Origin: Candidatus Aenigmatarchaeota archaeon
GTDB lineage: Archaea > Aenigmatarchaeota > Aenigmatarchaeia > QMZP01 > QMZT01
DNA: 64,000 nucleotides
Assembly (NCBI GenBank): GCA_041489155.1
Contig: JBGPQP010000004.1
Location: forward strand, 1 to 64,000
Direction: 5' to 3'
Shown: piece by piece, positions 1 through 64,000 of the stretch
Numbering within the stretch: the first letter of the stretch is position 1
Layout: every line of letters starts with the position of its first letter
Notes under the pieces: model-generated
The model's input: only the letters and a program-made list of their open reading frames with translations
Database searches by the model: none
Told to the model about the DNA's origin: nothing
Position numbers and translations under genes: made by a program

Positions 1-1
1 C

Positions 2-112
2 ATCGTCTACGGCATCTCGATGGAAGACGGTGAATCGAAGGTCCTAGGCATAAAGCTGCCCGGCCAGAATAACGAGGACATGCTGCATCAGCTGAAAGGA
101 GAAAACAACTAA
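2..112 (+). CDS. 3' end of a CDS entering from the left edge (IVYGISMEDGESKVLGIKLPGQNNEDMLHQLKGENN*), unknown product
   Basis: Open frame from position 2 to TAA at 110-112 with host-like codon usage. Confidence 0.5.
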   Translation: MVYGISMEDGESKVLGIKLPGQNNEDMLHQLKGENN

Positions 113-480
113 AAATCCAAGACGTCCCCGGTGCTTGTTTTCGTTTCGCTTGTTTTACCTGCGTTCACTTCGAGGACCCATCTGCATTTTTCCTTCGGCA
201 GGTAAATCTTCCACGTTCCCGGATTTCTCGAAAGCGGCCTGACGTTTTGCTTCACGTCAACGACCTTTTTGCCAGCGCTTATGAAAACCAGGTCGAGCGG
301 GAAGCGCATGAAGGGCATCCAGATGCTAGGCTTCGTCTCGCCCGAGAATTCCATGAGCAGGCCTTCGCCTTCCTTCAGCGAGGCGCGGAACATCAGGCCT
401 TTCGTTTTCGACAAGGGCGTTTTAGCGACTTCCACGTATTCAGCGAGAACGGTTTTTCTTGTCGCATTGAGGATTTTCAT
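109..480 (-). CDS. DUF192 family protein
   Basis: GLMFR, GLL, IWMPFMRFPLDLVFI and VLEVNAG motifs. Confidence 0.85.
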   Translation of the reverse strand: MKILNATRKTVLAEYVEVAKTPLSKTKGLMFRASLKEGEGLLMEFSGETKPSIWMPFMRFPLDLVFISAGKKVVDVKQNVRPLSRNPGTWKIYLPKEKCRWVLEVNAGKTSETKTSTGDVLDF

Positions 481-510
481 GTGTATAATTTCCGCGTCAA
501 ATCAATATAT

Positions 511-1047
511 ATGAAAAAACAATTAGAAATTATGAAAGGGGCAAAATGCTATGAAAGATATCCGTACTGGGCGATACTCCTTTCAAACCTCGTCTCAATC
601 GCGATTTACCTCGCGGGAGCGTTCATAATATACCAGTTCGGCCTCGTCTGGGCGGCGCTGTATCTGCTTTACGTCCTGTATCTGGAGATAAGGCTGATAA
701 AGTGGCATTGTGTTGACTGCTATTATTATGGCAGGACATGCGCCTTCGGCAAGGGAAAACTTAGCTCCCTGTTTTTCAGGAAAGGCAATCCCGATAACTT
801 CGCCAAAAAGCAAGCGACCTGGAAGGACATAATCCCGGACTTTATGGTTACGGTGATTCCCATGGCAGCCGGTGCAATAATCCTTATAGGCAGCTTCGAC
901 TGGATTATTCTTTCAGCGGTAATCTTGCTGTTCATCCTTGGTTTCATCGGCAACGGCCTTATAAGAAGCAGGGTGGCATGCAAGTATTGCAAGCAACGGG
1001 AACTCGGCTGCCCTGCGGAAAAATTATTCGACAGGAAGAAAAAATAA
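511..1047 (+). CDS. Four-TM membrane protein with Cys clusters, unknown function
   Basis: Hydrophobic segments plus CVDCYYYGRTC and CKYCKQRELGCP; start taken at ATG 511. Confidence 0.7.
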   Translation: MKKQLEIMKGAKCYERYPYWAILLSNLVSIAIYLAGAFIIYQFGLVWAALYLLYVLYLEIRLIKWHCVDCYYYGRTCAFGKGKLSSLFFRKGNPDNFAKKQATWKDIIPDFMVTVIPMAAGAIILIGSFDWIILSAVILLFILGFIGNGLIRSRVACKYCKQRELGCPAEKLFDRKKK

Positions 1048-1069
1048 GTTTTGAAGTCGTACCTGTTTA

Positions 1070-1552
1070 TTATTTATTTTTGTGGGGGACGGTCTCTATG
1101 CCGACTTCTCTGAGGATTTTTATGCCTTCGTTGTCAGGGTAAATCTCGACGTAGACGACCCTCTTTATCCCTGCGTTGACGATCATCTTGGCGCATATCT
1201 TGCAGGGCTTCGCGTTGACGTAAAGCGTCGCGCCGTCCATCCTCAGCGGGTCGCCTCGTATTATCGCATTCTGTTCGGCATGGACGCCGCGGCAGATCTC
1301 ATGCATCGTCCCTGACGGGATTTTCAATTCGTCCCGCAGGCATCCGATCTCTATGCAGTGCGGCAATCCCCTCGGCGAGCCGTTGAAGCCTGTTGAAACT
1401 ATGATGTTTTCCTTGACAACAACAGCACCGATATTCCTTCTCAGGCACGTCGAGCGCTTGCCAACCTGCTCGACGATGTTCATCCAGTACTCGTCCCAGC
1501 TCGGGCGGTTGTTTTTGGGATGCGCGTGCTTTCTGGATTTTTTCGGCTTCAT
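1070..1552 (-). CDS. dCMP deaminase (ComEB-like zinc deaminase)
   Basis: RPSWDEY, RSTCLRR, GFNG, HAEQNA and PCKIC motifs; start at ATG 1552. Confidence 0.9.
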   Translation of the reverse strand: MKPKKSRKHAHPKNNRPSWDEYWMNIVEQVGKRSTCLRRNIGAVVVKENIIVSTGFNGSPRGLPHCIEIGCLRDELKIPSGTMHEICRGVHAEQNAIIRGDPLRMDGATLYVNAKPCKICAKMIVNAGIKRVVYVEIYPDNEGIKILREVGIETVPHKNK

Positions 1553-1656
1553 AGAATCATCAAAACCTATTATATATATTATATTAATAAAACTATCCGC
1601 AATTCTGTCTGCCGGATGAAAAGTTTTTATATAGGAATTTAGCATAGATAGATTGT

Positions 1657-2724
1657 ATGGCCGGGGAACTCATACCAATCGATGAACTTTTGCAAAACGA
1701 GTATTTCATAGCCTTTATGATCTTCGTAGGGTCGGTCATTATTGCCCTGATCGTGAATTTCATACTCAAGACATACGTAAAGAAACTGACCCAGAAAACG
1801 CAGAGCGATTTTGACGATCTCTTATTGAAGGCCTTCACAAAACCGTTTTCCATACTTATAATTTTCGTCGGTCTTTACCTCGCATTCAAGAGAATATCGA
1901 TGCTAGACCCGCACGCAGTTTTTGTTGACAACGGCTTCCTGGTGCTTTGCACGTTCACTGTCGCTTACATAGTCTCGCGGGTTTTCAACGTGCTGATAGC
2001 GCACTGGCTGCACGTGCAGAAGAAGTACGAGCAGACGCCCAAGCTCATAAGCAAGATAGTCGCCGTCGTGTTTTACCTCATAGCCGGCATGGTCATACTG
2101 GCTTACTTCAAGGTAGAGGTGACGCCTTTAATTGCGACGCTCGGCCTTGGCGGCCTTGCGGTCGGCCTCGCGCTGCAGGATACGCTGTCCAACTTCTTTG
2201 CCGGGCTGCACATCATCACCGACAAGCCCATAAGCGTGGGCGACTTCATCGAACTGGAAAACGGCGCGATAATGGGCACGGTCGAGGACATAAGCTGGCG
2301 CTCGACGAGAATAAAAACCGCCGCCAACACGATAGTCATAGTGCCTAACGCCAAGCTCGCGGGCAGCACGATAGTCAACGACTCCCTGCCAGATCAGGAG
2401 ACGGAGATAGTCGTCCAGTGCGGCGTCGGTTACGGCGAAGACCTGAAGAAGGTCGAGAAGGTCACGCTCGACGTGGCGAAGAAGATACAGGAAACCGTCC
2501 CCGGCGCTGTCAAAGGCTTCGAGCCTACCATGAGATACCACACCTTTGCAGACTCCAACATCAATTTCTCCGTTAGTCTCAGATTACAGAACATAAAGGA
2601 ACGTTTCAATGTGAGGCACGAGTTCATAAAGGCCCTGAAAGAGCGCTACGACAGGGAAAGGATAGATATCTCGTTCCCGGTCAGAAAGATATATTACGGC
2701 GAAAGGCACAGGAAGAAAAAATAA
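1657..2724 (+). CDS. mscS: Small-conductance mechanosensitive channel
   Basis: LGLGGLAVGLALQDTLSNFFAG, GTVEDISWRSTRIKT, C-terminal ISFP. Confidence 0.93.
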   Translation: MAGELIPIDELLQNEYFIAFMIFVGSVIIALIVNFILKTYVKKLTQKTQSDFDDLLLKAFTKPFSILIIFVGLYLAFKRISMLDPHAVFVDNGFLVLCTFTVAYIVSRVFNVLIAHWLHVQKKYEQTPKLISKIVAVVFYLIAGMVILAYFKVEVTPLIATLGLGGLAVGLALQDTLSNFFAGLHIITDKPISVGDFIELENGAIMGTVEDISWRSTRIKTAANTIVIVPNAKLAGSTIVNDSLPDQETEIVVQCGVGYGEDLKKVEKVTLDVAKKIQETVPGAVKGFEPTMRYHTFADSNINFSVSLRLQNIKERFNVRHEFIKALKERYDRERIDISFPVRKIYYGERHRKKK

Positions 2725-2770
2725 AAACTTATTTCAATCTGTTTTTAAAATTTGCGGAGAAGTAAATAAA

Positions 2771-3124
2771 ATGGCAGCAGATAAGATAACCTATTACGAA
2801 ATGGTAAGAGAAATAAATGGGTCACCTGAGTGGGAAATATTCATGCATGTAGTTAGTGATGCTAGGAGACTACTAGATATTATTAGACCCGACGAAGTTT
2901 TTGTACAGCCAGTTGGAGATATTCTTGCAAAAGCTCGTTTAACGAAGGTAGATGATGAAGTTCCTTCTTATACTGATGTTATAAAAGAACTTAGAGGATA
3001 TGTACAGGCAGGCCATTCACCAGAATATATTGGCGGTATTTTACAGGAGTTAGAGGAAGGGCATCTTGCGTTAGAAAGAATGATGCCAAAAAATCACAAG
3101 AATATACCTAGAATAATAATATAA
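2771..3124 (+). CDS. Hypothetical protein (AT-rich ORFan)
   Basis: 117-aa ORF with upstream GGAGA; T/A-ending codons unlike its neighbours. Confidence 0.6.
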   Translation: MAADKITYYEMVREINGSPEWEIFMHVVSDARRLLDIIRPDEVFVQPVGDILAKARLTKVDDEVPSYTDVIKELRGYVQAGHSPEYIGGILQELEEGHLALERMMPKNHKNIPRIII

Positions 3125-3178
3125 TGAAAATATTTTTGTTAACAAGCGATTTTAGATTTTCCCTGCTTGAACAATGCA

Positions 3179-5371
3179 CTAAAAATCAATCGTCTTCTGC
3201 TCGTCCTTCATCTCGTTCAGCTGGTTCTTGATGTCCTTCGCTATCGTTGGGCCGATGATGCGCGACAGGCTTTCCATCGGGACTTTGCGCAGGTCGGCGA
3301 GCGTGCGAAGATTCGAAGTGAAAAGCAGCCTTGCTCTCACGCGGCCTATGCCCTTCAAGCGGACGAGGGTCAGCAGCTCTTCTCGAATGCCGTATTTCAC
3401 GCGGATGCGCGTCTTCCTTATGTGCTTAAGCAGATCCTTGTGGCCGGTGAGAAGAGCGAGTTCCTGCGTCGAGTAAAGCAGCCAGTCCGCGTTGGATAAG
3501 CGGACATGCAGCTCGCCTGGCGCGACGCCGAAGCTTTCGAGAATCCTGTCCTCGCCCAGCTCGTCCATCCACTCGGAGAAAAACCAGGCCGTCTTCAGCG
3601 AGCGGAGGTAATCGTCGTATTCCATGTCCCACGGGTTCGGCGGCTTCTCAAGCAGAATGTTTTCGCCGCCCGTCATGAACTCGTTTATCTTTTCCATGTC
3701 GTTCTTCCTCAGCGAAAGCGAGGGCCGCATCTCTATCGTTCTCGAGAGCAGCTGCATAAGCGCAAAGGAATGGATGTAGTCCTTCGCCTTCGCGATGTTC
3801 TTTATCAGAAAATCCGCGGTCAGCGGGTCGATGTAGAGCTCGGAAACGCGTTTGCCTATAAGCGTCGCCTCCAGTTTTTCATCTCCCTTTGCAATGTCGC
3901 TCGCGCGGCGGAAGGGATTTTCCTTCGCCATCATCTCGCCTTTAACGAAGCCGAAGCCCTTGAGCATCTCTATGACGTCCTCGAGCTTCGCGTTCAGTTG
4001 CGAAAGGTCGGCGTACTGATGCGCGTAAAACGTTTTTGAGAAGAACTCGAAAAGCCGCTGCTTCGAATGGGCGAGGCCTGACGCGATCAGCGCCAGCGAA
4101 TGCATGCGCAGCACAGGCTCGACGCCGAGCTTCGACTGTATCTCTTCCGGCTCGCCCATGATGTAGTTGTCGTAAACATATTCAGCTTCACCCTCGCTCT
4201 TCGCTATGAGAATCGCCTCTCCCTCGCTGTCGTATTTCGGACGGCCGGCGCGGCCCATCATCTGCTGTATTTCAAGGACCGGGATATAGTCGCTGCCGTA
4301 CCCGGATGAGAAGCGCTTCAGATCGCGGATGACGACGCGATACGCCGGCAGGTTGACGCCCCACGCGAGCGTAGGCGTAGCAGTTATGAATTTTATGAGG
4401 CCTTCCTTGAAGCCGTCTTCGATTATCTTCCTCTGGTCGTTCGTAAGACCGGCGTGATGGAATGCGACGCCGTTTAGGATCTGGTTGGAAAGCTTCTCGC
4501 ACTGTAACGTCGGCCTTTCCACCGCCCTGAGAACGGAGTCTGAAATTTTCCTGAGCTTCGCCCTTTCGTCAGCGCCAAGATTTTGAGAGATGACCTTGCC
4601 CAGATTCCCTGAAAGCGCCTCGGTGCTGTTCCTAGTGGAAACGAAAATCAGCGCTTGCTTCCTTCGCTTAAGCGTGTCTCTCGCGATTTCGATGTCGGGC
4701 GTATGCTCGTCGCCTATCGCTTCAGATGCCTTTTTTGGATGATAATGAATCTTCCTGTCGACGCAGACGCCCTTGTAAAGCTTCACCGGCCTGTAATCCG
4801 AAGCGACGGCCTCGGCTCCCAGCCACTCTGCGATTTCCTTGTGGTTTTTTATCGTCGCGGAGAGCGCGAGGAGCTGGGGCTTTGCGAGCTGGCGCAGCTT
4901 TGTAATCGTGATCTCGAGTGTCGGCCCCCTTTCCGGGTCGTTTAGCAGGTGGATTTCATCGATGACCAGCAGGCCGATCTGCCCGACCCACGGGATTCCA
5001 TGCCGAAGCAGCGAGTCGAATTTCTCCGAGGTGACGATTATCAGGTCCGCGCGCGAAAGCCAGGGGTCGCTCGAGTCCAGATCGCCCATGCTCAGGGCGA
5101 TGCGGAAGCCGAGCGGCTCGTATTTCTCCTTGAACTCATGGTACTTCTCGCTCGCCAGCGCCCGCAGCGGGACGATGTAAACGACCTTCATCCCTTTTCT
5201 CAGCGTGTTAAGCGCAGCGAACTCAGCGACGAGCGTCTTGCCGCTCGCCGTCGGAGCTGCAACTACCAGGCTTTTGCCGTCTAGGATGCCTGCCCTGAGC
5301 GAGGCTTCCTGCACGGGGTTCAGCGCTGGAATGCCTGATTTCTCGAGAACTTGTTTCACCACCGGATTCAT
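3179..5371 (-). CDS. hel308: Ski2-like ATP-dependent DNA helicase Hel308
   Basis: APTASGKT, DEIH, LSAT, FHHAGL, QMMGRAGRP and C-terminal HhH (KGIGRVRAR). Confidence 0.93.
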   Translation of the reverse strand: MNPVVKQVLEKSGIPALNPVQEASLRAGILDGKSLVVAAPTASGKTLVAEFAALNTLRKGMKVVYIVPLRALASEKYHEFKEKYEPLGFRIALSMGDLDSSDPWLSRADLIIVTSEKFDSLLRHGIPWVGQIGLLVIDEIHLLNDPERGPTLEITITKLRQLAKPQLLALSATIKNHKEIAEWLGAEAVASDYRPVKLYKGVCVDRKIHYHPKKASEAIGDEHTPDIEIARDTLKRRKQALIFVSTRNSTEALSGNLGKVISQNLGADERAKLRKISDSVLRAVERPTLQCEKLSNQILNGVAFHHAGLTNDQRKIIEDGFKEGLIKFITATPTLAWGVNLPAYRVVIRDLKRFSSGYGSDYIPVLEIQQMMGRAGRPKYDSEGEAILIAKSEGEAEYVYDNYIMGEPEEIQSKLGVEPVLRMHSLALIASGLAHSKQRLFEFFSKTFYAHQYADLSQLNAKLEDVIEMLKGFGFVKGEMMAKENPFRRASDIAKGDEKLEATLIGKRVSELYIDPLTADFLIKNIAKAKDYIHSFALMQLLSRTIEMRPSLSLRKNDMEKINEFMTGGENILLEKPPNPWDMEYDDYLRSLKTAWFFSEWMDELGEDRILESFGVAPGELHVRLSNADWLLYSTQELALLTGHKDLLKHIRKTRIRVKYGIREELLTLVRLKGIGRVRARLLFTSNLRTLADLRKVPMESLSRIIGPTIAKDIKNQLNEMKDEQKTIDF

Positions 5372-5448
5372 AGATATAAAATAAGCAGTTAACATTAAAT
5401 ATGGTTTCGAATGTCTGAAAAAGACAATCGGAATGACTGAGTGATATT

Positions 5449-5724
5449 ATGATGGCGCGCATACATCTGCTGATTTCGGGCGAGGTGCAGGGAGTCTTTT
5501 TCCGTGCGGCCACGAGGCGCGCAGCGGCTGAAATAGGCGTGACGGGGTGGGTACGAAATCTGCCAGATGACATGGTTGAGGTCGTCGCCGAGGGCAGGAA
5601 GCCGCAGCTGGACCGCCTCATCGACTTCTGCAGGAAAGGGCCGGAAGGGGCAAAGGTCGATGAAATCTCGATAGAATGGGGAAAACCAAAGAACGAGTTC
5701 ACGAATTTCTCGGTTCATTCCTGA
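5449..5724 (+). CDS. acyP: Acylphosphatase
   Basis: GEVQGVFFR and GWVRNLPD motifs. Confidence 0.93.
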   Translation: MMARIHLLISGEVQGVFFRAATRRAAAEIGVTGWVRNLPDDMVEVVAEGRKPQLDRLIDFCRKGPEGAKVDEISIEWGKPKNEFTNFSVHS

Positions 5725-5744
5725 TGCCGTACCGGGTTTGTTTT

Positions 5745-6152
5745 TTATTGCAATGATGACTTCCTGTGGTTCCTGTTCTGGGCTTTGTCTCCCTTTATGC
5801 GGGCTTGAATGTACATATCGTTAAGCGCTTCCTTTGCAGCACCATGATCTTCGACACCCAGCAAAGCCCCGATACCAGGATAATGTTCCAAGAGTATGGC
5901 ATAAGGAAACAGGATGTTTCCTCTTTTCATTGACTCAAGTGCGTAGCCTATTTGCAAAAATTTAGCGTCATCTCCGTCTATTTTTCTCAATCTTAACAAA
6001 AAGGCATCATGAGTGTCTGTGGCCTTTTTTCTGGCTATTGAAGTTCCTTCCTGATAAAAGGGATTGCCGAAGAGCCTTACCAGGCTTTCTGCATAAGCAC
6101 GTATGTCTGTCGTTTTTGCAGATGCGCCACCGTCTGATGCTTGATAAGCCAT
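5745..6152 (-). CDS. Hypothetical protein (AT-rich ORFan)
   Basis: ORF from ATG 6152 (MAYQASDGG...); no recognisable motif. Confidence 0.55.
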   Translation of the reverse strand: MAYQASDGGASAKTTDIRAYAESLVRLFGNPFYQEGTSIARKKATDTHDAFLLRLRKIDGDDAKFLQIGYALESMKRGNILFPYAILLEHYPGIGALLGVEDHGAAKEALNDMYIQARIKGDKAQNRNHRKSSLQ

Positions 6153-6225
6153 GTTGTCCACTTTCAATGCCATTAAAAAAAGCGAAAAAAATATTTTGTT
6201 TCGAACGTATTTAAAACTTATGTGT

Positions 6226-8202
6226 TCAGAAGCGGAAAATGTTGTCCAGAATGACTTCTCCTGTGCCAAGAGGGACAAATTTCTGGATTTCAGAGGCTGG
6301 GAGCGCTTCAATGAATGGCCTGTCACCCTCTTTCGCTGCCTTGGCGAGCATGCTTTTTATCATCCTGGCGACCTCTGACGAACTCTTTTCTCCAGGTTTG
6401 ACGATAATGGAATAATCCGCATTCGCCTTCACCGAGGACACGGGGCCGGCGAGCGCCGCTACAGTCTTGTTCTGCCTGTCTATTTTCACGCCTATCGCGA
6501 TTTTCAGCTCGCTGTTCCTGAACCATTCCCTCTCGCCGTAAACCATGAAAGCGCCTTTCGCAAGGTACTCGCCAGGCCTCGGTTGCTTAGAGACCTGCTC
6601 CGACTTTATGCAGTAGACATCCACCGTTCCCAGGCTTGACCTCCAGGCGCTGGAGTACGTGCCGGCGAATTCTGCAGCCTCCTTCTTCGTCGTAGGGGGG
6701 ATGTCCCTGCCCTGCGCCTTTATCACAACGAAGGGCGAGCCGTAGATGTCGGCGTGGAAAACCAAGTCTTTCGCTTCGGCGTATTTCTTTATCAGGACCT
6801 CGTTCGAAGTCGCATCCTTGCCTCCGACTACAAGGAAGCCGTCGCTCGAGGTGAACCACCTGAATTTCTCGAACCACTTCTTCTCCTTCTTCTCGATTTT
6901 AACAAACTTTTCTATCTTTTGGGTTTCTTTCGGCTTCTCCTCCAGCTTTTTTCTTGTTTTCTCAAGCGCCTCATGCACGCCTGCGATTTTCCTCTTGGCT
7001 AGTTTGGATTTCTCGTAGTATTCGGCGGCATTCTCGACGATGGATTTGCGGAAGTCGAGCTCTATGGGCTGGCCTTCCAGCTCAAGCGTAAGCTTCCCTT
7101 CCCTTTCGTTTATTGCCTTCACCACCCTTGCTTCGGGAAGCTCCTTCATTGCGGCTTTTATGGCGCTCCATTTCATGCCCGCTGTCTTCATCCTGTTCAC
7201 AGCGTCGAGGACTTTTTCGACCCTCTCATAATGCGTGTAGATGAGATCGGCCTGCGACTTTTTTTCTACGCGCTTCTTTGACCATTTTTGCAGGGATGAT
7301 TCCTGATCCTTGATTATCCGCTCGAACTTGTCCCTGTGCTTCTTGTGAACGCCTCCTTCAAAATCCTCGGCCATCCTTACCTGCTGCTCGGAGAAGAACT
7401 CGTCAAGCGCCTCGGAGAAATTTTCCAGCTGCCTCTTCTTCTCCCCGGCCTCTGGATTCTGGAGCGGGAAGGGGGAAATCAAGTTTTCGTAAAGCGTAGG
7501 CTCGAAAGAGAAGGTGTCGATATCCCTTATCTTGTTGAAAAGCTGCACCGCCAGAGCGGAGCTGAGCCTTTCGGAAGGGATGGTTTCATCTATCATAGAG
7601 CGCACGCATACCTCCTTCGCGTACGCCGGGCCGAAGCCGAAGCCTGCCGCGAGGACTGCGATTATCTTCTTTTCCGACCGCGCAATGAACTCCCTGAAAT
7701 ACTCGAAGCTGACAGAGAACGGGTTTATGCGTGGAGGCGGGTAAACGTAAGGGATTTTCGGCTTCACCTCGCGGTCCTTCCATTCCTGCGAGTACAGGGG
7801 CATGACTATCTTTTTCCTGCTGTCGCAGAGGATGACGTTGCCGTCTGAAAAAAGCTCGATTATAAGGACGTGCTTCTCCGCGGAAATCTCGATTATCCTG
7901 TCGAACTCGTGCTGGCGGATTTCAAGGATTTTCGAGCCCTCAAGATGCTTCCTCAGCAGCATGCAGAAATCGGGCGGCTTCATGGGAGATGGCTTCTTGT
8001 ATTTGGTGATGAATAATTTGTTCTTGTCGCAGAAAAGCCAGAAGTTCCCCTTGTTCGGGATGAAGATCTCGAAAAGGAACTGGTGAGTCTTCTCGCCGGC
8101 TTCGTACTGGTAGATTTTCCTGAAATAACCCCCTACCAGCATCTTGTTGAGCTCCTTCACAAGAAACCTGTAATCGAGGGAGGACATCTCGTAGCTTTCC
8201 AT
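6226..8202 (-). CDS. rqcH: NFACT/Rqc2 family ribosome quality-control protein (archaeal RqcH)
   Basis: FCMLLRKHL, FDRI, ELFSDGN, WFEKFRWF, GGKDATSNE, FHADIYGSP and GAFMVYG motifs. Confidence 0.92.
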   Translation of the reverse strand: MESYEMSSLDYRFLVKELNKMLVGGYFRKIYQYEAGEKTHQFLFEIFIPNKGNFWLFCDKNKLFITKYKKPSPMKPPDFCMLLRKHLEGSKILEIRQHEFDRIIEISAEKHVLIIELFSDGNVILCDSRKKIVMPLYSQEWKDREVKPKIPYVYPPPRINPFSVSFEYFREFIARSEKKIIAVLAAGFGFGPAYAKEVCVRSMIDETIPSERLSSALAVQLFNKIRDIDTFSFEPTLYENLISPFPLQNPEAGEKKRQLENFSEALDEFFSEQQVRMAEDFEGGVHKKHRDKFERIIKDQESSLQKWSKKRVEKKSQADLIYTHYERVEKVLDAVNRMKTAGMKWSAIKAAMKELPEARVVKAINEREGKLTLELEGQPIELDFRKSIVENAAEYYEKSKLAKRKIAGVHEALEKTRKKLEEKPKETQKIEKFVKIEKKEKKWFEKFRWFTSSDGFLVVGGKDATSNEVLIKKYAEAKDLVFHADIYGSPFVVIKAQGRDIPPTTKKEAAEFAGTYSSAWRSSLGTVDVYCIKSEQVSKQPRPGEYLAKGAFMVYGEREWFRNSELKIAIGVKIDRQNKTVAALAGPVSSVKANADYSIIVKPGEKSSSEVARMIKSMLAKAAKEGDRPFIEALPASEIQKFVPLGTGEVILDNIFRF

Positions 8203-8223
8203 GATTAATAATTAGCGGAACTC

Positions 8224-9435
8224 TTATTTAGTTTGTTTTGCCACGCCAAGCACGAAGGGAATCAGTTCGTTGCCTTTTAAGAAGAAGCCCTTTTCGCACG
8301 CCTTCTCGTCGAATTTTTTCACCGAGTCTGCTTTTATGCCTGTGCCGGATATCAGGACGGGGACGGGGTCGCAGGTATGGCGGTAGAACTTGTAGGCCGG
8401 GTCGCTCGCAGTCCTGTGGTCGGAGGTTATGACAATCGCAGTGTTCTTCATATCCATTCCTTTAAGCAACTCGCCAAGATTTTTGTCGATTTTCTCTATG
8501 AACCTAGCCTTCTCCGCGCGCTTCGCGTCATGGGAGAGTATGTCAGTTCCGTTTATGTGGAGCATCACGAAGTCATATTTTTTCAGCGCCTCCTTCGCCT
8601 TTTCGAACTTGCCCTTAAGGTTCGTGTCAGGATAGCCATTCGCCCCGTGCACCAAGAGTATGTCCATGCCCAAGAAGGAGGCGACACCCCTTGCTATAGG
8701 TATCCCGCAGATGCAGCAGGCTTTCATGCCGTATTTTTCCTGAAAGGTTTCGCTTTCCATCTTGCTTGAGAAGCCGCGCATGAGGATGACGTTGGCCGGG
8801 CATTTTCTTTTTTTGTTTATCTCGTCAGCTGAAAGTATTTTGTTTGTCCTCGTGACAAACTTGTTCAGGATGCTCGCCGTGAATTTTGCCTCTGGTTTTT
8901 TCGCTTTGAACTGGAGGACGGGAGCGCCTTCCTTCTCCGGGTCGTTGGAGTCCATCTCCGTCGAGAGCTTCACTTTTTCGTTAAGCGGCCTGAGGACGAT
9001 AACAATCCTGTGCCCGGCGGATTTTCTGACGAAGAAATGGATGCCATCGATTTCGATGCCGTCGATGCGCGAGACCAGGTCTTCAAGGCCGCTTTCGTCG
9101 CGTCCGGCGCGCCTGTCAACCACATTGCCGTCCGCTCCAAGAGTCGCGAAATTGCCTCTGATGCACAGGTCCTTTTCCTGTATGTCATGCATGCCAAGGC
9201 CCAGCGCCTCCAGGTATCCTCTCCCGGGGTAGGTTTCTTTTTGGTAGAAGCCCAGAAGACTGATATAGCCAAAATCCGACTGGGCGGTTCCTCTCTGGCA
9301 CACGTAAAATATGTCAAGGAGCCCGCATATGCCTTTCGCCGCCAGCGCATCAATGTACGGCTTGCGGGCGGTTTCGTAAGGCGTTTTGTCCCCCACATCT
9401 CCGCCTCCGTCGAGGATTATGAACAGAATTTTCAT
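8224..9435 (-). CDS. apgM: 2,3-bisphosphoglycerate-independent phosphoglycerate mutase (archaeal type)
   Basis: ILDG, GRGYLEALG, RGNFAT, DRRAGR, SHD, TSDH and HT.DPVP motifs. Confidence 0.9.
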   Translation of the reverse strand: MKILFIILDGGGDVGDKTPYETARKPYIDALAAKGICGLLDIFYVCQRGTAQSDFGYISLLGFYQKETYPGRGYLEALGLGMHDIQEKDLCIRGNFATLGADGNVVDRRAGRDESGLEDLVSRIDGIEIDGIHFFVRKSAGHRIVIVLRPLNEKVKLSTEMDSNDPEKEGAPVLQFKAKKPEAKFTASILNKFVTRTNKILSADEINKKRKCPANVILMRGFSSKMESETFQEKYGMKACCICGIPIARGVASFLGMDILLVHGANGYPDTNLKGKFEKAKEALKKYDFVMLHINGTDILSHDAKRAEKARFIEKIDKNLGELLKGMDMKNTAIVITSDHRTASDPAYKFYRHTCDPVPVLISGTGIKADSVKKFDEKACEKGFFLKGNELIPFVLGVAKQTK

Positions 9436-9600
9436 GGTTATAATTTATACAAAAGTACAATAAAAGCTTGCCCTGCCCGGACCCACCCCCCTTCCTGGAA
9501 CATTAACCGTTTGTTAAAACGCTCCAAAAAATCTTCTAAATTTTATACTAATGTACTATGTGATATAACAACAATTATCAGAGCATAAACATTTCTCTGA

Positions 9601-11139
9601 TCATCTTTCGAGAATGAAGTAACGCTCTTCCTCCGGCGCAGGCAGTTCCTCGAGCAGCATGCCCCTCTCCCTCCCCACGCCTATGACATTCAGCTTTCGC
9701 ACGAGCTCGACGGCGCGGCTGAACTTGTTCGTTTTGTCCGCATACAGCTCGAAAAGTATTTCGCCCTTGTGGACCTTGTCCCCGAGCTTTTTCCTGAAGT
9801 AGATGCCTGCCCCCTTGTCCCTCGGCGCGCCGGCCTCCCTGGCCGTTATGTCGACGGCCTTGTTGCTTATCCACAATACTTTTCCAGACTTGCTGGATTT
9901 GAATTCAGCCACCTTGCAGCCCGGCGTGAGATCGTCAGGCTTGATGTCCGGGTTGCCTCCCTGCGCCTCTATTATTTCGCGCAGCTTTTTGTAGGCTTTC
10001 CCCGTTCTCAAAATCTCGAAGGCGACCTGCTTCCCGTTCTTCGCGCCGGCGAATTCGAGCAGCTCGCCCGCGAGGGTCGTTGCTTTATCGACGAGGTCAG
10101 GCGCTCCGTGGCCTTTTATGAAGGTCGTCAGCGCCTCCTTCGCCTCGAGCATCGGTCCGACGCAGTTGCCGATTGGCTGGTCGGCGAAGGTCGAGATGCA
10201 TTGCACTTTTATGCCGAGCTTCTTGCCGAGCTGTATGAATTCATTGGCGAGATTCTCGAACTCGTCTTTCGTCCGTATTTTGGTTTCCTTTCCCGTCGGC
10301 ACGTCAATCACGACGTATTTCGCGTTGACAGCCTTCTTCTTCGACATGACAGAAGGCAGAAGGAAGGGGTCTATCGAGAGGGGATATTCGATGCGTATGA
10401 ATATGTCGTCCGCCGGCGCGAGGTCGACCGCGCCTCCCCAGACGAGGCAGGCGTTAGTTTTGTTGACCACCCTGCGGACTTCCTCGAGCGAGAGGTTTAC
10501 GGGAGCGATGCATTCGAACCTGTCTGCCGTCCCGGCCGGCGACGTTATGGCGCGCGAGGATGTTTTGGGGATCGTAAGACCAGCGGCCGCGACTATCGGG
10601 ACTACGACTATCGATGTTTTATCCCCCGGGCAGCCGCCTACGGAGTGCTTGTCGTAAATCGCCTTAGAACGGAGCTTCAGCGTCTTCCCTGTTTTGGCCA
10701 TCGCCTCTGAAAGGCTAGCGGCCTCGTTCATGTTCATGCCGCGGTTGTAAAGGGCCGTGACGAACGCAGTGAGCTCAATTTCAGAAAGCCTGCGGTTAAC
10801 CGTGTCGTTTATGATGGCGTGGAGTTCCTTCGACGTGAGGGTCTGGCCCAGAAGCTTCTTCTTGATGAACACGAGCGATTTCGGCGGGCTGGCAGGTTCG
10901 ACGCGGATCCTCTCGTTCGGCCTGACGTCGAAGCTTTCCTGTATCTCCTCGTAAAGGCCGACTTCGCCTTCCCTCACTATCCTTCTCGCGACGTTGACTA
11001 TTGCAACGAGTTTCTTTTCCTTGAAGCACAGCTCAACCCTTTCGAGCGGTCTTATGCCGAGCTCTGCCGCATCCTCCTTGTTCAGGATGACGACCGGCTT
11101 TTCGGCCTCGAGCTGCAGAAATTTTGCACGCAAAAACAT
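9601..11139 (-). CDS. deoA: AMP phosphorylase (thymidine phosphorylase family with N-terminal extension)
   Basis: DKHSVGGCPG, KTSSRAITSPAGTAD, WGGAVDLAPADD, SVMSKKKA; adjacent to RuBisCO; alternative start 11172. Confidence 0.93.
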   Translation of the reverse strand: MFLRAKFLQLEAEKPVVILNKEDAAELGIRPLERVELCFKEKKLVAIVNVARRIVREGEVGLYEEIQESFDVRPNERIRVEPASPPKSLVFIKKKLLGQTLTSKELHAIINDTVNRRLSEIELTAFVTALYNRGMNMNEAASLSEAMAKTGKTLKLRSKAIYDKHSVGGCPGDKTSIVVVPIVAAAGLTIPKTSSRAITSPAGTADRFECIAPVNLSLEEVRRVVNKTNACLVWGGAVDLAPADDIFIRIEYPLSIDPFLLPSVMSKKKAVNAKYVVIDVPTGKETKIRTKDEFENLANEFIQLGKKLGIKVQCISTFADQPIGNCVGPMLEAKEALTTFIKGHGAPDLVDKATTLAGELLEFAGAKNGKQVAFEILRTGKAYKKLREIIEAQGGNPDIKPDDLTPGCKVAEFKSSKSGKVLWISNKAVDITAREAGAPRDKGAGIYFRKKLGDKVHKGEILFELYADKTNKFSRAVELVRKLNVIGVGRERGMLLEELPAPEEERYFILER

Positions 11140-11153
11140 TGCCTTGCCCTCTA

Positions 11154-12443
11154 TTATTTCTTGACGCCCCATGCTTTTATTGCTTCCGAAAGCTCGCGGT
11201 GGCTCGCAGCGTATTCGCCCACAGGGATGCGCAGCATGTAAGCTTCAAGCGCCTGCCTCATCGCTCTCGCTCCTGCCCTGCTGCCCTTCGGATGGCCGTG
11301 AACGCCTCCGCCGGCCTGTATTATTATGTTCGTGCCCATTATGTCAAGCAGCTTCGTAACGTTGCCCGGATGGAGGCCGCCTGAAGCGACCGCAAACGCG
11401 GGCTTTATGCCGTACCAGAACTGCTCGAGCGAATGGCCTTTCTTCAGCTCGGTGACGAACCTGCCTTCTATTTCGTCTTCTATCTCGCTCGTCTCGTCGC
11501 CGGCCATTTTCCCGACATTCGCGGTCCCCACGTGTATCTGGTCCACGCCGATGAGGCGCGCGAGCTTCGCGACTACGAGCATCGAAATCCCGTGCCTCGG
11601 GTTTTTCGTGAAAGCGGCGTGGCCTGCCCTGTGCGCGTGAAGTATAAGGTTCATGTCATTGTTTGCCTTTCTTATCGTCTGCAGCGCGGACCAGCCTGCC
11701 GAGACTATGTCTATCATTGCATACTCGCAGCCATGCCTCTTTACGAAATCCATGCGCCTGAGCATTTCAGACGTTTCAGACGTAACGTTAGGCATGTAGA
11801 ACTTGCCCTCGCCCGTTTCCTTCTCGGCGGCATCGCGCATCTTCAGCGTTTCGACAATGCGCCTTTCGAACCTGTTGAAAGCCATGTTCGTCAGGTTTTC
11901 GTCGTCTTTCACTATATCGATTCCGCCTGCCCATGCCTCATACGCAGATTTCGCGTGCTCCTTCTCGTTAAGGCCAAGCTTCGGCTTTACTATTGTTCCG
12001 ATAAGCGGGCGTTTCTTTATGCGGAATTTTTTCCTTATGCCCGGTATTCCGAACTTCGGGCCTTCGAAAGAGCGGATGTATCTTTCCGGCAGGCGTATGT
12101 CGAGAAGGCGGAGATTGGCGACGGACTTCATGCCGAATACGTTGCCGCCGATAGAGCTCAGCAGCTGCGGGACGTTTCCCAGCTCAAAAAGTCCCAGGGG
12201 ATAAGCTATGCGGATGATTTTTTCTTTCCTGTTTATCGAGCAGACTTTCGGCCTCAGGTCGCGCCATATGCGCGCGTTCATCGTGCCGACCTCGGTCCAG
12301 GTCCCTATCGAGCTCTCGCCGGCGATGTCGTTGCACGCGCGCTCGAAAGAGATTTTATTCGGCTCGAGATAGAATTCGGCGATGACATCGTCTTTCGCCG
12401 GTATGTAATCGAGATCAACATAGTCTTTATTCTTGCCTGCCAT
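11154..12443 (-). CDS. rbcL: Form III RuBisCO large subunit
   Basis: ESSIGTW, GTIVKPKLGL, KDDE, HAHRAGH, SGGLH and QAGGGVHGHP motifs intact. Confidence 0.95.
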   Translation of the reverse strand: MAGKNKDYVDLDYIPAKDDVIAEFYLEPNKISFERACNDIAGESSIGTWTEVGTMNARIWRDLRPKVCSINRKEKIIRIAYPLGLFELGNVPQLLSSIGGNVFGMKSVANLRLLDIRLPERYIRSFEGPKFGIPGIRKKFRIKKRPLIGTIVKPKLGLNEKEHAKSAYEAWAGGIDIVKDDENLTNMAFNRFERRIVETLKMRDAAEKETGEGKFYMPNVTSETSEMLRRMDFVKRHGCEYAMIDIVSAGWSALQTIRKANNDMNLILHAHRAGHAAFTKNPRHGISMLVVAKLARLIGVDQIHVGTANVGKMAGDETSEIEDEIEGRFVTELKKGHSLEQFWYGIKPAFAVASGGLHPGNVTKLLDIMGTNIIIQAGGGVHGHPKGSRAGARAMRQALEAYMLRIPVGEYAASHRELSEAIKAWGVKK

Positions 12444-12523
12444 ATCCAAACACCCCGCAATATAATTAGTTTGTTTTTATTATATTTTAGATTTCCGAAA
12501 AGCATAAACAGGGTTTGCGGCAT

Positions 12524-13798
12524 TTAATTCCCGTAATCCTTCTTCGTCGCGTAGGTCGTCTCGACCACGTATTCGCTCTTTACATTGTAGACGTCGCTGC
12601 CTATCCGGCCGGAAAAGTCCAGGTCGTATCTCTCGTCGCTTTCCTCTTCCTCGTCAAAAGATTTTTTCACGACCATCTCGAAAATCTTGTAGGGCGGGTC
12701 GATCTTCGACATCGTGCTGTCGCTTGATCTGAAACGCCATACCTCCTTTCCGTTAAGGTCGATGCAATAGAAATGACAATCCCATGAACCGTCATAAAGT
12801 CTGTCCTTCCACACCGCCGGCGGGCTCCATATATGACCTCCGGTTTTGAAGCGCCAGATTTCCTTGCCGGCAAGGTTTAGACAGTACATGTTGCCGTCCT
12901 CGCAACCAGTGTATATTCTGTCTTTGTGTAAAGTTATTCCCACTCCCACCAACGCACCGGCATTGAAGCGCCACAATTCCTTGCCTTCCATTGAAACGGC
13001 GTAAAGTACGCCATCCCTTGAGCTGATGTATATGATATCTTTGTAAATGGAAGGCGAACAGCAAATACCATATTTGCCGGTGTTAAACCTCCAGAGTTCT
13101 TTTCCCGTTTCGGCGTCCAGAGCGTACAGATTGTTGTCCATCGAACCAAAATAAACAACTCCCTCATGCAACAACGCGGGCAACTCATTCAGAATTTCGT
13201 CTCCGCAGCGGAAACGCCATATTTCTTTTCCATTGACGTCGATGCAGTAGAAATTGCAATCACCTGAGCCAAAATAGAGCCTGCCTTTCTCTGTCACAGG
13301 CCCGTGAAAAACAGCGTCACCAGTTCTGAATCTCCATACTTCCTTGCCTTCCTTGCTGATGCAATAAAGATTGCCGTCAAGGGAGCTGAAATAAATTCTA
13401 CCATCATGGAAAAGAGGTTTGGAGGTAGCCCCGCCGCCAGTCTTGAATTTCCACTGCAGACTGCCGGTTTTGGCTTCGATGGCATAAAACGAGCCTGAAA
13501 GTGCGCCCATGTAAATTATTCTGCCCTCGTCATCCGATTCTGCAGAGTTGCAGGCAAGTTTCCCGTCAGTTTTGAATTTCCACACAAGTTTTCCGGTTGC
13601 GCAGTCAAGGGCATATATGTAAAAATCCATAGAGCCGAAGTAAACTACGCCGTCTACTATTTTAGGGACGCTGTGTATGCTGCCGCCCGGCCCGACGTTA
13701 AGCGCCCTGGTGACCAGCGATTCCCTTTTCCTGACTTCGAAGTCCTCGAGCTCCGTGTCGAAATCGGAAAACCCGATGGCCGTCCGTTTCAGAGCCAT
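12524..13798 (-). CDS. PQQ-like (BamB-like) beta-propeller repeat protein, no signal peptide
   Basis: About eight repeats of YFGS.D...Y..D...GK..W.F; acidic C-terminal tail. Confidence 0.9.
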   Translation of the reverse strand: MALKRTAIGFSDFDTELEDFEVRKRESLVTRALNVGPGGSIHSVPKIVDGVVYFGSMDFYIYALDCATGKLVWKFKTDGKLACNSAESDDEGRIIYMGALSGSFYAIEAKTGSLQWKFKTGGGATSKPLFHDGRIYFSSLDGNLYCISKEGKEVWRFRTGDAVFHGPVTEKGRLYFGSGDCNFYCIDVNGKEIWRFRCGDEILNELPALLHEGVVYFGSMDNNLYALDAETGKELWRFNTGKYGICCSPSIYKDIIYISSRDGVLYAVSMEGKELWRFNAGALVGVGITLHKDRIYTGCEDGNMYCLNLAGKEIWRFKTGGHIWSPPAVWKDRLYDGSWDCHFYCIDLNGKEVWRFRSSDSTMSKIDPPYKIFEMVVKKSFDEEEESDERYDLDFSGRIGSDVYNVKSEYVVETTYATKKDYGN

Positions 13799-13860
13799 AT
13801 TAATTAAATTGAAAGCAAATATAATTATAAAGGGAAGAGAGGGTTTTGGGGTAGAGTAAC

Positions 13861-16116
13861 ATGGCTGTTTGCGAGGCGACGTATGACGAGGAATCGAGGC
13901 GGCTGAAAGTCGACTGCCTGGGCTGCGTGTACGGCGCGTCGGTCGAGGACTACGACAACTGCATGGGCATGGTCATAGACAAGCTGCTATCGAACAAGAA
14001 CGTGGACTCCATCGTCCTCGCCAAAGAGAGGGAATACGAATATTCCGGCGAGCAGGTGAAGATGCTCGTAGAGATAGCGAACGTCATCGAAAGCATAATC
14101 AGGGAAAGACTGATTTCTTACTCGAATCTCAAACCCGACACCTGCGGCAAATGCTACCCGAAGTTCCCTTCGAACATGCAGAACATAGCGATTAATCTCA
14201 TAAGAAGGGACCCGGTAGGCGCTTACGTAGAACTTATCCGGGAGGGAAGGGAGCTTCTCGTGAGGATGGCGAAGAAAGACGCATGCCACCGATGCTACAG
14301 GCATTACAAGGAGGACATCGTGGATGTGCTCATGAAAAAGCTCGAGCCGACTAAAATGATACAGCTGGCGAAACCGAGGCTTTCAGGCTACCACGTGGGC
14401 AACCGCGAAATCTACCGCCAGGTTTTCACCCCCAGCGTCAGGCCGAACTTCATGCTCACGCGCTACATGATCGCGCCGCCGGAGAATGGGAAGTCGGTGG
14501 ACCGCTATAACGTGGGGGACATACAAGTCGAGATCTACAAGGTCCCGCACGATACCAATTATTTTTATCACGCCACTCCCCCGGAGTTCAACCTCTCGGA
14601 GGAGAAATACGCGGTCATGGACGCGGCGAGAAGGTACATGGCGTCGCACAGGCCGAAAACCGCGGAGTTCGTGAAGTCGGAGAAAGTCAGGGAGATTTTC
14701 TACAACATCGGAAAGGACATGCTCCGCGAGGTCGCCGACAAGATGGGCATCTACCTGACGTCGAATGACATCGAGCAGATGGCCGCGATACTTACAAGAT
14801 ACACGGCGGGCCTTGGCGTTCTCGAGGTTCTGCTGGCGGACGAGAGGATACAGGACATATACATAAACTCGCCCATCGAGAGCAAGCCCATCCTCATTTT
14901 TCACCAGGACTACCAGGAATGCCAGACCAACCTCATTCCCACGAGAGAGGACGCGGAATCCTGGGCTACCCGCCTGAGGATACAGTCCGGGAGGCCGCTT
15001 GACGAGGCGAATCCCGTCCTCGACACGGACATCGGCGTGCCGGGGGGCAAGGCAAGGTTCGCGGTCATAACCAAAGGCCTGTCGCCGCTGGGTTTCGGCT
15101 TCGCGATAAGAAGGCACAGGGACAAGCCCTGGACGCTGCCCCTGTTCATAAAGAACGGCATGATAAGCCCGCTGGCAGCCGGCCTGATTTCATTCCTTGT
15201 CGACGGCTCGGTTTCGCTGCTCGTCGCTGGAGGCAGGGGTTCAGGCAAAAGCAGCATGCTCGGTGCGATGATGCTCGAGCTGCTGCCCAAGGTAAGGATA
15301 GTGACGATAGAAGACACGCTCGAGCTCCCCGTCGACCAGCTGAGGGATCTGGGTTACAACATCGAATCGCTCAAGTCGAGGTCGGTTATAACTAAAGTGG
15401 AATCTGAAATGCCCGCTGACGAGGCGCTTAGGACTGCGCTGCGTCTCGGCGACTCGGCGCTCATAATAGGCGAAATCCGTTCGAAAGAAGCGAGCGCGTT
15501 GTACGAGGCGATGAGAATCGGAGCGCTTTCTAACGTCGTCGCCGGGACGATTCACGGCGAGTCGCCATACGGCGTATACGACAGGGTCGTGAACGACCTT
15601 GGCGTTCCCCCGACGAGCTTCAAGGCGACTGACGTGATCCTAATATGCAAATCGCTCAGGTCAGCTGATGGCCTCCGCCGCTCCAGGAGGATGACGGAAA
15701 TCACGGAAGTGAGAAAGCACTGGGATACGAACCCGCAGAAGGAAGGGGGTTTTGTCGGCCTGATGGAATACAACGGCAAGGAGGACACGCTTAAGCCGAC
15801 TGATACGTTCGTCAACGGCGAATCGGAAATTCTCAACAGGATCGCTTCCTACGTCAAGGAATGGTCAGGCAACTGGGAAACGGTCTGGGAGAACATAAAG
15901 CTCCGCGCCAGGATGAGGGAAAATCTCGTGAACATGGCTGACAAGCTCAGGATGCCAGAACTCATGGAGGCGGAATGGATTACGATGTCGAACAACGAAT
16001 ACCACATCATCGCCGAGAAGCTGAAGGAGGATGTCGGGTCGGTCGACGCGAAAATCGCCTACGATGAATGGGAGAAGTGGCTCAGGCTGAAAATAAAGTC
16101 AGGAAGTAAAGATTGA
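13861..16116 (+). CDS. Type II/IV secretion (pilus assembly) ATPase, VirB11/TadA family, with long N-terminal extension
   Basis: Walker A GGRGSGKS, TIEDTLEL, ALRLGDSALIIGEIR and GTIHG motifs. Confidence 0.92.
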   Translation: MAVCEATYDEESRRLKVDCLGCVYGASVEDYDNCMGMVIDKLLSNKNVDSIVLAKEREYEYSGEQVKMLVEIANVIESIIRERLISYSNLKPDTCGKCYPKFPSNMQNIAINLIRRDPVGAYVELIREGRELLVRMAKKDACHRCYRHYKEDIVDVLMKKLEPTKMIQLAKPRLSGYHVGNREIYRQVFTPSVRPNFMLTRYMIAPPENGKSVDRYNVGDIQVEIYKVPHDTNYFYHATPPEFNLSEEKYAVMDAARRYMASHRPKTAEFVKSEKVREIFYNIGKDMLREVADKMGIYLTSNDIEQMAAILTRYTAGLGVLEVLLADERIQDIYINSPIESKPILIFHQDYQECQTNLIPTREDAESWATRLRIQSGRPLDEANPVLDTDIGVPGGKARFAVITKGLSPLGFGFAIRRHRDKPWTLPLFIKNGMISPLAAGLISFLVDGSVSLLVAGGRGSGKSSMLGAMMLELLPKVRIVTIEDTLELPVDQLRDLGYNIESLKSRSVITKVESEMPADEALRTALRLGDSALIIGEIRSKEASALYEAMRIGALSNVVAGTIHGESPYGVYDRVVNDLGVPPTSFKATDVILICKSLRSADGLRRSRRMTEITEVRKHWDTNPQKEGGFVGLMEYNGKEDTLKPTDTFVNGESEILNRIASYVKEWSGNWETVWENIKLRARMRENLVNMADKLRMPELMEAEWITMSNNEYHIIAEKLKEDVGSVDAKIAYDEWEKWLRLKIKSGSKD

Positions 16117-16361
16117 TTTTGCGCGGGCTTGTCGGCATACTGAAGGGAATAAGAATGGGCAGGAAATTAAGCGTGCGCTACCTTGTTACAACAATCGTTG
16201 CATCAGCGCTGATTGGCGCAATCGCCGGCTTGTTCGTGGAAAATGACTTGAGATTCGCGATACTTGCAGGCTATGTTGGCGGTGACTTCATAGAAAGCTT
16301 ATACAAGGTGCGGTTCCGCGAGATATACAAGCCGTCAAACAGAAAGGTGAAAATACCATAG
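16113..16361 (+). CDS. Small membrane protein, possibly 5'-truncated
   Basis: RGLVG...AGYVGGDFIESLYK; TTG start overlaps the ATPase stop. Confidence 0.5.
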   Translation: MILRGLVGILKGIRMGRKLSVRYLVTTIVASALIGAIAGLFVENDLRFAILAGYVGGDFIESLYKVRFREIYKPSNRKVKIP

Positions 16362-16369
16362 GTGAAACA

Positions 16370-19300
16370 ATGAAAGGATTCATGAAAATAAATCTGGCCG
16401 CGTTTATTGCGTTAATGATGTTATTATCAATCATACTCTTTCCTAATGCAACCATGGCAACAATTTACTGCCCGGACTGCTCTAATACGTGTTGGAACCC
16501 ATACTGGTTAACCAACTGTCCTGGGGGGTCAGCTGATAACTGCGGTGACTGTGGATGCACACAAACTTGTGACCAGGGGTGTGGTGCATCGTGCGATGAT
16601 AACGGCGATTGCCCGAATTATTGTGCAGACGGTGACATATTGCAGGAGAACCGTGTATGTCAGTCAGGTTGCACATGCGACAGCGGCAGCTCATTTAATT
16701 GCAATAACTATAACTTTTACCTGTGTGGCAGCGGAAATGTCAGGTATCTTCGTAATTATTATTGTTCTGGTGGGAATTGCAACTCATACAATGATGATTG
16801 GATAGATGACTGCGACGCAGTATGCGACGGCACCTGGATGAAGAAATGCAGCGGCGGCGATTGCGTCCTTGACTATGATTGCCTCGCCACCTGCACAGGC
16901 AAGCAGCGCTACCACGGCTGCTACGGCGGCTGCAACAGCCCCTATTGTGACACCGGCTACGGGAACCCGTGCGGAGCCGCATGCGACCAGAACGACGTGC
17001 AGGAAGGGGGCGATCCGAATTGGTGCCAGGCCTGCTCAAACGACGCGAACTGCGCGTGGAACAACATAAATAACGGCTATCAATGCAGCTCCGCGGATTC
17101 GTGCTCCGGCAATTCGGTGTGCACACACTACGATTGCAGCAGCGGTGCGTGCAGCGCCCAGGATGGCTGCACCAACTGCGACATTTATGATGGTTGGTAT
17201 GGCGGCGGAGAAAATGGTTGCGGTGTCTATGATGACCCAACATCATATTACCGCGATTATTACTGCTCTAGCGGCTCGTGTACTTATTCTAACACGAACT
17301 CTGCTGACTGCGACATTTATGATGGTTGGTATGGCGGCGGCAACACGGCTGGCTGCGGTGATGACCCAACATCATACCACAGGGATTATTATGTAATTGC
17401 AAATACCGACTCATGTGACTACTGCAATGCCGACTCTGCTGATTGTGACGGTTCTGATGTCTGTTCTAATGTATGTTTAGGATCTTACATATACAGTTAC
17501 TTGGATTATTATGTGACTGCAAACACAGGCTCGTGCACATATGCATGGGGTTCATATATTGAAGACTGCGCGACAAAAGCGAGCGAGTGCACGAGTGTTT
17601 CAAATTACAGGGACTACGTGGGCTGTTCGGGCGGTGCGTGCACTTATAATGATTATGATTCCGACTCGGCACAAGGTTATTGTGATGCGTGCAAGGGCGC
17701 TGGTTACTGGTACCTTGGAGGTGAAACTTCGCCAACCACGTGCTGCGAGGATTCTGGAGAATACAAAAGAACTTTTGTAGATTACGCAGGGAATTCATAT
17801 GGTGTCCAGGACTGGGGCTCCAGCCAGGCAGCATGTTGCGATGCATCAACTGACCATATAAATTACAACGGCCAGTGTGTTACATCCGGCTCAGGCGGTT
17901 ATGCAGTAGCAACAGGATATTCTGTTCATGACCAATATGCTTATCCTTACTACTATTCCGGTGATCAAGGATGGCTCGACCTGGACGGTCATTCGTCCTG
18001 GCCAGCTGCATTCGGAGCAAATGTATGCGGCGGCAGCGGCTGGATATACATGTATGGCGATTCTACCGGAGAGAAATGCTCCACCGCAGGGGGCAGCGGC
18101 TGCTGGGACGCAGGACAAAACAACTATGGCTGCTGCGGCGATGATTCAGGAGAGAATTATCTTTACAGGTTGAGTTATTCGGACCAGGTTGGAGGGCTTA
18201 CAGCAACTAGTACATCCGATTACGCATGCTGTGATGCTTCAACAGATTGCGTGTATAATGGAGCGTGTTATGCTCAAAGTACTTGGTATGATTTAGATAG
18301 TAATGGTGTATATGATTCATACTGTTATGGCGTTAATGGCTGGTTAAATGCAGATAGACATACTTCATATTGTACAGCAAATCATTGGAATATTGGCGGA
18401 GATGCGGATTTAGAAGGTGATTATTATCAGGTCGGCGGAGGACGAACTGATTTTTGTGATATAGGTGCAGCCGGAACTCCAAGTACACAATGCTGCTGCG
18501 GCGACGATACTGGGGAAAATTACAGGACATGCACCGATTCTTCAGCGAACGGCGACTGCGGAGCAGATACAACAGCGTGCTGCACTGCTACAACAAAGTG
18601 CATTGACCACAACGGCGCATGCCAGTCGACTGGTTCATGTTATACTTTTGGTTCAGGTGGGTTGAAATCATATTGTAACTCCGGAACATGGGAAGACCCT
18701 GACGAAGCGAGTGGCTATTGCACAGCATCCGGATGCGGATACACATGGATGACAAACGTGCCCACTAGCGGAACACAATGCTGTGCTGATGATTCAACAT
18801 CAGATAATTCATATTATTATTCAGCTAATCCTACGACTGCAACATCGCTTTCCTGCGAGCGCTGCAATGCGGGCAGTTATGTTTCACCTGTAACTTATTA
18901 TGGGAATGGTTATTACACGGGCTCACTGACCACTTCAACAACAACTAACTGCTATTATGGTGACATTACTTGCAGTGCCGCGAACGGCGCGAACGGAACC
19001 AATGCTAACATATATGGCAACGGCTGGACGACAGGTTCTGTAACGACGTCTACTTCGCTTGTATGCTACTACGGCGACATGGGTTGCAGCGACGGATCAC
19101 AGAGCAACGGCACTTCTGGAACGTACTACGGCAACGGATATTCTAGCGGCAGTGGGACTTCAAGGACATGCCATTATGGCGATATAACCTGCAGCGATGG
19201 CTCTGCCTCAAACGGGACATCGCAGAATATTTACGGCTGGGGCTACTATGAGGGAAGCCTGACGGCATCGACGAGCGTGAGCTGCAAAAGCGGCGCAGCT

Positions 19301-22300
19301 ACATGCGCTGACGGCAGCGCGGCGAATGACAGCGCGACCACTCTTTATGGTAATGGTTACATGCCGGGAAGCGGGACGACGAGGACATGCTACTACGGCG
19401 ACATCACTTGCGCTTCGGGCAGCGAGGCGGACGGGACGAGCGCGACGGTCTATGGGTGGGGCTGGTACAGCGGAAGCCTCACGACCTCAGCGACGGTGAC
19501 GTGCAGGAGACCTGCAGGCACGTGCTCCGACGGCAGCTCTGCGAACGGCTCTGCCAGCACGCTCTGCGGCAACGGTTATTTTTCGAGCTCAAGCTCTTCC
19601 TGTTCTTCCGCTGACCAGAACACGGCAACAAGCGGCTATTGTTATTATGGAGACATGGCATGCAGCGATGTATCGGAGGCGAATGGCGCTGTAAGCAGCC
19701 TGCTCCGTGGCAACGGTTACACGATAGGCACTCCTGCCACAGACGTGACAGGCACATGTTATTACGGCAACATTGCCTGCGGCGACGGCAGCAGCGGCAA
19801 CGGAACGAACGCGACTGTTCACGGCAATGGTTACGAAAGCGTGGGCGCATGTTACTACGGCGACTGGGCATGCGGCGACGGGACTTATGCGAATGGCAGT
19901 TCCTGCGCCCTTGCCTGCGGAGGCTCGGGCAACGCGTGCTGCACCAGCCAGGGCATATACACGGACAGCGTCTCTTGTTCTGTTTCTGGTTGCGGCCAGA
20001 CCAACCACGACAGGGACAGCGCGCAGAGCTATTGCACTGCTACGGCGTCCGGCTGCACCGCATACGACTGGAGCATCGGCGGCGAGATAAATGCGACGGT
20101 CTGCTGCGGCGACGACACGGGCGAAAACAAGCGCCTGAGATTCTGCAGCTCATGGTGCGTTTCCAACGCCAGCGACGACGCGTGCTGCGGCTCATCGGAC
20201 AAATGCGTTTACAACAGCGCCTGCTACGGCGCTGGCTCATGCTACTCGGATGACGCATACTGCGATGCGGGCGCATGGCACGACTCTGACGACGGGCAAA
20301 CGTACTGTGAGGCGTGCAGTGGAAGCGGCAGATGGAACGCGGGCGGGGAGGTCTCGCCGACCTTGTGCTGCGGCGACGAGGCAGGAGAGAATTATGATTA
20401 CAGGATCGCCGACGGAGGCATGGACAACAATTTCGCCACCAACTCGAGCGATGACGCGTGCTGCAGCGCTGCGAATGACTGCGTCGCTGGCAGCGCATGC
20501 TACAGCAGCGGGAGCACGGCGAACGACATCGACAGCGACGGGGACAACGACTACTGCAACGCAGGGATGTGGTATGACTGCAGCACGGCTGCGCAGTGCC
20601 CGTCGGGCTACAGCTGCTTCGTAGGCGACTGCGTGGACGTGATAGACCTCATGTATGTCATTCCCACGCCTGCCCACGGCTCAAAAACTCCCAATAGTTC
20701 TGTCACCATAAACCTCACGGCAAACGACACGGTAAGCATGAGCATCGACACGTGCACGCTCCAGTGGAACGGCGTCAACGAGACGATGACAAAGTCAGGC
20801 AGCGGGACGTATGCTAATTGTTATGCGACTAAAGCGGTTGCCGACGGCTCGAGCTACAGCTTCAGGGCTTATGTCAACGACAGCGCGGGCAACCTGGAAA
20901 TGGAAAACGAAAGGAACTTCAGCGTGAATACGGCGCCGTCGCTTCCGGGCGTTTATCTCAACGTTAGTTTCGCCAAGAGCGGTGACCATGTTCTTGTTGC
21001 GACGACGGGAGCGAATGACAGCAACGGCGACGAGTATTATCTCAGGTGCGGCAACACGACAGGCCTCTCGAACCTGTGCAATTCTTCCCAGGGAAGCGGG
21101 CAAAGAAACTGCTCCTTCGCCAGCGGATGGGACGATAACGTCCAGCACATTGTCTACTGCAGGCTTGACGACGGCTATGAATATTCAACCGAAGCGCAGG
21201 CCAACCTGACAGCGGACAACCTGCCTCCCACGCCCAATCCTGCGCAGATAGAAGCCGCAGCAATGGCTTCTACCTCCGCGACCGTCACGGCAGTAGCCGC
21301 GAGCGACGCGTCTGCTGGGCTGAATGCGCTTGCCTACCGTTTCAACGACTCCGGCACATGGAGCGAATGGCAGGCCGGCAGAACTTACATAAACTCTTCG
21401 CTGCAGCCCAACACTCTTTATTGTTTCAACGCGCAGTACAGGGATACGCTTAACAATACGGGTTCAGCCAGCAGCCAGGTGTGCAATTACACCCTTGCAG
21501 ACCAGCCGTCCGTCGCATCGGTCAGCTGCTCTTACAACGGCACGCATGCATGCCAGGCCAACTTCAGCATGGGTTCGAATCCATACGGAGTGGAATATTA
21601 CATAGACGAGACTACCGGCAGCGCAGGCGGCAGCGACAAGAACTGGACCGCGTGGGCCGGCGAAACTTCTTACAACGACGTCGTGTCCCTGCCGCACACG
21701 TCATATTGTTACAGGATAGTTGCGAAGAACCAGAACGGGACATCGACTCCGTTTTCGTCTCAGGTATGCGACACGTCCTATAACAACGTGCCTTCTGTCA
21801 CCAGGCCGGTTGTATATGACAGCACCATGGCAGAGAAAAGTCAAATAAAGGCCGGCAGGGACATGTACGTCAAGGTTAACGTCAGCGACGGCGACGGAGC
21901 GGATGACATAAGCTCGGTCAGAATAAAGATAACGGACAACAACGGCCAGACCAGGGTGAACAGCGCTGATATGGCAAGCATAGCATCAATAACAAACGGC
22001 TACGTTTATCAGTACAGCTATCGCACGCCTTCCGACGGCGAGGGCACATGGACCATCGAAATCACCTGCGTCGACGACGGCAGCGCGCAGGTAACGAACT
22101 CGACCACATTTGCTATTCTCTCGCTAAGGCTGGGCATAAGGCTTGTGCTCAACGAAACCGCAGCAAAAATTTATGTCCCCGGAGAGGGGGAAAAGGCTTT
22201 TGCTGATTTAACGAATGCTTATTATCCGAGTCCTGAACATTACTACATCGCTTCTTACAAAAATGCGTCGCTTTACGGCCTTGTTTTCCAGGACCGCGAC

Positions 22301-22642
22301 GCTTTAGGCTTGCTAATTAACAAGACAGCTGACACGTTCTCGGTGGGGCTCGACCTGAAATATCCGAACTCCGTCGTGTTCCTCGTCCATTCGAAAGGCG
22401 ACTGGAGGACTCTCAACAGCAGGATCGGCCTTATAGAGAACGGGGCCTTCGCTGATTATTCAGAACCCACCTTCGCTTTCGGCCTGGGTGGCAAGCAAAA
22501 GATGAAAATACTGCTGCAGTACGAGAACGTGGACATTCTCGGCGGAAGGAGGGATGTCGGGAGGGGCGCGACTTCGCTTTCCATAAAGCATGAGGGCCTT
22601 TTCGGGCAGAACATCGGCCTCAACATAACCAAGCCGCCGTAG
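16370..22642 (+). CDS. Giant secreted Cys-rich repeat protein (2090 aa) with Ig/Fn3-like C-terminal domains
   Basis: Signal peptide; CCGDD.GENY repeats and YGNGY...CYYGD..C repeats; beta-rich C-terminal third; upstream AGGTGA. Confidence 0.88.
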   Translation: MKGFMKINLAAFIALMMLLSIILFPNATMATIYCPDCSNTCWNPYWLTNCPGGSADNCGDCGCTQTCDQGCGASCDDNGDCPNYCADGDILQENRVCQSGCTCDSGSSFNCNNYNFYLCGSGNVRYLRNYYCSGGNCNSYNDDWIDDCDAVCDGTWMKKCSGGDCVLDYDCLATCTGKQRYHGCYGGCNSPYCDTGYGNPCGAACDQNDVQEGGDPNWCQACSNDANCAWNNINNGYQCSSADSCSGNSVCTHYDCSSGACSAQDGCTNCDIYDGWYGGGENGCGVYDDPTSYYRDYYCSSGSCTYSNTNSADCDIYDGWYGGGNTAGCGDDPTSYHRDYYVIANTDSCDYCNADSADCDGSDVCSNVCLGSYIYSYLDYYVTANTGSCTYAWGSYIEDCATKASECTSVSNYRDYVGCSGGACTYNDYDSDSAQGYCDACKGAGYWYLGGETSPTTCCEDSGEYKRTFVDYAGNSYGVQDWGSSQAACCDASTDHINYNGQCVTSGSGGYAVATGYSVHDQYAYPYYYSGDQGWLDLDGHSSWPAAFGANVCGGSGWIYMYGDSTGEKCSTAGGSGCWDAGQNNYGCCGDDSGENYLYRLSYSDQVGGLTATSTSDYACCDASTDCVYNGACYAQSTWYDLDSNGVYDSYCYGVNGWLNADRHTSYCTANHWNIGGDADLEGDYYQVGGGRTDFCDIGAAGTPSTQCCCGDDTGENYRTCTDSSANGDCGADTTACCTATTKCIDHNGACQSTGSCYTFGSGGLKSYCNSGTWEDPDEASGYCTASGCGYTWMTNVPTSGTQCCADDSTSDNSYYYSANPTTATSLSCERCNAGSYVSPVTYYGNGYYTGSLTTSTTTNCYYGDITCSAANGANGTNANIYGNGWTTGSVTTSTSLVCYYGDMGCSDGSQSNGTSGTYYGNGYSSGSGTSRTCHYGDITCSDGSASNGTSQNIYGWGYYEGSLTASTSVSCKSGAATCADGSAANDSATTLYGNGYMPGSGTTRTCYYGDITCASGSEADGTSATVYGWGWYSGSLTTSATVTCRRPAGTCSDGSSANGSASTLCGNGYFSSSSSSCSSADQNTATSGYCYYGDMACSDVSEANGAVSSLLRGNGYTIGTPATDVTGTCYYGNIACGDGSSGNGTNATVHGNGYESVGACYYGDWACGDGTYANGSSCALACGGSGNACCTSQGIYTDSVSCSVSGCGQTNHDRDSAQSYCTATASGCTAYDWSIGGEINATVCCGDDTGENKRLRFCSSWCVSNASDDACCGSSDKCVYNSACYGAGSCYSDDAYCDAGAWHDSDDGQTYCEACSGSGRWNAGGEVSPTLCCGDEAGENYDYRIADGGMDNNFATNSSDDACCSAANDCVAGSACYSSGSTANDIDSDGDNDYCNAGMWYDCSTAAQCPSGYSCFVGDCVDVIDLMYVIPTPAHGSKTPNSSVTINLTANDTVSMSIDTCTLQWNGVNETMTKSGSGTYANCYATKAVADGSSYSFRAYVNDSAGNLEMENERNFSVNTAPSLPGVYLNVSFAKSGDHVLVATTGANDSNGDEYYLRCGNTTGLSNLCNSSQGSGQRNCSFASGWDDNVQHIVYCRLDDGYEYSTEAQANLTADNLPPTPNPAQIEAAAMASTSATVTAVAASDASAGLNALAYRFNDSGTWSEWQAGRTYINSSLQPNTLYCFNAQYRDTLNNTGSASSQVCNYTLADQPSVASVSCSYNGTHACQANFSMGSNPYGVEYYIDETTGSAGGSDKNWTAWAGETSYNDVVSLPHTSYCYRIVAKNQNGTSTPFSSQVCDTSYNNVPSVTRPVVYDSTMAEKSQIKAGRDMYVKVNVSDGDGADDISSVRIKITDNNGQTRVNSADMASIASITNGYVYQYSYRTPSDGEGTWTIEITCVDDGSAQVTNSTTFAILSLRLGIRLVLNETAAKIYVPGEGEKAFADLTNAYYPSPEHYYIASYKNASLYGLVFQDRDALGLLINKTADTFSVGLDLKYPNSVVFLVHSKGDWRTLNSRIGLIENGAFADYSEPTFAFGLGGKQKMKILLQYENVDILGGRRDVGRGATSLSIKHEGLFGQNIGLNITKPP
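17175..17340 (+). repeat. Exact 34-bp intragenic direct repeat (17175-17208 and 17307-17340), 132-bp period
   Basis: actgcgacatttatgatggttggtatggcggcgg occurs twice; gatgacccaacatcata is also duplicated just downstream of each copy. Confidence 0.9.
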
Positions 22643-22681
22643 GCTCCGGAAAATATAAGCGGCCGGGAGCAATTAATAAAC

Positions 22682-24787
22682 ATGGCCAGTCTTTTCGGCA
22701 AAAAGAAGAAAGAGCCGCCAGAAACAACCACGACCGAAGGCTATATGCAGCGCTACCAGCAGCTTTCCTTCCCCGACGAGAGCCAGCCGGTTGTGACCTC
22801 GCGCGAGTTCAGGCTTTTCAAGAAAAAAGAAGACCAGCCGCTGATATGGTTCGAAAGGCTCGCCCGCATCGCCGGCAAAATAATTTCTGCAAACCCGCCG
22901 GACGAGAACACGAAAAAGGAGCTTGAAACCTCGATTGCCTTCACGAGCATCCGCGTCACGCCGAAAGACGTGATGGCGCTCGTTTACCTCACCATGATTT
23001 CTTTCGTGATAGCAGGCATATTTGTCGTGGTCCTGGGAATCGTCCCTCTTATGGGCGTGCTGTTCATTTCAATGGTCGGGGTCGGCCTCGGCTATTACTT
23101 CCTGAAATACCCGCTCAACCTCATGAAGGCTTACAGGATCGAGGCGTCGTCGCAGGTCGTGCTGGCCGTGCTGTACATGGTCGTCTCGATGCGCGTCACC
23201 CCCAACCTGGAGCAGGCGCTGAGGTTCTCCGCTGCGAACGTATCGGGCCCGCTCGCATGGGACCTTAGAAAGCTGCTGTGGGACATAGAGATGGGGGGCT
23301 ATTACTCGGCATCCCAAGCTCTAACCGACTACATAGCGAAATGGAAGGCAGAGAACGAGGAGTTCGCTGAGGCCCTGAGGCTCGTGCGCGACTCTCGCAC
23401 GCATACGCCCGAAAAGGCGGAAATCATCCTTAACGAGGCGCTGGACGTCATACTCAACGGCACGAAAACGCGCATGAAGCACTACGCGCAGGACCTCACG
23501 CTTCCGGTAAGCATTATACACATGATGGGCATCGTTCTTCCGATCCTCGGCAGCATAATGGCTCCGATGGCGGCGGTCTTCCTTTCCGACATCGCCAGGC
23601 CGGAATATTTCTTCATAGGCTACGACGTCGTCCTGCCGCTTTTCATAGTATGGTTCATAAACAGCGTGCTCAAGAAAAGGCCTACGACCTTCTCCCAAGT
23701 GGACACCTCGCTGCATCCCGAGCTGCCGCCGAAGGGGAGCTTTTTCATCAACATGGGGAAAAAGAAAGTCGCGATGCCCGTCCTGCCGTTTTCGCTCATC
23801 ACAGCGTTGGTTTTCATCGTCCCGGCGGTCCTGTTTTTCATGAGCGACCCCAGAGTATTTTTCTCAGGCGAAGGCGTCCACGACATGTTCTCGATGATAA
23901 TGTCGCTGATGGTTATACTGGGCATCGCCCTGGGACTGGCGACGCATTTCATCCTTTCGAACTACCAGAGGATGAAGATACAGACTGACGTGCTGAAGAC
24001 GGAGAGTGAGTTCGAACTCGCGCTCTTCCAGCTCGGCAACAGGATTTCCGGCGGGACCCCGATAGAACTCGCCCTTGAGAAATGCGTTGACGACGTTAAG
24101 GACCTCAGCATCGCCGGCCTGTTCACGATAACCCTGCGCAACATAAAGAACCTGGGCATGACCTTCAAGGAGGCGCTGCTCAACGAGAAGTGGGGGGCCA
24201 TAAGGTTCTACCCGAGCAGCCTGATAAGGAACATAATGTACATGATCGTCGACATCGCAAGGAAAGGCGTCAAATACGCGGCGGAGGGCATGATGACGGT
24301 TTCGAAATACCTGCGCAACATACGCGAGACGCAGGAGTACATACGCGACCTCCTGCAGGAATCGGTCTCGTCGATGAAGTTCCAGGCATACCTATTGACT
24401 CCGATGGTCACGGGCCTGATAGTCTCCATGGCCCAGGTGATAATCAAGGTCCTTTCCATCCTCGGCAAGAGGCTCCAGGAGCTGAGCGCCGGCAGCAACC
24501 TGCCGATAAACATAAGCAGCGGCCTGTTCACCGGAGGCGGCGCGGGAACAAGCTCTGTCTCGCCTGAGATGTTCCAGATAATAATAGGCATATACCTCAT
24601 CGAGGTGATAATCATCCTCGCCATGTTCATGACCAAGATTTCGCAGGGAGAGGACAAGGTTTACATGTGGTATTCAGCGGGCAAGATGCTGATTGTCGCC
24701 GTGACCATGTACTTCCTAGTCGCCATCGGCGCATCGATGATGTTCGGCGGCCTGATAGAGCAGGCGGTAAGCAGCATCGCGGGATAG
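22682..24787 (+). CDS. Pilus/T2SS platform membrane protein (GspF/TadB-TadC-like, fused)
   Basis: Two T2SSF-like halves (PNLEQAL...GPLAWDL; FQLGNRISGGTPIE), multiple TMs; downstream of the ATPase. Confidence 0.8.
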   Translation: MASLFGKKKKEPPETTTTEGYMQRYQQLSFPDESQPVVTSREFRLFKKKEDQPLIWFERLARIAGKIISANPPDENTKKELETSIAFTSIRVTPKDVMALVYLTMISFVIAGIFVVVLGIVPLMGVLFISMVGVGLGYYFLKYPLNLMKAYRIEASSQVVLAVLYMVVSMRVTPNLEQALRFSAANVSGPLAWDLRKLLWDIEMGGYYSASQALTDYIAKWKAENEEFAEALRLVRDSRTHTPEKAEIILNEALDVILNGTKTRMKHYAQDLTLPVSIIHMMGIVLPILGSIMAPMAAVFLSDIARPEYFFIGYDVVLPLFIVWFINSVLKKRPTTFSQVDTSLHPELPPKGSFFINMGKKKVAMPVLPFSLITALVFIVPAVLFFMSDPRVFFSGEGVHDMFSMIMSLMVILGIALGLATHFILSNYQRMKIQTDVLKTESEFELALFQLGNRISGGTPIELALEKCVDDVKDLSIAGLFTITLRNIKNLGMTFKEALLNEKWGAIRFYPSSLIRNIMYMIVDIARKGVKYAAEGMMTVSKYLRNIRETQEYIRDLLQESVSSMKFQAYLLTPMVTGLIVSMAQVIIKVLSILGKRLQELSAGSNLPINISSGLFTGGGAGTSSVSPEMFQIIIGIYLIEVIIILAMFMTKISQGEDKVYMWYSAGKMLIVAVTMYFLVAIGASMMFGGLIEQAVSSIAG

Positions 24788-24843
24788 CATCATCTTTTTC
24801 TATAGCCTACGCTCAAAAGCTGGTGAAATCAAAAATTAAAAAG

Positions 24844-24917
24844 GGCCACGGCCGAGATTTGAACTCGGGCTAAGGGATCCACAGTCCCTTGTGCTACCAG
24901 GCTACACCACCGCGGCC
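24844..24917 (-). tRNA. tRNA-His(GTG), G-1 genomically encoded, no intron
   Basis: Reverse complement folds as GCCGCGG/CCGTGGC acceptor, AGGGA-CT GTG GA-TCCCT, CCGAG-TTCAAAT-CTCGG; C73. Confidence 0.95.
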
Positions 24918-24972
24918 ATGGTTTTAATTTGTGAGAAGCTGTTTTAAATGTTTTACAAGCAGGCAAAAACGT

Positions 24973-26865
24973 CTATTTTATTTTTACGTGTTCCCTTACC
25001 TTGTCACCGGGCTTGCCGGATTTTATTTCATAAATAGGTTCCCTCTTGTCCTCGGGAACATGTATGCCTATTTCCTCTGCTGCGCCCAGTATGGCCTCGC
25101 TCCTAACTCCGCGTATTTCAGATTCTTTTGCGGTCATCAATTTGCCCGAACCTTTCCAGTCAAAATACTTTGAGCCCGGAAGGATAACGGGCACGAGCAT
25201 GCCTTCCCTTGCATTAGAGCACGTGGTAAGCGAAACCACCTTTTTGCTTCCTATGCTGACTTCGCAAATCTTAAGATTGTCGGCATTGGGATGTTTCTTT
25301 ACCTCGTCTATTCTTCCTACCACGAGGCTGTCCTGAGCAAGCACATTTTCAGCGGTTTTGCCGTCAGTCTCCTCGGCGCCTTCGGTTTCCGGCTTCATGA
25401 ACGGGAAGAAGATGACGTCACGTATGCTGGGCGAGTCCGTGAGCAGCATTATCAGGCGGTCGACCCCGAGGCCTATCCCTGACGTAGGAGGCATGCCGTA
25501 TTCCAGCGCGCGGACGAAATCGGCATCCATCCTCTGCGCCTCTTCATCTCCACGCTTGAGGTCCCGCTCAGCCTTCTCCCAGTAATGCCTTATCTGCTCC
25601 GGGTCATTCGCTTCGGAGTACGAGTTGATGATTTCCCATGCGTTGACGAAGCTCTCGAAGCGCTCGGCAATCCTATCGTCGTCCTGCCTCCTTTTCGAAA
25701 GGCCTGAAACGTCCGACGGGAAATCGTAAATGTGAACAGGCTGGATGAGATGCTGCTCGACCTTGCTCTCGAAGACGTGCGCGACTATCTCGCCCCACGA
25801 CATGCCCTTTTCGACTTCGGCGCCGAGCTCCTTCTCGGCGGCAAACGCCTTCTCCGCGTCGAGCTTGCCGAAGTCCTTTCCGGTGTATTGCTTCACCGCG
25901 TCCAGCATGCTCATCCTCTTCCATGGCGTTTTGAATTCCAGGACCTGGCCCTGGTAGACTATCTTCGTCTTGTCGCAGACCTGCTTGACTATATGTTCTA
26001 TCATTTTCTCCGTCAGGTCCATGCTGTCATTGTAATCCGCGTAGGCGCACATGGTTTCCATCATGAGGAATTCGGGATTATGCGTCTTGTCTATGCCCTC
26101 GTTCCTGAAGTCCTGCGAGAATTCGAATATCTTTTCATACCCTCCTACGATGAGCCGCTTGAGATAGAGCTCGTTCGAGATGCGCATGTAAATCTTCATG
26201 TCCAGCGCGTTGAGCTTCGACTCGAAGGGCCTCGCGGACGCTCCTCCGTAAATGGGCTGTAGTATCGGCGTTTCGACTTCCTTGAAGCCGTGCGTCTTTA
26301 GGAACTCGCGTGTCGCTTCTATCGCCTTTGCTCTTTTATCGAAAACGTCCTTGACCTCGGGGCTGAGTATGAGGTCCACGTATCTCTGGCGGTAGCGCAG
26401 CTCCTTGTCCTTGAGGCCGAACCAGTCCTTCGGCAGCGGGCGCAGCGCTTTGGTGAGCAGCTCAAAATTTCCTGTATGAATACTGAGTTCGCCGCGCTTC
26501 GTGCGGAGCACGTGGCCCTTCGCGCCTATGATGTCGCCCGCGTTAAGCATGGCATCGAAGAAATCGAATTTCTCCTTCCCGATGCCCGCCTCGTCTACAA
26601 GCAGCTGGATTTTGCCAGAAGCATCGTTGAGGTCGGCGAATATCAGCCTGCCGTGCTTCCTTATCGACCTTATCCTTCCCGCGACTGAAACTATGAGCTT
26701 CTTCATCTCCTTGCCGTTCCCGAGCTTCTCCGCCTTCTTGGCGATCTCGCTGACGAGATGCGTCTTGCCGTAGCGCCTCTTGTAGGGTTCTATCTTCCTC
26801 TTTCTCAGCTCGGAGAGCTTTATGCGCCTTTCCTCGATTTCGGAGAGCGATTCCTTTTCGGTCAT
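24973..26865 (-). CDS. lysS: Class II lysyl-tRNA synthetase with C-terminal tRNA-binding OB domain
   Basis: [42 protein letters not shown]; tail VVGRI...HPNADNL. Confidence 0.95.
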
Positions 26866-27446
26866 GATTCCAACCAGATCTTTTCGAAGTAGGCCTCGAA
26901 CTGCTCTGCCAGCGGCGGCGAGTTTATCGCGACGCTGGCCTCGTGGTTTTGGTCGAGCGCGCTGTAGCTCCAGTTCGTGGAGCCTATGATAATAATCTTC
27001 GAATCTATTATTATAAGTTTAGCGTGAGTCCTCGTTTCCTTGGAATCGAACTTCGCGTTTATCCCCCTTTCTTTGAGCAGCGTTACAAGCGGCCTGTCTG
27101 TCGCCTCCTCGTCCACCAGAACGCGCACGTCCAGGCCGCTCTTCGAAGCGGCTTCCAGTTTTTCAACGAGCAGGTTGGCATTGCTGTCAGGATAATCGGC
27201 GTAGTAATTGAGGCTGTACATCACAACGTGTATGCTGCTGTTCGCCGCCTCGAGCAATGCGCTTGCCTCAGGGAAATAGCCGCGGTCCGCGAGCATCAGA
27301 GCCTGGTCAGCTTCGAGGGAGACAGGCGCATACGTAACAGGACCTGAAAGGCTCAGGGCCAGGAAGGCCGCCAGAACCAGCAGAAGCAGAATGAGCGAAA
27401 GCATCTTTCTGCTAGAAAAAGGGAAGGGTAGCGGGCTCGCGCGCAT
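26862..27446 (-). CDS. Membrane-anchored single-HKD phospholipase D/Nuc family protein
   Basis: HAKLIIID...IGSTNWS...NHE; N-terminal TM; start uncertain (27404 or 27446). Confidence 0.85.
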
Positions 27447-27521
27447 AAATATATTATAAATCATATAGAATATTAAATAGAGCCGCAGTATAATTTCAGG
27501 AAAGACCAAAAGGGGTGTTGG

Positions 27522-30500
27522 ATGTTCAGAAGGGACGTTATCTTGTTCGGTGCCTTAGCCTTATTTTTGACGGCGCTTGTTTTTGTTCTGCCGGGCTCTG
27601 CGTTGTACAGCACCTACGGGAATTTCTCGGTCACGCCTGACGAGGTTTCCTTCAACTGGACGAATGTGAGCATAATTGTAACGTCCAATAGTAGCAGCCT
27701 TATAGTCGTGGTGAACAACACGGCAACAGAAATACAACCCAGGTATTTCACTTCAGGCGAATATCAGGTGTCCAGTCCCTGGCCCACGGATCCTCAATGG
27801 AGGAACTGCTTCAGCGTGATAGGCGGGCCAAGCGGCATGAAGTTCATGGCGGAGAACGCTACCGGGACTTATGCCGTCCTTACGTACAGCGGCGAGCTGA
27901 ACAACACAAACAGCACGACCTTTAACCTCACGGCCTACCAGTACTGCCCGCCCGGCTTGTACTCGGGCTATCTCTATGTTTTCAAGAACGGCGCTGAAGC
28001 CGACAAGGCCAAAATCGCCGCTAACGTCAGCATACCCATCAATCCCCAAAACACGTTCAACTTCACCGGCCGCTATTCTTCCTTCAAAGGTTCGTTCGTG
28101 GAAAGCGCTCAGAATTATCATTCATTTTATTTAAACAAAAGCCATATCGTGAACTCGACATGCGGGACGCTAAAACTGACCGGCTTCACAGGTGATATTG
28201 ACATATTCCTTTTCGCTAATGCGAGCCTTCTTTATAAATCAATAAAAAGTTCTGGAGAAGACGAGGAAATAGAATGCGTTCCTTGGCCTGGAGAAGCCGA
28301 AAAGGAGATGATGGAAATAAGAGTTTACGGCAATGTCACGTCCGCTTATTCAGGTTATGTTTACTTCACCCCCCTTGGAGCGGCAAACACCAGCAACCCG
28401 AACCAGAAATTCAACGCCTCGAGTCCCATAAATTTGGGCGTTCTTGACCCCAACAGCACCTCGCAAAATGTTCCAGTAAACATATCCAACATTGATGACC
28501 AGGCAGCCAACAGTGTAAAAGAAAGCGCGGAAGTTTACCGCGTTGATGCCTGGACCAACAAAAACCAATCCGGAACATACCGTTTCCTTGTCCCCAACTT
28601 TGCTGAGAAAGTGAAGGTCAAGATAGAGTGGACGAGCAACACGACTTATAACCTGTTCCTGAGTGACGTGAACGCCTATCTTTTCGGCAATTCGAGCCAG
28701 AAATACAAAAACGCCAACAAGACCGGAAGCGTGAAAGAAGAGTTTGTAATCACTACTTCACCCCTAAATGAATCAAACGACGGTTACTGGAACATAACCG
28801 TATTGAACACAAGCGCGATATACGGCAGCTATAACGTTACAGCCTATGTGTGGATGCCGGAGGATGCATGGTTCGAGAGCAGCTACACGCTAGGAGGCTT
28901 CAGCTTTGCTCCGATGGGAAGCGAGAACGACTCCCTTGGCTTTTCCTTCAATGTAACCGTCCCTGAACTTTACCTCACAAACGGAACATACGAGGGTTTC
29001 CTGCGCTACAACAACACCGAAGGATGGAAACTGCAGGTTCCGTTCAATTTCAAGGTCAAAGCCGGAATGCTGCTCATGGACAACGAAAACATGAGCTCCA
29101 GCACCCATGTGGTAAGAGACAACATCGGCTTTGACAGGCTTGGCGCGGGAGCGATCCCCCTTAACATAACTTACAATAACACGGGAGACTATCCGATATA
29201 CTACACGGAAACCAATAGCAGCAACAAGCTCTATCTGACCTCGAACACTTCGAATTATATAGATTTTGTTGTGGACGAAATGCCTGAGGACGGCTCGAAG
29301 ATAAACAACAACACCGGGGGAACAATGGACATCCGCCTGCTTTTAAACACGTCCCTGACAAACGACGTGGCGGGAACCTATGAAGGCAACATGACCTTCA
29401 ACACCACTAATACGACCGTCACTTCATCTTCCTATCCCTTCAAGATCTATACCCTTGTACTGAGGGTCGTCCTTACTAACGACCTTAGCGTCAACATAAC
29501 GGATATCACTCCGTCGACCATAAACACCGAAAACGCGACTAACATAACAACGAAAGTAAGCGTGAAGCTGGAGAACGGGACGGTCATATCATACTCGAAT
29601 CCCGCACTTATGAACATAAGCGACTTCACCGGCATGATTCTTACAGAGGGCAACTACAGCGCAACGGGCAAGATTTACGACCTCACCCAGAACAGGTCGC
29701 AGGCCGATACCTTACTCTGCCCCTCGGGAGGCGAATGCCGCATAAACTGGACTATTCCGGCCGGAGCCATAGGTGGGCAGTACTTCACAAAGGTTACCGC
29801 GCAGGTAAACACCAGCCAGATACCGAACGGCAATGGGAAAAAGATACTGACAGGGCAATACGAAACGCCCAACACGTCCGTCGTGGTAAACGACACAGGC
29901 CTCTGGCTGCACATTGTTGACGACGAATGGGAGGATAACCTTTACGAATCAACCTCCTCCATTTACAGCGTGCGGGTCAAGAATTTCGGCCCGGCTACAG
30001 CGAACAAAGCACAGATTAAATTCTACAAGAACACGGACTGCCCCGTTTCAATAAGCAGGGATAGCGTTAACTGCTCAGAGTGCGGCGGCACCTACACAAG
30101 CACCCAAGTGCCTTCCGACAGCTGGAACCTCACCACCCTTCCTGGCTACAAGAGCGACTGCCTGTGCAAGCTTTCATGGGAGCTGACTGCGATTTCTGTT
30201 GATGAAACCGAGGAATGCGACGTGGACGTACGAGTGGTGACCAGCCATAAAAAATTCGAAGAGGTGAGCGCGACAATATATATCCGCACCAACGCCACCA
30301 GCAACCAGGGGGCCCAGCAGACAACAACATGCACGACCAACGCGACCTGCGGCGACACGCAGTACTGCAAGAGCGGGAGCTGCATATCAGTTTCCTGCCC
30401 GTCCGGGCAATATGCGAAGAACCACGCGTGCAACAAGCACGGACCCCAGATAAACATAACCGCCTACGCCACCGAAAAAATATACGTGCTGCAGGGCGGC

Positions 30501-31409
30501 TCGAACTCGACTAAGGTGACGGCCAAGAACACGGGTGGATACTCCTACACAGCGAAACTCGAAGCGAACTCGACGGTTGCGGACTTCAATGCGAGCGTAA
30601 CGCCGGCAAGCTATACGCTTTCGCCCGGCAACTCAGGCATTTTCACGGTTGACTTCAGCGTGTCTGCGAGCGCTGAAATAGGCTACTACACGATGACGGT
30701 CAAGGCGTATGCCAGCGACAACGCAAGCGTTTACGCAACGAAAGATATAACCCTTGCGATAGAGCCGCTCGAGCAGACGAAGGCACTGGTCAACCAAACG
30801 TATGATAACATCAAGACTTTGTTCGCTTCTGTAGCGACCCTGTTCAACCAGCTTGCACCCAAGACAGACGACGCGAACTACACCCTAGCCAACAGGACGT
30901 ATTACAGGCTGCTCAACATGCTACAGGACATAGAGAACAACATAAAGCTGGGCAATTACCTGGAAGCCAGGAGCCTCATGGATGAGGCGAATTCGTCTAT
31001 AACGACTTTCAGGCAGCAGGTGGAGCAGCTTTCCGCGGCAGGCGGGCTGCTGTCTTTCCTTGGTGACAGCAACATCCTTACTCTGGTTGCGATTCTTGTG
31101 GTGATAATAGTGATAGGAGGCTTCCTCGCGTACCTTCTGCTGCCGCCGAAGAAGGGCTACCATCCGATTACAGGATACCTGCCGAAAGAAAAGATCTCAG
31201 TCACGCACAAGCTTGCGTATTTCTTCACCCACATAAAGCTCAGAAAACCGAAGATGCCGGGCAGCCAGAGAACGCTGCAGACATACGAGAGGTCGGCTCC
31301 GGCCGCGCCTGCCCCGGTCCAGCCTGACAGGCGATACGCCGAAGGCTACCACAGGCTTGATGAATTCCCGCTGAGCTACGATAAGAGGAAGTTAAAGGAA
31401 AAGAAATAG
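27522..31409 (+). CDS. Large secreted, C-terminally anchored surface glycoprotein (1295 aa)
   Basis: Signal peptide, many N-x-S/T sequons, repeated G.Y.G Ig-like strands, Cys module, helical stalk, single TM. Confidence 0.85.
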   Translation: MFRRDVILFGALALFLTALVFVLPGSALYSTYGNFSVTPDEVSFNWTNVSIIVTSNSSSLIVVVNNTATEIQPRYFTSGEYQVSSPWPTDPQWRNCFSVIGGPSGMKFMAENATGTYAVLTYSGELNNTNSTTFNLTAYQYCPPGLYSGYLYVFKNGAEADKAKIAANVSIPINPQNTFNFTGRYSSFKGSFVESAQNYHSFYLNKSHIVNSTCGTLKLTGFTGDIDIFLFANASLLYKSIKSSGEDEEIECVPWPGEAEKEMMEIRVYGNVTSAYSGYVYFTPLGAANTSNPNQKFNASSPINLGVLDPNSTSQNVPVNISNIDDQAANSVKESAEVYRVDAWTNKNQSGTYRFLVPNFAEKVKVKIEWTSNTTYNLFLSDVNAYLFGNSSQKYKNANKTGSVKEEFVITTSPLNESNDGYWNITVLNTSAIYGSYNVTAYVWMPEDAWFESSYTLGGFSFAPMGSENDSLGFSFNVTVPELYLTNGTYEGFLRYNNTEGWKLQVPFNFKVKAGMLLMDNENMSSSTHVVRDNIGFDRLGAGAIPLNITYNNTGDYPIYYTETNSSNKLYLTSNTSNYIDFVVDEMPEDGSKINNNTGGTMDIRLLLNTSLTNDVAGTYEGNMTFNTTNTTVTSSSYPFKIYTLVLRVVLTNDLSVNITDITPSTINTENATNITTKVSVKLENGTVISYSNPALMNISDFTGMILTEGNYSATGKIYDLTQNRSQADTLLCPSGGECRINWTIPAGAIGGQYFTKVTAQVNTSQIPNGNGKKILTGQYETPNTSVVVNDTGLWLHIVDDEWEDNLYESTSSIYSVRVKNFGPATANKAQIKFYKNTDCPVSISRDSVNCSECGGTYTSTQVPSDSWNLTTLPGYKSDCLCKLSWELTAISVDETEECDVDVRVVTSHKKFEEVSATIYIRTNATSNQGAQQTTTCTTNATCGDTQYCKSGSCISVSCPSGQYAKNHACNKHGPQINITAYATEKIYVLQGGSNSTKVTAKNTGGYSYTAKLEANSTVADFNASVTPASYTLSPGNSGIFTVDFSVSASAEIGYYTMTVKAYASDNASVYATKDITLAIEPLEQTKALVNQTYDNIKTLFASVATLFNQLAPKTDDANYTLANRTYYRLLNMLQDIENNIKLGNYLEARSLMDEANSSITTFRQQVEQLSAAGGLLSFLGDSNILTLVAILVVIIVIGGFLAYLLLPPKKGYHPITGYLPKEKISVTHKLAYFFTHIKLRKPKMPGSQRTLQTYERSAPAAPAPVQPDRRYAEGYHRLDEFPLSYDKRKLKEKK

Positions 31410-31469
31410 CGGATGCAGGCGGGTTTTTATTTTTAACAGGACAATTAATTTAAAGGGAGCAGTGTTTCC

Positions 31470-32282
31470 ATGACTTTAAGGGCAGCCGGTCTCTCGCTTT
31501 TTTTCATGCTTATCTTCACCGCCATAGGCTGGCTGATAGGCGTAATCGTAGGCATGATATTCAGGACCGCGAACGTCATGCTATGGGCCTTCGTCTTCTT
31601 CGTTCTGTCCGCCCTGATGATAGCGATAGGGCATTTTTACGCGCCCAGAATAATCCTTTCGAGATACAAGGCGAAAATCAGCGAGAAGAAGGAGCTGAAC
31701 GACATGGTTGACAGGATGGCGGTGAACGCGAAAATAGAGACGCCGAAAGTCTACATTGCTCCGCTCGACGTCCCCAATTCCTTTGTCACCGGGAGAGGCA
31801 GGGAAGACGCTGCGATATGCGTCACAGAGGGCCTGCTGAGCCTCAACAAGGGAGAGATAGAAAACGTAGTGGCGCATGAGATATGGCACATCGCCAACGG
31901 CGACCTGCCGTCGCAGAACCTCGCAGTCATAATCGCCGACGTGCTTTACCACACGGTGATTTTCATTCCGCTTGCGATTTTTGTTGTAAAGATCACGCTT
32001 TCCGGGAGGCGGGAGTTCAGGGCGGATTACTATGCAACGCGCTACTCGAAGAAGCCGAGGGACATGGCCTCCGCCCTCAACAAGATGAGCGAGATCGCGA
32101 GACAAACCCCCATTGGAGGCTCGCCGGCGATGGAAAGCCTGTGGGTGGTTAATCCTTTCAAAAGGGAGGGCCTGGGCAGGTGGCTGTCCACGCATCCGCC
32201 TACCGCCAGGAGGGCGAAAAGGGTGGAGGATATGGCGCACGAGGGCATGCCCGAAGCGCCGGAAGCGACGGAGGTGGACTGA
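31470..32282 (+). CDS. htpX: HtpX-like M48 zinc metalloprotease
   Basis: PNSFVTG, VTEGLL, AHEIWH, REFRAD and LSTHPP motifs. Confidence 0.88.
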   Translation: MTLRAAGLSLFFMLIFTAIGWLIGVIVGMIFRTANVMLWAFVFFVLSALMIAIGHFYAPRIILSRYKAKISEKKELNDMVDRMAVNAKIETPKVYIAPLDVPNSFVTGRGREDAAICVTEGLLSLNKGEIENVVAHEIWHIANGDLPSQNLAVIIADVLYHTVIFIPLAIFVVKITLSGRREFRADYYATRYSKKPRDMASALNKMSEIARQTPIGGSPAMESLWVVNPFKREGLGRWLSTHPPTARRAKRVEDMAHEGMPEAPEATEVD

Positions 32283-32531
32283 ATGGTGAAAAAAATAACG
32301 GAGAGCATAGACAGGGAGCTGGCTTCGCTGCACAACCAGATCGAGTCCGGCGGGCCGGATATGCACACCGTGTGCGGAAAGCTTGAGCAGGTAATGCGCG
32401 ACCTGAAGGTCTACGATCAGAAAAGGCACAAGACCGACCAGCTTTACGACGACGTAAACAAGCGTTTCGAAGCGCTTGTCCTCTCAATGGAGAAGCTGAT
32501 AAAAATCCTGAAGAACAATGACATGGTTTAG
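32283..32531 (+). CDS. Small coiled-coil hypothetical protein
   Basis: 82-aa ORF with upstream GGAGGT, abutting htpX. Confidence 0.65.
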   Translation: MVKKITESIDRELASLHNQIESGGPDMHTVCGKLEQVMRDLKVYDQKRHKTDQLYDDVNKRFEALVLSMEKLIKILKNNDMV

Positions 32532-32547
32532 TAAAGTTAAGCGTTTT

Positions 32548-33411
32548 TTATTTGCTCATTCTTATCGGAATCCATACGCCGCTTTCCGTGTAGTGACCTA
32601 AACCGCCAAAATCGTAAGCCCTGATCCTGTTTTTGCCGGCTTGTTTCGCTTTGAGCATGGCATTGTCAGCATAATGGACAATCGCTCTTGCGGCTATTTC
32701 CTCGAAATCCTTTCCAAGATCAGGAGCCTTGACGCCTGCCGTCTGCTGCAAACGGATGAAGTCGTATACATTCTTAAGCATCACAAGCGCCTTGTTTTTA
32801 TCTGAACCTGAACGAGAGCAGTATTCGTTTATTCTTGCCATCGTTCTTTCAGCGACGCCGTCACTGTCCAGGAAAGCAGCTATGGTGTCCCTTCCTCTCT
32901 CCCCATAAAGCATCGGGACGCCTACAACATCGCTTGATGTGACGCCGCCGCTTATGGTAAAAGCATAATCATCGGCTATCAACCTTCTTATTTCATCTGC
33001 TGTCATGTAAGCGCCTCTCGTGCTCGTCGATCTCAAAAGGGCCAGGAATTCATCGGCCTTCGTGCTGTTCCTGCAGACAATGTCCGAGGTTCTTAGATTG
33101 TTTTTTAATGAGAGGGCCGTGTTCCTTATGGCTTCGTCGCCTTTCTGGTGACCTTCGTCGTCATTTATGGCTTTGAGGTTGTCGTTGTCAACGAAAAGGA
33201 TGGCATGCGGCTGGCCAGCCCTGGCCGAGGCTGAGAGCTCGATAGGCAGTATCCTGTCAAAAAACTTCCTGTTGAAAATGCCCGTAAGAGAATCATCATA
33301 CAGAACTGCCTGAAGGCAATCAATGAGATAAGCCGCCTTTTTGCCGCCAGTTTCCTTTATGTGCTCTTCCAGCGCATGCGCGGCTTCGTCTATTTTACTA
33401 TTATCAGGCAT
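32548..33411 (-). CDS. GGDEF-domain protein (diguanylate cyclase-like) with KADEF variant motif
   Basis: DSLTGIFNR, FVDNDNLKAINDDEGHQKGD, KADEF, TISGGV and ADNAMLKAKQAGKN motifs. Confidence 0.88.
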   Translation of the reverse strand: MPDNSKIDEAAHALEEHIKETGGKKAAYLIDCLQAVLYDDSLTGIFNRKFFDRILPIELSASARAGQPHAILFVDNDNLKAINDDEGHQKGDEAIRNTALSLKNNLRTSDIVCRNSTKADEFLALLRSTSTRGAYMTADEIRRLIADDYAFTISGGVTSSDVVGVPMLYGERGRDTIAAFLDSDGVAERTMARINEYCSRSGSDKNKALVMLKNVYDFIRLQQTAGVKAPDLGKDFEEIAARAIVHYADNAMLKAKQAGKNRIRAYDFGGLGHYTESGVWIPIRMSK

Positions 33412-33593
33412 ATTTTATTCACTAATAGATAGTTACGTTATTAATTTATAAAGCTTTTTTGCCGCTTTCGAAGCGGCGATGTTTGTCGCTTTTTGGCAAA
33501 ATTAGCCTCAAAAATGCGCCTGGCAGGATAACGATACCTTTATATATATATTATATAGTATATACAGTACTAAACCAAAACGGAGGGATAAAA

Positions 33594-33827
33594 ATGGCAA
33601 ACGTAACATTCGAAACTGTAAAAGCAGAAGAAGTGAAATTCGGTAGGAACAACTTCATCGAGGTCGCAAGAAAGAAAGCAACGACCGACCAGGGTGAAAA
33701 TGAGTTCATAGCAATTTCTCGCGGGTTCTTCCTTCCAGACGGAACGAAGAAATTCAAGAGATCGATTGCAATACCGGACGAAAAGGAAATAAAGAAATTC
33801 ATATCGGAAAGAATACTGGAATACTGA
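33594..33827 (+). CDS. Small archaeal protein, possible PC4-like nucleic-acid-binding fold
   Basis: MANVTFET...NFIEVARK...FIAISRGFF; GGAGG RBS and AT-rich promoter upstream. Confidence 0.75.
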   Translation: MANVTFETVKAEEVKFGRNNFIEVARKKATTDQGENEFIAISRGFFLPDGTKKFKRSIAIPDEKEIKKFISERILEY

Positions 33828-33969
33828 TGCGGTTTGGCTAAAGCTGAACCAAAGGGATACATTGTTCTTTCTTTCCCTTTATTTTCATTTTATTTGATTT
33901 AAGCAGCTGTTATTCTAGCTTCCTTGAAATAAAAAAATTAAACAAAGCTCCAAAAACAGAATGGGGAAA

Positions 33970-34311
33970 TTAACCTATGTAGACGTCTTCCTTTCCTGTC
34001 ACGACCTCGCTCTTCTCGACCTTCTTTAGCTCCTTGGGTATCTTTATCCTGCCGTGCTTCTTCTCGTAGCCCTCGACCGATTTCTTGAGCGTCTCAAGGA
34101 ATATCTTCGCAAACTTCGCGTCCATGATCATGACCTTGTGCTTGACGGCGATGGTCTGCTGGGATTTTCCATGAATCTGGTCTATCCTGGGCGTGTTCTG
34201 CTTGAAGTCGAGAATGAACTTCGAGGGGTTGTAGATTATGCTTATCGCGTCAGTGTAGAAGCCTTCGTCCCTGTGGTCTATCTGGACGTTTATGTTTCTC
34301 TCTTCCTCCAT
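33970..34311 (-). CDS. DUF3467-like protein
   Basis: FYTD...FILDFKQ...AKIF...YEKKHGRI; GGAGGTG RBS. Confidence 0.75.
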   Translation of the reverse strand: MEEERNINVQIDHRDEGFYTDAISIIYNPSKFILDFKQNTPRIDQIHGKSQQTIAVKHKVMIMDAKFAKIFLETLKKSVEGYEKKHGRIKIPKELKKVEKSEVVTGKEDVYIG

Positions 34312-34332
34312 GTTGCACCTCCAAATATCAAA

Positions 34333-35811
34333 TTACCTGAGCAGGTTTAATAAAAGCGGCGATGCGTTAACCAGCATCAAACCCACTATCAGCATTATTA
34401 CCGCGTTCACGAGCAGCTCCTTTGTGCTCCTCCTGATTCTGAATTCCGCAACTAGCTCCTCGAACATCTTGCCACCGTCGAAGGGGACGATCGGCAGGAG
34501 GTTCACGAGGGCGACGTTGAAGCTGAGGAAGAATATCCAGAAAAGCGTAGGCGTGAAGAAGAAGACGGCTTCCGCCTGAAGCCTGTACTTCTCCCTGAAC
34601 TCGTCCTTGAGCTTGGAGGTTTCCTGCAGATCTATGCCTATGTAGCCCCTGCTTGCGTTGTCCGTCCTGGATGCGACGGTCAGGTTGAAGGTGCCGTTGG
34701 ACGTGACGAAATTCACCTGCTGCCTGGGTTTTATCTGCGAGACGGCGAGATTGAAGGATTCGACGTCAAGCGTGGGCATGCCGTTTATTTCTTTTATCAC
34801 GTAGCCCTTATCGAGGACGCCGTAAGCCGGCGTGCCGTTAGCAACGTTAGTTATAATCATGCCGGTAGGCTCGGTCATCATGCCAAGCGCCGGCCCCATC
34901 ACGGAGACCAGCAGCAAGAGAGCGATTAGCGCGACTATGAGGTTGGTGAAAGAGCCTATCGCGTATATCCTCATCCTGCCCCTGCTCCTGTAAAGCTTCA
35001 TGCCCTTCTCGTCCGGCTCAACGAAACCGCCTATGGGAAGCGGCCCCGCGGTAAGGATGCCTGCCGACTTGAGCCTTATCTTGTGCGACCTGGTAAGGAC
35101 GCCGTGCGCGAATTCGTGCGGCACGAGCAGGCATATCATCGCTATCAGAGCCTGCCAGAAGGGGATGAAAATCCCTGTCCCGGGGAAGAAGAAACCCGGC
35201 CCTTCGCTGCTTACCGTGGGCAGCAGCGGCGATACGCCAGGGACGCTGCTCTGCAGCAGGATAATTTTCAGAGCCTGCGAGAACAGCAGGCTGATGAGCA
35301 GCGAGGGAATGCCAAACACGCCGACGAGAACCGAGACGTAAGGCTTGAGGAAGCCCATGTCGGAAAGCATGGGGAAAATTTCAAACGCTATGACGCCCAT
35401 GACCACGGCAGCAGCTGCCAGGTGCATCAGTTTTCTTTCGCTTCTCCTCAGCAGATAAACGCCTGCAGCGAGCACGCAAACGCCGATTACCGCAGGCAAA
35501 ACGCCGAAGGAAAGGTACGTGAAAATCAGCGCTGCTGCGCCGAGCACGAGGGCGACGGACCATGTGTTACGGTATTTCGCGACGTAATAGCCTCCGACCC
35601 CTCCGAACGAAACCACTATTGCGATGTCGCCCAAGAATTTCCAGAAATAAGGCGAAAGCCTAGCGATGTTGTCGACGAACCTGAGGCCGTGCCTCGTCTC
35701 TATCATGAAGAAGACGTTGAAGAATCTTTTGTAACTTGTCCTGCTTAGCAGGATGAGGCCTATCAGAAAGGCGGCGATGCCTATTATTATGTAAGAATCA
35801 ACAAATTCCAT
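34333..35811 (-). CDS. Site-2 protease (M50) with PDZ domain
   Basis: HEFAH, GGFVEP, GSFTN and NLLPIVPFDGG motifs. Confidence 0.92.
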   Translation of the reverse strand: MEFVDSYIIIGIAAFLIGLILLSRTSYKRFFNVFFMIETRHGLRFVDNIARLSPYFWKFLGDIAIVVSFGGVGGYYVAKYRNTWSVALVLGAAALIFTYLSFGVLPAVIGVCVLAAGVYLLRRSERKLMHLAAAAVVMGVIAFEIFPMLSDMGFLKPYVSVLVGVFGIPSLLISLLFSQALKIILLQSSVPGVSPLLPTVSSEGPGFFFPGTGIFIPFWQALIAMICLLVPHEFAHGVLTRSHKIRLKSAGILTAGPLPIGGFVEPDEKGMKLYRSRGRMRIYAIGSFTNLIVALIALLLLVSVMGPALGMMTEPTGMIITNVANGTPAYGVLDKGYVIKEINGMPTLDVESFNLAVSQIKPRQQVNFVTSNGTFNLTVASRTDNASRGYIGIDLQETSKLKDEFREKYRLQAEAVFFFTPTLFWIFFLSFNVALVNLLPIVPFDGGKMFEELVAEFRIRRSTKELLVNAVIMLIVGLMLVNASPLLLNLLR

Positions 35812-35834
35812 ACAAATATTTTGTTCTCAGAAAG

Positions 35835-36416
35835 TTAAATAGCACGACGCTTTTTTTCGGGCAGGGCCTGAAATTCTCGTAGGATTTTTCCAAAAACTTT
35901 TTTCATCTCGGGCGTTTGTATGTTCTGCCGCCCGTCCTCGAAGAACTCGCTGAAATCGATTCTAGGGTTCGTCGTCGCGTACGCCAGCGCCTGCATACAC
36001 ATCTCCAGCTTGTCCAGGTCCCTGACGAACTGCGCCTCCTTCGTTTTCCGCTCTTCAAATTCCTTCCACAGACCGGTGATTTCCTTCGCCGTTTCATCCG
36101 GCAGGAGCGAAACGATTTTTTTCATGCCTTCTTCCTCGAGTTTTTTCTTCATCTTACCGGGCATCGTCCTGTCCTCTTTCCTGATCCTGCTGGGGATGTC
36201 GCCGGAATAGGCCTCGCACAGGTCGTGGACAAGCGCGAGCTTCACGCACCTGCCGGAATCCAGGCCCGTCTGTTTCGCATAGACGTAAGCCAGAACAGCC
36301 AGCATGAAGGAGTGGTCGGCAACGCTCTCGGACGCTTTAACGCCCTTGAGAATCCAGCCTGCCCTTTTCAGGTGCTTGAGTTTCAAAACTTTTGCCGCAA
36401 AATCCAGCAAATCCAT
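35835..36416 (-). CDS. HD-domain hydrolase (YfbR/HDDC2-like 5'-deoxynucleotidase)
   Basis: RAGW, ESVADHS, HDLCE...GDI and DLDKLE motifs. Confidence 0.9.
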   Translation of the reverse strand: MDLLDFAAKVLKLKHLKRAGWILKGVKASESVADHSFMLAVLAYVYAKQTGLDSGRCVKLALVHDLCEAYSGDIPSRIRKEDRTMPGKMKKKLEEEGMKKIVSLLPDETAKEITGLWKEFEERKTKEAQFVRDLDKLEMCMQALAYATTNPRIDFSEFFEDGRQNIQTPEMKKVFGKILREFQALPEKKRRAI

Positions 36417-36502
36417 AAAATCAATATTGTGCAGGGTTTTTTATAGGACTGGGCACATTATTTAAAATCCAGACACATAATAAACACTGCAAATAAATAG
36501 AT

Positions 36503-36680
36503 GCGGGGGTACCCAAGCGGTCAAAGGGGCTAGGCTAAGGTTCACGGCTTTGTCGTAATCTGGCCTGAAGAGAGGGTTAATCCCTTGATGATTAGAAACC
36601 TAGTGCTTTAGTAGCTTCCAGGGTTCGAAAGCGCATGAAGTAGGTAAAACCTGCTTCGCTCGGAATTCCCTGCTCCCGCA
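36503..36680 (+). tRNA. tRNA-Leu(AAG) with two BHB introns: 36541-36597 (37/38) and 36630-36666 (59/60)
   Basis: GCGGGGG/CTCCCGC acceptor, A73, long variable arm; BHB helices CTAA/TTAG and TTCG/CGGA; spliced anticodon loop CT AAG GA. Confidence 0.88.
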
Positions 36681-36726
36681 TTAAATTTATATATTCGCCT
36701 GATAATATTTAGAGATAATTAGCACA

Positions 36727-37515
36727 ATGGTGATTTGTTTGAAAATCAAGGTCATCAGCAAGAAGGGAGAGAATTTCAGGTTTCTTCTGGAGGGGGCGAA
36801 TCCCGCCTTCGCAAATACGCTCAGAAGGATAATGATATCGGAAGTACCGAACATGACCATCGATTCTGTCGAATTCCAGGACAACACGTCAGCGCTGTTC
36901 GACGAAATAATCGCGCACAGGATGGGCATGATACCTTTGCAGTTCGATCCGGACAAGTTCAACGTCATGAAGGACTGCAAATGCGAGGGCAAAGGCTGCC
37001 CGTCATGCCAAGTTTTCTTCGCGCTGGAAAAGACAGGACCGGCGATGGTTTATTCATCCGACCTGAAATCATCGAACAAGAGCGTAAGGCCTACTTCACC
37101 GGATTTCCCGATAGTCAAGCTGCTCAAGGACCAGCACCTGAAGATGGAAGCGACCGCGAGGCTCGGAACCGGCAGGGAGCATGCCAAATTCCAGTCAGCC
37201 AACGTGGCTTACAATTATTTGCCTACCATAGAGGCTTCAAGCTCAGAGGATTTCAAAAGGGTCGTAAGCGCCTGCCCCAAGGGCGTGCTGGAAGTAAAGA
37301 ACAGGAAGCTTGTTCTGGTCGACCCCTACGCATGCAACGAATGCAAGATGTGCGAGGAAACGGACGAGGGGGTAAAGATGAAGGGGGATCCGACGAAATT
37401 CGTGTTCAAGGTCGAGAGCATCTCGGGCCTTGAGCCGGAGTACATAGTCGAGAGGGCCGTGCAGATTCTCGAGGAGAAGGCGAAGGACTTCAAGGAACAA
37501 CTGAAGGAAGTGTAG
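36727..37515 (+). CDS. rpoD: DNA-directed RNA polymerase subunit D (Rpo3) with Fe-S insert
   Basis: ANTLRR, NTSALFDEIIAHRMGMIPL, GREHAKF, CPKG...CNECKMC; may start at TTG 36739. Confidence 0.95.
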   Translation: MVICLKIKVISKKGENFRFLLEGANPAFANTLRRIMISEVPNMTIDSVEFQDNTSALFDEIIAHRMGMIPLQFDPDKFNVMKDCKCEGKGCPSCQVFFALEKTGPAMVYSSDLKSSNKSVRPTSPDFPIVKLLKDQHLKMEATARLGTGREHAKFQSANVAYNYLPTIEASSSEDFKRVVSACPKGVLEVKNRKLVLVDPYACNECKMCEETDEGVKMKGDPTKFVFKVESISGLEPEYIVERAVQILEEKAKDFKEQLKEV

Positions 37516-37516
37516 C

Positions 37517-37714
37517 ATGACGCTGAAGCTCATCGTCTCCTGGATTTTCGGAGGGGCGCTGATAGCAGCGGCCGCGTGGATTCTTGGCCATCTCGACGAG
37601 ACACTGGGCGTTTCGCCTGCATCGTACTGGACCGCGTTTTTCCTTGCCTTCGTGCTCATACTCATAGGCGGCCTAGCGTGGATAAGCGTCGCCACGGCGA
37701 CGTCGAAGCACTAA
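37517..37714 (+). CDS. Small two-TM membrane protein
   Basis: 65 aa with two hydrophobic helices, abutting rpoD. Confidence 0.7.
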   Translation: MTLKLIVSWIFGGALIAAAAWILGHLDETLGVSPASYWTAFFLAFVLILIGGLAWISVATATSKH

Positions 37715-37797
37715 CACGGGAATAAATTCTGAAAAAGCGGTCTGATTCTTGGAAACATTCGCAAGGAATAAAAAGGGGTTGCGACCAATAATAAAGC

Positions 37798-38016
37798 ATG
37801 TTGAACGAAAACGAGATGCAGATACTGGGAGTTTTCAGCCAGCGCCTCCTCATCAGAAGGGACGAGCTGAGAAGCGTCCTTGCTGAGAGCGGCGTCAACG
37901 ACGGCACGATGACGATAAACAGGCTCAGTAGCCTCGGATACCTGAAGTTCATCGAGGCCGTGGGCGCTCCGTGCTACACGATAACGCAAGAGGGGATCAG
38001 GGCACTTAAAAAATAA
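37798..38016 (+). CDS. Small winged-helix-like protein
   Basis: INRLSSLGYL...YTITQEG wHTH pattern. Confidence 0.65.
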   Translation: MLNENEMQILGVFSQRLLIRRDELRSVLAESGVNDGTMTINRLSSLGYLKFIEAVGAPCYTITQEGIRALKK

Positions 38017-38103
38017 GTTATAAGCCCCTTCTTTCTTATTATAAATTACTTAGCACAACGTAGATACGCTGATGCAGGTTGAACCTGCGTCTTTTGAGAC
38101 GTT

Positions 38104-38129
38104 AGCCCCGTGTTGTAGCGGTCAAGCAT
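38104..38129 (+). repeat. Duplicate of the tRNA-Gln 5' exon (direct repeat of 39060-39085, 24/26 identical)
   Basis: agccccgtgttgtagcggtcaagcat versus agccccgtggtgtagcggccaagcat. Confidence 0.92.
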
Positions 38130-38159
38130 AAATTTAAACATACAAATTCAACTATATAT

Positions 38160-39074
38160 ATGAGGGTAAAACTTTTAGATGGCAAACAAAGAGCATTAAT
38201 AGAGCAAGTAAAAAATAAAAATAATTTTAATTTTAAAGAACTTTCGACATTTCTACGCGTCAATGGAGCAGCATTAAGAGAATGGTATTATGAAAGATGT
38301 CTTTTACCTTACAATATTTTTAGAAAGTTAGATGAAGAAAAAAACTTCGAAAAATTTATAATGGAAATTAGAGAACAGAACTGGGGTCAAAGAGATGGGG
38401 GTAAAAAATCATATGGGAACACAAAGAAAATAAAAAAACCGCTTTTCGACGAAAGATTGGCAGAACTCGTGGGTATTTTATTAGGAGATGGCAACATCTA
38501 TTCGTATAGAAATGTGAAAAACGGTAAAGTAATATCGACGCATAGTATAAGAATTTGTGGTGATTCCAGAAATGATCACGAGTATGTAACGGAACATGTT
38601 TCAAATTTGTTACAAAATCTTTTTGAAATAAAAACTCGTTTGTACAAAAGTAAAAAAAGAAACGCAGTTTATGTAATAGCTGATGGAATTGAACTAGTGA
38701 AATTTTTCAATTCATTTGGCTTGAAACCCGGAAATAAGATAAAAAACAATCTTACGATTCCAGAATGGATATGGCAAGATCCAGTATTTTTGAAATCTTG
38801 CATACGTGGTTTATTTGATACGGATGGTTCAATCTATGAATTAAAACCGCATTGGCCGGGTTTGATTCAAATATCGTTCAGAAATTATAATAAACTCCTC
38901 CTGAAAGATGTAGAAAGAGCCTTGAAACAATTAGGTTTCATTACATCGAAAATACATGACAAAAAAATTTGCATAACGAAACAAAATGAAGTTGATAAAT
39001 TTTTTAAGGAGATAAAACCTAATAATCCTAAACACGTTAAGAAATATGAAAAAATCAGAAGCCCCGTGGTGTAG
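38160..39074 (+). CDS. Two-motif LAGLIDADG homing endonuclease (DOD/intein-like) with N-terminal HTH-like region
   Basis: LAELVGILLGDG and IRGLFDTDGS motifs; strongly AT-rich; last codons (SPVV*) are encoded by the tRNA-Gln 5' end. Confidence 0.92.
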   Translation: MRVKLLDGKQRALIEQVKNKNNFNFKELSTFLRVNGAALREWYYERCLLPYNIFRKLDEEKNFEKFIMEIREQNWGQRDGGKKSYGNTKKIKKPLFDERLAELVGILLGDGNIYSYRNVKNGKVISTHSIRICGDSRNDHEYVTEHVSNLLQNLFEIKTRLYKSKKRNAVYVIADGIELVKFFNSFGLKPGNKIKNNLTIPEWIWQDPVFLKSCIRGLFDTDGSIYELKPHWPGLIQISFRNYNKLLLKDVERALKQLGFITSKIHDKKICITKQNEVDKFFKEIKPNNPKHVKKYEKIRSPVV

Positions 39075-39272
39075 CGGCCAAGCATTTTTCTGTATTTTTG
39101 ATTGCAGAAAAATGGGCTAGGCATGCAGGGCTTTGGATTCACAAAGCTTCCAAAGCTTTGAGAACCCCCCACTAAGGGATTTCCGTGAACGCTTTGGCGG
39201 ACGCGGAAGCTCCTTCAGGGGTTCTGTGAAAGAAGAAACCCGGCGACGGCGGTTCGAATCCGCCCGGGGCTA
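39060..39272 (+). tRNA. tRNA-Gln(TTG) with two BHB introns: 39082-39120 (about 21/22) and 39137-39237 (37/38)
   Basis: AGCCCCG/CGGGGCT acceptor; BHB GGCC-AAG/GGCT-AGG and CTTT-GGA/GAAG-AAA; T arm GGCGG-TTCGAAT-CCGCC; one A28.G42 mismatch. Confidence 0.88.
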
Positions 39273-39283
39273 TCCTTTCTCAA

Positions 39284-39688
39284 TCAAATGTGATAAAAAG
39301 TGTAAGTTCCCCTCGTGTCCCTGCCCTGGCCGGAGACTGCGATGGTGATGGTCAGGGGATTGTTGGGCGGGGTTTTGCCCCAGTTGGAGCAGTTCAGGGC
39401 ATAGAGCATCTCTATAGAATACGTCCTGCCGTACTCCTCCTGGAAAGACGTCTTGAGGTCCTCGAGCCTGTTCTCGAAGCTGTCCTTGGTTTCGTTGCAG
39501 TAATAGGTCTCACGTATGGTCTGGTTGAGGCCGCTTAGTATGTTGTTGAAAATCCGGACGTCCATCGCCATGAAAGGCTCGGTGATGTCGACCTCGGAAT
39601 ACTGGAACAATGCCTGCTGGACGATGAATATCATGCCTACGAGGAAAACGATTGCGACAAGAAACAGCTGGCCCTTTTTCTTCCCCAT
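39284..39688 (-). CDS. Type IV pilin-like protein with class III signal peptide
   Basis: MGKKKG|QLFLVAIVFLVGMIFIV N-terminus. Confidence 0.75.
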   Translation of the reverse strand: MGKKKGQLFLVAIVFLVGMIFIVQQALFQYSEVDITEPFMAMDVRIFNNILSGLNQTIRETYYCNETKDSFENRLEDLKTSFQEEYGRTYSIEMLYALNCSNWGKTPPNNPLTITIAVSGQGRDTRGTYTFYHI

Positions 39689-39821
39689 GAAAATAATTTG
39701 CGCGGCTTAAATAAAAAAACGAAAATGAAAGGAACGAGATAAGACAGAGTGCGACGGAGGGGTGAGTCTCGCTATCGCCCCTGTTATTCCTGCCCCTTTC
39801 CCCTTCAAGCGTCGTCCGGGT

Positions 39822-41024
39822 CTAAGCAAGCAAGGGTATGCCGAGTTCCATGTGGATGTTCCTCTCCGGAACCGGCAATGTGTGCGTGACTGCGCCGAGC
39901 GGACCCATTACGTATGGCGATTTGACGCCCGTAACAACAGTGATGACCTTCAGCCTGTTTTTGTAAGCCGGGTCTATCCTCGCGCCCCATATCACCGGAG
40001 CGTCGGGATCCAGCTGCTTCGAGACGTACTCGCCTATCCTGCTTACCTCTTCGAGTTTGAGGTCGTAGCCGCCGGTTATGTGTATGAGCGCGCCTGTCCC
40101 GCCGTGGTAATCCACGTCAAGCAGCGGGTGCGACATCGCCCTTATTATCGCTTCTTCGGCTCGCTCTTTGCCGTCGGATTCGCCGAAGCCTACGGTGGAG
40201 ACACCACCGATTTGCATTATCGCCTTTACGTCGGCGTAGTCCAGATTGACGAGCGAAGGCTGCGATATCGTCTCGGTTATGCCCTTTATCATGTTCGCAA
40301 CCAAGTCGTCGGCGACATAGAACGCTTGTTTCAGCGGAAGGTTGCCTGCTATCTTCAAAAGCCTGTCGTTCTCTATCGCTATAACAGTGTCAGAAACCTG
40401 CCTCAATGCGTACAAACCGTCCTCCGCCTTGTTCATTCTAGCGCCCTCGACCTTGAAAGGCATGGTCACGTTCGCTATTACTATCGCACCCATCTCCTTC
40501 GCTATCCTCGCGATCACAGGCGCCCCGCCTGTTCCCGTTCCTCCACCCATTCCGGCGACAAGGAACAGCATGTCTATGCCTTCCAGCATCTTCTTTATTT
40601 CCCTCTCGCTCTCTTCTGTCGCCTTTTTGCCTACTCCCGGATATCCTCCTGCACCAAGACCCCTCGTTACCTCCCTGCCGAGCAAAAGCTTTTCGTGCGC
40701 ATTGGTCATGCCAAGGTGTTTCGCGTCCGTATTCATCGCCACGGTCTTCGCTCCCAGGATGCCTATGTCGGTCAGCCTGGATATCGTGTTGTTGCCGCCT
40801 CCGCCCACGCCTACGACCAGAATCTTCGCGCCCATCATGTCCAGGTCGAACTCCTCCTTTATCCTCTGGTAGCAGTCTGTTGTCGAGCCACCTCCCTTGA
40901 CCGGCTCAGCCTCTTGCTTCTTGGCCTCTGCCGGCTTGGCTTCCGTTACGGATGCCGTTTCTATCGCCGCCTCCATCGCCTTCACGGCGGTTTCGGCCGA
41001 TTCCTGCGCTTCCGTTGCTTCCAT
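39822..41024 (-). CDS. ftsZ: Cell division protein FtsZ (probably FtsZ2 type) with Ala/Glu/Lys-rich N-terminal extension
   Basis: GVGGGGNN, MNTD, GMGGGTGTG and NLDYADV motifs; RBS GAGGGGTGA. Confidence 0.95.
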   Translation of the reverse strand: MEATEAQESAETAVKAMEAAIETASVTEAKPAEAKKQEAEPVKGGGSTTDCYQRIKEEFDLDMMGAKILVVGVGGGGNNTISRLTDIGILGAKTVAMNTDAKHLGMTNAHEKLLLGREVTRGLGAGGYPGVGKKATEESEREIKKMLEGIDMLFLVAGMGGGTGTGGAPVIARIAKEMGAIVIANVTMPFKVEGARMNKAEDGLYALRQVSDTVIAIENDRLLKIAGNLPLKQAFYVADDLVANMIKGITETISQPSLVNLDYADVKAIMQIGGVSTVGFGESDGKERAEEAIIRAMSHPLLDVDYHGGTGALIHITGGYDLKLEEVSRIGEYVSKQLDPDAPVIWGARIDPAYKNRLKVITVVTGVKSPYVMGPLGAVTHTLPVPERNIHMELGIPLLA

Positions 41025-41180
41025 GCTAACTCACCCCTCATTGAATCTTGCACCCCGCCGCCGGAAATTATATGCTCCATCATTCATTTTCCAGTGTCGA
41101 AATGCTTTTATGTTCTTTTCTCAATTATTTTCCAAGAACTAGCTTATACTCAAGGATAACACCAAAGAACCAAATTCAAT

Positions 41181-41242
41181 GAACTCAATTCGTCGCCAAA
41201 CGAACTGGGTTCGCACGAAGGCAACTTCGCCAAAAGTTGCCT
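41181..41242. promoter_or_regulatory. Twin hairpins with identical loops in the putative ftsZ2 5' leader
   Basis: gaactcaattcgt-CGCCAA-acgaactgggttc and aggcaactt-CGCCAA-aagttgcct. Confidence 0.6.
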
Positions 41243-41495
41243 GTTAATTCCCTTTTTCTGCGCAGTTTAAAACGTTGTCAGTAAATAATTCCATTTTTGC
41301 TATATAAGCTTTTGCTACCCCTTCCGGCGAAAAGGAGGCTTTTTAGGTCTTTTTTCGCTTGCTTCAGGAGGCTCTTTCCCGGCAAAAACAGCGGCGACAT
41401 ATAGCGAAAAGTCCCTGCAGAAAGCTTTATAAAGCATGGATTTAATTACTTATCAGAGATAACACAATTAGAGGTTAAAGGAAAGGGTGTGTGGG

Positions 41496-41981
41496 ATGAG
41501 AAACGCATTCAAAAAATATCTCAAAGGTGAAAGAAACATTTTCATAGATCCAGAAATAAGCCTTGGAGCAAGGCAGTCCTACGTAAACGAAGGCCCTGCT
41601 TACAATTCGCTTGCCGGGCTCTTCCTTGAACTCGGAGGCAAGGTAATAAAAGGCCTGATAAAAGGCCTCACCGAAGAGGATCTCACAGGAGGCAAATACT
41701 ACGGGCCACTCCAGATAGGAAAGAAAATATTTCATCTCGCCAACAGCGCTTACATAGGCGAATTCCTCGATAAAAACGGCGGCAAGTCGGATGAGATAAA
41801 CCTGGGCGCGCAGCACGAAGGCGTAAAGCTCATGAACCCCTTTTCGGCAAAATACGGAGTTCCACCGGGAGAGGTAGCCATACACGAAACACTGCACGAA
41901 AAATTCCCGAATGCAAGCGAAGCCGAAATAACGCAGGCTGCAAGAATGCTTGCGCAGAAATACGAAGTGGCTCTAAACTGA
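41496..41981 (+). CDS. Hypothetical protein with HExxH motif
   Basis: VAIHETLHEKFPNASE; upstream BRE/TATA-like GAAAGCTTTATAAA. Confidence 0.7.
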   Translation: MRNAFKKYLKGERNIFIDPEISLGARQSYVNEGPAYNSLAGLFLELGGKVIKGLIKGLTEEDLTGGKYYGPLQIGKKIFHLANSAYIGEFLDKNGGKSDEINLGAQHEGVKLMNPFSAKYGVPPGEVAIHETLHEKFPNASEAEITQAARMLAQKYEVALN

Positions 41982-41990
41982 AAGGTGTAA

Positions 41991-42968
41991 TTGAAAATGA
42001 ACGCGCTCTCAACAAGACTTTTTGAAGACGGTGAGATAGGAATAGGTATAGCTGGAGGGAAACCCGTCACTCTTAGAGCGCAAAATGCTTCTGCCGGAGG
42101 CGGCGGGACGAACTACGACAACAACTTTGTTTATCCCGGAGTTGGGCGTCTTGCCTACAACGCTCTTGGCATGCTGGGCAGCTTGGCTGGCTATAAGGCG
42201 CTTGAGGCAATTAAATTTCCGAGAGATTCAACAAGAAACGCGCTTAAAGGATCATTCGAAAAGGTCTTTAAACAATATTATTTTTTCAAGGCAAAAAATG
42301 AATTTCCTTTCCTGTCCCAAAGATATGGATTCTTGCAGGGTTCCAGTATTGTTGACAGATATTGTACAATAACAGTCAAGGAGAATGGCGAAGAGAAGGA
42401 AAAGCCTCTCTTGATGCTGCCTCGGGGAGCAGATATAAAAAATGTAAAAGAATTTGGGAAACAATACCTGTTAACTTATTATCAGAATCCCGGACACAGC
42501 GAAAACTACAGCGATGAGCTGAATGATAGACTGAGGGGTATTTTCTTTAATCATCTGTGGGCGCAAACCGGTACCGATTCAAGATACATGAACGGTGATC
42601 TCAGGGAAATGGAGGAATTCAGCAAATTCCAGGCAAAGCTTGCGAGCATAGATATACGCAACATCCATCAGTTGGGCAAATGCGAGGAAATATCCATAGC
42701 AGTACCAGTACAAGGCGGAGGCACTGTAAATAGCACGATAAGAATTTATCACAAGCCATACGGCCTGATGACTTATCTGCCAAACGAAGGCGGAAACTTT
42801 TTATCGGACGTGGTCGACAGGTATCTTTTCAAAATCGTTGAAGCGATAGCAGGAAGCAGAATTGCAAGACAAATATCCGAAGAGGAGCAGTTGAACGCGC
42901 ACGTAAAACTTAGGGCCAACGTCACAGCGACCCTTGGCGGAAGGAAACCACTGGAACATTACACGTAA
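41991..42968 (+). CDS. Hypothetical protein
   Basis: 325-aa ORF, AGGTG RBS, co-oriented with the previous gene; no recognisable motif. Confidence 0.7.
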   Translation: MKMNALSTRLFEDGEIGIGIAGGKPVTLRAQNASAGGGGTNYDNNFVYPGVGRLAYNALGMLGSLAGYKALEAIKFPRDSTRNALKGSFEKVFKQYYFFKAKNEFPFLSQRYGFLQGSSIVDRYCTITVKENGEEKEKPLLMLPRGADIKNVKEFGKQYLLTYYQNPGHSENYSDELNDRLRGIFFNHLWAQTGTDSRYMNGDLREMEEFSKFQAKLASIDIRNIHQLGKCEEISIAVPVQGGGTVNSTIRIYHKPYGLMTYLPNEGGNFLSDVVDRYLFKIVEAIAGSRIARQISEEEQLNAHVKLRANVTATLGGRKPLEHYT

Positions 42969-43025
42969 TAGAAAAAACTTGTTCGCAAGCCCACAAATTT
43001 AAACTTATTAGCCCAATAAATTAAC

Positions 43026-43679
43026 ATGGCCGTGGACATATTCGAGATGCTGGTCGACATACTGAAAATCAACCAGAACCTCGTAAATGAATACTCGAGC
43101 CAGGGCCCGCTTTACCAGCTGTTTTACCTGTTCTTCTTCCCGATGGTTTTCATAATTGTTTTCATCTACCTGCTTTCTAACGCTGTAATGAAGGAGCACA
43201 AAGGCCTGAGGATACTGATATCAGTAGGCATCCTGGCCTTCATAATCCTGCAGGGCTATTACAGCTGGTTCGTCACCATAAGCAAGTTCTGGTTCTTCGG
43301 CCTCATATTCCTGGGATTCTTCTATTTCATAGTAGCCAGAAGAGGGGGAGGGGCGAAGGGCATGACGCTCGGAAGCGAAAAAGGAGGCAGCGCGATTCAC
43401 TTCGTCGAGGAGCTGACCGGCAAGTCTCTGAATCCAATGAAGGCGCTTGAATACAGACAAAAAGCGGAGAGAACGCTGAAGAAACTCCTGCAAAGGAAAA
43501 ATGTCCTAGAGGACAGGATAAGGCAGGTCAAGCACGACCCGAAGGCCGCGGAGCAGGTGTTCATGCAGGTAGGAGAGGTCGACCAGGCGATAGCGCTGAT
43601 AAGCGAGTTCATAAAGAGCGGCGCCTGGCACGATTACGAGGACTGGGTCAAGATCAATTCGAGCAGGTTCGGTCTGTAG
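43026..43679 (+). CDS. Membrane protein with cytoplasmic coiled-coil tail
   Basis: Three TMs starting LFFFPMVFIIVFIYLL, then a helical tail. Confidence 0.75.
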   Translation: MAVDIFEMLVDILKINQNLVNEYSSQGPLYQLFYLFFFPMVFIIVFIYLLSNAVMKEHKGLRILISVGILAFIILQGYYSWFVTISKFWFFGLIFLGFFYFIVARRGGGAKGMTLGSEKGGSAIHFVEELTGKSLNPMKALEYRQKAERTLKKLLQRKNVLEDRIRQVKHDPKAAEQVFMQVGEVDQAIALISEFIKSGAWHDYEDWVKINSSRFGL

Positions 43680-44158
43680 TGATGTTTATGTTCCCTTTCG
43701 ATTTCCTTGGGATGGAGACGCTTCTTCCATTTTTCCTCGTGCTCGCGATAGTCTACGGCGCGCTGGAGGTTTCGAAGGTCTTCACCAACCGCGGCGTCAA
43801 GGCGATAATAGCCGTCGTCTTCGCCTTCTTCTCGGTGATGAACGCGCAGGTCGTCGCCTTCATAAATTCAATCCTCCCTTACGCGGCGGGCTTTTTCGTC
43901 GTGATATTCATAGCCTGGATAGTGCTGAAGCCGCTGAGAGGCAAGGGTGAAGGAAAGAAGGGGATGGATCCCGTCCTGCTCGTGGTCATACTCGTGCTCG
44001 TCCTGATACTCCTCGCGAGGATGCAGACCACGGATTATCTGCCCGAGAATAGCATATTCTCGAACACGAACTTGATCTGGATAGTGGGCATAATAATCGC
44101 AGTGGTCGTGCTCTATAAGGTTTACAAGATAGGCTCCGGCCAGGGCCCCGGACCATGA
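43679..44158 (+). CDS. Membrane protein (PFxLxxAIVYG family)
   Basis: LLPFFLVLAIVYGAL...KAIIAVVFAFF; about 5 TMs. Confidence 0.8.
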   Translation: MMFMFPFDFLGMETLLPFFLVLAIVYGALEVSKVFTNRGVKAIIAVVFAFFSVMNAQVVAFINSILPYAAGFFVVIFIAWIVLKPLRGKGEGKKGMDPVLLVVILVLVLILLARMQTTDYLPENSIFSNTNLIWIVGIIIAVVVLYKVYKIGSGQGPGP

Positions 44159-44245
44159 TGATGAACGCGTCTTCTGCCCTTTTTAAAAAGCGCTATCTGC
44201 CGAGGAAGATATACTTTTATAAAGGTTCTATTACAATAAGTTAAT

Positions 44246-44785
44246 ATGGCAGACGGAGCATTTGCAACCTTATTGCAGAACATGTCAAGGCTGGGATTCT
44301 TCCAGTTCTTGTTTCCGTTCCTGCTTGCGCTAGCGATAGTCTACGGACTTCTCAGTTGGGCACTCAAGGAACAGTTACCGAAATCGGCGAGAGGCGTGAT
44401 AGCGCTTATCATAGCGTTCTTCGTGATGGTTTACTCCAGCTGGAACTCTATGATCGTCACCTTCTTCGCGGAAATGTCAGGCATGTGGCTAGTGGTAGCG
44501 ACAGGGCTGATGTTCATAGTCATACTGCTCGCGCTTGTGGGCTTCGACATCAAGACGCTTACTGCCGGAAAAACCAGCAAGTGGGTAATCGTCCTGCTAC
44601 TGGTCTTCATCGGCATAGTGATCTTCTTCGGAGCCGGCGGGGCATGGCTGGTGAACATACCAGGATGGACTTGGAGCTCGGACTTCTGGACAGTGCTGTT
44701 CTTCATAGTAATACTGGCGGTAGTGATATTCTGGCTAGGGCAGGAAGGCGGAGGCGGGGCACCAGCTGCGGCACCAGCCAAGTAG
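44246..44785 (+). CDS. Membrane protein (PFxLxxAIVYG family), paralog of the preceding gene
   Basis: FLFPFLLALAIVYGLL...RGVIALIIAFF; about 5 TMs. Confidence 0.8.
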   Translation: MADGAFATLLQNMSRLGFFQFLFPFLLALAIVYGLLSWALKEQLPKSARGVIALIIAFFVMVYSSWNSMIVTFFAEMSGMWLVVATGLMFIVILLALVGFDIKTLTAGKTSKWVIVLLLVFIGIVIFFGAGGAWLVNIPGWTWSSDFWTVLFFIVILAVVIFWLGQEGGGGAPAAAPAK

Positions 44786-44885
44786 TTTCCTTTGCTTTTT
44801 GCTTTTATTTTGAATAGTTTTAGCTGTAACTGCGTATTTTTTATTCCAGAAAACAAAGCTGTTTCAGGATAGAACGGGGATTGCC

Positions 44886-45236
44886 ATGAGAAGCGAAAGC
44901 AGGAAGAAGCCGGAAGCCTGGACGAAGATAGCGGGGGAGAGGATTCAGCTGCTGTTCGAGCAGGCGGAAAACGAGTTCAGGAAACATCCGGAGCGTGCGA
45001 AGCGCTACGTCGAGCTCGCCAGAAAAATCGCCATGAGATACAACGTCAGGCTGGCGCAGCGAAGCAATTTCTGCAGGCAATGCAACGCCTATCTCAAGCC
45101 GGGCGTCAACTGCAGGGTCCGAACGAGAAAGGATAAACAGGCAGTCGCCGTCACATGCCTCGCGTGCGGCCACGTGTCGAGGCATCCTTATATACGCGAG
45201 AAGGAAATTAATAAAAAGAGGGGTAAAGGCAAATGA
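44886..45236 (+). CDS. rnp4: Ribonuclease P protein component 4 (Rpp21)
   Basis: IAGERIQLLF, RYVELAR, CRQC...PG...CLACG motifs. Confidence 0.92.
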   Translation: MRSESRKKPEAWTKIAGERIQLLFEQAENEFRKHPERAKRYVELARKIAMRYNVRLAQRSNFCRQCNAYLKPGVNCRVRTRKDKQAVAVTCLACGHVSRHPYIREKEINKKRGKGK

Positions 45237-45487
45237 AGCTCGTCCTGATGCTCGGCATGCTGGTAATCTTCATCTCGTGTTTTTTCATATTCTTCACCTT
45301 CGATTCGATGATAAGAAGCAAGTTCGTCTGCGAGTACCGTGAAAAACTGGTATGCAACGTCGGCCAGCTGAACAGCACCATAGTTTTCGGCATCCTCATC
45401 GTGGGCATGTTCCTTTTCGTGGACACGCTGGTTGTTTACGTCATGATGAAAACCTGGGTGCCTGACCTTTTCGTTTACGGCGGATGA
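45233..45487 (+). CDS. Small two-TM membrane protein
   Basis: 84 aa with two hydrophobic helices; ATGA overlap with rnp4. Confidence 0.65.
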   Translation: MKLVLMLGMLVIFISCFFIFFTFDSMIRSKFVCEYREKLVCNVGQLNSTIVFGILIVGMFLFVDTLVVYVMMKTWVPDLFVYGG

Positions 45488-45509
45488 TGCAAGGCGCATT
45501 CCGGAAAAA

Positions 45510-46169
45510 TCACTCGACGCCAAGCATCTTTCTGGATATCCACATTGCCGGGAATGAAATGAGTATGTACCATATCACAAGGCTCATGTAGGTCCAGCCG
45601 AAAAGGGGGACGCGGAAAGGCAGCGCCACTGCCAGGTTCATTTGCGTTTTGTTCATGCCGAGCGGTTCGACTGACCATCGCAGGCTGCCTGTCTGCAGGA
45701 GGTCGTCCTTGGAATACGCCATGTCGTCGGAGAAATCGCCGTTGCCGTTAATGTCTAGCGTGATTTTTATCTGGTCGTTTATTTTCTCGGCCCTCACTGG
45801 ATAGCTGAAACCGGCGTAGGAAAACTGGCCTGCGCTGATATTCTCGCCGTTCGGCTTCATTTCTATAGCAACGCCTCCGTATGACTGCAGGATGTAGCCG
45901 ATCAGCAGGAGGCCTATGCCCATTGTGACAAACATGGGTTTCATCGTGTTGCGCATCTGCTTCTGGCTCAGCTTCATCATTTCGCTCATGTGCTCATTCG
46001 CCTTCTTCATGTCCTTCTGCTTTTGCGCTTCCTTTGACTTCTCCCTGTAGAATTTCATGTCCTTCTTTATCTGGCGCATCTCCGCCGGCTTGGTCAGAAA
46101 CCTGTAGAGGAAACTGCTGAATATAAAGAAGCCAAGCGAGAAGAGAAATATTTCCTGGTATGGAAGCAT
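45510..46169 (-). CDS. EMC3/TMCO1 (DUF106, Oxa1 superfamily) membrane insertase
   Basis: TM, coiled coil, Met-rich MKPMFVT, WYILIS and terminal RKMLGV. Confidence 0.88.
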   Translation of the reverse strand: MLPYQEIFLFSLGFFIFSSFLYRFLTKPAEMRQIKKDMKFYREKSKEAQKQKDMKKANEHMSEMMKLSQKQMRNTMKPMFVTMGIGLLLIGYILQSYGGVAIEMKPNGENISAGQFSYAGFSYPVRAEKINDQIKITLDINGNGDFSDDMAYSKDDLLQTGSLRWSVEPLGMNKTQMNLAVALPFRVPLFGWTYMSLVIWYILISFPAMWISRKMLGVE

Positions 46170-46191
46170 AAAATCACAATCCTCGAAAATC

Positions 46192-46716
46192 CTAGTGCCT
46201 CAGCACGTCGCCCAGCTCCTCCACTGCTTCCATCATCTTACTTTCCCTGAACTTTATGAGCTTCAGGGTCGAGCCGGTGAGCGACGCGTAAATCGAACCG
46301 AAGTACCTGTTTATCCCCTGCTGCTCAAGCGTCCTCGGGTCGAGCCTCTCGTTGATGTCGGCCTGCCTTTCAAGTATGACTATCGTGTCAGGCTTGAAGG
46401 AGCGGAAAAATCCCTCGGGCACCGCGCCTATGTAGCCGTGGCGCGTGTCGAAGGTGAGGTAACCGTTTATGAGCATGCTGCCCTTCTGCTCCTTGAGGTC
46501 GGCTATGACGGTCTTCTCCATGTCCTCGTAAAACTTCGTGAGCATCTGCCTCGCCGTCTCCGACTCGGCGGCCTGCTCGACGTCTTCGGCGACTTCGCTT
46601 ATCTTGTCGAAATCGACGACCGTGAACTCCTTCTTTCTGCCGGACCTCTGGAGCGCAAGCTCGACTATAGTTTTCCTGTCCAGTTCCCTAAGGCCTGTGA
46701 CGAAAATCAATTTCAT
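46192..46716 (-). CDS. Archaeal adenylate kinase-like protein with degenerate P-loop
   Basis: Adk-like layout (IFVTG...KT, LINGY, GY, PDTIVILE, QQGINR); directly upstream of DUF106; P-loop reads TGLRELDRKT. Confidence 0.7.
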   Translation of the reverse strand: MKLIFVTGLRELDRKTIVELALQRSGRKKEFTVVDFDKISEVAEDVEQAAESETARQMLTKFYEDMEKTVIADLKEQKGSMLINGYLTFDTRHGYIGAVPEGFFRSFKPDTIVILERQADINERLDPRTLEQQGINRYFGSIYASLTGSTLKLIKFRESKMMEAVEELGDVLRH

Positions 46717-46769
46717 GACAACACCCCGAAAATTTTGAATATGCAATTCCGCCTTTTTGAATATAAATA

Positions 46770-47816
46770 TTATCCGAAGCCTTTTAAAATAGTTTTCAGT
46801 TCGGATATGAGGCTGTCATCGCCCGGGTCCCTGCCACGCAGGAGGCCGAGGTAGACAGTGGTGAAGTCGAGGACGTACAATGTGGACAGCATCCTTGAAA
46901 GCCCGTAGGGGTAGATGGACCACACCTCTGTGACGGACCTGGCCGATTTCTTCAGCAGGCCCTTTGTGAATTCTATGCGCTTCCTCATCTTCCCGCTTTC
47001 CTGGTTGTCTCTTATTATGACGACGGAGAAATTCTTGCCCATGGCAGCGTCGTCCCAGCCGAGGATAGAATTGTGGTTGAGCTCCGGGAAGATCTCGCAG
47101 AACGAAGGCGTCTTCGAGTTCTCGTTGAACTGCGTCCTGGCGCGGTAGACGACGGGCTCGTAAACACCGAAGCCCTGGATGACGGGGATTGAACCGAAAA
47201 GCTTGAAGGCTATCCTTTTCGCGGGATTGTCCTTCATGGGATTCGAGACCTTTATTTCCTCCCTCGTCTCTTTCAAATTCTTCACTACCAGCTCCAGGTT
47301 CTGCTTGCCGATGAATCTGATTTTTTCGAGTATGATTATTACAGGGAAAAGCAGGTAGCCAAGGGCGAATCTGGGCTTGATGCCATCGACCTTCGGTATC
47401 TTGACGCAAAGGAGCGAGCGCTTCACGCACTCCTTCTCGAGCTCCCCTCCGGACGTCACGGCGATTAACTGGCATTCTCTTTTGGCAGCTTCCTTCAGGA
47501 CGCTTAGCGTTTCCTCCGTGTTGCCCGAATAGCTTACGGCAAAAACGAGGTCTTTCCCTCCCACATATCTGGGCAGGTCGTACCCCTTTATCACCCTTAT
47601 CTCATTGTCCGGGAAAATGCCAGCAATTATGTCACCCACGATGCCGGAGGCTCCCATGCCGCAAACGAAAACCCTCTCGGGCTTTTTTATCCCATTGACG
47701 ACGAATTTCCTTCCAACGGCGATGGCTTCCTCGCACTGCTCCGGGAATTTTTCAACAATATTCACTACTTTGGACAAATCGAGTTTTTCGATTTCCTTCG
47801 GCTCGTCAAGAATCAT
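46770..47816 (-). CDS. Bifunctional phosphoglucose/phosphomannose isomerase (SIS domains)
   Basis: CGMGASGI, SYSGNTEET, TSGG, QFNENSK and PELNHN motifs. Confidence 0.9.
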   Translation of the reverse strand: MILDEPKEIEKLDLSKVVNIVEKFPEQCEEAIAVGRKFVVNGIKKPERVFVCGMGASGIVGDIIAGIFPDNEIRVIKGYDLPRYVGGKDLVFAVSYSGNTEETLSVLKEAAKRECQLIAVTSGGELEKECVKRSLLCVKIPKVDGIKPRFALGYLLFPVIIILEKIRFIGKQNLELVVKNLKETREEIKVSNPMKDNPAKRIAFKLFGSIPVIQGFGVYEPVVYRARTQFNENSKTPSFCEIFPELNHNSILGWDDAAMGKNFSVVIIRDNQESGKMRKRIEFTKGLLKKSARSVTEVWSIYPYGLSRMLSTLYVLDFTTVYLGLLRGRDPGDDSLISELKTILKGFG

Positions 47817-49162
47817 TTCTTCTCCCCGTGCTTCCTGCTCTTTATCTCGTCGAAGCCCGTGTATTTCTTCAGGGCCTTAGGGATTTTTACGCTCCCGTCC
47901 TTCTGCTGGAAGTTTTCCAGGATAGCCGTCATTGCCCTCTGTGTCGCTATCGCCGTCGAGTTAAGCGAGTGGACGGCTTCTGTCTCCCCGTTTTTCTTTG
48001 CAAACTTTATGCCCAGCTTCCTTGGCTGGTAATCCGTGCAGTTGGAGCAGGAAACCATCTCCCTGAACATGCCCTGCGCCGGCATCCATGCCTCGAGGTC
48101 GTATTTTATGGCGGCGTTGTCGTTCATTTCGCCTGAGCAGATTGACATTATCCTGTACGGGATCTCGAGCTTCTGGAAAAGCTTTTCAGCGTTGTCTATC
48201 AGCCTCTCGAACCATTGCTGCGAATCCTCCGGCTTGCAGAACACGAACTGCTCGACCTTGTCGAACTGGTGGACGCGAAATATCCCTTTCGTGTCCTTGC
48301 CGTGCGCTCCCGCCTCGCGGCGGAAGTTCGTGGAGAAACCAACATACGCCTTCGGCAGGTCCTTCTCACGGAAGGTCTCGCCCATATGGTACGCGGCGAG
48401 CGTCTGCTCCGCGGTGGCGATGAGAAAAAGATCCTCACCGTCGACCTTGTAGAGCTGGGTTTCGAAATCCGCCAGCTCGGCAGCACCTGATATCGCCGCC
48501 TTCTGCAGCATGAACGGCGTCCACATCGGCGTGAAGCCTTGTTTTATCAGGAAATCGAAAGCGAAGCATATGAGCGCAAGGTTAAGCGTGACCATCTCAT
48601 TCTTGAGATAATAGAATCTCGCCCCGACGAGCCTCGACGCCCTTTCCATGTCCGCAAGGTCGAGGCTTTCGGCAAGCTCTACCTGGCTTCTGGGCTGGAA
48701 GTGGAGGTTCTCGAATTGCATCGTCCCCCTCGAATCGCGCCTGAAGTTTTCCATGTCCTTCAGCACAACGAGAGGCTTGCCCCACGCGCGAATGAACTTG
48801 TTCTCGTGCTCGCCCCTCCCGACATTGACTGACGCATGAAGGATGTTGCCTATCTTGTACCTGTACAAATCCCTCTCGGCAAGGTGCTTTTCGGCCTTTT
48901 TGTCGCTCTCGGCGATTTCCTCGTTTATCTGCTTCATCTCGTGTATCTTCGCCTTGGCCTCCTTGTCTCCCTTCTTTAGCTCGGCTATTTCCCTAGAGAT
49001 TACGTTTCTCTTGTGTTTCAGGGACTCGACGTGTTTTAAAACGTCTCTCCATTTGTTATCGTGCTCTATCACCTTTTCTATCGCTGCCGTATCCTTGAAC
49101 CTTTTCTTCTCGGATTCGCGGATAACGTCGGGCTTTTCCCTGAAAAGCTTTATGTCGAGCAT
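47813..49162 (-). CDS. serS: Seryl-tRNA synthetase (bacterial/eukaryotic type)
   Basis: MLDIK, LIATAE, FRREAG, RVHQFDKVE, SCSNCTDYQ and LNST motifs. Confidence 0.96.
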   Translation of the reverse strand: MLDIKLFREKPDVIRESEKKRFKDTAAIEKVIEHDNKWRDVLKHVESLKHKRNVISREIAELKKGDKEAKAKIHEMKQINEEIAESDKKAEKHLAERDLYRYKIGNILHASVNVGRGEHENKFIRAWGKPLVVLKDMENFRRDSRGTMQFENLHFQPRSQVELAESLDLADMERASRLVGARFYYLKNEMVTLNLALICFAFDFLIKQGFTPMWTPFMLQKAAISGAAELADFETQLYKVDGEDLFLIATAEQTLAAYHMGETFREKDLPKAYVGFSTNFRREAGAHGKDTKGIFRVHQFDKVEQFVFCKPEDSQQWFERLIDNAEKLFQKLEIPYRIMSICSGEMNDNAAIKYDLEAWMPAQGMFREMVSCSNCTDYQPRKLGIKFAKKNGETEAVHSLNSTAIATQRAMTAILENFQQKDGSVKIPKALKKYTGFDEIKSRKHGEKK

Positions 49163-49168
49163 GCACCA

Positions 49169-49705
49169 TCACTCCTCTTTGTCATAATTAATCACCGTGA
49201 AGACATCATAACCTTTTAGTTTCTCCCTGCCATTCAGGAAGCCGAGCTCTATGAGCATGGTTATGCCCACTATTTTCCCGCCGAGCTTCTCTATGAGCTT
49301 GGTGGCTGCCTGCATGGTCCCGCCGGTCGCGAGAAGGTCGTCGACTATAAGGACATTCTCTCCGTTATCTACGGCGTCCTCGTGCATCTCGAACGCGTCT
49401 TTCGAATATTCCGTGGCGAATTCCTCGCGTATCTTCCTCCAGGGCAGCTTGCCCGGCTTGCGCAGCGGGATGAAGCCCGCGCCAAGTTCATACGCTATCG
49501 CCGAGCCGAAGATGAAGCCGCGGCTCTCAGCCGAAACGACCTTGTCTATCCTCTTGTCCCTGAAGTGCTTGAGCATCTCTTGGATCGCGTAATGGAACGC
49601 CTCGTGGTCCTGAAGCAGGGTCGTTATGTCCTTAAACATCACGCCTTTCTTCGGAAAATCAGGCACGGTGCGTATCTTCGCCCTGAGGTCAATCGCCTTC
49701 TTCAT
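49169..49705 (-). CDS. apt: Adenine phosphoribosyltransferase
   Basis: PDFPKKGVMFKDITTL, ESRGF, RKPGKLP and VDDLLATGGT motifs. Confidence 0.95.
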   Translation of the reverse strand: MKKAIDLRAKIRTVPDFPKKGVMFKDITTLLQDHEAFHYAIQEMLKHFRDKRIDKVVSAESRGFIFGSAIAYELGAGFIPLRKPGKLPWRKIREEFATEYSKDAFEMHEDAVDNGENVLIVDDLLATGGTMQAATKLIEKLGGKIVGITMLIELGFLNGREKLKGYDVFTVINYDKEE

Positions 49706-49772
49706 GATATCATATTGGCGCGTCTGCTTAAAAATTTCTGCTGCGTCCTGCGCTTGGCGGTTAAGGCGGGCT

Positions 49773-50540
49773 TCACACGCTCTCGCTCTTTTCGAAGAAA
49801 TACGCTCCAAGGAAGATCATGACCGCGGAGAAACCCAGCAAAACAGCGAGATCGGTCATAATGCCGAACGCAGAGAAGCCGATCAGAGAAGCGCGCATGC
49901 CGTCGATGCCGTATGTCAGCGGGTCTATGAATGATATCACTTTTATGAAAGCGGGCAGGTTGTCAAGAGGGAACAGCGCACCTGACAGGAAGAACAGCGG
50001 GAAAATCACGAAGTTCATTATCAGGTTGAAGCCCTGCATGTCGCGCATCTTCGAGGCGAAGACCAGGCCCAGGCCTATGAATGTCGTCGCTATCAGCAGC
50101 ATGAACACGACTGCTGTAAGGAATGCAAGAATGCCGGGCACCCTGAAGCCTATTACCATGGATATCAGGAGAATCAAAACGCCCTGGATAAGAGCGGTGG
50201 TCGCGCCGCCCGCTATCCTGCCCAGCACGATGGAAACCCTGTTGACCGGCGCAATCATTATTTCCTTGAGGAAGCCGAACTCCCTGTCCCATAAAACCGA
50301 GATGCCTGCGAACATCGAGGTGAAGAGCATGCCCATGCCGACTATGCCGGGCACGAGGAAGCTTATGTAGCTCACTCCCCCGCTAAGTCCGGGAATTGCC
50401 ATGCCCGAGAAGCCCATGCCCATGAACGACAGGAACAGCAGCGGCATCGCGAGCATGCCTATTATCCTGGATTTAGCCCTTACAAATCTCTTCATTTCCC
50501 TGAGCCACAAAACATAAATCGCGTTAGGGTTTACCAACAT
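49773..50540 (-). CDS. ABC-2 type exporter permease
   Basis: FLVPGI, DREFGFLKEI, FLSGALFP and PLTYGIDG motifs. Confidence 0.92.
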   Translation of the reverse strand: MLVNPNAIYVLWLREMKRFVRAKSRIIGMLAMPLLFLSFMGMGFSGMAIPGLSGGVSYISFLVPGIVGMGMLFTSMFAGISVLWDREFGFLKEIMIAPVNRVSIVLGRIAGGATTALIQGVLILLISMVIGFRVPGILAFLTAVVFMLLIATTFIGLGLVFASKMRDMQGFNLIMNFVIFPLFFLSGALFPLDNLPAFIKVISFIDPLTYGIDGMRASLIGFSAFGIMTDLAVLLGFSAVMIFLGAYFFEKSESV

Positions 50541-50556
50541 AATATCAATCCCCGAA

Positions 50557-51564
50557 TCACATGCCACGCCCGGCTCTCCTTCTCATCATCTCCCTGCCGA
50601 ACTCGCCCTGGGATGATTCGTGCTCCCTGATGGTCTTGCCCGTGAAGTGCAGGAATACGTCTTCGAGGCTCGGCCTGTGCAGGTCGACCGAGCGGATGTT
50701 TACGCCCATTTTCGGTGCGTTGCAGACAAGCTCCGGAATTCTTTTCTCACCATGGTCCATGGTGAGGCAAAGTTCGCCGTCATGCATTTTCGCGTTCTTT
50801 ATCCACTTGAGCGCCTTCACATATTTCATGTATTTTTCCATGTTGCCCTCGATTTCCAAGCACACTACGTCGCCTCCAAGAACGTCTTTAAGTTTTTTCG
50901 GCGTGTCGAGTGCGACGATCTTGCCCCGGTCGATTATCGCTATCCTGTCACAAAGGTAATCCGCTTCCTCCATGTAATGTGTTGTGAGTATGATGGTGAC
51001 ATGCGCTTCCTTGTTCAGCTTTTTTATGTATTCCCAGATGTGCCTTCTCGTCTGGGCATCGAGGCCGAGCGTCGGCTCGTCGAGGAAAAGGACCTTCGGC
51101 CTGTGTATCAAGCCACGCGCGATTTCCAGGCGGCGCTTCATGCCGCCGGAATATTTCTCCACAAGCATGTTCGCCTTGTCCGTGAGTTCAACAAGCGCCA
51201 AGACCTCATCTATCATCTTCCTTCGCTCGTCAGTCGCCATGCCGTACATCATGCCGTGGAACTCGAGGTTCTCCCTGCCGGTCAATTTGTTGTCAAGCGC
51301 CGGGTCCTGGAAGACAATGCCTATGCTATTCCTGACATCGTTGGTGCTTTTCGTGACGTCAAAGCCGGCGACCTCGGCATAGCCCGACGTCGTCCTAAGA
51401 AGCGTTGAGAGGATGTTTATAGTCGTGGTCTTTCCGGCTCCGTTAGGTCCCAGCAGGCCGAAAAGCTCGCCGTTCTCGACAGCGAAGGATATGCCGTCGA
51501 CTGCCGTGAAACCGTTGAACTTCTTTACCAGGTTATCTACTTTTATTGCCGGCATAGGCATCAC
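50557..51564 (-). CDS. ABC exporter ATP-binding protein (DrrA-like)
   Basis: GPNGAGKT, YSGGM, LDEPT, THYMEEAD and PSLEDVF motifs. Confidence 0.95.
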   Translation of the reverse strand: MMPMPAIKVDNLVKKFNGFTAVDGISFAVENGELFGLLGPNGAGKTTTINILSTLLRTTSGYAEVAGFDVTKSTNDVRNSIGIVFQDPALDNKLTGRENLEFHGMMYGMATDERRKMIDEVLALVELTDKANMLVEKYSGGMKRRLEIARGLIHRPKVLFLDEPTLGLDAQTRRHIWEYIKKLNKEAHVTIILTTHYMEEADYLCDRIAIIDRGKIVALDTPKKLKDVLGGDVVCLEIEGNMEKYMKYVKALKWIKNAKMHDGELCLTMDHGEKRIPELVCNAPKMGVNIRSVDLHRPSLEDVFLHFTGKTIREHESSQGEFGREMMRRRAGRGM

Positions 51565-51632
51565 TTAGCATGTTAAAGAAAATTAAATGCCTTAACAGGT
51601 TTAAATAGGTTTTATACTTCTAAAGAAAGGCA

Positions 51633-52112
51633 TCATACGCTCCCGAAGAGCGAGTATATCAAATCCCCTGCAAAGTGAGCCGCTATTATCACGAGAACAG
51701 CGACCATGAGATGCTCAGTGATGACGCCCCACCTTTTTTTGCTGCCGCCTGCAATCTTGAAGTTCAGGCCGGTCAAAAGGGAAATGCCCCACAGTATGCT
51801 TACCCACATTGCAACATCCAGCTCAAACAGCAAAACAGGAACTACGAAAGTTGAAGCCACGAAGAGCTTGGACAGGAATGTGTAAAGAGTCGATTCCCAT
51901 ATCTCCCTTGACGAATGCGTGTTTTCCGACTCTTCGGAAATGTGGATGCCGAGCGCATCGGAAAAAGCGTCGGCTATCGCTATGGTAAGTATGCCGCCGA
52001 GCACAGCGAGTTGCGAATGCGTCCCCGAATTCAGCCCGATCATAAGGCCAAGGGTGGTGATTATGCCGGAGGTCGTGCCGAAACTGAAGCCGACTTTTTT
52101 GGAGTGCTTCAT
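51633..52112 (-). CDS. VIT1/CCC1-like membrane protein
   Basis: FGTTSGIIT and AIADAFSDALG.H.SEE motifs. Confidence 0.75.
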   Translation of the reverse strand: MKHSKKVGFSFGTTSGIITTLGLMIGLNSGTHSQLAVLGGILTIAIADAFSDALGIHISEESENTHSSREIWESTLYTFLSKLFVASTFVVPVLLFELDVAMWVSILWGISLLTGLNFKIAGGSKKRWGVITEHLMVAVLVIIAAHFAGDLIYSLFGSV

Positions 52113-52230
52113 GAACAAAAAGTTAGTCTGCCGTGCTTAAAAAGCTTTTTTCGGGAGGGAAAAAGAAAAAGATGGCGCAATTTCCCGGGATTGCTGCGCC
52201 CACTAATTATGAATTTGTTTTTTCAACAGC

Positions 52231-52317
52231 TCAGACCTCTTCTTCCTCGCTCTCTTCCACTTCAGTGTCTTCATCATCTTCTTCCACTAGCTTCTTCTTG
52301 GCCTTTTTCTTGTCCAT
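52231..52317 (-). CDS. 28-aa basic/acidic microprotein MDKKKAKKKLVEEDDEDTEVEESEEEEV (below the ORF-track cutoff)
   Basis: GGAGG RBS 8 nt upstream, BRE/TATA-like GAAAGCTTTATA near 52428-52439, hairpin plus T-tract downstream. Confidence 0.6.
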   Translation of the reverse strand: MDKKKAKKKLVEEDDEDTEVEESEEEEV

Positions 52318-52550
52318 CGTCCCATCCTCCTTCTTTCTTAAAAGTCGCTCCAGTTATTGTCCTCTTTGCCCCCTGTTCTGTTCTACGGTGGTTCGCCCTT
52401 TGATGATTTCAATATACAGAACCAGAATATAAAGCTTTCCTTTCGCTGCCACAGGAAAGTTAATATAAAGCTTTTGCGCAAATATAGAATTTAACCCGTA
52501 TCGTTTTTTGCGCGCCAGCATTTTTATGGAGCCTCTCCCAATAGAAAATC

Positions 52551-53366
52551 ATGAAAATATTTCTCGGCCCTGCCGGAATACCTGTCACGGCGAAGGGCTC
52601 GTCTACCATCGACGGCATTAAGAGGGTCGCTGAGCTCGGGCTCAATGCAATGGAAATCGAGTTCGTTCGCGGAGTGCATATGGGCATTCCACTGGCGAAG
52701 CAGGCGGGAAAGGTAGCGAAGGATGAGGGCATTCTGCTCTCGATACACGCGCCCTATTACATCAACCTGTGCAACCCGGAAAAAGCCGACGCTTCGAAAA
52801 AACGCATACTCGACTCATGCGAGCGCGCGCACCATCTCGGCGCATGGGTCGTCGTCTTCCATCCGGGCTATTACGGCAACGCGAAAGAGAGGGCTTTCAA
52901 TCTCGTCCTCGAAGCCTGCCATGAGATGAACGACAGGATAAAGGCGAGCGGATGGGACGTGAAACTCGGCCTCGAGACGACAGGGAAGGTGTCGCAATTC
53001 GGCACGCTCGACGAGAACATCGCGATTCATCACAAAATAAAAAATTGCATCCCCGCCGTCGACTTCTCGCACATCTTCGCCAGGAACGCCGGCAAAATCG
53101 ACTTCGCCGAAGTGCTGGAAAAAATGGAGGCGCTCGGCCTCGCGTACCATCACTGCCATTTCTCAGGCATCGAGTACACGCCCAAAGGCGAGAGGCACCA
53201 TCTTACCATCGACAGCAGGAAACCCGACTTCAGCCTCCTGGCCAAAAGCCTCGTGAAAAGCAGGCTGAAGGTGATAACCGTAATTTCGGAAAGCCCGGTG
53301 CTGGAGCAGGACTCTCTCAGGATGAGAAATATACTGGAAGGAGCGGGATATCCATGGAAAAGGTGA
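52551..53366 (+). CDS. nfo: Endonuclease IV-like TIM barrel (AP endonuclease 2 family)
   Basis: HAPYYINL, FHPG, ETTGK, DFSH, HFSG, HH and ISESP motifs. Confidence 0.9.
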   Translation: MKIFLGPAGIPVTAKGSSTIDGIKRVAELGLNAMEIEFVRGVHMGIPLAKQAGKVAKDEGILLSIHAPYYINLCNPEKADASKKRILDSCERAHHLGAWVVVFHPGYYGNAKERAFNLVLEACHEMNDRIKASGWDVKLGLETTGKVSQFGTLDENIAIHHKIKNCIPAVDFSHIFARNAGKIDFAEVLEKMEALGLAYHHCHFSGIEYTPKGERHHLTIDSRKPDFSLLAKSLVKSRLKVITVISESPVLEQDSLRMRNILEGAGYPWKR

Positions 53367-53788
53367 TTCGCATTTACACGGACGGAGCCTCGCGCGGCAA
53401 CCCGGGACCGGGCGCGATAGCATACATAATAACGGACGAAAGCGGCAACGTGCTCAGGCAGAGCGCGAAATTCATAGGTGCCTGCACCAACAACATCGCC
53501 GAGTACAGCGCCCTTATCTTGGCGCTGGAAGATGCGATGAAGCTTGGAAGCGAAGCCTTTTGCTTCTCTGACAGCGAGCTCGTGGTGAGCCAGCTGCAGG
53601 GGAAATACAAGGTAAAGAAAGGCCACATAAAGGAGCTTTTCGAAAGGGTGAAAACGATAGAAAAGAACTTCAGTAAAATCGAATACAACAGCGTCCGCAG
53701 AACAGATGCGATGATACGGAAGGCCGACGATATGGTGAACGCAGTTCTGGACAATGTTGAAAAACTGCAGGCAATAAAGAGAAAATAA
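53354..53788 (+). CDS. rnhA: Ribonuclease HI
   Basis: YTDGASRGNPG, TNNIAEY, DSELVV and AD motifs; start at ATG 53354. Confidence 0.92.
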   Translation: MEKVIRIYTDGASRGNPGPGAIAYIITDESGNVLRQSAKFIGACTNNIAEYSALILALEDAMKLGSEAFCFSDSELVVSQLQGKYKVKKGHIKELFERVKTIEKNFSKIEYNSVRRTDAMIRKADDMVNAVLDNVEKLQAIKRK

Positions 53789-53798
53789 TTTCTAAAAT

Positions 53799-54482
53799 TT
53801 ACTTCTCCACCAGCATTGCGTCATCGATTATGTAGAAGCCTCTTGCGCCGTCCCATTCCTTGTGCGCCCGCAGGATGCGGATTTTCTTTTTCATAATCGG
53901 CGCATCCAGCACGAAGGATTCGTATTCGCCGCCCTCGCCACCGATGTGTATGCCGTGCTTCTTCTGCAGTTTTTCAAGGTCTTCGACGGTTTCGTGATTT
54001 ATCTTTCTGCCAAGCCATTTTGGATCGAGGCCCTCGGCTGCGACGGCGGTTATTATGACAACGAAGCCGGAAACTATCATTTCCTCGAGGTAGTCTTTCA
54101 TGCCGCGGTTCCAGTGCGGTGAAATCGACTTGAAGCCGAGCTCCCTGCACACGTTGTCTATCCTCGTCCTCTGATATCTGCTCGCAAGGGCGCCTGAAAC
54201 CACGCCGTCTATCTCGTTTTTAAGCGATGCAAGAACATCCCTGAGATCTTCCATTTCCCTGCCCTCCTCGCCTGACGTCTCCTTGATTATCAGCGGGATG
54301 CCCATCGCCTCGGAATGCAGTTTCGTCCATTCTATGTTGGGATGATGGAACATATAAGAGTCCCTGTTCTTGGGATCGAGGGTCACCAAGAATTTGACGT
54401 GCAAACCCATGTTCATGGCTTTGTATATGGCGAAGGTCGAATCCTTCGCGCCCGAAAAAAGCACTGCCACGTTTTTCGGCAT
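53799..54482 (-). CDS. Diphthine-ammonia ligase (Dph6) family ATP pyrophosphatase
   Basis: FSGAKDS PP-loop variant, SYMFH, WLGR and GEGGEYES motifs. Confidence 0.9.
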   Translation of the reverse strand: MPKNVAVLFSGAKDSTFAIYKAMNMGLHVKFLVTLDPKNRDSYMFHHPNIEWTKLHSEAMGIPLIIKETSGEEGREMEDLRDVLASLKNEIDGVVSGALASRYQRTRIDNVCRELGFKSISPHWNRGMKDYLEEMIVSGFVVIITAVAAEGLDPKWLGRKINHETVEDLEKLQKKHGIHIGGEGGEYESFVLDAPIMKKKIRILRAHKEWDGARGFYIIDDAMLVEK

Positions 54483-54577
54483 AATTATCCCGGTCCCTCT
54501 TTAATCATTCTGGTAAAGATAGTATTAAACTTTTGGTTAAATAAAAACATTTTGCTTCTCAGGATGTTTTCATTGCA

Positions 54578-55339
54578 TCAGAAAAGATCCTTCAGCTCGC
54601 CGAGGAACGTTCCGTCAAGAAGGTAAATTTTCGATGTCTTCATTTTCGCGGACCTGAAAAGCGGGCTGAGGCCGTGATACCTGTCAATTTTTTCGACCGG
54701 CATGTTCATCGATATCCCTCCGGAGAGCCTGTTGAAAACAGGGACTACTATCAGCTCCGGGAGGTTCGCAGGCAGTTTCCTGTATTTCTTTTTCAGCTTC
54801 TCCCTGTCGAATTCCATGCGCATCCAGACAGGCTCGGTGTAACGATATCCAAGCGGGTCGCGGAATTCTATCTGCGGGTGCTCGTGGCCGATGAAGACGT
54901 ATTTTTTGCCGAGGAAGTCTGCCGGCGGCCAGGCATGGCCATGGGTGAAATAGCATTCCTTTGCGGAGAAGCCGATGCCTGGATGCAGGCGGATGTTTGC
55001 CGGGACGAATTCCTTCAGGCTCGCATCATGGTTTCCATGCACGACCTCTACGCTGATTTTGTTCCCCAGCGCATAAAGGAAATCAGGGATCTCGCGCAAC
55101 TCCTGCCTCGTAACGCCGGGAACCTTGTGTTTCACGTCGCCGAGTATGACCAGCCTTTTTGCCTTCGTGCGGCCGATGAGGGCCTCGATTTCCCTACGCA
55201 TGCCTTCCATGTGCGAAGGGATTTTTATGCCGGATTTGTAGAAGTCGAATTCGACCCCGAGATGCAGGTCGGCGATGACGAGCGTATCGCCTACCAAAAC
55301 CGCAGGATGGCTGGTGACGAATTTAGGCTCCATGGTCAT
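54578..55339 (-). CDS. Calcineurin-like metallophosphoesterase
   Basis: ADLHLG, GDVKH, GNHD, HGH and GHEHP motifs. Confidence 0.9.
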   Translation of the reverse strand: MTMEPKFVTSHPAVLVGDTLVIADLHLGVEFDFYKSGIKIPSHMEGMRREIEALIGRTKAKRLVILGDVKHKVPGVTRQELREIPDFLYALGNKISVEVVHGNHDASLKEFVPANIRLHPGIGFSAKECYFTHGHAWPPADFLGKKYVFIGHEHPQIEFRDPLGYRYTEPVWMRMEFDREKLKKKYRKLPANLPELIVVPVFNRLSGGISMNMPVEKIDRYHGLSPLFRSAKMKTSKIYLLDGTFLGELKDLF

Positions 55340-55383
55340 CTATTCGCGGTTGGTTTTTAAAATATGACTACAAAAATAAAGCG

Positions 55384-56313
55384 ATGTCCAGAGAAAAGGA
55401 ACTGAAGGAAGAGGTCGAAGCCGCGAGGAAAAAACTCCGCGAGGAAATAAAAGCGAAGGAAAGGGAGGCGGACGAGAGGCTCGACGCGCTGCTTTCGCCA
55501 AAGAAAATGGAATTCTGCCCGCGCTGCGGCAGGAAGATAAATTCACGTTCTGAATGGGGAGGCCGCTGTCTCCACGACGGCTGCGAGGCAATGGTTTGCA
55601 TCGAATGCTGGGCATCCGAGGAAAAGCGCTTCTGCGGCAAACACTCTGGCGATTTCGTCAGAAAGGAAGAGCCCACCGAAGATGAGGTGAAAAGCCTCAC
55701 GCTGAATTACATGGAATTCATAGAGCAGCGCATGAAAAAACACGGCCTCGACTGGACGCCGGAAGGCTTCATCAGAAAAAGCAAAACCGGAACCAGGAAG
55801 AAAAAATACAGGGATTTCGAGATGATGGTTTATGAAAAGCATCTTTTCTCGAAAAGGCCGAGACTCGGCATCATAGTCAAGCCTGTTTCCCCTTCGGCGG
55901 AAGCGGATGCGAATGACATCATAGAAAGCACGGGGGAAGGGATGCATGCAGTTATAGTTTTCGTTGGCAGCGCCAGTTCCGTGACAACCAAGCTGAGAAA
56001 ATTCGCCGAGGAATTTTCCAACAAAAAGGTTTCGCTTTTCATGGCTGACATGGAAAACGGGGATGTGCATTTCAACCGGAAGGAAAAAATAACAGAGAAA
56101 TATTCTTACTGGTTCGACCCGACAAAAACGCCGCTGAAATTCGCTGACATCCTGAAAGCCTTTTCCGAAAGCGTTGCCGGCAGGAGAATAGTTTCCGTGA
56201 AGGACTTCGCCGGCGGCATGGGTCTCGGAAAAGACGAGGCTGCAAGCATTCTCAGGAAGAGCGGCCTGCTGGAAGAGGTGAAGGGCGCTGATTCTTACAT
56301 ATTGAAGGAATGA
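55384..56313 (+). CDS. Hypothetical protein with N-terminal coiled coil and zinc finger
   Basis: CPRC...C...C...CIEC...FCGKH. Confidence 0.75.
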   Translation: MSREKELKEEVEAARKKLREEIKAKEREADERLDALLSPKKMEFCPRCGRKINSRSEWGGRCLHDGCEAMVCIECWASEEKRFCGKHSGDFVRKEEPTEDEVKSLTLNYMEFIEQRMKKHGLDWTPEGFIRKSKTGTRKKKYRDFEMMVYEKHLFSKRPRLGIIVKPVSPSAEADANDIIESTGEGMHAVIVFVGSASSVTTKLRKFAEEFSNKKVSLFMADMENGDVHFNRKEKITEKYSYWFDPTKTPLKFADILKAFSESVAGRRIVSVKDFAGGMGLGKDEAASILRKSGLLEEVKGADSYILKE

Positions 56314-56372
56314 GGCCGGCGGAAGAAACTTATAAATTAGGAATTGCTCTAATATGGATATAACCCGGGTCA

Positions 56373-56492
<120 letters not shown>

Positions 56493-56514
56493 TTCATGCT
56501 CAGGAGGTCTTTAC

Positions 56515-57213
56515 ATGCAGCAGGGAGATTTCGTTGAAATCGAGTATGTAGGGAAGGTAAAGCTTACAGGGGAAATATTCGACCTCACTTCGGAGGATAC
56601 CGCAAAAAAGGAGAAGATATACAATCCGAACGCCCCATACGGGCCTGCGCTTGTGGTGATGGGCTCGAACATGGTGATAAACGGCGTGATGCGCGAGCTG
56701 GAGAAAATGGAGGTCGGCGAAGAAAGGCAGTTCGAGGTTTCGCCGCAGGACGGCTTCGGAACGCGCGATCCTCGGTTGATAAAAATTATCCCCATGTCAA
56801 AATTCATAGAGAACAAAATCAACCCAGTCCCTGGCACTTATTTTGACATCGACGGCATCCAGGCAAAGGTGCAGAGCATCTCAGGCGGCAGGGTGCGCGT
56901 GGATTTCAACAACCCGCTCGCCGGCAAGGCCCTGAATTACAGCGTTAAAATAACAAGAAAAATCGACGGCGCCAAGGAAAGGATAGAAGCCCTTCTGAAA
57001 TATTATAGGGTGGATTTCTCTCACGTAGTGGTCGGCGAAAGGGAAGTTGATATCAAGGCGAAGAACGCCATCAACCCTCTTGCAAAAAAAATCGTCAGCG
57101 ACATGGTCACGAAGTGGGTAAAGGGTATGGAGAAGGTCGAATTCAAAGAGGAAATTGGAAATAAAAAAGCAGACAGCGACGAAGCGGAAAATTCTGGAAA
57201 TAAAAAAGTTTAA
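56515..57213 (+). CDS. Long-type FKBP peptidyl-prolyl isomerase (SlyD-like)
   Basis: GDFVEIEY, GEIFD, GFG.RD and GRVRVDFNNPLAGK motifs. Confidence 0.92.
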   Translation: MQQGDFVEIEYVGKVKLTGEIFDLTSEDTAKKEKIYNPNAPYGPALVVMGSNMVINGVMRELEKMEVGEERQFEVSPQDGFGTRDPRLIKIIPMSKFIENKINPVPGTYFDIDGIQAKVQSISGGRVRVDFNNPLAGKALNYSVKITRKIDGAKERIEALLKYYRVDFSHVVVGEREVDIKAKNAINPLAKKIVSDMVTKWVKGMEKVEFKEEIGNKKADSDEAENSGNKKV

Positions 57214-57283
57214 ATAACTTATATACATAACTTCTTTATAATTGCAGCAAGTTATGTTTCGCAATTTGTAAAGGAGGGATATT

Positions 57284-58393
57284 ATGGGCGTCAGAAGCGT
57301 TGATATTAAGGATGAAATAAAAGAGGTCGTGAAGAGGAAACAGCACCCTGAGGTCGACGAGGAACTCAGGAAGATTCTTGAGTCCAAGAAGGCCGAGATC
57401 AAGGTCATAGGAGTCGGAGGCGCAGGAGGCAACACCATCTCGCGCATGACGCAGGTGGGCATAATCGGCGCCGAGACTATCGCGATGAACACCGACGCCC
57501 AGGACCTGCTTTATACTGATGCTGACACCAAGGTCCTCATAGGCAGGGAACTTACCGGAGGCCTTGGAGCAGGCGCCGACCCGAAGGTCGGGACGGAAGC
57601 CGCGAAAGAGTCGAAAGAAGACATCAAGAAAGCGCTGGAAGGCGCCGACATGGTGTTCGTGACCTGCGGCCTTGGCGGCGGAACCGGGACCGGCGCAGCG
57701 CCGATAATCGCGGACATCGCGAAGAAAACCGGCGCGCTAACCGTGGGCGTTGTCACGCTTCCGTTCGGGATGGAAGGCAAGCAGAGGATGAGGAACGCGC
57801 AGGACGGCCTTGAAAATCTGCAGTCCATTGCCGACACCCTCATAATCATACCCAACGACAAGCTGCTTGAAATCGTCCCTGACGTATCGATAACCACGGC
57901 GTTCAAAGTCGCTGATGAGATACTTGTAAACTCGGTCAAGGGCATAACGGAACTCGTCACCAAGCCCGGCCTTGTTAACCTCGACTTCGCGGACGTCCGC
58001 GCGGTGATGGGTGCAGGCGGCCTTGCCATGATAGGCATGGGCGAGAGCGACACGGAGAACCGCGCGCTTGAATCCGTCGAGAAGTCGCTGAACAATCCGC
58101 TGCTTGACGTGAGCATAGAAGGCGCTTCTGGCGCCCTGATAAACGTCGCCGGCGGCGAGGACATAACCATAAAGGAATGCCAAGAAATCGTGGAGGCCGT
58201 CACGACCAAGCTCAACCCGGACGCGAAGATAATCTGGGGAGCGCAGATCGTTAAGGAGCTCGGCGACACCATAAGGGCGATGCTGATAGTGACCGGAGTG
58301 AAATCCTCGCAGGTTTTCATGACCGAGAAGAAATTCACTTCAGCGAAGCAGAAAGAGATAGAAAGGGTTCTCGGGATAGACTTCGTGGAATAA
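57284..58393 (+). CDS. ftsZ: Cell division protein FtsZ (FtsZ1 type)
   Basis: GVGGAGGN, GLGGGTGTG and NLDFADV motifs; conserved ftsZ-secE-spt5 order. Confidence 0.96.
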   Translation: MGVRSVDIKDEIKEVVKRKQHPEVDEELRKILESKKAEIKVIGVGGAGGNTISRMTQVGIIGAETIAMNTDAQDLLYTDADTKVLIGRELTGGLGAGADPKVGTEAAKESKEDIKKALEGADMVFVTCGLGGGTGTGAAPIIADIAKKTGALTVGVVTLPFGMEGKQRMRNAQDGLENLQSIADTLIIIPNDKLLEIVPDVSITTAFKVADEILVNSVKGITELVTKPGLVNLDFADVRAVMGAGGLAMIGMGESDTENRALESVEKSLNNPLLDVSIEGASGALINVAGGEDITIKECQEIVEAVTTKLNPDAKIIWGAQIVKELGDTIRAMLIVTGVKSSQVFMTEKKFTSAKQKEIERVLGIDFVE

Positions 58394-58490
58394 GACCGCG
58401 AGACGAGACCCTTGCCTTACCTTTTTAAGGTAATTTATTTAAACAACGTATATTATACAGATTATAATACAGGCAGGTCAAGGTCCAAGC

Positions 58491-58673
58491 ATGGGATTAA
58501 AAGAAGCGGTAGGGAACTGGAAGAGGGTGATTCAGGTAGCCAGGAAACCGAACAGGTTTGAGTTCACCTCCACGAGCAAGATATGCGCAGTGGGCCTGGT
58601 CCTGATAGGCTTTATCGGCTTCGTTATTTTCATGGCCGCGATTGTAATGTGCTGGGGAGGCTTCTGCTTATGA
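58491..58673 (+). CDS. secE: Protein translocase SecE/Sec61-gamma
   Basis: RVIQVARKP...EF...IGFIGFVI. Confidence 0.9.
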   Translation: MGLKEAVGNWKRVIQVARKPNRFEFTSTSKICAVGLVLIGFIGFVIFMAAIVMCWGGFCL

Positions 58674-59131
58674 CCATATACACCATCCGCACGACTTCGG
58701 GAAGGGAGCAGATAGTAATAGACATGATAACCAACAAGATAAGGGCCGACAACATCCGCATAAAGAGCATCGCCCATCCCGGCGAGCTGAAAGGTTACAT
58801 CTTCATCGAGGGCCCTGAAGGCGAGGTCAGGAAGGCGACGCAGGGCATAATGCACATAAAGGGCATAATAGAAAAGCCTGTCATGCTTTCTGAAATACAG
58901 CAGTTCTTCGAGACCAAGAAAACGAAGATCGTCGTCAGCGAGGGCGATATCGTCGAAATAGTGGGCGGGCCCTTCAAGGGCGAGAAAGGCAGAGTGCAGA
59001 GAATCGACAAAGTCAAGGACGAGATAACCGTCGAGCTGCTCGAGGCGAGCATCCCGATTCCCGTAACCATTTCGGTCGAGCTTCTGAAGCTGGTGAAAAG
59101 GGAGAAACCGGAAACTCAAAGCACGCTTTAA
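58670..59131 (+). CDS. spt5: Transcription elongation factor Spt5
   Basis: RTTSGRE, LKGYIFIE and KOW GDIVEIVGGPFKGE motifs. Confidence 0.95.
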   Translation: MTIYTIRTTSGREQIVIDMITNKIRADNIRIKSIAHPGELKGYIFIEGPEGEVRKATQGIMHIKGIIEKPVMLSEIQQFFETKKTKIVVSEGDIVEIVGGPFKGEKGRVQRIDKVKDEITVELLEASIPIPVTISVELLKLVKREKPETQSTL

Positions 59132-59165
59132 AATCAATGTTTTTAATGATTTGAGTGAGTTTGCC

Positions 59166-61238
59166 TCAGCGTAATTTTCTTATCATGATTTTATTGTACA
59201 GCCTTTTCAGCCTTATGTATTCTTCGCCGGCCAGTTTCCTTTCCTCGTAAGAAAGCGAATTGTAAATATGATTGGCCTTTTCATACGCATCCTTAGCGCC
59301 GTCCATATCGGTTTCAACCAATGACTCTCCTATTCTCAAAAAGCCGCGCATATTATCAATCTTATCTTTGGCATCTGCGGTTCTGTCCCTCCGTTGCGGC
59401 GGACCTTCTTCATTGTAGTCAGCGTATCCAATCTCTTTCCTGAAAATAGCTTTTAGGTTGTTTTTCTGCTCCTCCAGATGGGCAGCCCTCAGCAATTTCG
59501 ATATCTTTTTATTGTAAAATGCAATCATAGATAAGGCAATCAGCACGACGATGATTATTGAAACTATTACTGTGCTCCGGCTCAGTTCCTTGAAATATAT
59601 TTTTTCCATCAGCTGTTCGAGCAGCTTTTTTGCTTCCAGGAGAGAGACATACGCATCGATGAATCTGTTCTCCTTTTTTAGCGTAATGCTTCTGAAAACC
59701 ATCTCGTTCACAGTTTTAAGCACATCTTTTTCTTCCGAATATGCTTCTGCCTTAATCATGTCAGAACTCATGTCTTGCATGATTCTGAAATATTCAGCAT
59801 TCAGAACTAATTCGATGGTCTCGGTCACGTAGTCGTATCCGTTCATTGCCTGTTTTGATTTTTCCATGGTTCCGTTGTAATCACCGGAGGCAAACATTTT
59901 CATTGCGGCATCGAGAGCAGAATCAAAGTCGGACATGTTTTTTTCAGAGCCTGGCACTTCCAATCCGAAGTTATTTGTCCAATTCAACATCGCATGCGTC
60001 TCTGATTTTCTTCTGACAGCCTCTTCGAGCATGAATTTCGCGCGGTTTTTTGTGCTCCTTGAAACCCCTAGCGCAACCACTTTCGGCACTTCTGATGTGC
60101 CGGACTTGGCAACAAGCGAAAGGCTGTATAACTGCTCGATTGCGCTGTCCGGAAGCTTGATCGCAACAAAAAAATTCTTTGATTCACCAGTTTTGATGTC
60201 CTGCTGTGTGGGGGCTACAAGTACCCAGTTGGAGGTAATACCATACACCTGAAGGGAGGTGTTATATGCCGTGGAATTGCCCGTGTTTTTGACCTCAACG
60301 CTGAATTTCAATTCCTCTCCTGGGAACGCTTCGAGATAGTTCGGCGATATTATTGCAAAATCGGGCCTGGGCAGTTCCTGCGGGATAATTGCGCCCGAAG
60401 TGCCTCCGCCGCCATTTCTTGGCGGCGGCGAAGAAAGAACATAAAATAGCGGGCTGACGGCTCGTTTTATGTTTTCGTCGTTGGGATACTTTAGGGCAGC
60501 GATGAAATAGTATGAACCCGTATTCTCATTTACCGCAACGCTCTTGGTGTAATTCAGCCATTCTGCTATTGCTTTCCACGCGCATCCGTAGTTGTTGTAA
60601 GAAGGACCGCAAAGATATGCAGGATCACTGTTTATGCAGTAACAAATCTGGACATCGGTTGTTTCAAGGGGGGTAATCTTGTGTACCGAAATGTCCGCTT
60701 CGATGACCTGTCCTTGGTAAAGTGCTGAGGGCCTTATGCCCGTGATCTCTATATCATCGATTGGATTTGTTGTGTTGACGTGGATCTGCAAGCTGGTGCT
60801 GTTCAAGCGATTGTCGTCAAGCGAGTATGAATAGAAAGTAATGTCATAAGTCCCTCCGTCATATCCGCTGCTTGGAGGAACATAGATGCGCAAGGTGACA
60901 TTGCGGTCGCCGAAACCGGGCAGCAGGAATGCATAGTTGTCCTGGTAATAACTCATGCCTCCGCTCTGGTTCTGGAATTTAACGAAGCCGTTGGTATCGC
61001 TCTTGTTCAGGTATACGAGGACGTCAAGCGGATGGTTCTGGTAAACGGTCAGGTTCAGATAAAAGTAGTAGTCTTCAGGCACAAGTACGTTGCCATACTG
61101 CGGGAAAACGCCAAGCATACCCTTGACAGTGGCGTTCATATTGGTACTGCCGCCGGCGTACTGGGCCGATGCATTTGATGCCAGCAGCAAATAGAAAACT
61201 GTGAAGCAAAGAATACTAAGGGAACTCCTCATGTACAA
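59166..61238 (-). CDS. Membrane-anchored surface protein (Ig/NEW3-like domains, helical stalk, TM, cytoplasmic tail)
   Basis: Signal peptide, VEVKNTG Ig motif, TM VIVSIIIVVLIALSMIAF. Confidence 0.82.
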   Translation of the reverse strand: MYMRSSLSILCFTVFYLLLASNASAQYAGGSTNMNATVKGMLGVFPQYGNVLVPEDYYFYLNLTVYQNHPLDVLVYLNKSDTNGFVKFQNQSGGMSYYQDNYAFLLPGFGDRNVTLRIYVPPSSGYDGGTYDITFYSYSLDDNRLNSTSLQIHVNTTNPIDDIEITGIRPSALYQGQVIEADISVHKITPLETTDVQICYCINSDPAYLCGPSYNNYGCAWKAIAEWLNYTKSVAVNENTGSYYFIAALKYPNDENIKRAVSPLFYVLSSPPPRNGGGGTSGAIIPQELPRPDFAIISPNYLEAFPGEELKFSVEVKNTGNSTAYNTSLQVYGITSNWVLVAPTQQDIKTGESKNFFVAIKLPDSAIEQLYSLSLVAKSGTSEVPKVVALGVSRSTKNRAKFMLEEAVRRKSETHAMLNWTNNFGLEVPGSEKNMSDFDSALDAAMKMFASGDYNGTMEKSKQAMNGYDYVTETIELVLNAEYFRIMQDMSSDMIKAEAYSEEKDVLKTVNEMVFRSITLKKENRFIDAYVSLLEAKKLLEQLMEKIYFKELSRSTVIVSIIIVVLIALSMIAFYNKKISKLLRAAHLEEQKNNLKAIFRKEIGYADYNEEGPPQRRDRTADAKDKIDNMRGFLRIGESLVETDMDGAKDAYEKANHIYNSLSYEERKLAGEEYIRLKRLYNKIMIRKLR

Positions 61239-61263
61239 ATGATTGAATCGTTTCCATATAAAA

Positions 61264-61836
61264 CTACTTTCCGGATTTCTTTTTATTGCGCTTTTTCAAA
61301 ACGAAGATTGCAACCGCCAGCGCCACGATTATCAATACGGCTGCCGAAAAAATAACGGGCAATATGCCAATGGGCTCCACTTGCACAGAAAATTCATATG
61401 GCTCCTTTATCGTGGCTACCCCTATTTTTATGCTGTTAAGGATTGCACCATTGTAGACGACCTTTTCGGGGTTAATCTGGTAAATGATGGGCGCAGAAAT
61501 TTCAAGGCACACCACCTTGCAAGATGGGTTGTCTGGGGACATGCACTTCTCGGAAATGCAAGATCGCCTCAAGTTCGTTTCCTGCGGGCAGTCAATCGGC
61601 GTTAGAGTAAAATCGTTAGGCGATATCTTTGTAGTGAGGGTGCTTACATCACCCGTGGTTCCTATATGATACGTCCCGCCTTCCTGGGTGGCGTAAATCC
61701 AGACGTCGCAGAAGTTGGTTTTGCTTCCGGATGGAAGTGTAATGCCGCCCTGTCCAAGAGAAATGCCTGCCTCAGCATTTGGCAAAAGCGATATTAAAAA
61801 CAAAACGGCCACGAGTGTCGCTAAATAAAGTCTCAT
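61264..61836 (-). CDS. Secreted Cys-containing protein with C-terminal TM anchor
   Basis: Signal peptide, six Cys, TM plus basic tail. Confidence 0.8.
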   Translation of the reverse strand: MRLYLATLVAVLFLISLLPNAEAGISLGQGGITLPSGSKTNFCDVWIYATQEGGTYHIGTTGDVSTLTTKISPNDFTLTPIDCPQETNLRRSCISEKCMSPDNPSCKVVCLEISAPIIYQINPEKVVYNGAILNSIKIGVATIKEPYEFSVQVEPIGILPVIFSAAVLIIVALAVAIFVLKKRNKKKSGK

Positions 61837-61955
61837 GTGATTTAATTGTGTTATTGTTTAAAAAACTTATCACTTGAAAGGACCTGCTGGAAATCCTCGT
61901 GATAGCGAGAATACCTGATCACAAAAAGCTGTAAGTTGTGTGCTGCGTGAGAGAC

Positions 61956-62567
61956 TTAAGCGCACGTTCCGCAGTTGCTCTCAGAGGTTCCTTCTTGTCT
62001 TCCGCACCAACAGTATCCGGTTACATATACGCCTGGCTGCTGGCCGGCCGGTACACTAAGGAAGTATGTTGCCCAGCAGTTCGAATTAATCGAGCTGCTT
62101 TCGCACGTTTCCATTCCAGACCACCCGTTGGTCAGCGATATCGCAGTGCCGTTGCTGAAAATGTTGGTGCCGTTGTTCGCGGTGCTGTTTGCATGATAAG
62201 TGACGTTGCCTATGCCGATGTAATAACTTTCGGTCGTGAGGTTGGTCCTGTTGCTCGCATGTGAGAAATTGATGCTCACCGTAGATGAAGCGTCGACCGT
62301 GAGGTTAAAGGTCGAGCCTCCGTTGGCGGCGTTGTTGTTGCAACTCGCGTTGTTGCCGTTGCTGCTCTGATCCTGGGTGGCGAATGTAATGCCGTTCGTG
62401 AGGCAATTTGAGATTAAAATCGACACCCATCCGCGAACCGTCACGTTCATCGTTGTGCTGCCGGTCGCGTAGTCAGCCGAGTCTCCCAAAGGAGTGAAAA
62501 CGCTTAACGTAAGCGCAAATAAGCCGAATACTATGAATATTCCCAACGCCCCAATTCCAACTCTCAT
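61956..62567 (-). CDS. Secreted single-domain subunit (WxL/fimbrial-like)
   Basis: Signal peptide, GSTTMNVTV, IGIGNVT and YFLSVPAGQQPGVY motifs. Confidence 0.78.
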   Translation of the reverse strand: MRVGIGALGIFIVFGLFALTLSVFTPLGDSADYATGSTTMNVTVRGWVSILISNCLTNGITFATQDQSSNGNNASCNNNAANGGSTFNLTVDASSTVSINFSHASNRTNLTTESYYIGIGNVTYHANSTANNGTNIFSNGTAISLTNGWSGMETCESSSINSNCWATYFLSVPAGQQPGVYVTGYCWCGRQEGTSESNCGTCA

Positions 62568-62626
62568 AAATATTTATTAAGGCACTAGAATATAAATGTT
62601 TAAACATTTTTATTTTAAACTTCTTC

Positions 62627-64000
62627 CTACCCCCTTTCTTCTTTTATGTAAATCGTTGTGTTGTACGAGTTCGGGTCCTGTCCCTGCGGAACCGACAGCC
62701 AGAAATACAGAGTAGTTATGTTGCTCTGGCCCGCGGGAACGTTCGACCTTATCAACTGATAGCCAGTTGAAAGCTGTATGACCTGGGAATCTGGCGACGT
62801 AGAATTGACAGTTACGTTACCTATGCCTATGACCGAACTCCCGTTTACCAGGTCACCTGTCGCCATTATCGAAACGTTGACTGTCCCGCAGCCAGCGGTG
62901 GACAAATCGGTTATGTTGTAGTTCCCGTTGTCCACCGCGGAAACGTTAACCTGATCCGGGTCCTGCTCAGCGAAGCGAATGCCTGCCTCAAGCTGCGAAG
63001 TCATTGCGAAATCAACGTTGCAGGCGCTCACGCTCAAATTCAGAACAGTCGTGTTCGAATTAATCCTTCCGGAAGAATCGTTCACGTACGTGGTGTTGTA
63101 AAAGAACGTCCCGGCCGAATCGCCCACGTTAACATTCACCGAATACCAGCCGTCGCCAGCCGAACCTGCGCAGCTGCCTGTGTCGGACATCGTTATATTG
63201 AATATGCTCCCGTTGGATTGCGTTACCGTAGTCCAGACAGCATTTACCCCAAAATTATCAGAAACTCCTGAAACGTTCAGGCATACAATTGTATTCATGC
63301 CCACAGAGCCTGAGTTGTTGATATGTTTGCTTCCTATTTGTGGGTTTGTTAAATCTACCGTGAACGTCCTGTTCACGTTGGACCAGTCTGCCTGATTAAT
63401 TGTATCATTACACCACGCATCCCACTTCCATGTCCCTTCTGGTATGCCGGAGACGGTCACATTCCACCAACCGTTGTTCGTGGGGCTTGAATTGGTCTGG
63501 TTCGCGTGCCAGCCTGACCAGTTGCCGTAGAGCTTGAGCGTACTCACGCCTATATTATCAGAACACTTCAAATCGAAAACTATTGAGCCGTCGGAGTCGT
63601 TATAATAGGTGACAGGATTCGTTCCCAGGGAGGCGGTTGGGTCGGCATCACTTTCTTCTTCTATCGTTATGTTGTGTTCCGAACCCAGCGTCAGGGTGAA
63701 GTTCAACTCTCCGTTAGCCTGCGATGTGAGATTGCAGTTCGCATCATTACAATCATTTCCGTCCATCTTTGCGGAATAGTTAATTGTCGTGTTTGGCATC
63801 TGCACTGTCAGATTTGTTGAGCCTGTCCCGTCCAAATAAATAGTTGCGTTATTTGTATCAGATGCAGGCGAGGTTGCTGATAAAATAAGGACATCGGTGT
63901 TTGTGTTGTTCTTTATTTGAGGGGTTGTTGTGTACAAGTAAGATATGTTTACATAAGAAGGATTTGTTTGATTAGTATACCATGTTGGATGCGTTCTCAA
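62627..64000 (-). CDS. 3' part of a large secreted glycoprotein ending in a WxL-like domain (5' end outside the window)
   Basis: Ig-like repeats; C-terminal GIRFAEQD, IGIGNVT and FWLSVPQGQDPNSY motifs. Confidence 0.8.
   Translation of the reverse strand: MRTHPTWYTNQTNPSYVNISYLYTTTPQIKNNTNTDVLILSATSPASDTNNATIYLDGTGSTNLTVQMPNTTINYSAKMDGNDCNDANCNLTSQANGELNFTLTLGSEHNITIEEESDADPTASLGTNPVTYYNDSDGSIVFDLKCSDNIGVSTLKLYGNWSGWHANQTNSSPTNNGWWNVTVSGIPEGTWKWDAWCNDTINQADWSNVNRTFTVDLTNPQIGSKHINNSGSVGMNTIVCLNVSGVSDNFGVNAVWTTVTQSNGSIFNITMSDTGSCAGSAGDGWYSVNVNVGDSAGTFFYNTTYVNDSSGRINSNTTVLNLSVSACNVDFAMTSQLEAGIRFAEQDPDQVNVSAVDNGNYNITDLSTAGCGTVNVSIMATGDLVNGSSVIGIGNVTVNSTSPDSQVIQLSTGYQLIRSNVPAGQSNITTLYFWLSVPQGQDPNSYNTTIYIKEERG

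Follow-up and report, generated by a model that had tools for sequence, protein, structure and literature searches.

The window analysed here is the whole 64,000-nucleotide stretch of contig JBGPQP010000004.1 from a Candidatus Aenigmatarchaeota archaeon, whose genome, the one carrying the examined locus, is labelled G000. Within it, a LAGLIDADG endonuclease gene lies at the 5' end of a tRNA-Gln(UUG) gene (Table 1). The gene is flanked by two copies of the tRNA-Gln 5' end, which form a direct repeat (38104-38129 and 39060-39085) with a spacing of 956 nt and 24/26 identity. The local-alignment score of this repeat, 42-44, compares with a maximum of 18-26 over 200-300 shuffles. The insert is also AT-rich, with a GC content of 28-35% over 38000-39100 against 47-58% in the flanks and about 50% across the genome. 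A preliminary description of the locus, made from the letters alone, had reported the repeat, the gene and its skewed composition; all of its coordinates are correct, and the repeat alignment, shuffles, GC values and a Pfam match confirm these observations.

Table 1. Features of the tRNA-Gln(UUG) locus, by position in the window.
Feature	Position	Strand	Basis
TATA-like box TTATTATAAATTA, presumed original tRNA-Gln promoter region	38036..38048	+	Sequence; same block upstream of tRNA-Gln in G001 and other relatives
Hairpin and T-run, original 5' leader	38074..38095	+	Conserved upstream of tRNA-Gln in relatives; weak sroD-like hairpin match
Upstream copy, read as a pseudo-exon: tRNA positions 1-25, with U10 and U20	38104..38129	+	Repeat alignment; sits at G001's tRNA start
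TATA-like box AAATTTAAAC, putative promoter, 21-30 nt before the ATG	38130..38139	+	A/T box at the equivalent spot after the pseudo-exon in homologs
LAGLIDADG homing endonuclease gene, 304 aa	38160..39074	+	Pfam, AlphaFold, Foldseek, PDB profile search
Functional 5' exon of tRNA-Gln(UUG), positions 1-21	39060..39081	+	G10 and GGCC agree with relatives' tRNA-Gln; the final 5 ORF codons overlap it
D-arm (21/22) bulge-helix-bulge mini-intron, 39 nt	39082..39120	+	Fold; position and motif recur in homologous cassettes
Exon 2, tRNA positions 22-37: D-stem 3' strand, anticodon stem 5' strand, anticodon UUG	39121..39136	+	Splicing reconstruction
Canonical 37/38 intron, 101 nt	39137..39237	+	Related introns at the equivalent place in relatives
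Exon 3, tRNA positions 38-73	39238..39272	+	ARAGORN, splicing reconstruction

An assembly artefact, a risk that the preliminary description had itself flagged, is unlikely, since Logan contigs from two studies (X1 and X2) bridge both copies together with their unique flanks and show zero differences. The contigs concerned are records 2 and 3 of X1, possibly the sample from which the genome came, and records 9 and 13 of X2. No empty-allele joint was seen in the DNA contigs of four sequencing runs.

The protein belongs to a well-defined enzyme family. Its match to Pfam LAGLIDADG_3 (PF14528) has an E-value of 2.7e-14 and 53.6 bits against a cut-off of 22.5. At the N terminus, residues 1-77 make up a helical domain, which precedes two LAGLIDADG domains with the helix motifs LLGDG (containing D110) and FDTDG (containing D222). 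Among 21 homologs, E102, G105, G109, D110, G111, R216, G217, D220 and G223 are invariant, while D222 is kept in at least 90%. We take D110 and D222 to be the catalytic aspartates by analogy to I-DmoI. An AlphaFold model (pLDDT 91.6) and Foldseek matches to PI-PfuI, I-Tsp061I and I-DmoI (E 1e-9 to 1e-8, probability 1.00) agree with the double alpha-beta-beta-alpha-beta-beta-alpha fold, and a PDB profile search also found I-DmoI (E 2e-5). Like I-DmoI and I-Tsp061I, the protein has a monomeric two-domain fold (Foldseek E ~1e-9, TM ~0.72-0.74 on target) and is associated with the host's splicing system. However, the ORFs of those two enzymes lie inside bulge-helix-bulge introns of rRNA genes, whereas the present ORF lies outside the mini-intron, upstream of a duplicated tRNA exon, and its protein has an extra N-terminal domain of about 77 residues. 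The closest homolog of the ORF is 53% identical; genome and metagenome scans gave no relative above this value, and thus no donor. Upstream of the short homologous ORFs at L004, L072 and L075 (L-numbers label homologous loci), no remnant of the N-terminal domain was found, and L073 was rejected as a truly short ORF since a contig end cuts it.

At the 3' end of the gene, the final codons AGC CCC GTG GTG TAG are tRNA positions 1-15, confirming the earlier observation that the end of the ORF and its stop are read from the tRNA. At the 5' end, the TATA-like box after the upstream copy is a putative promoter and may give rise to a leaderless or short-leader endonuclease mRNA. No conserved promoter for the downstream tRNA was found in the 3' end of the ORF, with A/T-rich words at about -40 to -26 present only in some loci (L003, L004 and L005).

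With introns allowed, ARAGORN places a tRNA at 39060-39272 but assigns the wrong type. Cutting out 39082-39120 (39 nt) and 39137-39237 (101 nt) yields a 73-nt tRNA-Gln(UUG) in the same program. An Rfam scan of 37500-39800 (E up to 10) returned chance-level matches and no tRNA; the Rfam tRNA model also misses other intron-laden tRNAs. The minimum-free-energy fold of the mini-intron region comprises a GGCC/GGCU 4-bp helix, an AAG bulge and a 12-bp intron helix, with the 3' splice site AG/G (the slash marking the cut) in a 2x3 internal loop, giving a slightly relaxed bulge-helix-bulge motif. Its central helix co-varies across homologous cassettes, with GGCC/GGCU in some and GGUC/GACU in others. 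The restored tRNA and this fold bear out the D-arm intron that had been proposed. A candidate tRNA splicing endonuclease is encoded in G000 by a 404-aa ORF on contig C7 with two PF01974 (tRNA_int_endo) matches. A search for RNase P RNA (RF00373) gave no match in this 89.65% complete genome and so says nothing firm on 5' processing.

The preliminary description had further noted that the acceptor pairs with the near donor and can also pair with the far one in the upstream copy. Both pairings can indeed be formed, at -23.1 kcal/mol for the near donor and -10.2 kcal/mol for the far donor GGUC-AA/G-CAU, which is 12.9 kcal/mol weaker and has an outer helix of just 3 bp. The upstream copy also carries U10, which stands opposite U25 and breaks the G10-U25 pair of the D-stem, as had been pointed out in favour of a free-standing element. 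Because of U10 and the far weaker pairing with the acceptor, we read the upstream copy as a dead pseudo-exon.

These results bear on a second model put forward at the outset, in which 38126-39120 is a single 995-nt ORF-bearing bulge-helix-bulge intron. The upstream copy would then supply the 5' exon, be it the true one or an alternative, and the downstream copy would be intronic. The far donor can form a 4-bp helix and bulge with the acceptor, and the leader hairpin and T-run are conserved in relatives, so the upstream copy occupies the place where the ancestral tRNA began, downstream of its promoter block. Archaeal rRNA introns also carry LAGLIDADG genes, as the PDB titles of I-DmoI and I-Tsp061I record. 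However, the broken D-stem pair and the weak far pairing speak against this model, and the exons flanking 38126-39120 probably do not together make a functional RNA. The upstream copies of relatives either lack the acceptor strand (11 partial copies) or do not fit the downstream half (L085), and the canonical copy is always the downstream one. The single-intron model is therefore very unlikely. Far-donor splicing that releases a circular ORF RNA was likewise considered and is unsupported, as pseudo-exons are kept equally in cassettes that have no mini-intron.

The word GCAT follows each of the two exon copies and also opens exon 2. Its reading as a 4-nt target-site duplication is no more than speculation: other mini-introns do not have the repeat, and the left-junction spacer of other members is unrelated. 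Similarly, the repeat does end 4 nt past the 5' splice site, as first described; this may in part be coincidence, given the unrelated 4-5 nt spacer that other members have there.

Comparison with related genomes, which the preliminary description had recommended, separates an occupied from an empty allele. In G001, a relative from the same genus, the same upstream gene and intergenic region (93% identity over 55 nt) lead directly into tRNA-Gln(UUG), which has the canonical intron only, with no ORF and no D-arm intron. Since all three are missing there, the ORF, the second 5' exon and the mini-intron represent one insertion. Judged by this alignment, 38126-39120 (equivalently 38130-39124) is an insertion of about 995 bases. 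The ORF is absent from 19 tRNA-Gln loci of relatives and from G000's own tRNA-Gln(CUG), and the flanks are syntenic with relatives up to the repeat. The site is thus occupied in G000 and empty in G001 and every other syntenic relative compared, a presence/absence polymorphism. The locus is a recent, nearly undecayed example of its kind, with an empty allele in the same genus.

The same layout recurs in homologous loci, which were also searched for as had been suggested. All 17 of the closest tRNA-Gln-linked genomic homologs end in or at the 5' end of a same-strand tRNA, and the same holds for 33/33 further metagenomic loci, of which a detector established 27 and inspection by eye the other 6. 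Across both sets, the linked tRNA is mostly tRNA-Gln. Of the 33 loci that could be assessed, at least 21 have an upstream pseudo-exon ending at tRNA position 21-22, which is full in 10 and partial in 11 and usually ends 34-39 nt before the ATG. Often these upstream copies are cut short or do not match the downstream tRNA, as at L085, where the D-stem and position 7 clash, while the downstream copy is canonical in all homologous loci compared. The motif GTACAG occurs in the pseudo-exons of 9/49 loci and is missing from the functional exons of those loci; two of the 49 have a hit in the functional-exon zone (that of L071 lies inside its mini-intron; the other is L101). As some pseudo-exons of relatives share this motif, the upstream copy may have been carried by the element, making it a homology arm as opposed to just the former resident exon.

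A mini-intron at 21/22 is present in 10 of the 17 genomic cassettes and in 18/38 in a wider count, for which three flags were corrected by tRNA length. Cassettes that have no mini-intron, about half of the homologs and L066 and L081 among them, retain full-length ORFs and both catalytic aspartates, indicating that protection by the mini-intron is not a general rule. In a quick tree, tRNA-Gln-linked ORFs from DPANN hosts with different labels come together in a single clade (SH-aLRT 92), in which the ORF of G000 falls with that of a genome from another family instead of that of its genus-mate G002.

An unlikely alternative is that the gene is an immobile or domesticated resident, perhaps encoding a DNA- or RNA-binding factor that acts on the tRNA locus, and that the repeat and mini-intron arose by unrelated local events. 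A sister clade linked to tRNA-Ser(GCU) offers a precedent, having lost the second catalytic aspartate and looking vertically inherited, and LAGLIDADG proteins can become maturases or regulators (PDB titles: bI3 maturase, WhiA). In G000, however, both catalytic aspartates are retained, the composition of the insert is foreign, and the insert is missing from all syntenic relatives. The ORF is furthermore associated with the mini-intron, which is found in 10/17 cassettes versus 1/20 ORF-less tRNA-Gln genes, although these loci are not independent of one another. The empty allele in G001 and the layout of the homologs instead support the first model of the preliminary description, a free-standing element that brings a replacement 5' exon and a small intron. 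We put the probability at about 0.72 that the locus is a selfish LAGLIDADG cassette inserted into the D-arm of the tRNA-Gln(UUG) gene of a tiny archaeon.

Other mobile elements share parts of this design. SSV- and pNOB8-type integrative elements of Archaea depend on an integrase and are many kilobases long. As at the present locus, a tRNA gene is their target, its tRNA is restored from a copy that the element carries, and a direct repeat stays behind; unlike them, the insert in G000 has no integrase. The closest published case is tRNA-Thr(GGU) of Caldiarchaeum subterraneum (type C), where, in the available sections of the report, an upstream 5' tRNA fragment (positions 1-27) is followed by a 1,868-bp insert whose 813-bp ORF lies directly before a complete tRNA on the same strand (Sugahara et al. 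2012, PMC3293823). A new intron at 24/25 lies a few bases before the end of the repeat, and an intron-less, insert-less allele exists within the same population. The authors attributed the case to a pNOB8-type integrase with an intron-bearing attP and described the product of the ORF just as a putative protein for DNA binding or recombination; the text available to us mentions neither LAGLIDADG nor homing (PMC3293823). As far as these sections go, the two loci share the upstream 5' fragment, the ORF before a complete tRNA, the new intron near the repeat end and the empty allele. They differ in that the sole ORF in G000 is a LAGLIDADG endonuclease that overlaps the tRNA, with a layout that is found in dozens of loci.

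Read in the same way, the locus would be the scar of a site-specific recombinase or integrative element, with the 26-nt repeat as an attL/attR pair left by an integrated plasmid or virus, an intron-bearing attP and the LAGLIDADG gene as cargo. The tRNA-part repeats around the insert and the new intron near the repeat end match those seen in Caldiarchaeum, to judge from the available text (PMC3293823). However, the only ORF of the 956-nt unit is the LAGLIDADG protein, which is neither a tyrosine nor a serine recombinase, and a family search gave no integrase match in it. Synteny with relatives extends right up to the repeat, and the ORF clade follows tRNA identity, making an integrative scar extremely unlikely.

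For the selfish cassette, parallels also exist outside Archaea. Fungal mitochondrial mORFs, which are mobile ORFs for endonucleases, carry a substitute gene end, for example in atp6 of Allomyces macrogynus and in atp6, atp9, cox2 and nad3 of Glomus, according to the parts available of the source (PMC3630166). As there, a free-standing endonuclease ORF (LAGLIDADG in Glomus atp6) comes with a replacement gene end, and the native end becomes an unused duplicate. The fungal mORFs replace the 3' (C-terminal) ends of protein genes in frame, whereas the cassette in G000 replaces a tRNA 5' end, is archaeal and delivers a bulge-helix-bulge intron. The cassette is, by analogy, an mORF with a substitute end; this likeness is architectural and does not imply common descent. 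In T-even phages, homing can be intron-less, collaborative or in trans, with SegB (T4 tRNA cluster) and mobE as examples and with one-sided illegitimate break repair, as the available portions of the source describe (PMC2988022). These enzymes likewise are free-standing and spread when they are co-converted with a resistant allele next to them; SegB works within a region of tRNA genes, and one-sided homology can yield new junctions. The phage enzymes differ from that of G000 in being GIY-YIG or HNH proteins, with no duplicated exon and no archaeal intron in the passages at hand. Full-text literature searches, whose coverage leaves out most subscription journals, found no papers on archaeal LAGLIDADG genes abutting tRNA 5' ends.

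The cassette comprises an A/T-rich box as putative promoter, the endonuclease gene, spare tRNA positions 1-21 and the 39-nt mini-intron. In the mechanism we propose, the downstream copy would be transcribed into the working tRNA, from which the cell's tRNA splicing endonuclease would remove both the mini-intron and the canonical intron; this copy is presumably the exon used in vivo. On insertion, the resident 5' exon would have turned into the pseudo-exon or recombined with it, and the pseudo-exon may serve as the left homology arm. Judging from the position of the junction, the enzyme would cut tRNA-Gln genes that have neither ORF nor mini-intron near positions 21-25, after which break repair would copy the occupied allele, with homology provided on one side by the pseudo-exon and the flank upstream of it and on the other by tRNA positions 22-76. 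In the occupied allele, the upstream cassette junction and the downstream mini-intron would interrupt the target, and this may protect it from cleavage.

A broader and rather doubtful idea is that LAGLIDADG cassettes are a general source of non-canonical bulge-helix-bulge introns and stray tRNA fragments, with the stop of the enzyme tied to tRNA processing. On this view, an intron-less tRNA gene would be the homing target and would receive a spare 5' exon and mini-intron from the cassette at the cut site. Later, the endonuclease gene might decay, or recombination between the exon copies might delete it. What remained would be an orphan intron exactly at the former cut site (compare the tRNA-Gln of G013) or a pseudo-exon. 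As the stop codon lies inside the tRNA, tRNA 5' maturation would strip the stop from the endonuclease mRNA, which could tie enzyme dosage to tRNA processing.

Debate since the 2000s on the origin of non-canonical archaeal tRNA introns and of split or fragmentary tRNA genes has produced the proposals of intron transposition, integrative elements and protection against integration. The present locus suggests one route by which archaeal tRNA genes gain introns and stray fragments: a single insertion brings a homing endonuclease gene, a replacement exon and a new intron to one tRNA position, in a design that recurs in dozens of DPANN loci. A single protein and two short DNA substrates would thus suffice for a direct test of endonuclease-driven intron gain, and a re-examination of the 2012 Caldiarchaeum case is suggested. 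The homologs also represent a set of natural enzymes that probably recognise D-arm sequences of tRNA genes.

The tRNA-Gln(UUG) gene of the small archaeon that holds the window (genome G000) contains a LAGLIDADG ORF lying between two copies of the tRNA 5' end. These copies form a direct repeat with 24/26 identity, a spacing of 956 nt and a score far above that of shuffled controls. The final five ORF codons (AGC CCC GTG GTG TAG) are tRNA positions 1-15, and the GC content of the ORF region is 28-35%, against 47-58% in the flanks and ~50% in the contigs of G000. The repeat, the ORF and the stop codon within the tRNA had all been reported in the preliminary description, and all were found. An assembly artefact, which that description named as a possible source of the repeat, is unlikely because Logan contigs from two studies bridge each copy and its unique flanks with zero differences (study X1, records 2 and 3; study X2, records 9 and 13); X1 is possibly the sample from which the window came. 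The locus is real.

Features of the tRNA-Gln(UUG) locus of G000 (window numbering)
Feature	Position	Size	Remarks
Hairpin	38074-38095		GCAGGTT-GA-AACCTGC with T-run, just 5' of upstream copy
Upstream repeat copy (pseudo-exon)	38104-38129	26 nt
Insertion	38126-39120	~995 nt	relative to empty alleles
LAGLIDADG ORF	38160-39074	304 codons	ATG start; Pfam LAGLIDADG_3, E 2.7e-14
Downstream repeat copy	39060-39085	26 nt
tRNA called by ARAGORN	39060-39272		introns permitted; wrongly typed
D-arm mini-intron	39082-39120	39 nt
Anticodon stem	39126-39130 with 39239-39243		CAGGG/CCCGG
Second intron	39137-39237	101 nt	canonical 37/38 position
Recurrent stretch in second intron	39180-39214	~35 nt	0 matches in Rfam search

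Removing both introns in silico gives a 73-nt RNA that ARAGORN types as tRNA-Gln(UUG). In the pre-tRNA fold, a GGCC/GGCU 4-bp helix is combined with an AA|G bulge and a 12-bp intron helix, while the 3' splice site AG|G lies within a small internal loop, giving a slightly relaxed bulge-helix-bulge (BHB) motif. The non-canonical D-arm intron proposed earlier is thus borne out. Of the two possible splice donors named there, the near one gives a pairing energy of -23.1 kcal/mol with the acceptor strand; the far one, which would excise the ORF within a 995-nt intron, also pairs, but only at -10.2 kcal/mol and with an outer helix of just 3 bp. The downstream copy has G10 and GGCC, as in relatives, while the upstream copy has U20 and, as previously noted, U10, which breaks the G10-U25 pair. 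The downstream exon is therefore probably the one used in vivo.

The splicing endonuclease of G000 is a single 404-aa ORF with two matches to the catalytic domain tRNA_int_endo. Across the whole genome, ARAGORN reported just 30 tRNAs, several of them mis-typed and around two thirds with introns of 25-177 nt. A search for RNase P RNA (RF00373) gave 0 matches in this genome (1.13 Mb, 39 contigs, 89.65% complete). The A28-G42 mismatch in the tRNA-Gln(UUG) anticodon stem is shared with G001, a genome of the same genus (L025), and the recurrent intron stretch is found at 81-94% identity on other contigs of several relatives (G009, G013, G023, G026 and G038).

Comparison of the locus between relatives, as suggested in the preliminary description, revealed empty alleles. 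In G001, a tRNA-Gln(UUG) with only its canonical intron, and with neither the ORF nor the D-arm intron, directly follows an upstream gene and intergenic block shared with G000 (93% over 55 nt). The 19 listed ORF-less tRNA-Gln loci of relatives are further empty alleles, and the upstream gene is common to many; one of them, in G028, has a D-loop intron at a different spot. The tRNA-Gln(CUG) of G000 (contig 5) is likewise empty. Compared with these alleles, G000 has a single insertion, in which a second 5' exon and the mini-intron accompany the ORF. The upstream copy occupies the site of the G001 tRNA start; a TATA-like block shared with G001 and a leader hairpin conserved in relatives precede it. 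Comparable hairpins lie directly 5' of tRNA-Gln in many relatives; for the one in the window, two roles are conceivable: a conserved structure within the 5' leader, or a terminator for the 72-aa gene that lies upstream. In G013 (L041), another of the 19, the syntenic tRNA-Gln has a 34-nt BHB intron at 21/22 with no ORF or pseudo-exon, which may be the state expected after cassette loss, or an independent intron.

Similar ORFs were found across the clade. In 41 genomes of the same order, 45 matches were listed and 41 places examined, leaving out three short matches and the second stretch of one intein ORF. Two places are intein-like (ORFs >1000 aa). Of the 39 other ORFs, 23 end in or adjoin a same-strand tRNA 5' end (19 by an acceptor/T-arm detector, 4 by eye), eight reach into the 3' end of a tRNA on the other strand, three are located in LSU rRNA and five have no tRNA or LSU rRNA neighbour of these kinds. 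The opposite-strand loci (L008, L019, L043, L045, L047, L050, L053 and L057), where the ORF enters the T-arm/acceptor part and TGA often comes from the reversed T-loop, are a mirror arrangement at tRNA 3' ends. A public genome scan added 15 loci, 13 at tRNA-Gln, one at another tRNA and one an unusable fragment, with ORF homologs on contigs titled Nano-, Pace- and Woesearchaeota. A metagenome scan yielded 46 loci (ten duplicates, three unusable, 33 new), and all 33 new ORFs end at a same-strand tRNA, mostly tRNA-Gln (27 by detector, 6 by eye). At L101 and L105, the ORF reads through a whole intron-less tRNA-Gln and stops only past its 3' end. At L064, L071 and L072, a second tRNA 3'-end copy (…CCTGG(C/T)GGGGCTA) lies 60-190 nt downstream of the complete tRNA-Gln, which suggests a further small 3'-end insertion.

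A quick tree places the 17 tRNA-Gln-linked ORFs in a single clade (SH-aLRT 92) that covers hosts with different labels. Within it, the G000 ORF clusters with one from a different family and apart from the ORF of its genus-mate G002, whose location is tRNA-Gln(CUG).

The upstream tRNA fragment, which the preliminary description proposed to look for beside ORFs of this kind, is also widespread. By an automatic criterion it is present in 21 of 33 assessable loci (10 full-length, at 20-22 nt, and 11 partial), with three more seen by eye. It ends at tRNA position 21-22 (…GGYCAA), usually 34-39 nt 5' of the ATG. Next come a spacer of 4-5 nt and an AAATTTATA-like A/T box; the order in G000 is identical, with GCAT where the spacer would be. 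Many partial copies lack the acceptor strand, and several full copies are incompatible with the downstream tRNA (e.g. L085), so such copies are not exons. The word GTACAG is common to the pseudo-exons of 9/49 loci and occurs in the functional-exon zone of 2/49 (L071, within the mini-intron, and L101, where placement is ambiguous). This distribution suggests that pseudo-exons are passed on as part of the element, in which they serve as homology arms, and that not every one of them is left over from the resident gene.

Mini-introns at 21/22 occur in 10/17 genome-derived cassettes and, by a wider script count, in 18/38 loci (the script flagged 19; tRNA length led to the inclusion of L001 and the exclusion of L093 and L110), against one of 20 ORF-less tRNA-Gln genes, a contrast between related loci that is descriptive only. 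Eight tRNA-Gln mini-introns (seven cassette-borne plus the ORF-less one of G013) and one tRNA-Asp cassette share a strict motif: a 4-bp helix, an AA|N bulge (UA|A in tRNA-Asp) and an A(A/G/U)|(G/A) bulge. The helix co-varies, with GGCC/GGCU or GGCC/GGUU versus GGUC/GACU or GGUC/GACC. Three short ORFs (L004, L072 and L075; 202-228 aa) no longer have the N-terminal domain or the pseudo-exon, a loss that fits decay following fixation.

In the AlphaFold model of the G000 protein (pLDDT 91.6), residues 1-77 form a helical domain at the N-terminus and residues 78-87 a disordered linker, with two alpha/beta domains in addition. Foldseek matched it to PI-PfuI, I-Tsp061I and I-DmoI (E 1e-9 to 1e-8), and a profile search of PDB sequences matched I-DmoI at E 2e-5. 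In a 21-homolog alignment, E102, G105, G109, D110, G111, R216, G217, D220 and G223 are invariant and D222 is retained in at least 90%; these residues make up the two LAGLIDADG motifs and their acidic residues, which we take to be catalytic by analogy to I-DmoI. A second LAGLIDADG ORF in G000 (L002; contig 7, 19524-20117, + strand, 209 aa), outside the window, ends in the 5' end of a tRNA-Ser(GCU) with its own D-arm intron. Its clade (8 members within the family, SH-aLRT 100) looks vertically inherited, carries R or S where the second catalytic Asp would be, and conserves an upstream block of TATA, TTAAGGCGC(AG) (tRNA-Ser D-arm sequence), TATA and ATG. This ORF may be a degenerate or domesticated relative.

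These features suggest a route of spread. The enzyme would probably cleave near positions 21-25 of intron-less tRNA-Gln genes, with an occupied allele then serving as template for repair. The left end would pair with the pseudo-exon, plus the upstream flank within a population, and the right end with tRNA positions 22-76; the promoter box, ORF, functional exon 1-21 and, where present, mini-intron would be copied between them. The cassette brings along the very exon that it cuts off from the remainder of the gene, so tRNA function would be preserved. The presumed target in G000 would be split twice, by the cassette junction and by the mini-intron. Such a route corresponds to model 1 of the preliminary description. 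As half of the relatives have no mini-intron, some other form of protection must act in them, presumably sequence differences or inactive enzymes.

Related strategies have been described, the nearest of them in print at the tRNA-Thr(GGU) locus of Caldiarchaeum. It has a 5' fragment (1-27), a 1,868-bp insert whose 813-bp ORF lies just 5' of the tRNA, a gained intron at 24/25 and an empty allele within the population; it was attributed to a pNOB8-type integrase, and LAGLIDADG is not named in the text (PMC3293823). Fungal mitochondrial mORFs bring a substitute C-terminal gene end (PMC3630166) and are the mirror image, in protein genes, of the G000 arrangement. In phage T4, intron-less and collaborative homing, SegB in a tRNA region and one-sided illegitimate break repair are described (PMC2988022). 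A full-text literature search, with most subscription journals outside its scope, did not find archaeal LAGLIDADG genes abutting tRNA 5' ends described.

In summary, the G000 cassette is recent and has hardly decayed. It belongs to a LAGLIDADG family widespread in DPANN, whose cassettes, judging from sequence comparison, replace the tRNA-Gln 5' exon and often deliver a D-arm intron. We rate it as akin to known kinds of element, namely homing-endonuclease mORFs and tRNA-targeting elements that rebuild their target. The locus renders endonuclease-driven tRNA intron gain testable.
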